Positions 1 through 24,000 of a stretch of DNA of 24,000 nt are shown here, in pieces; position 1 is the stretch's first letter; every line of letters begins with the position of its first letter. The notes under the pieces are model-generated. The model made no database searches and was not told where the DNA came from. It worked only from the letters and a program-made list of their open reading frames with translations. The position numbers and the translations under genes are program-made. Location of the stretch: assembly GCA_018713725.1 (NCBI GenBank), contig DVOJ01000014.1, forward strand, positions 39,839 through 63,838, in the 5' to 3' direction. Source of the stretch: Candidatus Caccopulliclostridium gallistercoris (lineage in GTDB: Bacteria > Bacillota > Clostridia > Christensenellales > UBA1242).

Positions 1-201
1 CGTAGCCCTTTCCATATCTAGCTCGTCTAAGCCCTGCATATAGTCTAGATACTGCTCCGTAATGTCAGCAAGCTTAACGTCCGCTATGTCCATTTTAGCT
101 TCTTTGATTAAATGCAATAATAAATCTAATGGACCTTCAAAGTTGTCCAATTTAAATTTATATTTGTCATCAAACAAGTTTTCCTGAATTATTTCTTCCA
201 T
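1..201 (-). CDS. scpA: Segregation and condensation protein A (ScpA), N-terminal part; the gene runs off the window start
   Basis: Not in the ORF track because there is no stop in the window. The minus-strand ATG at 201..199 translates to MEEIIQENLFDDKYKFKLDNFEGPLDLLLHLIKEAKMDIADVKLADITEQYLDYMQGLDELDMERAT. The FEGPLDLLLHLI and ITEQYL stretches are the ScpA N-terminal signature. The start overlaps the stop of the upstream M50 gene (TAATG). Confidence 0.85.
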   Translation of the reverse strand, partial: MEEIIQENLFDDKYKFKLDNFEGPLDLLLHLIKEAKMDIADVKLADITEQYLDYMQGLDELDMERAT

Positions 202-866
202 TATATGAACAGCCCCCAAAAGCCAAAAAATAAATTTTCAATTCCTGTTACAACATAGGAATAGAATAGGTCAAATATAGGTGTTATAATTATAATCAAA
301 AGTATAATAGACCCATATTTTTCCATAAAGGTCACAAATTTGTTATCGTATTTGCAAAAGCTTTTAATAAAGTTAAAACCATCTAGCGGATAGATTGGTA
401 GCAAGTTGAATATGGCAAGTGATATATTTACTACAAAGCTAAATAAAAGGAAATATTGTAAAAAGAAGAAAAATAGATTGTTAGGGTTCAATAGTAAACT
501 AAAATAAAATAGACCGCTAAATATAAACGCAAGTATGATATTAGTTAAAATTCCAGAAATTGAAACCCAAGCCATACCCGCTCTAAACTTCTTAAAACGT
601 AGTGGATTCACTTCCACAGGTTTTGCCCAGCCAAAGCCTACTAAAAGAAAGCATAACATACCAAGCCCGCTAATGTGAGCAAACGGATTTAAAGTTAACC
701 TACCCGTTAGCCTTGGAGTATCGTCCCCCATTTTTGTAGCAACAAAGGCATGAGAAAACTCGTGTGCAGTCATACCGATACACACAGACAAGAAATATGC
801 TACTATAAAAGCTAATATTGCCCAAACACTAAGCTCTCTGCTTAAAGACAAGAGAAAGTAAATCAT
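201..866 (-). CDS. M50 family (site-2 protease-like) integral-membrane zinc metalloprotease
   Basis: 221-aa multi-TM ORF. It has HEFSH (HExxH) in a hydrophobic segment and a second motif NLLPIYPLDG (NxxPxxxLDG), both typical of peptidase M50. It lies directly upstream of scpA. Confidence 0.8.
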   Translation of the reverse strand: MIYFLLSLSRELSVWAILAFIVAYFLSVCIGMTAHEFSHAFVATKMGDDTPRLTGRLTLNPFAHISGLGMLCFLLVGFGWAKPVEVNPLRFKKFRAGMAWVSISGILTNIILAFIFSGLFYFSLLLNPNNLFFFFLQYFLLFSFVVNISLAIFNLLPIYPLDGFNFIKSFCKYDNKFVTFMEKYGSIILLIIIITPIFDLFYSYVVTGIENLFFGFWGLFI

Positions 867-874
867 ACCTATTT

Positions 875-903
875 ATTATATATTAATAATAAATATAAAT
901 CAA
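875..903 (-). promoter_or_regulatory. Sigma-A-type promoter for the M50 protease gene; predicts a leaderless or near-leaderless mRNA
   Basis: On the minus strand: TTGATT (903..898), 17 nt, TATAAT (880..875), then only 8 nt (aaataggt) before ATG at 866. There is no properly spaced Shine-Dalgarno. Confidence 0.55.
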
Positions 904-917
904 GGATTTTGATTTGT

Positions 918-946
918 TTGACGAAGAAAACTTTTTGTAGTAAAAT
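918..946 (+). promoter_or_regulatory. Sigma-A-type promoter for the SDR gene; predicts a leaderless mRNA
   Basis: TTGACG (918..923), 17 nt, TAAAAT (941..946), then 7 nt (aaatttt) before ATG at 954. No Shine-Dalgarno. Confidence 0.55.
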
Positions 947-953
947 AAATTTT

Positions 954-1688
954 ATGAAAGAAAAAACTGTTTTAATAACTGGTGCATCCAGAGGAATTGG
1001 CGCAGAATGTGCTAGGCTTTTTGCTAAAAACGGATATAACGTTGCTTTTTGTTATAATAAATCTATTAAACTTGCCGAAGAGCTTTATAACGAACTTTTA
1101 ACTTATAGCGTAAAAGTCTACTACGAAAGAGCTGACGTAAGCAAAGCGCACGAATTAAAAAACTTTATAGAAAACTCTATTAAAACGTTTAAACAAATAG
1201 ACGTTTTAATAAACAATGCCGGCATAGACCTTCAAAAACTTTTTATAGACTGCAACGAAGAAGACTACAACTATATTTTTGACACCAATTTTAAAAGTAT
1301 GGTAGTAGCAAGCAAACTAGTTTTAAAAAATATGCTAGATTTTAAAGCTGGCAAAATTATAAATATATCTTCAATTTGGGGATTAACTGGCGGAGCTTGT
1401 GAAGCTTTATATTCTGCTTCAAAGGCAGCAGTTATTGGGCTTACAAAAGCTCTTAGCAAAGAATACGGCAGAATGAATATAACGGTAAACGCAATTGCTC
1501 CCGGATATATTCAAACGGATATGAATAAAAATGTAAGCAAAAACGACGCAGAAGCTTTTAAAGAAAGTACAAGCCTAAATAAGCTTGGAACGCCGCAAGA
1601 CGTGGCCGAACTTGCCCTATTTTTAGCTAGCGAAAAGGCCAGCTATATAACTGGCCAAATAATAAATGTTGACGGCGGATTAATCTAG
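954..1688 (+). CDS. Short-chain dehydrogenase/reductase, FabG-like (3-oxoacyl-ACP reductase family)
   Basis: Has TGASRGIG (TGxxxGxG cofactor motif), NNAG, and the catalytic YSASK (YxxxK) preceded by Ser (ISSIWG). I moved the start from the TTG at 909 to the ATG at 954, giving MKEKTVLITGAS. That is the normal distance to the Rossmann motif and fits the promoter. Confidence 0.8.
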   Translation: MKEKTVLITGASRGIGAECARLFAKNGYNVAFCYNKSIKLAEELYNELLTYSVKVYYERADVSKAHELKNFIENSIKTFKQIDVLINNAGIDLQKLFIDCNEEDYNYIFDTNFKSMVVASKLVLKNMLDFKAGKIINISSIWGLTGGACEALYSASKAAVIGLTKALSKEYGRMNITVNAIAPGYIQTDMNKNVSKNDAEAFKESTSLNKLGTPQDVAELALFLASEKASYITGQIINVDGGLI

Positions 1689-2339
1689 TTTAATATTTTT
1701 TAAAATCTCTTCTACAACCTCGTTTATAGTAAGATTTGTAGTGTCTATTTTGATAGAATCCTTAGTGCAAACAAGCGGCGCAACTTTTCTAGTTGTGTCG
1801 TTTTTATCACGTTCTATGATATCGTCGTAAATCTCTTTATATTCTACCTTTTCGCCGCGGTCTATTCTTTCCTTATAGCGTCTTTTTGCTCTTTCTTCAG
1901 GGCTTGCGTCTAAGAAAAATTTGTTTTTACTATCCTTTAAAACATTGCTTGTGATATCTCTTCCCTCTACCACAAGATTTTCCTTTCTAGCTAGTTCTCG
2001 TTGTAAATCTATTATACTTTCTCTAACTTCACGATAAGCAGACGTAACAGAAGATAGCATGTCCATTTCTTCCGTTCTTAAATATGGCGAAACATCTTCT
2101 CCGTTTAAATAAGTGTGTTGAACGCCGTCTAAAAACTTTACGTCTATTTTAATTTTACTAAGTAAGTTTTTTACTTGCTCAATATCCTTTATATCTATTT
2201 TAGCCCTAGAGCAAGCCACTGCTATTGCCCTATAAAGCGCGCCCGTATCTAAACAATGCCACCCTAAGCTTTTTGCCACAAGCTTAGAAACCGTACTTTT
2301 CCCTACACCAGCAGGGCCGTCTATTGCAACACTTAACAT
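1680..2339 (-). CDS. cmk: Cytidylate kinase
   Basis: 219 aa. The N-terminal P-loop IAIDGPAGVGKST-like (VAIDGPAGVGKST) is followed by LDTGALYRA, the classic Cmk signature. Confidence 0.9.
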   Translation of the reverse strand: MLSVAIDGPAGVGKSTVSKLVAKSLGWHCLDTGALYRAIAVACSRAKIDIKDIEQVKNLLSKIKIDVKFLDGVQHTYLNGEDVSPYLRTEEMDMLSSVTSAYREVRESIIDLQRELARKENLVVEGRDITSNVLKDSKNKFFLDASPEERAKRRYKERIDRGEKVEYKEIYDDIIERDKNDTTRKVAPLVCTKDSIKIDTTNLTINEVVEEILKNIKLD

Positions 2340-2347
2340 AATTTCTC

Positions 2348-3289
2348 CTATAAATTGTTTTTTACATTTTTTATAAAATCTAGCGTGTCAAAAAGGCTAA
2401 ACTGCAAACGCTCATCTTTAAACATAGGTTTAGTTTTGTCTAAAATTGAAACAAAATCTTGCCACCTTGCATTATTTAAAAAGTTTATAGACCTTATAAA
2501 AACTTCGTAAATATCATCACTTTCAAAAATGTTGTCTGGTAAGTTGTAAATTAAACTTTCTACAAAAGGTTGATAAAGCGCTTTGTTATATAAGTTAAAG
2601 TAAAGCATGTTATAAATTTTAATTAAATTTAAAACTTTATCTTCCTTTCCACTTGCCATCTCTTTTAAATTTTCAAAACGCTCGGTAAAATTATACTCAA
2701 AGAATTTGTTTAAAATTTTATTATAAACGGAATAAGTGTTTTCTTTCTTTATTGCAGGATAAACGTTCACAGGAAAGCTAAAATCGTCACCCGTAATGCT
2801 TACAACTGCATTTGTAGAACTTACAATTGAAAGCGGAGTTATATAGTTAGAAATAGTGTTAACTAAATCTAAACAAAGGTCGTTTATATCGTACTTTCCT
2901 TTTAACTGAGCGTTAAGCGTGGTTTGCTCAGTAATGTTTTTATTGCGTCTTTTTCTTTTCTTTTTTATTCTAGATTTCTTCCACGCAAACTTTAAACGCT
3001 CCCAAAAGGATTTAAATTTATTTTTAACAACTTTAACTGTATTTAATTCAATTTGTGGACTTTTTATAACTAAAAAAACGTCTAGGCTAGAAATAGGAGT
3101 TATTGCGCCAGTTGCGAACTCATTTATTGGAACAACTTGTATGCCCTTACTAATTATGGCATTTTTTTTGCTTAGGTCTGTTATAGAAGACGTCAAAATC
3201 TGAACTAATCTAGAACAATTTTCATCTATTAAATCTTGACTTACGTTTTCTGTAAAGCCTAAAATCGTTCCCTTATCAAAAACTCCCAT
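2348..3289 (-). CDS. Hypothetical protein with a degenerate minimal-nucleotidyltransferase (Pol-beta/SMODS-like) motif and a poly-basic insert
   Basis: 313-aa ORF packed between serS (9-nt gap) and cmk (8-nt gap). Residues 57-75, EFATGAITPISSLDVFLVI, resemble G-S-x(n)-GT-x4-SD[IV]D[LIV]. Residues 171-179, SFPVNVYPA, resemble the third-carboxylate strand (vDvvPa). Key Gly-Ser and two of three acidic positions are substituted. Residues 103-117 are WKKSRIKKKRKRRNK. Confidence 0.6.
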   Translation of the reverse strand: MGVFDKGTILGFTENVSQDLIDENCSRLVQILTSSITDLSKKNAIISKGIQVVPINEFATGAITPISSLDVFLVIKSPQIELNTVKVVKNKFKSFWERLKFAWKKSRIKKKRKRRNKNITEQTTLNAQLKGKYDINDLCLDLVNTISNYITPLSIVSSTNAVVSITGDDFSFPVNVYPAIKKENTYSVYNKILNKFFEYNFTERFENLKEMASGKEDKVLNLIKIYNMLYFNLYNKALYQPFVESLIYNLPDNIFESDDIYEVFIRSINFLNNARWQDFVSILDKTKPMFKDERLQFSLFDTLDFIKNVKNNL

Positions 3290-3298
3290 ATTTCTCCT

Positions 3299-4573
3299 TT
3301 AAGGTTTTATAACTTTAATTCCACCCATAAATGGCACTAAAACTTCTGGCACTGTGACGCTGCCGTCCTCATTTTGATACTGCTCTATTATTGCTGGGAA
3401 TAATCTAGACGTAGCTAGTCCTGAAGCGTTTAAAGTGTGGCAATATTTTGTTTTATGCGTTTCTTTATCACGGTACCTTATAGCGCCGCGTCTTGCTTGA
3501 TAATCGTTAGCATTACTTACAGAAGAAACTTCCTTGTAGATGTTCATGCTTGGAATCCAAACTTCAATATCGTACGTTCTAGCCATAGAATGAGAGCAAT
3601 CCCCTGCTGCAAGCTTAGAAATTTGGAAATGTAAACCCAATTTTTCTACTAAGCTACTAGCCTTATTTACAAGCTCTTCAAAGCTTTGTTTAGAGTTTTT
3701 TTCCGTGGCATAGTGAACCATTTCAACTTTATTGAACTGGTATCCTCTAACCATGCCCCTTTCTTCCGTTCTATAACTACCAGCTTCGCATCTATAACAA
3801 GGAGTGTATGCAAAATATTTTTTAGGAAGCTCGTCTTCTTCTAATATTTCATTTCTGTGTAAGTTTACAAGGGCTGTTTCTGCCGTAGGCAAAATAAACT
3901 TTCTAGGCTCTTGATTTTCAAGCCAGAAAACGTCTTCTTTAAATTTTGGGAACTGTCCTGCTACAAATCCAGATTCATAATTCAAAAGATGTGGTGGCAA
4001 AATAAATTCGTAACCATCTTTTAAATGTTCTGAAATAAAGTAGTTTATAAGAGCCCATTCAAGCCTTGCCCCTAACCCTTTATATATCCAAGTTCCGCGG
4101 CCACTTATTTTTGCAGCTCTTGCATAGTCTATTATGCCAAGTTTTTCGCAAAGTTCTACATGGTCTTTTGGCTTAAAACTAAACTCAGGTTTCTTACCAA
4201 CCGTTTTTATAACCTTATTGTTTTCCTTTTCGCCAGGAAGAAGGTCGTCGTCTGGCATATTTGGAAGCGGACTTACAAAGTCGTCTATTTCTTTTTCACA
4301 AGCCTTTAATTCTTCGTCTAAACCTTCTATTTCAGCATTAAGCTCTTTTACCTTTGCAAAAATAGCGTTAATATCTCCACCTTGTTTTTTAACAACAGGC
4401 ACAGAAGCGGATAGTTTATTCTTTTCATTCTTTAAAGCGTCAGCTTTTACAATTAGCTCTTTTCTTTTGTCTATTAAGCTAATTAAATTTGTAAAGTCTA
4501 CGTCCCACCCTTTTTTCTTTAATGCATTCTTAACATACTCTGGGTTTTCTCTAATTAAATTTAAATCTAACAT
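3299..4573 (-). CDS. serS: Seryl-tRNA synthetase
   Basis: The N-terminal coiled-coil arm begins MLDLNLIRENPEYV, and class-II motifs are present (TAETALV, FRCEAGS-like YRCEAGS, TLNASGLATSR). I chose the start at ATG 4573, which is preceded by AAAAGGAGAAAAC, rather than the upstream start at 4633. Confidence 0.95.
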   Translation of the reverse strand: MLDLNLIRENPEYVKNALKKKGWDVDFTNLISLIDKRKELIVKADALKNEKNKLSASVPVVKKQGGDINAIFAKVKELNAEIEGLDEELKACEKEIDDFVSPLPNMPDDDLLPGEKENNKVIKTVGKKPEFSFKPKDHVELCEKLGIIDYARAAKISGRGTWIYKGLGARLEWALINYFISEHLKDGYEFILPPHLLNYESGFVAGQFPKFKEDVFWLENQEPRKFILPTAETALVNLHRNEILEEDELPKKYFAYTPCYRCEAGSYRTEERGMVRGYQFNKVEMVHYATEKNSKQSFEELVNKASSLVEKLGLHFQISKLAAGDCSHSMARTYDIEVWIPSMNIYKEVSSVSNANDYQARRGAIRYRDKETHKTKYCHTLNASGLATSRLFPAIIEQYQNEDGSVTVPEVLVPFMGGIKVIKP

Positions 4574-4604
4574 GTTTTCTCCTTTTAAACTTTTATTAAA
4601 AATA

Positions 4605-4633
4605 AATATATCACAACAAAAATCTTTTGACAA
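4605..4633 (-). promoter_or_regulatory. Sigma-A-type promoter for serS (extended -10)
   Basis: On the minus strand: TTGTCA (4633..4628), 17 nt, TGaTATATT (-10 at 4610..4605). This gives a leader of about 25 nt carrying the AGGAG Shine-Dalgarno. Confidence 0.55.
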
Positions 4634-4655
4634 CTTTTTTAAAAGAGTTTAAAAT
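4627..4655 (+). promoter_or_regulatory. Sigma-A-type promoter for the tyrosine recombinase gene; predicts a leaderless mRNA
   Basis: TTGACA (4627..4632), 17 nt, TAAAAT (4650..4655), then 6 nt (atattt) before ATG at 4662. No Shine-Dalgarno. Confidence 0.6.
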
Positions 4656-4661
4656 ATATTT

Positions 4662-5693
4662 ATGAGTTCAAATTACTTTTTAGATAGAGACAAGAATAAC
4701 ATCGAAAAGCTTTCTAGATATTTAGAGAGCTTACCTAAGTTCTGTTATAATTATTTCTTAGATTTAGAGCCTTATACGTCCACACTTTCAAGGCTTAACT
4801 ATGCCATGGATTTAAGAGTGTTTTTTGACTTTTTGGCAAAGTATAAATTTATGTGCAAACCTACCGATATAACGGAAGAACATTTAAATAAAGTTACTTC
4901 GCAGGATATAACGTCCTATTTAAGTTACCTTTCCTACTACACTTTTAATGGAAAAAATTGTAAAAATGGAGAAAAAGGCAAAGCTAGAAAACTTTCTAGC
5001 ATTAGAAGCCTTTTTAAATATCTCTTTAATAAAGAAAAAATTTCTTCTAATGTAGCTAGTAAAGTAGCTACGCCTAAAATTCACTCTAAAGACATTTTAA
5101 GGCTTGAAGTAGACGAGGTTGGCAGACTAATAAATCAAGTAGAAAACCCAAGCCTTCTCACAAAACAGCAACAAGGTTTTAACAAGCACACGCAAGAGCG
5201 TGACGTAGCTATGCTTACCCTATTTTTAGGCACAGGTATTCGTGTTAGCGAATGTGTTGGCTTAAATGTTGAAGATATAGATTTTGACAACAACGCCTTT
5301 AAAATTACGCGCAAAGGCGGAAATCAAGTTATTTTATATTTTGGTGAGGAAGTAAAAGAAGCACTTTTAAAGTGGCTAGAAGTAAGAAATCAGAAAAAAC
5401 TTCCGGAAAGCGAAAAAGCGCTATTTATATCTTTACAAAATAGGCGCATAACAGTTCGAGCAGTTGAAAACCTGGTAAAAAAATATTCTCGAGCTGTTAC
5501 CCCATTAAAAAAAATTTCTCCGCACAAACTAAGAAGCACATACGGCACCAACCTTTATAGAGAAACTGGCGATATTTACATAGTAGCCGACGTTCTTGGC
5601 CATAAGGACGTTAACACAACTAGAAAGCACTACGCAGCAATCAGCGAAGACAAACGCCGCTCTGTTGCAGACATTGTAAAATTAAGAAATTAA
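4662..5693 (+). CDS. Tyrosine recombinase, XerC/XerD family
   Basis: 343 aa with an N-terminal SAM-like core-binding domain (LNYAMDLRVFFDFL). The catalytic set is intact: Arg in GTGIRVSE, HKLRST (HxxR), LGHKDVNTT (His), RKHY (Tyr nucleophile). Confidence 0.85.
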   Translation: MSSNYFLDRDKNNIEKLSRYLESLPKFCYNYFLDLEPYTSTLSRLNYAMDLRVFFDFLAKYKFMCKPTDITEEHLNKVTSQDITSYLSYLSYYTFNGKNCKNGEKGKARKLSSIRSLFKYLFNKEKISSNVASKVATPKIHSKDILRLEVDEVGRLINQVENPSLLTKQQQGFNKHTQERDVAMLTLFLGTGIRVSECVGLNVEDIDFDNNAFKITRKGGNQVILYFGEEVKEALLKWLEVRNQKKLPESEKALFISLQNRRITVRAVENLVKKYSRAVTPLKKISPHKLRSTYGTNLYRETGDIYIVADVLGHKDVNTTRKHYAAISEDKRRSVADIVKLRN

Positions 5694-5731
5694 AACAAAT
5701 GTTTGACAAATTTTTAAATTTATGCTAATTT
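5693..5731 (+). promoter_or_regulatory. lexA promoter with an overlapping SOS-box-like palindrome
   Basis: AAACAAATGTTT (5693..5704) has the form AAC-N4-GTT and resembles the Firmicute LexA operator GAAC-N4-GTTC. It overlaps the -35 TTGACA (5703..5708). Then 17 nt and TGcTAATTT (-10 at 5726..5731). The Shine-Dalgarno GAAGGAG lies 5 nt before ATG 5752. Confidence 0.45.
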
Positions 5732-5751
5732 AATAGCAAGAAGGAGTACCC

Positions 5752-6366
5752 ATGAAAAAAAGCGAAGTTAATCTTGCTAAACTTTTAACATACTTAAAAA
5801 ACTACCAGTGTCAACATGGATACACGCCTAGTTATAGAGAAATGCAAAGCTATTTAGGGCTAAAATCTGTAAACACTGTAGATTATTACATAAATAAATT
5901 AGTTGAAAGAGATTTAATAAGAAAAAACCCATTAAGAAAAAGGGCCATTGAAATTGTAGACGACACAAAAATGCTAAAAAATAGCATGGAAATGACAAGG
6001 CTGCCACTTTTAGGAAAAATTGCTGGTGGGCAACCAATATTAGCTGAAGAAAATTTAATTGAAACCTATGCAATTTCAAAAAACTTTTTTGGAACTGAAC
6101 AAGATTTATTTCTTTTAAAAGTTGTTGGCGATAGCATGAAAGAAGGCGGCATAGCAAATGGCGATACTATTATAGTAAAGGTTCAAAACACAGCTGAAGA
6201 TGGAGATATAGTAGTTGCAAGAGTAGACTCTGGTACAACAGTTAAAAAATTTTATAGAGAAAAAAATGGCTACAGATTGCAGCCGCAAAATCAGTTATAC
6301 TTCCCTATTTATACTCACAAAGTTGAAATACTAGGTAAAGTTATAGGCGTAATAAAAAGGTTTTAA
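5752..6366 (+). CDS. lexA: LexA repressor (SOS regulator, S24 self-cleaving peptidase)
   Basis: 204 aa with an N-terminal winged-helix domain. It has an Ala-Gly cleavage site (KIAGGQP), the Ser nucleophile in VVGDSM, and Lys in TVKKF. Confidence 0.9.
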   Translation: MKKSEVNLAKLLTYLKNYQCQHGYTPSYREMQSYLGLKSVNTVDYYINKLVERDLIRKNPLRKRAIEIVDDTKMLKNSMEMTRLPLLGKIAGGQPILAEENLIETYAISKNFFGTEQDLFLLKVVGDSMKEGGIANGDTIIVKVQNTAEDGDIVVARVDSGTTVKKFYREKNGYRLQPQNQLYFPIYTHKVEILGKVIGVIKRF

Positions 6367-6370
6367 CAAT

Positions 6371-6401
6371 AAAAATTCACCAGCTTAGCTGATGAATTTT
6401 T
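6371..6401. terminator. Bidirectional intrinsic terminator between convergent lexA and the MBL gene
   Basis: AAAAATTCACCAGC-tta-GCTGATGAATTTTT is a 14-nt inverted repeat with one mismatch. It is flanked by an A-run and a T-run, so it reads as hairpin plus U-tract on both strands. Confidence 0.75.
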
Positions 6402-6402
6402 A

Positions 6403-7164
6403 TTATTTTGACTGTTCGCCTTCTTTAACTTTTTTAGCTTCTTTAGGAAGCTCTTTTTTAATGTTAGAAATTTTAGTTTTTTCAGGAGCTACTACAGTTT
6501 CAACAACCTTCAAACCTTCTTCCCTAGCAATTTCTAGCATTCTTTGGCTTTCCATATGCATTAAGAAAACTTGTTGTTTCTTAATTTTATTCTTCTTTAT
6601 AATCTCTTTAACCTTCTTGATATCCATGTGAAGCTTGTTGCCAGACTCTGAGCAATCTAAATAATATTCGTCGTAGTTTGGAATATCAAAAGGAATATTA
6701 GAGCAATCTCCACTATAAAATATTTTCTTATTATTAAAGTTAATTTCAAGAGCGCAAGAATCCATATCCTTTGCGTGCGGAACTAAAAGCACGTTAACCC
6801 ATTTAAAGTTTTTGGATAGCGGTTCAACAAAGTTAAAATCTCTACCTTCCTTTAACCCTAATTTTTCTACCTTTCCACCTTGTAAGCTTATGGTATTTAA
6901 AAGATAAGGTTTAATTTTTAATTCATCGTTACAATAATCAAAGAAAGCTGGAAGGTCTGCAACGTGGTCGTTATGACAGTGTGTTACAATTTGATAAACC
7001 TTTTTAACGCCTTTCATAATGCCAGACCTTTTAATTGCATCTAAAACGCCGTTTCCGCAATCTATTAAAACAAGTACGCTGCCCTTTTTAAAATACGCAC
7101 TATTGTTTACTTCCGTTTTATTGAAAGCAGAGCCCCTGCCTAAAAATTTTAATGTTTGACTCAT
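6403..7164 (-). CDS. Metallo-beta-lactamase-fold hydrolase
   Basis: Has the HCHNDH (HxHxDH) metal motif, an N-terminal LKFLGRGSAF...LIDCG beta-lactamase-fold start, and a Lys/Glu-rich C-terminal tail. I chose the start at ATG 7164, preceded by GGAGAAAATT. Confidence 0.8.
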   Translation of the reverse strand: MSQTLKFLGRGSAFNKTEVNNSAYFKKGSVLVLIDCGNGVLDAIKRSGIMKGVKKVYQIVTHCHNDHVADLPAFFDYCNDELKIKPYLLNTISLQGGKVEKLGLKEGRDFNFVEPLSKNFKWVNVLLVPHAKDMDSCALEINFNNKKIFYSGDCSNIPFDIPNYDEYYLDCSESGNKLHMDIKKVKEIIKKNKIKKQQVFLMHMESQRMLEIAREEGLKVVETVVAPEKTKISNIKKELPKEAKKVKEGEQSK

Positions 7165-7182
7165 AATTTTCTCCTTGGAATA

Positions 7183-7212
7183 ATTATAAACCATTCAAAT
7201 TTGATTTGTCAA
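7183..7212 (-). promoter_or_regulatory. Sigma-A-type promoter for the MBL hydrolase gene
   Basis: On the minus strand: TTGACA (7212..7207), 18 nt, TATAAT (7188..7183), then a leader with an AAGGAG Shine-Dalgarno. Confidence 0.6.
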
Positions 7213-7231
7213 TCAATAATAGAATTTATTT

Positions 7232-7258
7232 AAAGAAAAAGAGTGTAAACTTACACCC
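7232..7258 (-). terminator. Intrinsic terminator after the carboxypeptidase gene
   Basis: The minus-strand hairpin GGGTGTA-aguu-TACACTC contains one G-U pair that pairs only in minus-strand RNA. It is followed by TTTTTCTTT and starts 2 nt after the stop codon. Confidence 0.7.
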
Positions 7259-7260
7259 TT

Positions 7261-8412
7261 TTACCATTTTGATATAACTTTTTTAATGCTATCTTTATAA
7301 GATAACGCTTTTATATCTTCTTTTATAATTAAATTAATCTCTTCCTTAACCTGACCATCTTTTATAACTGTTAAAGTTCCTATTCTGTCACCAGCCTTAA
7401 TTGGAGCCGAAACATTTTCATCAATGTTTATTTCTGTTTTAAAAGCGTCGTCTTCCCCTTTCTTACAAAGTCCGTAATAAGATTTTTCCGCATAGTAGTC
7501 TGCTTCATTTATTTTTGCTTTCTTTACTTCAATTTTTCCTAATGGCATTTCACTTGAAACAATGTTTTTATTTTCAAAATTTGCAAAACCATAGTTGAAT
7601 AAACTTGCACTTTCGTTAAATCTGTCTTGCCCTGTTTTTGCGCCTATAACAACGCTTATAAGCCTCATATCTCCACGTTTTGCCGAAGCGCAAAGGCAGT
7701 ACCCAGCTTCGCTTGTAGAGCCCGTTTTTCCAGCGTCACAACCTTTATAATATCTTGTAAGTTTATTAGTGTTTACAAGTTCTGTTTTTCTACCCGATGG
7801 GTGCACAAGTTCGTCCATCCAAATAGTGCTATATTTAAAATAGATATCATGTTTTAAAAGTTCTTTCATTAAAGTTGACACGTCGCGCGCTGAAGAGTAT
7901 TGCTCTGGCTCAGGAAGTCCTGTACAGTTAGCATAAAGCGTATTCGTCATGCCAAGATTTTTAGCCCTTTCATTCATCTTTTTAACAAAGGTGTCTTCTG
8001 AACCTGAAATGTGTTCAGCTAATGCTACGCTGGCATCGTTAGCAGACGCCATAATAACGCTTTTAATCATTTGCTCCGCAGAATACGTAACATATGGGTC
8101 TATAAACACCTGCGAGCCACCCATACCTGATGCATTTTCCGTTGTAGTTATTTTTGTATCTAAGGCTAAATTACCCTTATCCATCTCTTCAAAAGTTAAA
8201 AGAAGAGTCATCATTTTAACCATACTAGCTATTGGAAGCTTTTCATCGGCGTTGTTTTCTTCTAAAACTTCGCCCGAAGAATAGTCGATAAGTATGCTAG
8301 ATTTTGCCGTAATAGGCTCGTCAGCATAAGCAAAATTAGCTTGCGTAATACCGCTTAATGGTATTATGCAAATGCATAGTACACAACATATTGTGATTAA
8401 TAACTTTTTCAC
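7261..8412 (-). CDS. D-alanyl-D-alanine carboxypeptidase (S11, PBP5-type; sporulation DacB/DacF-like)
   Basis: Motifs SMVKM (SxxK), SAND (SxN) and KTGST (KTG), plus a C-terminal PBP5 beta-sandwich region. I moved the start to GTG 8412, preceded by GAGGTG, which gives the classic signal peptide VKKLLITICCVLCICIIPLSGITQANFAYA. Confidence 0.85.
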   Translation of the reverse strand: MKKLLITICCVLCICIIPLSGITQANFAYADEPITAKSSILIDYSSGEVLEENNADEKLPIASMVKMMTLLLTFEEMDKGNLALDTKITTTENASGMGGSQVFIDPYVTYSAEQMIKSVIMASANDASVALAEHISGSEDTFVKKMNERAKNLGMTNTLYANCTGLPEPEQYSSARDVSTLMKELLKHDIYFKYSTIWMDELVHPSGRKTELVNTNKLTRYYKGCDAGKTGSTSEAGYCLCASAKRGDMRLISVVIGAKTGQDRFNESASLFNYGFANFENKNIVSSEMPLGKIEVKKAKINEADYYAEKSYYGLCKKGEDDAFKTEINIDENVSAPIKAGDRIGTLTVIKDGQVKEEINLIIKEDIKALSYKDSIKKVISKW

Positions 8413-8472
8413 TACCCACCTCGAATTTTTATTATTCAAGGTTAGTTTTTTACATTTTTTATATTTTATACA

Positions 8473-9258
8473 TCAAAAATTTATTCTCTTTAACATTTCT
8501 TCAAATAGTGTTTTAAGTTTAGCACTCATTAATTTACCATTTTTTAACACTTCTTCATGTGTAATAGGTTCTTCTCCAATATCCGCAGCTTTATTAGTAA
8601 CGCCAGCAACAAGAAAAACCTTCATATTTAAGCTATAAGCCTGTAAAACATCTAAAACAGGACTCATAGACACCGTATCCACCCCTATTGTTCTTAGCAT
8701 TTTAATTTCCGCAGGTGTTTCATAAGTTGGGCCAGTAAGCTGAGCATGCACGCCTTCTTTTAATTCTAAGTTATATTCTACACTTATCTTCTTTGCTATA
8801 TCTAAAATTTCTTTATCGTAAACGTCTTTTAAATCTATAAACCGAATAGGCTTTTCTGCAATAAGCGGATTTTGCCCTGTAAGATTTATATGGTCGTGAA
8901 TTAAAACTATATCCGTAGGTTTAAAACTTTTATTCACAGCACCGCTAGCCGTAGACATTAAAATTAGTTTTACGCCTAGTTTAGAGATAATTTTATATAG
9001 AAGCCTTATATTATCAAGGTTTCCACTTTCATAGTAATGTAGTCTATTAAAAACTAAAATCCTTTTATTATCAAAGTCCCCAAATAGAAACTTTCTAGAA
9101 TGCCCTTCAACATAGTTATACTTTATACCTAGGCTATTATAAGTAACTTCATGAACGTTACTAAGCTTTGGCAGAGCGTCGCCAAAACCAGAGCCTAAAA
9201 CAATAGCTATATCCGCTCTATCTTTAATTTTCTTAACAATTTTATCTACTCTATCCAT
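8473..9258 (-). CDS. punA: Purine nucleoside phosphorylase (PNP/MTAP trimeric family)
   Basis: Motifs: GSGFG, HSRKF-type phosphate site, STASGAVN, and LTGPTYETPAEIKMLRTIGVDTVSMS, which is the PunA-type signature. I chose the start at ATG 9258 because GTG 9276 lies inside the predicted promoter. Confidence 0.85.
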   Translation of the reverse strand: MDRVDKIVKKIKDRADIAIVLGSGFGDALPKLSNVHEVTYNSLGIKYNYVEGHSRKFLFGDFDNKRILVFNRLHYYESGNLDNIRLLYKIISKLGVKLILMSTASGAVNKSFKPTDIVLIHDHINLTGQNPLIAEKPIRFIDLKDVYDKEILDIAKKISVEYNLELKEGVHAQLTGPTYETPAEIKMLRTIGVDTVSMSPVLDVLQAYSLNMKVFLVAGVTNKAADIGEEPITHEEVLKNGKLMSAKLKTLFEEMLKRINF

Positions 9259-9264
9259 AACTAA

Positions 9265-9292
9265 TTTATACCACACTTTTTATTTTTAGCAA
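9265..9292 (-). promoter_or_regulatory. Sigma-A-type extended -10 promoter for punA; predicts a leaderless mRNA
   Basis: On the minus strand: TTGCTA (9292..9287), 16 nt, TGgTATAAA (-10 at 9270..9265), then 6 nt (ttagtt) before ATG at 9258. No Shine-Dalgarno. Confidence 0.55.
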
Positions 9293-9354
9293 AACAGTTT
9301 AAAGCATTATTTTTATATAGTTCTTTTTATTAAAGTTGTCGAATAAACTAAAAT

Positions 9355-9972
9355 GTGCAAGCTTATAGTCGAATAAATAGAATTTCAAATATTAAATATG
9401 GCATAACTGGCTTTTTCAGACAAAACAAAATTAAAATTTTTGTTTTAATTTTTTTAGCTGTTCTTGGCATACTTACAGGCGTTTTTACTGCTTTAAAAAG
9501 TGGTATTAGCGTATATAATTCTCAGGACTATAATTTATTTGTGTTTACTAATGGAAACCTATTTAGCTTTGATATATTTTTCTCGCGAATGCTTTCGCAT
9601 ATCACTGTTATAGCAGTAATTAGCTTAGGTTCTTTAACTATTTTCTTGCTACCATTCTCTTACTTAATTTACATTTATAGAGCGTATTTAATTGGCTTTA
9701 ACTGTACACTTTTAATAGTTCTATTCGGATTTTCAGGAATTTTTACAAGCATAGTTATCATAATTCCTTGCCAAATTGCAGTAACCTTTGTGTTTATTGT
9801 TTACTTCTGTATAATGATAAACAGAGCCATAGAAAAAAGGCGTTTCGGATATTGCGAAAAGCCTAAATTCTTAAAAGTTTTTTTAATTGCACTGCTTATT
9901 TTAACTTTATTAAACGTTATAGAAACATTACTACTAATTTGTTTAAACGGAAACACAATTTTAGTTATTTAA
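9355..9972 (+). CDS. spoIIM: Stage II sporulation protein M-like membrane protein (SpoIIM/DUF95 family)
   Basis: 205-aa polytopic membrane protein of the right size and topology. It sits in a sporulation-gene neighbourhood next to spoIVB. The GTG start is uncertain, and I assigned the family by pattern and context only. Confidence 0.55.
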   Translation: MQAYSRINRISNIKYGITGFFRQNKIKIFVLIFLAVLGILTGVFTALKSGISVYNSQDYNLFVFTNGNLFSFDIFFSRMLSHITVIAVISLGSLTIFLLPFSYLIYIYRAYLIGFNCTLLIVLFGFSGIFTSIVIIIPCQIAVTFVFIVYFCIMINRAIEKRRFGYCEKPKFLKVFLIALLILTLLNVIETLLLICLNGNTILVI

Positions 9973-11189
9973 GCGTTTTCTAACATCCAATCTACGTAAA
10001 CGCCATAGCCTTTTGTTGGGTCGGATAAGAATACGTGTGTTACAGCCCCTACCAGTTTGCCATCTTGAAGTATTGGGCTACCACTCATACCCTGCACTAT
10101 ACCACCTGTGAGCGCTAGAAGCCTTGAATCCGTAACACGAATTACCATGCTTTTATCGCTAGATTTTGGTTGATAAGAAGCCTTTATAATTTCTATATCA
10201 TATTCTTCCCTAACGCCGCTTATAGAGCTAACAAGCTTTGCTTTGCCAGGTCTTACACACATTCTACTACCTATATCTACTGAAAGATTGTTGTCTATAA
10301 GACTATCTAGTTTAATGGCATCTCCATAAACGCCGTAAGCGCAATTTGTATCCACAGTACCCTTGTAGTTATCGCTCTGCATAAATAGACATTTTAATTC
10401 GCCAGGCTTTCCCCTTTCGCCTTTCGTAATTCCTATTAAACTACATTTATAAATTTTCCCTTCTAAAACCGGAACTTCTACGCCAGTTTCGTAATCTGTA
10501 ATTGGGTGGCCAAGCGCACCAAACCTATTATTTTCAGAGTTAACAAAGGTAAGCGTTCCAACGCCCGAAGCATCGTCTCGAACCCAAAGTCCCAGTTTAT
10601 ACACATCGGCAGAAACGTCTAGTTCTGGAATAACTTCTATTTCCATTTCTTTATCGTCTCTAATTATAGTTAAAATTGTTCTCTCGCCGCTACTCCCTTC
10701 TAAAAGTACTGGTATTTCATCAACGTCTTCAATTATAGTTCCATTTATTTTGTAGAGTATATCCCCAGACTTTATAGGTTTATTTTTTATTGTTATTTTA
10801 GAGCCGTCTTCTGTTTGAACGGAATTTTCTCCAACAACAATCACGCCCTTTGTTTTTAAAGAAAAACCTAGCGGTATACCGCCCACGTAAACCTTAGGGC
10901 TATCCGTTATTTCCACGTCTACGGATTTTATAGGTATAATACCAAAAAGCTTAAAAGAAAGTTTTGTTTTAGTTTGTTTTTCTCCGCCTACGCTCACGTT
11001 TTCACTAGTAACCCCCGCAGACACAAAATTGCCAAATATATTTTGGCTATTTATATCTTCTATGTCTTCATAAGTTACTATGGCTTCATCTGGCAAGGAA
11101 TACAAACTTACAACTTGCACATTTAGAGCAATAACAACAAATAATATTGCAAACATAACACCTACAAACTTTACAAAAAACTTTCTCAT
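9969..11189 (-). CDS. spoIVB: SpoIVB signalling serine peptidase (S55)
   Basis: N-terminal signal anchor (MRKFFVKFVGVMFAILFVV), a PDZ domain (GDILYKINGTII), a catalytic His in FGALGHPI and a catalytic Ser in GMSGSPIL. I chose the start at ATG 11189 because the longer ORF would run through the recN terminator and the recN 3' end. Confidence 0.9.
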   Translation of the reverse strand: MRKFFVKFVGVMFAILFVVIALNVQVVSLYSLPDEAIVTYEDIEDINSQNIFGNFVSAGVTSENVSVGGEKQTKTKLSFKLFGIIPIKSVDVEITDSPKVYVGGIPLGFSLKTKGVIVVGENSVQTEDGSKITIKNKPIKSGDILYKINGTIIEDVDEIPVLLEGSSGERTILTIIRDDKEMEIEVIPELDVSADVYKLGLWVRDDASGVGTLTFVNSENNRFGALGHPITDYETGVEVPVLEGKIYKCSLIGITKGERGKPGELKCLFMQSDNYKGTVDTNCAYGVYGDAIKLDSLIDNNLSVDIGSRMCVRPGKAKLVSSISGVREEYDIEIIKASYQPKSSDKSMVIRVTDSRLLALTGGIVQGMSGSPILQDGKLVGAVTHVFLSDPTKGYGVYVDWMLENA

Positions 11190-11221
11190 AGCACTATATT
11201 TTGCAGATTTAAAAATAATAT

Positions 11222-11258
11222 TACAAAAAATAAAAAATCCATGTTCTTCACATGGATT
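11222..11258 (-). terminator. Intrinsic terminator of recN
   Basis: The minus-strand hairpin AATCCATG-tgaagaa-CATGGATT is followed by TTTTTATTTTTT. Its 5' arm overlaps the recN stop codon. Confidence 0.8.
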
Positions 11259-12954
11259 AAGAAATCTTCTTTTTAAATTCTTCACTATTCTGTTTCAGCT
11301 CTCTAGCGTGCGCTATAGAAGTTTCCGTATTTATAGCACCACCTGTAAGCTGCGCTATTTGTTCTATAATTCTATCTCCGCTAAGCTTTTCAACCGACGT
11401 TTGAGTAGAATTGTTTAAAGTGTTTTTGGTAACATAAATATAACTATCCGCCATAGATGCAACTTGTGGTAAATGTGTTATGCATAGCACTTGGAAGTTT
11501 TTAGAAAGTTTTGCAAGTTTTTCAGCTACTGCATTTCCTATAAGTCCGCTAATTCCTGCATCAACTTCATCGAACACAAGTGTACCAACGCCGTCTTTAT
11601 CAGCTAAAATATTCTTCATTGCAAGCATGAATCTGCTCATTTCTCCGCCGGATATAGTTTTTGAAAGCGGCTTTAAATCTTCTCCTAAATTTGCCGAGAA
11701 TAAAAATTCTACGTTATCAAAGCCCTGCTTTGTAATATCATTCGTATAACTATTAGGCATAATATTAAAGCCAACTTTAAACCTAGCATTTTTCATGCCT
11801 AGTTCGGCAAGTTCCTTGCAAATTTTATCTTCCACTTCAAGGCTTAACTCTCGCCTTTTATTTGATAGGCTTTTGCTTAAATTATAAGCCGTTTGCTCTA
11901 ACTTCTCTTCTTTAAGCGAAAGTTCTTTCAGCTTAGCTTCAGCGTTTTCTAAATTATCTAAGTCGAGTTTAGACTTTTGTAGAAATTTAAATACATCGTC
12001 AAGCGTAGGTCCGTATTTTCTTTTTAAAGATTTTATATGGTCTAAACGTGCGTCCACTTCATTCATTTTTGCTTCATCAAAAACTAAATCGTTAGAAAGC
12101 TTTTTAACTTCTTCTAAAACGTCGTCAAGCTCGTACATAGAACTAGTTAGTCTTTCTATAAGCTCTGGAAATTTATCATTGTATTGAACTATATTTTGTA
12201 AATCGTGAATACCTGCTTTAACATTAGCTAAAACGCCGCTCGAGTCGTCAAAAGCATAAATAAAATTGCTTAAATTTTCAGAAATTCTTTCCGAGCTAGC
12301 GTAAATTTTAAGTTCGTTTTCTAAAAGTTCGTCTTCATTTTCTTTTAGCTTTGCGTTTTCTATTTCAGAAATTTGATAGGATAGCAAGTCTATCATTCTT
12401 TCCCTATTTTCAAAATTTCCGCCAATTAAATTCTTTTCTTCTTGAATTTCTTTTAATTTGTTTAATGTTTCAGCAAGTGCCTTTTTATCTTCAAGAAAAA
12501 TTTCTGGCTTATAGCTTTCAAGCAAAGCTAAATGATTTTTTGCACGAAGCAATACCTGATTTTCATGCTGCCCATAGAAATCTACAAGTGTAGAAGAAAT
12601 TTGTTTAAGCATGTTAAGCGGATATTGTAAACCGTTTATTCTACACTCAGATTTCCCATCTAAGTTAAACGACCTAGTAAATAACAGTATTCCTTCGTCA
12701 TCTATTCCAAGTTCAGTTAAAATATCCGAAGTCTGCTTGCCGTAATCAACAAAAGACGCTTCCACCTTCATTGTATCTTCGCCCGTTCTTATCATAGATT
12801 TAGAAGGTTTATCGCCTAAAACAAAATTTATTGAATCTATTATTATACTTTTGCCCGCGCCAGTTTCTCCAAGCAAAACGTTAAAGCCCTGAGTAAAATC
12901 AAGGCTTATGTCTTTAATTAATGCTACGTTTTTTATCTTTAAAGTTTGAATCAT
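11257..12954 (-). CDS. recN: DNA repair protein RecN (SMC-like ATPase)
   Basis: 565 aa with N-terminal Walker A GETGAGKS, a long central coiled coil, a C-terminal ABC signature (ISGGEMSR) and Walker B (LVFDEVD). Confidence 0.95.
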   Translation of the reverse strand: MIQTLKIKNVALIKDISLDFTQGFNVLLGETGAGKSIIIDSINFVLGDKPSKSMIRTGEDTMKVEASFVDYGKQTSDILTELGIDDEGILLFTRSFNLDGKSECRINGLQYPLNMLKQISSTLVDFYGQHENQVLLRAKNHLALLESYKPEIFLEDKKALAETLNKLKEIQEEKNLIGGNFENRERMIDLLSYQISEIENAKLKENEDELLENELKIYASSERISENLSNFIYAFDDSSGVLANVKAGIHDLQNIVQYNDKFPELIERLTSSMYELDDVLEEVKKLSNDLVFDEAKMNEVDARLDHIKSLKRKYGPTLDDVFKFLQKSKLDLDNLENAEAKLKELSLKEEKLEQTAYNLSKSLSNKRRELSLEVEDKICKELAELGMKNARFKVGFNIMPNSYTNDITKQGFDNVEFLFSANLGEDLKPLSKTISGGEMSRFMLAMKNILADKDGVGTLVFDEVDAGISGLIGNAVAEKLAKLSKNFQVLCITHLPQVASMADSYIYVTKNTLNNSTQTSVEKLSGDRIIEQIAQLTGGAINTETSIAHARELKQNSEEFKKKIS

Positions 12955-12955
12955 A

Positions 12956-13411
12956 TTACACCGATAATTTTAAAAGTGTTTCAGTTGCATTTTGAGCCAT
13001 TCTAAAATCTGGAAGAATTACCATAACGGTATCGTCGCCAGAAACGGAGCCCATAACGCCGTCTAAATTCAATTTATCTATAAGCCCACATATTGCCCCA
13101 GCCATACCTTTTATTGTTTTTATAACAGATAGGTTCTGAGCAGTTTTAATGGAAATAACAGCTTCTTTAAAAACGTTTATGTATTTATTTGAAACAGCTT
13201 GCTCGCCATTGTCTACAATTGAGTATTTATATTTGCCAGTTTCCGCACTCAAAATTTTAATTAAACCAAGCTCTTTTATATCTCTTGAAATAGTTGCTTG
13301 AGTTATATCAAAGTTGGCAGCCCTTAGGGCAGCCACAAGTTCGTCTTGCGTTTCTATCTCTTTTGTAGATATAAGTTCAAGAATTTTAGATTGTCTAGCA
13401 GAACGTGCCAT
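12956..13411 (-). CDS. argR: Arginine repressor ArgR/AhrC
   Basis: 151 aa. The N-terminal winged helix (RQSKILELI...TQDELV..L...G..ITQATISRDIKEL) and the C-terminal oligomerisation/arginine-binding domain (GDDT motif: SVSGDDTVMVI) are both present. The stop is 1 nt from the recN ATG. Confidence 0.9.
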   Translation of the reverse strand: MARSARQSKILELISTKEIETQDELVAALRAANFDITQATISRDIKELGLIKILSAETGKYKYSIVDNGEQAVSNKYINVFKEAVISIKTAQNLSVIKTIKGMAGAICGLIDKLNLDGVMGSVSGDDTVMVILPDFRMAQNATETLLKLSV

Positions 13412-13466
13412 ATAAGCTCCTTACCTCCCTAAACTCCTTTATTTATGCGGATTCTAGCAGTTTTTG

Positions 13467-13484
13467 CATAAATATAAATTCATA
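13467..13484 (-). promoter_or_regulatory. ARG-box-like operator in the argR leader
   Basis: The minus strand reads TATGAAT-TTAT-ATTTATG. This has one mismatch to the core TGAAT-W4-ATTCA of the 18-bp ARG box. Confidence 0.45.
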
Positions 13485-13516
13485 TTTATACAACCCTTTT
13501 CTTGCTTAGTGTGATT

Positions 13517-13545
13517 ATTATACATTAAAATTTATAATTATGCAA
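13517..13545 (-). promoter_or_regulatory. Sigma-A-type promoter for argR-recN
   Basis: On the minus strand: TTGCAT (13545..13540), 17 nt, TATAAT (13522..13517). This gives a leader of about 100 nt ending in GGAGGTAAGGAG before ATG 13411. Confidence 0.6.
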
Positions 13546-13551
13546 GCGATT

Positions 13552-13569
13552 TTTGCATAAATATTCACA
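13552..13569 (-). promoter_or_regulatory. ARG-box-like operator just upstream of the argR -35
   Basis: The minus strand reads TGTGAAT-ATTT-ATGCAAA, with one mismatch to TGAAT-W4-ATTCA. It shares the direct repeat ATTTATGCAAAAA with the box at 13467..13484. Confidence 0.45.
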
Positions 13570-13592
13570 CATTTTTTTATAAAAATTTAGCT

Positions 13593-13610
13593 TTTGAATG
13601 CGTATTCAAA
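13593..13610. promoter_or_regulatory. Palindromic ARG box
   Basis: TTTGAAT-GCGT-ATTCAAA has perfect TGAAT/ATTCA arms. It is embedded in the 22-nt near-perfect palindrome CTTTTGAATGCGTATTCAAAAG (13591..13612). Confidence 0.55.
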
Positions 13611-13645
13611 AGGAATTTATAAAAATACACCGTTATGCAAAGGAC

Positions 13646-13674
13646 TTATAAAAAATTACAGGCCTTTAAGCCTG
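13646..13674 (-). terminator. Weak intrinsic terminator after the oapA-like gene
   Basis: The minus-strand hairpin CAGGC-uuaaag-GCCUG (13674..13659) is followed by TAATTTTTTAT. The stem is only 5 bp, so confidence is modest. Confidence 0.45.
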
Positions 13675-13692
13675 CAACCTTTTTATTTTTAT

Positions 13693-14397
13693 TTAGTTCT
13701 TTTCTTCACTATTAACGTTATTCTCTACTTTCTCTTTCTCGTCTTTTACTTCTGTCTTTTTTGTTTGCTTACCCTTCTTCTTATCTTTCTTATTTCTTGT
13801 AAATATGCTTAAACACTTACCTAATGTTAAAATTACCTTATTGCAATTTTCCATAGAGTAACGTTTAAAAATTGCCTTACCAAAAATTGTAAGACCTGCT
13901 ATAACCGCCGACACAACGGAAGCCATAACTATTTCAAAGGCATCAGTTGAAGCATCAGTTACAATATGATACAAAATTGAAGACCCGCCTGCACCGGCAA
14001 GGATTCCACAAACGTCTCCTAAAACGTCAGCACAAAGTGAAGCTACCCTGTCCGCATTTTTAACTAAAAACAAAGCTTCCTTTGCTCCCCTAACTTTTCT
14101 AGAAGCCATAGCTTTAAAAGGCTCTTCCGTGCAAGACGCCACAGCAACACCTATCATGTCTGTAATTACACTTATAGATATAAACACAAGCACTACGATT
14201 ATAGATATTACTATGCCGGCACTACTCATGGCAAGTTCGCTTAATATGCTAAAACTTAATGACAAAGCTAATGCCAGAAAGAAAATTTTAATCGGCCAAA
14301 TATACCAAGGTTGTTCTTTAGTTTGGGTTTTAACTTTCTTTTTAACCTTGTTAGAATCTCCCTTCTCTTCCTGCTTAGTTTCTTCGTTATTTTTCAT
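13693..14397 (-). CDS. oapA: Four-TM membrane protein immediately downstream of the large ncRNA; probable OLE-associated protein A (OapA)
   Basis: 234 aa with four hydrophobic helices: WYIWPIKIFFLALALSLSFSIL, GIVISIIVVLVFISISVITDMIGVAVA, VASLCADVLGDVCGILAGAGG and EIVMASVVSAVIAGLTIFG. They are flanked by Lys/Glu-rich N- and C-terminal tails. The position directly 3' of the OLE-like RNA matches the published OLE-oapA arrangement. I made the assignment from context and topology, not from alignment. Confidence 0.65.
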   Translation of the reverse strand: MKNNEETKQEEKGDSNKVKKKVKTQTKEQPWYIWPIKIFFLALALSLSFSILSELAMSSAGIVISIIVVLVFISISVITDMIGVAVASCTEEPFKAMASRKVRGAKEALFLVKNADRVASLCADVLGDVCGILAGAGGSSILYHIVTDASTDAFEIVMASVVSAVIAGLTIFGKAIFKRYSMENCNKVILTLGKCLSIFTRNKKDKKKGKQTKKTEVKDEKEKVENNVNSEEKN

Positions 14398-14459
14398 AAT
14401 ACTATTTTATGTTTTTACTTTTTTATATATTAAACCTTTTAAGATTATTTTTAAAGTAG

Positions 14460-15027
14460 GCGAAGGCATTATATTAGGTAAACCTTGCGACATAGGTTCG
14501 GTTGGATTTCCCAAACTTCAAAACCTGGCGTTACCACCATGGAAGTTTCCTATTACTTGAAGCCTTTCACCGAATCGCCACTAAGCTCACACTATAATCC
14601 CCAATATAACTGCGGACTCTTCCGCAATAGCCTAGAAGCTTTCCTTAACAGCTAGCTTTGCTCTTAGCTTAGTTTTGCAACACAAATTTCATTAGCTTAC
14701 TAAAACGCGTCTGGCCAAAAACGCTTAATTTTAGCTTTTTATCAAATCCCAAGTATGCCACTCAAAGCAGGCTACACTGCACACAACTTTTGCGTCGCCT
14801 TGCAGGTTTCTCTCCTAAGAAGTGGAAAAATTCCACCTAGTTAGGTCTCCGCGATAATTGGAACGGATATTGTATGCCATTACAATGCGTCCAAAAATCT
14901 TAACTTCCAGCATCAGTCCCAATTTGGGCAACCAAAACTGACACCAGAAACTTCATAGTTATGCCCTTTGGTGCCTATTTCATCACCTTCTAAACAAAGT
15001 TCGCTGACTAGAATACTACGCCTTCGC
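14460..15027 (-). ncRNA. Large structured ncRNA of about 568 nt, probable OLE (ornate, large, extremophilic) RNA
   Basis: This is the only long stretch with no credible ORF on either strand. By hand count, 14761..14820 has 30/60 G+C, against 16/60 for 15061..15120 in xseB. It has its own promoter. A 10-bp terminal helix pairs GCGAAGGCGU (15027..15018) with AUGCCUUCGC (14469..14460). Internal hairpins: a long irregular one at 14894..14858; CCUAA/UUAGG with GUGG/CCAC at 14845..14814; UGCGGA-AGAG-UCCGCA at 14626..14611; a GNRA hairpin GGUG-GUAA-CGCC at 14538..14527; CUUCAA (14562..14557) pairing with UUGAAG (14521..14516); and a long-range 8-bp helix between 14673..14666 and 14587..14580. The position (xseA-xseB upstream, a 4-TM protein gene and argR-recN downstream) is that reported for OLE RNA. 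Confidence 0.7.
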
Positions 15028-15033
15028 AAGTAT

Positions 15034-15062
15034 ATTATACCACATATTAAAAATAATTGCAA
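15034..15062 (-). promoter_or_regulatory. Near-consensus extended -10 sigma-A promoter driving the OLE-like RNA
   Basis: On the minus strand: TTGCAA (15062..15057), 17 nt, TGgTATAAT (-10 at 15039..15034). The predicted TSS at about 15027 coincides with the first base of the terminal helix. The -35 begins 1 nt after the xseB stop codon. Confidence 0.65.
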
Positions 15063-15063
15063 A

Positions 15064-15267
15064 CTATTCTTCACTAGATAAAAGTTTTTCAAGGTTATCT
15101 CTTATAACTGTAATTTTCCCTTTGCTAGAATTAAATTCTTTGTAAAGTGTTTCTGCAAGCTCACTTCCCCTTTCAAAGAGCTTAGTTCCTTCTTCTAATC
15201 CAATTTTACCAGATTCTAACTTTTCTATTATTTCGTCTAATTCCTTATTTCCTTCTTCAAAAGTCAT
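15064..15267 (-). CDS. xseB: Exodeoxyribonuclease VII small subunit
   Basis: 67-aa helical protein with the XseB pattern FEE...ELE.IV..LE.G...LEE....F..G. A Shine-Dalgarno AGGAGG lies upstream, and the gene sits directly after xseA. Confidence 0.9.
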   Translation of the reverse strand: MTFEEGNKELDEIIEKLESGKIGLEEGTKLFERGSELAETLYKEFNSSKGKITVIRDNLEKLLSSEE

Positions 15268-15269
15268 AT

Positions 15270-16382
15270 CTACCTCCTAACCACATCTATACTGCCATCA
15301 GCTAGCGTTACTAACAAATTCTCCCCTACGCTTGTTTCTTCCACGCTCGTTATAACCTTATCACCTTTACTTACTTTTGCATAGCCAAGCCGCATTATTT
15401 CTTTTGGGTTTAATTTTGAAAGCTTGGCAGTTTTTAGCGACAACATATATTCCCTTTCATTTAAAAAACTTTCTTGAACATTATATAGAAGTTTTAAATT
15501 GTGCACAAATTTAATTTTCAAACCGTTATACAAGTTAGAAGCCGCCCTAGAAAGCCTAGATATTTTATCTATTAAATTATATCTTTTAGACAAAACGTCT
15601 TCCGTAACTAGTTCGGCTGCCGCACTAGGCGTTGGAGCTCGCAAGTCTGATACAAAATCTATAATAGTAAAATCCGTTTCGTGCCCTACTGCAGAAACTA
15701 CGGGCTTATTAGCTGCAAACACCGCTCTTGCAACAACTTCCGTATTAAACGGCTGCAAATCTTCAAGCGAGCCACCGCCACGAGCAACTATCATAACGTC
15801 TACACCATCGTAGTCTGAAAAGAAGTTAATACCTTTAACTATGCTAAGCTCTGCCATAGCACCCTGCACTTTTACTGGATAAAGTACAATATCAACATTT
15901 GGATTTCTTCTTTTTACAATGTTTATAATATCTTGAATTACAGCACCAGTCTCCGAAGTAACCACACCTATTCTTTTAATGCTCTTGGGGTCTATTATCT
16001 TTTTATGTTTAGAATCAAAAAGCCCTTCGTCTTCTAGCGTTTGTTTAAGTTTTAAAAACTGTTCAAACAAATTTCCCATGCCGTAAGGCGTAATTTTATT
16101 TACGTTAAAATTTAGCCTTCCGCCCTTTACGTAATATCTAGGGCTTCCGCGAACTATAACCATATCGCCGTTTCGAACAGACTGCAAATTAGCACCATCA
16201 AAACAAACGCAAGAAAGAAGTGCATTTTCATCTTTTAAACTAAAATACGCTATCCCCCTAGATATAGAAAAATCGGAGACTTCTCCAAAAACACTTATGT
16301 TTTGCAAAAGTTCTTCCGCATCAAAAATTTGTTTAAAATACGTTGAAATCTGAGTAACCGAAATTGCCTTTTCTTCTATCAT
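15270..16382 (-). CDS. xseA: Exodeoxyribonuclease VII large subunit
   Basis: N-terminal OB fold (ISVTQISTYFKQIFD...VFGEVSDFS), then a catalytic core (RIGVVTSETGAVIQDI, ARGGGSLEDL, SAVGHETDFTI.D.V.D.RAPTPSAAAE). I chose the start at ATG 16382, 1 nt after the nusB stop, rather than TTG 16403. Confidence 0.9.
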   Translation of the reverse strand: MIEEKAISVTQISTYFKQIFDAEELLQNISVFGEVSDFSISRGIAYFSLKDENALLSCVCFDGANLQSVRNGDMVIVRGSPRYYVKGGRLNFNVNKITPYGMGNLFEQFLKLKQTLEDEGLFDSKHKKIIDPKSIKRIGVVTSETGAVIQDIINIVKRRNPNVDIVLYPVKVQGAMAELSIVKGINFFSDYDGVDVMIVARGGGSLEDLQPFNTEVVARAVFAANKPVVSAVGHETDFTIIDFVSDLRAPTPSAAAELVTEDVLSKRYNLIDKISRLSRAASNLYNGLKIKFVHNLKLLYNVQESFLNEREYMLSLKTAKLSKLNPKEIMRLGYAKVSKGDKVITSVEETSVGENLLVTLADGSIDVVRR

Positions 16383-16383
16383 A

Positions 16384-16770
16384 TTATTTAACAACCTTTG
16401 CAAGTACGCCGTTTATAAAGCTACCGCTTTTATCTGTGGAATATTTTTTGGCAAGGTTTAAAACTTCGTTTATAACAACAGCAGGCGGAGTTTTTACAAA
16501 CTTTATTTCACTAACCGCAAGATATAAAAGAGCTAAATCTACCTTATAAACCCTATCTAACTCGTAGCCTTCGCAGCATTCTTTTACCGTCTCTTCCACA
16601 TATTTACTGTTGTCTTCAAAAGCCTTTATAAGCTCGTTATAAAAAGCTAAATCTTGCTCGTTTAAAGCCTTCTCTTCGCTTATTGCATTAAAAGACAGAG
16701 AATCATCTCCGTCCTTAAAAAGTTTTTCAAATATTATCTTAAAAGCAAACTCACGCGCGTCTGTACGCAT
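16384..16770 (-). CDS. nusB: Transcription antitermination factor NusB
   Basis: 128 aa. It opens with R..ARE.A...L(F/Y) and has the C-terminal signature (INEVLNLAKKYS...SGSFINGVL). Confidence 0.9.
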   Translation of the reverse strand: MRTDAREFAFKIIFEKLFKDGDDSLSFNAISEEKALNEQDLAFYNELIKAFEDNSKYVEETVKECCEGYELDRVYKVDLALLYLAVSEIKFVKTPPAVVINEVLNLAKKYSTDKSGSFINGVLAKVVK

Positions 16771-16779
16771 ACCTTCCCC

Positions 16780-17151
16780 CTAAACCACAACTTCTTCCTT
16801 AAATTTTACATCAACTATATGGACGTTGACCTTAGATGCCTTCATGTCCACCATAGACGCAATGTTATTCTTTACGTTTTCTTGCACCCTATAAGCTATG
16901 TCTGGAATGCTGAAACCGTTATAAACTTTTATATAAACGTCTACAAACAAATTTCCATTTTGGTCAAAGTTTACCTTAACGCCGTCAAAACCCTTTTTAG
17001 AAAATAGTTTTGCTATTGGGTTTTTAAATTTATTTGTAAGTGCTGCCACTCCGCTTATTTCCTTTGTGGCAAGATTTATTATAGAAAGCAGTATATTTTT
17101 ATTACAAGTTATTTTGCCTTTGTTTGTATAATCCTTTTTTATCTCTGCCAT
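16780..17151 (-). CDS. Asp23/Gls24 family (alkaline shock protein-like, DUF322) protein
   Basis: 123 aa with the pattern I...I...A..E.SGVA.L, followed by GVKV....G.L.VD.YI.V.YG..IP......Q..V. The position upstream of nusB matches B. subtilis yqhY. Confidence 0.85.
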   Translation of the reverse strand: MAEIKKDYTNKGKITCNKNILLSIINLATKEISGVAALTNKFKNPIAKLFSKKGFDGVKVNFDQNGNLFVDVYIKVYNGFSIPDIAYRVQENVKNNIASMVDMKASKVNVHIVDVKFKEEVVV

Positions 17152-17168
17152 ATAATCTCCTTGCTTGA

Positions 17169-17198
17169 ATTATATCATATATTCAAATTTTTAATCAA
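17169..17198 (-). promoter_or_regulatory. Sigma-A-type extended -10 promoter for the asp23-like / nusB / xseA / xseB operon
   Basis: On the minus strand: TTGATT (17198..17193), 18 nt, TGaTATAAT (-10 at 17174..17169), then a short leader with an AAGGAG Shine-Dalgarno before ATG 17151. Confidence 0.6.
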
Positions 17199-17230
17199 GC
17201 GTTTTTCAAATAAATACATTTAAATAGCAA

Positions 17231-17269
17231 AAGGCTAAGGCAGTATTTTTACCTAACTACCCTAGCCTT
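17231..17269 (-). terminator. Terminator-like hairpin after spoIIIAH
   Basis: A 10-bp minus-strand stem AAGGCUAGGG / CCUUAGCCUU (one G-U pair) has a 19-nt loop and is followed by UUGCUAUUU. The U-tract is imperfect. Confidence 0.5.
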
Positions 17270-17287
17270 GTTTTATACTCTTTAATT

Positions 17288-17761
17288 TTATTCAACTGGT
17301 ATTACTTTAACCATATTGGAAGTGTAATCTGTGCTATCTTTAATAAGCTTTAAGATTTGATTTGCTTGTTCAAAGGTAAGTTCTCCAGATTTAACTATTA
17401 CGTTTATATAATTTGTGGAGGTTGTTACTATTGCATCTTGATAGCCTAAACTTTTAATTGAGTATTCAAGTGCAAGGTCAGATTCCATTTGTTCCATAAG
17501 CGCAAGCTTTGCAGCTTCTGCCTCGCGTTTCCCTTCTTCCGTAGTATCTGCACTTGCTATCATAGCATCGTAAGTAGCAAGCATTTCTTCACGTGTAGCG
17601 GCCCTATCCGTTCTATAACTATCAAAATAGTTATAAGATGTAATATTGCTTCCACCAGCATCTACCACCCTGTTATTTAAAGCTATGTTTAAATAACCCG
17701 TAACACCAAGAAGCACCACCATTGCAACTAAAATAATAATTTTTGTCCTTTTCTTTAACAT
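17288..17761 (-). CDS. spoIIIAH: Stage III sporulation protein AH
   Basis: Last gene of the spoIIIA operon. It has an N-terminal anchor MLKKRTKIIILVAMVVLLGV and a C-terminal YscJ/FliF-like domain (DAIVTTSTNYINVIVKS...). A Shine-Dalgarno AAAGGAGAG lies upstream. Confidence 0.7.
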   Translation of the reverse strand: MLKKRTKIIILVAMVVLLGVTGYLNIALNNRVVDAGGSNITSYNYFDSYRTDRAATREEMLATYDAMIASADTTEEGKREAEAAKLALMEQMESDLALEYSIKSLGYQDAIVTTSTNYINVIVKSGELTFEQANQILKLIKDSTDYTSNMVKVIPVE

Positions 17762-17778
17762 AACACTCTCCTTTATTT

Positions 17779-18180
17779 TTATTTCCCAACTAATATTTCT
17801 ATATTAGTAGTAGGCAAATTTAGTAAGGCTTCACACGCCTTTAAAATTTCCAGCTTAACCTTGTAGTTATCCGCTCCGCCAGCCACAACTATAACAGAGC
17901 TAATTTTTGGCACTACGCCGCTTTCAAGTTCCGCACCTTCCGCAAGCATAACCATAACTTCAACATTTCCTGCCCCGTCTATATTTGAAAGCACGTTTTC
18001 TAGCCTGTTTTCAAGTTCATATGCGTATCCGCTTCCAGAAGTCTCTTCATAAGCCTTTCCTGTGTTTATAGTTGTTAAGTAAAGCGTAAGAAGAATAATT
18101 CCAAAAAGCACGGCGACTAGTATTTCAATATGTTTTATACTTTTTAACTTTTTAAACATTTTTTCAAAAAAGTTACTCAT
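17779..18180 (-). CDS. spoIIIAG: Stage III sporulation protein AG (unusually short form)
   Basis: 133 aa with a single N-terminal TM. The core YELENRLENVLSNIDGAGNVEVMVML...VPKISSVIVVAGGADNYKVKLEILKACEALLNLPTTNIEI aligns by eye with the B. subtilis SpoIIIAG ring-building motif (GVDDVSVVVNV...IRGVLVVAQGVDN...). Confidence 0.75.
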   Translation of the reverse strand: MSNFFEKMFKKLKSIKHIEILVAVLFGIILLTLYLTTINTGKAYEETSGSGYAYELENRLENVLSNIDGAGNVEVMVMLAEGAELESGVVPKISSVIVVAGGADNYKVKLEILKACEALLNLPTTNIEILVGK

Positions 18181-18649
18181 TGAAAATAATAATCACCTCC
18201 TCTCCTACAAGCCGATTAACTACTTCGGTTATCGCTTTCTCTATATCTATATGTCCAGAATTTTCATCTATTACTAAATCAGATAAATCGACATTAACTT
18301 CCAAAATTTTCATTTCAATTTGAAAGATATCTGCATTAATAGTAACTACCACATTTTTTATACCCTTCTCTTCTAAACTAGAAGTTATCTCTTCTTCTAA
18401 CGCCGTGAGTTTATCTCTATTTACTTGATAGATATAGTCTTCTTGTAAAACAATTTCTTCGCTTTCAAAAATGTCGTTCACATTGAAGTTCCCTTTAATT
18501 AATGCTGGAAGTGGAGAAATTATGACAAGTATCATAACAAATGCAAATATGTTTTTTATGTACTTTGCAGTTTGTCCGCTAGGCAAAATTAAATCTACAA
18601 CCACTGAAAGTATGGTAACTCCTGCAATAGATAAAATCCACGCGGTCAT
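18173..18649 (-). CDS. spoIIIAF: Stage III sporulation protein AF
   Basis: 158 aa with two N-terminal TMs and a D.ILPSG...KYIK pattern like B. subtilis SpoIIIAF (D.LLPSS..QKYAK). Operon position supports the call, and a Shine-Dalgarno AAAGGAGAG lies upstream. Confidence 0.7.
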   Translation of the reverse strand: MTAWILSIAGVTILSVVVDLILPSGQTAKYIKNIFAFVMILVIISPLPALIKGNFNVNDIFESEEIVLQEDYIYQVNRDKLTALEEEITSSLEEKGIKNVVVTINADIFQIEMKILEVNVDLSDLVIDENSGHIDIEKAITEVVNRLVGEEVIIIFNE

Positions 18650-18661
18650 ATATCTCTCCTT

Positions 18662-19846
18662 TTATATAAAGTTTCCCGTGCTAATAATAAGCCCCATAAA
18701 AATTAAGTACATAAACGCAACGCCAATAATAAGCACAATAGGCATTATTAAGCTTTTTGCCACACCATTAATAAAGTTAGAAATTCTTGAATCAGTTAAG
18801 GGCTCTAAAATGCCAGCTGTAAGTTTTAAGCAAAGCATTAATAACACAATTTCCACCACTGGCACAATTACGCTAGAAAACATCAAGAGTAACCCACTTG
18901 CGCCAATTGCGTTTTTTATAAGAATAGAGCTTGCCATTATAACGTTAAAGCCTTCGGATAAATATCCGCCAAGAATTGGAATATAGCTTCTAATAGCATA
19001 TTTTGCCGTACGTATAGACACTGTATCTAAGCTGCCAGCAGTAATTCCCTGAATAATTAAAAAGCCTATAAAAATTGTAAAAACAGCGCCTGTTATCCAT
19101 TTAAATAAACTATTAAAGAAATTAGAAAACTTTTCAAGTTTTACCGATGGCGATAAATTCGAAATAACAGTAAACACAAGAGAAAATATAAATAGTGGCA
19201 TAAGCACTAAGGTAAATATTTGCATTATAGTGCCAGAAAATAGTGCCACAGCGGGCTGATATACACCCACAGACGCCGTTCCACCAATTGCGGTTAGAAT
19301 TGTTAATAGTATTGGAAAGGCTATGTCAATTTGCTCCTTTAACCCTTGAAGCGTACTAGAAGTTAAAGTTAAAACGTTAGTACAAGCACTTACCACTAAA
19401 ACAATAATTACGCCATAGCAAACAAAATGAGTTATGTCGGCAATAGATTTTGAATTTGTTCCCCTTAAATCCCCTACCATGCCAGAAAGTATTGCAACAG
19501 CTATTATAGTAGCAATTAATGGCAAAAAATTTAAAAGTTCGTCAAATATAAGTTTTAAAATCGCTTCCCAAACGCTGCCAGCGTTGTCTGTAAACTCTCC
19601 ACTTAAAATGCTTTGAAGTTTTTCTATAAAACTAGTAGAACCGAATATTCCACTTTGCTGGCTGTTTAAATTACTTAATATACTTTCAAGTCCGCTTAGG
19701 TCCAAGTCTTCAAGCTGCCCGTTAACGTTATCTTCTATTTCACTAATAAGCTCTTCTTCACTTTCTGCGTAAGCTACCGTTCCAATATTAAAAAGTGGCA
19801 AACCAATTAAAAACGCTATGCTTAAAAAAATTAAGAATTTTTTCAT
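18662..19846 (-). CDS. spoIIIAE: Stage III sporulation protein AE
   Basis: 394 aa with a signal peptide, a soluble N-terminal domain and then about 7 TMs. The ATGA start/stop overlap with spoIIIAD and the size and topology match SpoIIIAE. Confidence 0.85.
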   Translation of the reverse strand: MKKFLIFLSIAFLIGLPLFNIGTVAYAESEEELISEIEDNVNGQLEDLDLSGLESILSNLNSQQSGIFGSTSFIEKLQSILSGEFTDNAGSVWEAILKLIFDELLNFLPLIATIIAVAILSGMVGDLRGTNSKSIADITHFVCYGVIIVLVVSACTNVLTLTSSTLQGLKEQIDIAFPILLTILTAIGGTASVGVYQPAVALFSGTIMQIFTLVLMPLFIFSLVFTVISNLSPSVKLEKFSNFFNSLFKWITGAVFTIFIGFLIIQGITAGSLDTVSIRTAKYAIRSYIPILGGYLSEGFNVIMASSILIKNAIGASGLLLMFSSVIVPVVEIVLLMLCLKLTAGILEPLTDSRISNFINGVAKSLIMPIVLIIGVAFMYLIFMGLIISTGNFI

Positions 19847-20226
19847 AACAAGCCCACCACTATTTCAACTATATTCGTAATAATAGGCATACTCATAAAA
19901 AGTATGATAATCTTTCCAGCAAGCAAAATTTTATCTGCCAAACTACTACTTCCCGTGTCAGCACAAATATTTGCCGCAAATTCCGTTAAATAGCCAACTC
20001 CAACTATCTTTAATACAATGGAAAACAAGTTTGAAGACAAGCCTGTTTTATCTACTATAACCTTAAACACGTCAAAAATTTGGGCGACGTAATCGACGAC
20101 CATTAAAAGTATTACAACGCCGCCGGCTATCATAATTATAGAAGCAACGTCAGGCTTTACCTGCCTAACAATTAAGCCAGCTATACACGTTATTAACCCT
20201 ATACCCAAAATTTTGAATAGATCCAT
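19843..20226 (-). CDS. spoIIIAD: Stage III sporulation protein AD
   Basis: 127-aa 4-TM protein. ILGIGLI...IV....P, KI.G.GY..EF.A..C.D.G and LAGKI.IL....P match B. subtilis SpoIIIAD by eye. Confidence 0.85.
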   Translation of the reverse strand: MDLFKILGIGLITCIAGLIVRQVKPDVASIIMIAGGVVILLMVVDYVAQIFDVFKVIVDKTGLSSNLFSIVLKIVGVGYLTEFAANICADTGSSSLADKILLAGKIIILFMSMPIITNIVEIVVGLL

Positions 20227-20234
20227 ATTCCCCT

Positions 20235-20435
20235 TTAAAAACTAAACAGTGTTTTAACCGTATTGAAGAGTGTTAAAATTAAGTTAAGCACCATAAGAAG
20301 AGAAATTATAAGCCCGGCGAGAGTTGTAAGCGTGGCAATTTCTTCTTTGCCGGAATGCTTTAAAACCTGTCCCACAACTGCGGTTAAAATACCCACTGCC
20401 GCAATTTTAAAAATAATATCTATATCCATTTTCAC
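20235..20435 (-). CDS. spoIIIAC: Stage III sporulation protein AC
   Basis: 66-aa 2-TM protein. IIFKIAAVGILTAVVGQVLKHSGKEE resembles B. subtilis SpoIIIAC VIFQIAGVGIVVAFLHTILDQMGKKE. Confidence 0.85.
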   Translation of the reverse strand: MKMDIDIIFKIAAVGILTAVVGQVLKHSGKEEIATLTTLAGLIISLLMVLNLILTLFNTVKTLFSF

Positions 20436-20439
20436 TCCT

Positions 20440-20928
20440 TTAAAATAGTATTAAAGCTATTAGTAGCCCAAGAATTATACCTAGCTTTAAATAGAGCGTT
20501 CCATACTTTTTCTTTTCTTCCGTGCAAGAGTTTACTATCTCTTGAAATTTAATTTTGCTATTTTCTATCTGCTTAGTTTGGTTATAAACGTCAAGCTTTC
20601 CAAGCTCTGAGAAAAAACATAAAATCACGTGCTTTTCTTCGTCTTTTAAAATTTTTACATCTTTAAAAATCTCTTCGCTGCAAGCCTTACCTTCATTTAA
20701 ACATAGCGTGTATGAATCTAAAATTTTTTTTAGTTCTTTACTATTGCTATTAAACTCTTCTATAATCTTTAAAAGCTTGGCTTTTCCAAAGTTTATATCC
20801 GTATCTAATTTCTCTGAAAAGTTTATTAAACTTGTAAAAAGTTTCAGCCTTGCTATGTAAAATTTAGAAAGTCCATAACCTATATATCCGCAAATAAATA
20901 CTATAACTCCAAGTAAAAAATATTTCAT
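20440..20928 (-). CDS. spoIIIAB: Stage III sporulation protein AB
   Basis: N- and C-terminal TMs flank a helical cytoplasmic domain. I chose the start at ATG 20928, preceded by GGAGGTAGAA (MKYFLLGVIVF...). Operon position supports the call. Confidence 0.75.
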   Translation of the reverse strand: MKYFLLGVIVFICGYIGYGLSKFYIARLKLFTSLINFSEKLDTDINFGKAKLLKIIEEFNSNSKELKKILDSYTLCLNEGKACSEEIFKDVKILKDEEKHVILCFFSELGKLDVYNQTKQIENSKIKFQEIVNSCTEEKKKYGTLYLKLGIILGLLIALILF

Positions 20929-20930
20929 TT

Positions 20931-21839
20931 CTACCTCCAAACAGCAAGCCTAGAAAAGTTTTCATTATAAACACCTTCTATTGTTCCGGGGCCGTTTCTT
21001 TTAGAAAGTAAAACATATCTATCAAATGTATTTTTTAAATCTTGAAAACCTTCCTTAGCTTTAAGTTCTTCTAAATTTCCTGCATGGATTGTAGCTATAA
21101 TTTTTACTCCACAGTTTCCCGCGTATTTTACTGCTTTTATATCTTCTTCTCCACCAATTTCATCGGTTACAATTATATGTGGGTTCATGGCTCTTATACC
21201 TTGCATAAATCCCGTTTTTTTGTCGCTAAAACTAAGCACGTCGGCAAACTTACCAACGTTTAGTTCCATTTTATCGCCTGCAATCTCCCCGCGTTCATCA
21301 ATTATTAAAACGTTGTAAGAGAGGTTTCTAATAGAAAGCTGATTTACAAAATCTCTAATAAAAGTTGTTTTGCCAGCCCCTGGTGGCGAGATAATTAGAG
21401 TATTTTTAACGCCTTCTTCGTCTACTAGGAAGGAGAATGCATCAAGTGAACAATTCTTAATTTCATGTGGAATTCTAATATTAATACTTGTAAAATTATT
21501 TAAGGTTTTTATCTCTCCGTTTTCAACAACAAGCGTACCGGAAATTCCAAGACGCTCCCCACCTTTTAATACTATAAACCCCTTTTTAAGTTCTTCATTT
21601 ATGGAATAAACAGAGAACTCACTTGCCCTAAAAATTATGTCTTCTATCATCTGTTTTGTAGCAATCAAGGCGCTGGATTCCGAAGTTACTAAACCGTTTT
21701 CTCCTAAAAAGTAAGCTTGCCCTTTTACAAAGGCTACAATAGGTTTGTCCATTCTAAGCCTTAACTCATTTAAATTACCATAGTTAAACTTTGTAGTAAT
21801 AATTGTATAAAGTTTATCTCCTAAAACGTCACCAAGCAT
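20931..21839 (-). CDS. spoIIIAA: Stage III sporulation protein AA (secretion-ATPase-like)
   Basis: 302 aa with Walker A ISPPGAGKTT and Walker B LIIDERGE / IVTDEIG. It is the first gene of the 8-gene operon, with a Shine-Dalgarno AGAGGTGA upstream. Confidence 0.9.
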   Translation of the reverse strand: MLGDVLGDKLYTIITTKFNYGNLNELRLRMDKPIVAFVKGQAYFLGENGLVTSESSALIATKQMIEDIIFRASEFSVYSINEELKKGFIVLKGGERLGISGTLVVENGEIKTLNNFTSINIRIPHEIKNCSLDAFSFLVDEEGVKNTLIISPPGAGKTTFIRDFVNQLSIRNLSYNVLIIDERGEIAGDKMELNVGKFADVLSFSDKKTGFMQGIRAMNPHIIVTDEIGGEEDIKAVKYAGNCGVKIIATIHAGNLEELKAKEGFQDLKNTFDRYVLLSKRNGPGTIEGVYNENFSRLAVWR

Positions 21840-21896
21840 AATTCACCTCTTTTGAAGTAAATTATTTTTGAAAACTGCCTAGCATAACAAAATCGC

Positions 21897-21924
21897 AAAA
21901 AAAAATACAATACCAAAAGATATT
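21897..21924 (-). terminator. Intrinsic terminator of efp
   Basis: The minus-strand hairpin CAAUAUC-uuuu-GGUAUUG (7 bp, one G-U pair) is followed by UAUUUUUUUUU. Confidence 0.6.
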
Positions 21925-21950
21925 GCATTTTTAGACATTTTTTATAAATT

Positions 21951-22511
21951 CTATTTAACTCTTTCCATATAGGAACCGTCACGGGTATCAACTCTAATTT
22001 TGTCGCCCTGGTTAACAAATAACGGAACGCTGATTGTATATCCTGTTTCAAGTTTAGCTGGCTTGTAACCCGCCTTAGAAGTATCACCTTGAATTCCTGG
22101 TTCACATTCGGTTACCGTAAGTTCAACAAAGGTTGGTGGTTCTACGCTAAACGCTTCGCCGTTATAAAATTGAAGTGTTGCCATCATGTTTTCAGTAATG
22201 AAGTTCAAAGCATCTTCTACTTGAGACTTATTAAGTGGAATTTGGTCATAAGTTTCCATATCCATAAAGTAGTAAAGTCCACCTTCATTATAAAGATATT
22301 GCATTTCTTTCTTCTCTATAACTGCAACCTTAAATTTATCTGATGGGTTAAAAGTTCTTTCTTGAACTTGTCCAGTTACTATATTTTTAATTTTTGCTCT
22401 AACAAATGGAGAGCCCTTTCCTGGTTTTACATGTAAAAAATCTACTACTAAATAGATAGCTCCGTCCATTTCAAAAGTTACACCTTTGCGAAAATCTCCT
22501 GCTGTAATCAT
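21951..22511 (-). CDS. efp: Translation elongation factor P
   Basis: 186 aa. The N-terminus is (I/L)TAGDFRKG. The KPGKG loop carrying the modified Lys is present ([17 protein letters not shown]), as is the C-terminal OB domain. A Shine-Dalgarno AAGGAG lies upstream. Confidence 0.95.
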
Positions 22512-22565
22512 AAAATCTCCTTAAATTAAAATCTAAAATAGTATAAACTAAAATAACTTTTCTGT

Positions 22566-23426
22566 CTAGTGTTTTTTTGCATTTTCATAAATATTTAGCA
22601 TTTTCATAGCGTCTTCCGCCATAAAATCCGCAGATTCACATATAATTGTAGGCTCTAACTTATAGTCTAAAAGAACTTCTGCAAGCAGTTCAAAATTAGG
22701 TCCGTACAGCTCATCGTCAAAATTCAAATGCTTTATTTCGCCCTTAGCAGAATATTGGATTTTTGAAAAGTGGATATGGCAATTTTTTGTTTTGAACTCT
22801 CCTAGCTTTTCAAAAGAAAGGTCGAAAATTCTTTTGTACTCATCTTTGGAATTAAACTTTCCTGCCGTTAAGCAATTCAAATGACCAAAGTCAAACGTAG
22901 GAATAAGCATTTCGTCTAATGTGCAAAAATCAATTATTTCTTCGGCGTTTCCAATCTGAGAAAACTTCCCCATAGTTTCTGGGCAAATATACTTGTTATT
23001 TAGGTTTATATCCAATTTTTTCAAGCTTTCAATGGTATTTATAAGGCGTTTTTTAGTTAACTCTAATGCTTCCGCCCTTTCCATTTTTCCCTGAGTTGCC
23101 AAATGCACAACTAAATGTTCTCCATTAAACCAATCCAAAAATTTTAGCCCGGTTAACACGTACATAAAAGATTTTTCCGCCATCTCATCAGAAGGGTTAG
23201 CAAAGTTTATGTAAAAAGGCGCATGAGCGCTAATTAAAATGTCGTTTTCCTTTGCTTTTTCGCCAAGTTTAACAGCGGTTTCTTTTGTCATATTGTAGCC
23301 TCTGCCAAAAGAATACTCGTAAGCCGTTAATCCCTTAGATTTTAGCCAAGCAGGCGCTTCTATGGATGATTTATGCCCTTCATCATAGAAAATTTTACTG
23401 TTACCAGATGGTCCAAACCTTATCAT
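22566..23426 (-). CDS. Xylose-isomerase-like TIM-barrel protein, endonuclease IV (AP endonuclease family 2)-related
   Basis: 286 aa. The pattern is FGPSGNS...AYEYSFGRG...SAHAPFYINFA...VVHL...PETMGK...FDFGHLN, with His/Asp/Glu metal-ligand-like positions spaced as in Nfo-type barrels. I assigned the family by pattern only. Confidence 0.6.
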   Translation of the reverse strand: MIRFGPSGNSKIFYDEGHKSSIEAPAWLKSKGLTAYEYSFGRGYNMTKETAVKLGEKAKENDILISAHAPFYINFANPSDEMAEKSFMYVLTGLKFLDWFNGEHLVVHLATQGKMERAEALELTKKRLINTIESLKKLDINLNNKYICPETMGKFSQIGNAEEIIDFCTLDEMLIPTFDFGHLNCLTAGKFNSKDEYKRIFDLSFEKLGEFKTKNCHIHFSKIQYSAKGEIKHLNFDDELYGPNFELLAEVLLDYKLEPTIICESADFMAEDAMKMLNIYENAKKH

Positions 23427-23429
23427 ATT

Positions 23430-24000
23430 TTACTCCTTTGTTAACTCATTTATATCTATAAGTTTATAATTCCCAGCCCTTAAATCTTCTAGCGTATAAG
23501 AATTTTCTATACATAATACACCACATTTTGTGCGTGTTATTGCATGTGTCATACCACATGTTGATAATCTTTCTGCTACGTCACGAACAATAGCTCTTAC
23601 GTACGTTCCACTAGAACAAGAAATTTTAACTTTAAAAGCATTCTCTTCAAGCTTTTCCAAAAGCTCTAAATTATATATTTCTATTTCCTTAGGCTGCAAA
23701 ACTACTTCCTTTCCTTCCCTTGCCATGTCACACGCACGTTTGCCGTTTATTTTTTTTGCCGAATACACCGGCGGAAGTTGCTGTTGTTTTCCGATAAACG
23801 TTTTTAACACATTTTTAAGCTCTTCTTCTGAAACAACTTTATTGTCAGTTCTAATAATTTCTCCGTCTAAGTCTAAGCTATCCGTTTCAACACCAAACTT
23901 AAATATGCTTATATATTCTTTATCTGAATTTAAAAACTTATCAAAAAGTTTAGTTGCCTTGTTTAAGCCTATAACTAGCACGCCATCTGCAAGCGGGTCA
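23430..24000 (-). CDS. truB: tRNA pseudouridine(55) synthase TruB, C-terminal about 190 codons; the gene runs off the window end
   Basis: The frame stays open upstream of the tracked Met. 23999..23966 reads DPLADGVLVIGL, which is part of the catalytic GTLDPxAxGVL motif. Downstream are Q.PP.YSA.K..G.R and GTYVR. Confidence 0.9.
   Translation of the reverse strand, partial: DPLADGVLVIGLNKATKLFDKFLNSDKEYISIFKFGVETDSLDLDGEIIRTDNKVVSEEELKNVLKTFIGKQQQLPPVYSAKKINGKRACDMAREGKEVVLQPKEIEIYNLELLEKLEENAFKVKISCSSGTYVRAIVRDVAERLSTCGMTHAITRTKCGVLCIENSYTLEDLRAGNYKLIDINELTKE

Follow-up and report, generated by a model that had tools for sequence, protein, structure and literature searches.

A trimmed, P13-less OLE RNA gene, probably of the 'variant 1' form, adjacent to oapA, in a gut Clostridia genome

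The element located at 14460..15027 on the minus strand of the window (i.e., the whole 24-kb stretch of DNA analysed here) is almost certainly an OLE RNA gene (RF01071), in the trimmed form denominated 'variant 1', of an uncultured, spore-forming, low-G+C gut Clostridia species. OLE RNA, known since 2006 and present in Rfam, is a large membrane-associated bacterial RNA whose partner protein is OapA. In this regard, an earlier note made on the raw sequence had proposed an OLE-class RNA in which any novelty would be confined to the copy's degree of divergence or reduction, and this expectation was borne out, since the copy is genuine but its trimmed, P13-less form has already been described as 'variant 1' (Fernando and Breaker, 2024; PMC11332333). 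The discovery value is consequently small, both OLE and its trimmed form being known; even so, raw sequence alone sufficed to recognise a structured RNA of ~570 nt together with its promoter, terminal helix, and class, and the compact, naturally P13-less ole-oapA unit with its flanking promoter and terminator, along with the strain variants and their compensatory changes, could provide a small test case of whether parts of domain 2 and certain OapA contacts can be dispensed with.

Family assignment

A covariance-model search of the window against Rfam placed the OLE family (RF01071) at 15040..14447 on the minus strand, with 344 bits (gathering score, 50 bits) and an E-value of 7.6e-98. The match covers model positions 1-616 of 616 and is not truncated, the flanks of the model being unstructured, and no other Rfam family reached its threshold in the window. 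Of the 147 model pairs mappable onto the window sequence, 128 (87%) are standard pairs in it.

For comparative analysis, relatives were collected with the somewhat loose pattern GTATNCTAGTCAN{8,24}GAAG, which retrieved 120 loci; roughly half, being chance matches in non-Bacillota, dropped out after nhmmer. The resulting alignment holds 53 OLE RNAs (52 distinct sequences), ranging from Bacilli to Clostridia. In this alignment the length from P1 to P1 has a median of 587 nt (range 547-666), and the core of the window RNA, bounded by the outermost bases of P1, measures 568 nt, in agreement with the ~600 nt and many invariant blocks that distinguish OLE. About 25% of the alignment columns are invariant, common to the window copy and the 52 other OLE RNAs, and the window copy retains all of them, including GUAU.CUAGUCA, GCCC, GGCAU, GGAG, GUAGC, GAUU, and GGAAA. 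These shared columns, and an E-value of that order over the whole model, leave a vanishingly small probability that the element is an unclassified large structured RNA resembling OLE by position only, which had been the fallback of the earlier note.

The RNA occupies a gap of 666 nt between the xseB stop at 15064 and the start of the next gene at 14397, previously estimated as ~660 nt without a credible open reading frame (ORF). Three mechanical ORFs are present in the region: the minus strand has one of 59 aa (14913..15092), and the plus strand has one of 56 aa (14485..14655) and an antisense one of 143 aa (14129..14560). A Pfam search of the three returned no match. The G+C content is 42.4% in the RNA, 30.4% in xseB, 35.7% in oapA, and 33.7% in the window, and the hand counts of 30/60 for 14761..14820 and 16/60 for the xseB line 15061..15120 were correct. 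No tRNA or tmRNA genes were found in the window.

Regarding the strength of the match, the window copy has the lowest Rfam score among the 18 OLEs tested, the others ranging from 359 to 551 bits. Its nearest relatives (loci L013 and L019) score 374 and 359 bits, respectively, and the 15 remaining OLEs 403-551 bits; with the Rfam model, canonical OLEs reach 495-551 bits and other OLEs of gut Clostridia 403-443 bits.

Promoter and transcription unit

The coordinates of the RNA elements, the promoter, oapA, and the terminator-shaped element are presented in Table 1.

Table 1. Features of the ole-oapA locus, in window positions.
Feature	Position	Strand	Description
Sigma-A-type proximal promoter	15034..15062	-	TTGCAA 15062..15057, 17-nt spacer, TGgTATAAT 15042..15034
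P1, 5' strand	15020..15027	-	GCGAAGGC; columns 36-43 with 782-789
P2, 5' strand	15008..15019	-	GUAG..UCUAG in the most conserved block, GUAUUCUAGUCA; columns 44-47 and 51-55 with 584-592
P3/P3.1, 5' strand	14992..15006	-	CAGC + CUUUGUUU; pairs with 14649..14663, 4 + 8 = 12 bp
P4 hairpin	14970..14987	-	GGUG/CACC with divergent loop AUGAAAUAGG
P4a region	14954..14963	-	CAUAACUAUG; family palindrome AUCGAU (CA[C/U]AUCGAUG) replaced by AACUAU
P5/P5.1 long hairpin	14905..14949	-	Conserved GCCCA loop 14929..14925 (GCCCA in 51/53)
P6/P6.1 hairpin	14853..14899	-	Conserved AAUGGCAU loop 14881..14874
P7 hairpin	14814..14845	-	Short: 31 nt vs family median 42
P8 hairpin	14777..14805	-	Rfam model, covariation, fold
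P9 arm	14667..14768	-	Palindromic GGCC loop 14716..14713, self-kissing dimerisation loop
P3/P3.1, 3' strand	14649..14663	-	GAGCAAAG + GCUG; fold and covariation
P2, 3' strand	14627..14635	-	CUAGGCUAU; pairs with 15008..15019
Long-range domain-2 helices, 5' strands	14569..14594	-	End in P12.2 (UUCGGU, 14574..14569); pair with 14475..14502
Missing P13 site	14565..14568	-	GAAA linker instead of a hairpin
P14	14514..14564	-	GGCUUCAA/UUGAAGUU; encloses P14.1
P14.1	14542..14524	-	GUAA tetraloop 14534..14531, bulged A14540
P15 mini-hairpin	14504..14512	-	GGGAAAUCC; columns 734-735 with 741-742
Long-range domain-2 helices, 3' strands	14475..14502	-	Rfam model, covariation, fold
P1, 3' strand	14460..14467	-	GCCUUCGC
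oapA	13693..14397	-	234 aa, four hydrophobic segments, K/R-rich loop between segments 2 and 3, basic tails
Intrinsic-terminator-shaped element after oapA	13650..13683	-	A-tract, GC-rich hairpin, U-tract (AAAAAGGUUGCAGGCUUAAAGGCCUGUAAUUUUUU)

The promoter fits 10 of 12 consensus positions plus the TG extension, constituting the best site in the region; the extended -10 ends 6 nt before P1, and the predicted +1 lies at about G15027. The promoter stands at the position given in the earlier note, which had put the predicted start on the first base of the terminal helix. Most of the 53 OLE loci likewise carry a TATAAT-like box, mostly with an upstream TG, no more than ~25 nt ahead of P1. In B. halodurans, the proximal promoter of OLE is active and the 5' ends of the RNA map near the start of P1 (PMC3413148), a pattern with which the predicted, in silico arrangement of the window copy (an own proximal promoter, with start at P1) is consistent.

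The terminator scan found no element between OLE and oapA, and the sole terminator-shaped element follows oapA (-17.7 kcal/mol, z -3.56; the same hairpin is flagged on the plus strand too). Since this is the only such element, the two genes appear to form a single unit of ~1.4 kb, and a mature RNA must come from processing, or else OLE doubles as the oapA leader. In this context, it could be argued that the structured region is no more than a 5' leader acting in cis on the oapA mRNA, like a riboswitch or attenuator, and not a stand-alone RNA. This reading is favored by the likely co-transcription that the position of the terminator-like site implies, and no Shine-Dalgarno sequence is evident in the 50 nt before oapA. 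It is, however, a very improbable explanation, considering that the OLE family match is full-length, that conserved loops mediating RNA-RNA dimerisation are retained, and that OLE in B. halodurans accumulates as a single, exceptionally stable and abundant RNA (PMC3413148). A dual role of the window OLE, as stable RNA and as oapA leader, is possible. By analogy with the OLE RNAs of H. halodurans and Clostridium, the ~570-nt window RNA would accumulate as a stable species.

OapA and gene neighbourhood

The 4-TM protein gene noticed after the RNA was identified as oapA. Its ORF begins 50 nt past the Rfam match, on the same strand, and in 51 of the 53 loci tblastn detected a homologue directly downstream of OLE and in the same orientation, with E-values of 1e-11 to 1e-52 outside the species. 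By hydropathy, the four hydrophobic segments correspond to residues ~31-53, 60-88, 118-140, and 155-177, with the loop KAMASRKVRGAKEALFLVKNADR. OapA is described as a small membrane protein with four predicted TM helices and a basic cytoplasmic cluster, and a distant relationship to the CNNM domain of MpfA has been proposed (PMC12265935); the window protein resembles the CNNM transmembrane domain (PF01595) weakly and below threshold, with 21.1 bits against a gathering score of 28.4 and E 2.6e-4. Unlike the MpfA/CNNM (DUF21) divalent-cation transporters, which share this likeness, the protein has no CBS or CorC/HlyC domains and is always paired with OLE RNA. Furthermore, a search of solved structures for OapA homologues found none (best E 0.19, irrelevant), and NCBIfam holds no OapA model, giving only a sub-threshold 'tandem five-TM' match.

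The gene order is nusB-xseA-xseB-OLE-oapA-argR-recN. From the neighbourhood listed in the earlier note, nusB-xseA-xseB, oapA, and argR-recN are present, but ispA and dxs are absent.

Membrane localisation (dependent on OapA), a stable transcript, and stress phenotypes are known only from experiments in H. halodurans (PMC3413148, PMC12265935). By extension from other species, OapA would bind the window RNA and take it to the membrane, and the OLE-OapA ribonucleoprotein particle (RNP) may help the cell to cope with alcohols, cold, excess Mg2+, and poor carbon sources.

Secondary structure and dimerisation loops

The fold and sequence of the window copy agree with the OLE family from P1 through P15. 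On the 53-sequence alignment, RNAalifold predicted 136 pairs, 100 of them with compensatory changes, including P1, P2, and P3, which are left unpaired by the structure line of Rfam.

A 10-bp terminal helix joining 15027..15018 to 14469..14460 was seen in the MFE and centroid folds (z -2.77), as had been noticed from the sequence, and its covariation was examined over the OLE RNAs. The eight outer pairs constitute the family helix P1 and are kept, with seven of the eight changed on both sides among the 52 distinct OLE sequences; P1 is paired in 80% of cells, and its covariation was upheld against shuffled and slid controls. On the other hand, the two inner pairs are probably not real and belong to other helices: U15018 covaries with A14628 in P2, where this U-A pair replaces the C-G of the family (C-G in 49 sequences, U-A in 4), and positions 14468-14469 belong to a covarying 3' long-range helix.

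The P3/P3.1 helix has been proposed in the literature as membrane-spanning. In P3 (columns 66-72 with 552-558) compensatory changes occur at every pair, and the 12 bp of the window helix equal the total that is typical of P3 plus P3.1 (PMC12265935).

The loop of P4 (L4) forms the dimer bridge B1 in cryo-EM structures (PMC12286853, PMC12265935). Its core is the A-rich CUAAAAAU in 42 of 53 sequences, and UGAAAUAG was found only in the window species. OapA contacts have been mapped to two sites, of which P4a is one (PMC12265935); the palindrome AUCGAU, present in P4a in 41 of 53 sequences, is lost in the window copy, and in the other palindromic OapA contact region, in or near P2 (CUAG), the UCUAG/CUAG pairing is intact. 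This copy diverges, then, in both L4 and the palindrome of P4a, which have been linked to dimerisation or to the docking of OapA.

The remaining dimerisation loops (GCCCA, AAUGGCAU, and GGCC) are kept. The AAUGGCAU loop (L6.1) kisses the GCCCA loop (L5.1) in the dimer (PMC12265935), and L9.3 covaries among GGCC, GAUC, and AGCU (PMC12286853); GGCC-type palindromes occupy the P9 loop in nearly all sequences of our alignment. As judged from other species, the window RNA would dimerise via the GCCCA/AAUGGCAU and GGCC kissing loops, all of them conserved, and one of the four dimer contacts (L4) may differ.

Domain 2 and the missing P13

The long-range helices of domain 2 (RF01071 model positions 442-597) show strong covariation (columns 614-656 with 744-781). 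The GNRA-capped stem at 14538..14527 (GGUG-GUAA-CGCC), which had been read directly from the sequence, is genuine: it is the P14.1 hairpin conserved in the family. The proposed 8-bp long-range helix of 14673..14666 with 14587..14580 fared differently: the two segments are perfect complements in the window, but a test on the 53 OLE RNAs showed almost no covariation and the complementarity is fortuitous. It is fully paired in the window species only; at three of its pairs, 42-48 of the 52 distinct sequences cannot pair, and just two pairs show both-side changes, in a single sequence each. Moreover, it is incompatible with conserved helices, sharing positions with the base of P9 as drawn in the Rfam model.

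P13 is a bulged, GNRA-capped hairpin of 22-24 nt in 46 of 53 relatives, and constitutes the primary OapB site (PMC7936274; PMC11332333). In the window copy the region is reduced to 5 nt, with 21 RF01071 model positions replaced by a linker of 3-5 nt, and the four-way junction P12.2/P13/P14/P15 thereby turns into a three-way junction. Given the absence of this hairpin, the window particle most likely functions without binding OapB at high affinity, and it could at most use the weaker GNRA site of P14.1 for OapB. By Pfam labels, no KOW/SBB or L7Ae-type protein was present in the 24-kb window or in four sister contigs, of which 20 kb apiece were covered. The Lys/Glu-rich N- and C-terminal tails of OapA were considered as a lineage-specific substitute for OapB and discarded, since basic tails are common in OapA across many clades.

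Comparison with OLE variants and other large RNAs

Full-length OLEs (H. halodurans, C. acetobutylicum, C. botulinum) share with the window copy P1-P12.2, P14, P14.1, P15, and the conserved blocks, a proximal promoter with start at P1, an adjacent oapA, a 12-bp P3/P3.1, the GCCCA, AAUGGCAU, and GGCC loops, and the nusB-xseA-xseB ... argR-recN neighbourhood. In contrast, the window copy lacks P13 and has a three-way junction, carries AUGAAAUAGG in L4 instead of a loop with the CUAAAAAU core and AACUAU instead of AUCGAU in P4a, is shorter than the median and scores well below the canonical range (344 vs 495-551 bits), and its locus lacks ispA, dxs, and other genes usual between xseB and argR.

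The closest likeness is with variant 1 (PMC11332333), with which the window copy shares the lack of the OapB-binding end of P13, a short P7, a kept oapA, and a host among the uncultured gut Clostridia known from metagenome assemblies. Variant 1 often lacks the OapB site at the P13 end, presents shorter P7, P8, and P9, and occurs typically in the order TANB77, in hosts largely without oapB (ybzG) and oapC (ybxF) (PMC11332333). The window RNA differs in that only P7 is short, P8 (34 nt; median 34) and P9 (101 nt; median 97) not being shortened. As in variant 1, its score falls between those of full-length and strongly reduced OLEs; the 344 bits lie inside the variant 1 band of 310-390, but this band derives from the covariance model of Fernando and Breaker and not from that of Rfam. 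Variant 2 (RF39 clade) is likewise a reduced OLE of uncultured gut Bacillota with a kept oapA, but it is entirely devoid of P7 and P8 (PMC11332333), both present in the window copy. Finally, the 'ornate' RNAs GOLLD, ROOL, and raiA motif are, like OLE, large and highly structured non-coding RNAs, and GOLLD and ROOL form homo-oligomers (PMC12286853); no sequence or structure match to any of the three was found in the window.

The reduction of P13 to 5 nt is common to the window copy and its two nearest relatives, L013 and L019, two further species in which the same architecture is kept. It is conceivable, albeit unlikely, that in these three species the OLE particle has been rebuilt and not merely trimmed, with P13 loss, a non-A-rich L4, and AUCGAU loss occurring together. 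If true, this could mean a different dimer interface and OapA docking mode, possibly with no OapB, and the particle would represent a natural minimal OLE RNP, helpful in structural studies of domain 2, which the available structures do not yet resolve.

Host and strain variation

OLE RNAs belong to anaerobic or extremophilic Bacillota. The spoIIIA operon, spoIVB, and asp23 are present in the window, whose G+C content is 34%, and we infer a host belonging to the Bacillota, with a presumably anaerobic lifestyle. The same locus was found in at least 21 metagenome-assembled contigs, and the nearest OLE relatives belong to uncultured Clostridia, including sheep-colon metagenome-assembled genomes and Candidatus genera named for chicken faeces, which NCBI taxonomy places no further than 'Eubacteriales incertae sedis'.

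Between the window and strain L002, seven differences were identified within the RNA body, four of which constitute two compensatory double substitutions in P14.1; the remaining three comprise a U.G to C-G change in P3, the repair of A.C to G-C in P9, and one broken pair. The OapA protein is 100% identical between strains. Compensatory changes of this kind suggest purifying selection on structure and argue that the window copy is functional.

These data also bear on whether the window copy is a decaying, non-functional OLE relic, as its lowest Rfam score among 18 copies, its lost P13, and its divergent L4 loop and P4a palindrome might suggest, and apparently defective OLE genes have been mentioned in rare organisms (PMC11332333). 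Nevertheless, the published defective copies occur without OapA, and here oapA is intact and invariant between strains; between-strain substitutions are mostly compensatory or pair-improving, the promoter is near-consensus, 87% of model pairs are intact, and the architecture is conserved in L013 and L019, so that decay is an exceedingly improbable explanation, even more so than that of a mere mRNA leader. In agreement with a functional OLE copy under structural constraint, a compensatory U-A to C-G change was also observed at the base of P7 in strain L003.

Family membership and structure of the RNA

The whole window was scanned against Rfam 15, and OLE was the sole family above its gathering score, matching 15040..14447 on the minus strand with 344 bits (RF01071, gathering threshold 50 bits; E 7.6e-98; model 1-616/616, untruncated). 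This full-model match upholds the earlier note, which had proposed an OLE-class RNA, and refutes the alternative of an unclassified large RNA. The element is an OLE RNA, of which class and sub-variant are both already known. Standard pairs were found at 128 of the 147 base pairs of the RF01071 structure line mappable onto the window. Moreover, most family hairpins are recovered in the thermodynamic fold of the OLE core (-174.5 kcal/mol, z -2.77, modestly more stable than shuffles), as are the terminal helix and the 12-bp P3/P3.1.

For comparative analysis, the most-conserved-block pattern was scanned in one genome per species, yielding 120 loci; among these and four sister contigs of the same species, nhmmer identified 53 near-full-length or full-length OLE homologues, ranging from Alicyclobacillus, Lederbergia and Virgibacillus to Clostridium, Caloramator, Syntrophomonadaceae and many gut MAGs. 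The alignment comprised the window and 52 homologues; sister contig L004, with an OLE that matched that of sister contig L002, was left out. Without reference to Rfam, RNAalifold returned 136 pairs, 100 of them with compensatory changes, including P1, P2 and P3, which are unpaired in the Rfam structure line.

Of the 10-bp terminal helix predicted in the earlier note, the eight outermost pairs (15027..15020 with 14467..14460) correspond to the family P1; all eight are kept, with changes on both sides in seven, and shuffled-partner and slid-partner controls fell far below this covariation. The inner two pairs are lineage-specific and probably do not form: U15018 pairs with A14628 in P2 (C-G in 49 sequences, U-A in the window's lineage), and 14468/14469 are part of a 3' long-range helix that covaries. 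The GNRA-capped stem also described there is P14.1, with a GUAA loop at 14534..14531 and a bulged A14540. A further suggestion, an 8-bp long-range helix between 14673..14666 and 14587..14580, is not supported: 42-48 of the 52 distinct sequences leave three of its pairs unpaired, covariation was seen at two pairs only, in a single sequence each, and the helix would overlap the P9 base.

Locus organization and transcription unit

The gap, ORFs, G+C and promoter were each rechecked, and the literal statements of the earlier note are all correct. Between xseB, whose stop is at 15064, and the following gene, which starts at 14397, lie 666 nt; three mechanical ORFs touch this gap (59 and 56 aa, plus one of 143 aa in antisense), none with a Pfam match. 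G+C reaches 30/60 at 14761..14820 against 16/60 in the last xseB line (OLE RNA, 42.4%; xseB, 30.4%; window, 33.7%), and the proposed promoter, the top sigma-70-type site of the region, ends 6 nt before G15027. Most other OLE loci have a TATAAT-like box, usually with a TG in front of it, no more than ~25 nt upstream of P1, which agrees with B. halodurans, where the proximal promoter is active experimentally and 5' ends were mapped to the P1 start (PMC3413148).

Coordinates of features in the window
Feature	Position	Strand	Remarks
Promoter	15062..15034	minus	TTGCAA-17-TGgTATAAT
OLE core	15027..14460	minus	
oapA, 234-aa ORF	14397..13693	minus	four hydrophobic segments; K/R-rich loop between segments 2 and 3
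Intrinsic-terminator-shaped element	13683..13650	minus	A-tract, GC-rich hairpin, U-tract; -17.7 kcal/mol, z -3.56
argR-leader direct repeats	13441-13493, 13530-13582		~53 nt each
recN/spoIVB overlap	11257-11285		29 nt
PNP_UDP_1 and S11 genes	7261-9276		separate ORFs
Metallo-beta-lactamase-fold protein	6403-7194	minus	anti-Pycsar Apyc1 match 30.7 bits, sub-threshold (cutoff 50)
LexA-like S24 repressor, tyrosine integrase	5752-6366, 4662-5693	plus	adjoin metallo-beta-lactamase-fold gene, beside serS

The predicted product of the downstream ORF is OapA, which in the described systems binds OLE RNA and brings it to the membrane (PMC12265935). It matched the CNNM transmembrane domain weakly, below threshold, and by tblastn 51 of 53 OLE loci carry a homologue immediately 3' of OLE and in the same orientation. 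Full-length OLE at L099 5357-5931 (Vallitaleaceae MAG) and L055 1864-2452 (Bacillota MAG) had no tblastn-detectable oapA within ~2 kb downstream. No Shine-Dalgarno was recognisable in the A/T-rich 14398-14446, the about 50 nt from the OLE match to the oapA ATG.

No terminator-like site was found between OLE and oapA; directly 3' of the oapA stop codon lies an element with the shape of a bidirectional intrinsic terminator, which is predicted to close the ole-oapA unit and separate it from argR, so that the unit would run promoter, OLE, oapA, terminator. Because OLE and oapA have no terminator between them, a dual role as RNA and oapA leader is possible; a purely leader function is not supported, in view of what is known of the OLE family.

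The OLE gene cluster is compacted in the window (12956-16770, compared with loci L006-L122). Here the end of xseB is 36 nt from P1 and argR begins ~1.05 kb past OLE; the corresponding distances in other OLE loci are 1.0-1.9 kb for xseB, upstream, and 2.5-4.9 kb for argR, downstream. Therefore, ispA, dxs and other usual intervening genes are absent at the locus.

Divergence and relation to variant 1

Under the same Rfam model, scores were 495-551 bits for the nine OLE RNAs taken from cultured genera and environmental MAGs, 403-443 bits for six from gut Clostridia-type genomes, and 374 and 359 bits for the nearest other-species relatives, L013 and L019; the window was the lowest of the 18, mainly because of a clean P13 deletion. 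This hairpin measures 22-24 nt in 46/53 sequences and 5 nt in the window species (GAAAG in the window), L013 and L019. The P13 of B. halodurans carries a GNRA loop and a single-nucleotide bulge; OapB binds there with high affinity, and the hairpin is an arm of a four-way junction (PMC7936274). The window junction, in contrast, is three-way (P12.2, P14, P15), and the weaker P14.1 GNRA hairpin alone is left.

Furthermore, the L4 loop core reads UGAAAUAG in the window and A-rich CUAAAAAU in 42/53, the P4a region carries AACUAU against an AUCGAU palindrome in 41/53, and P7 has 31 nt (family median, 42). The kissing loops GCCCA and AAUGGCAU, the P9 loop palindrome GGCC, the k-turn region elements UGAAG/GGAGA and the 12-bp P3/P3.1 are kept.

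The reduced form published as variant 1 scores between full-length OLE and variant 2, often lacks the OapB site at the P13 end, and is hosted by uncultured gut Clostridia largely without OapB and OapC (PMC11332333). Judged by the profile of the RNA, variant 1 appears a good but not perfect assignment for the window RNA, imperfect because P8 and P9 are, unlike in variant 1, not shortened.

Among other relatives, an extra GC-rich hairpin directly follows the long P5 hairpin in Oscillospiraceae-type/Sporobacter-type OLE RNAs (L116, L102, L042, L118 and L009; columns 163-204 of the OLE alignment A1). Their AUCGAU palindrome is altered as well, and the insertion and this change may be linked.

Variation between strains and functional implications

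In sister contigs from other metagenomes, OapA is identical and the OLE RNA differs. Seven substitutions separate L002 from the window within the RNA body: four make up a compensatory exchange of two base pairs in P14.1 (U-A to A-U, G-C to A-U), one turns U.G into C-G in P3, one mends an A.C mismatch to G-C in P9, and one disrupts a pair; another four lie just beyond the RNA, in the stretch that separates the -10 box from P1. In sister contig L003, a U-A pair at the P7 base has in addition become C-G, again a compensatory change. This pattern is as expected from selection on structure and speaks against a relic in decay; the compensatory changes, together with the intact oapA, contradict a pseudogene.

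In the window, family membership, fold, oapA synteny, promoter and terminator signals and selection on pairing are established; the mechanism is drawn from H. halodurans genetics and Clostridium cryo-EM (PMC3413148, PMC12286853, PMC12265935). By analogy, the window OLE would accumulate as a stable ~570 nt species, homodimerise via its conserved loops and be bound by OapA at the membrane, and P3 may span the bilayer. The resulting RNP would buffer alcohol, cold, Mg2+ and carbon source stresses, and this copy would work without high-affinity OapB binding. The remaining curiosity is the combination of L4, P4a and P13 changes, which may mark a rebuilt, OapB-free minimal particle.

Other observations in the window

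The two direct repeats of the argR leader (72% identity, 89 nt apart) each have the core TTTTTGCATAAATAT, and TGTGAATATTTATGCAAA (13569..13552, minus strand) is one mismatch from the ARG-box consensus. These repeats probably reflect ArgR autoregulation. ArgR has been mentioned as an unpublished OLE partner (PMC12265935).

The longest spoIVB ORF (438 aa) has a GTG start overlapping the recN end, and three sister contigs have a 406-aa product with a later start, which leaves the true start ambiguous. The genes for a PNP_UDP_1 phosphorylase-family protein and a D-Ala-D-Ala carboxypeptidase (S11), also separate in L002 (15135-17132), were called as one 665-aa fusion in sister contigs L001, L003 and L004 (15140-17137), which reflects either polymorphism among strains or differing gene calls. 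The metallo-beta-lactamase-fold, S24 repressor and integrase genes may represent the remnant of a small integrated element.
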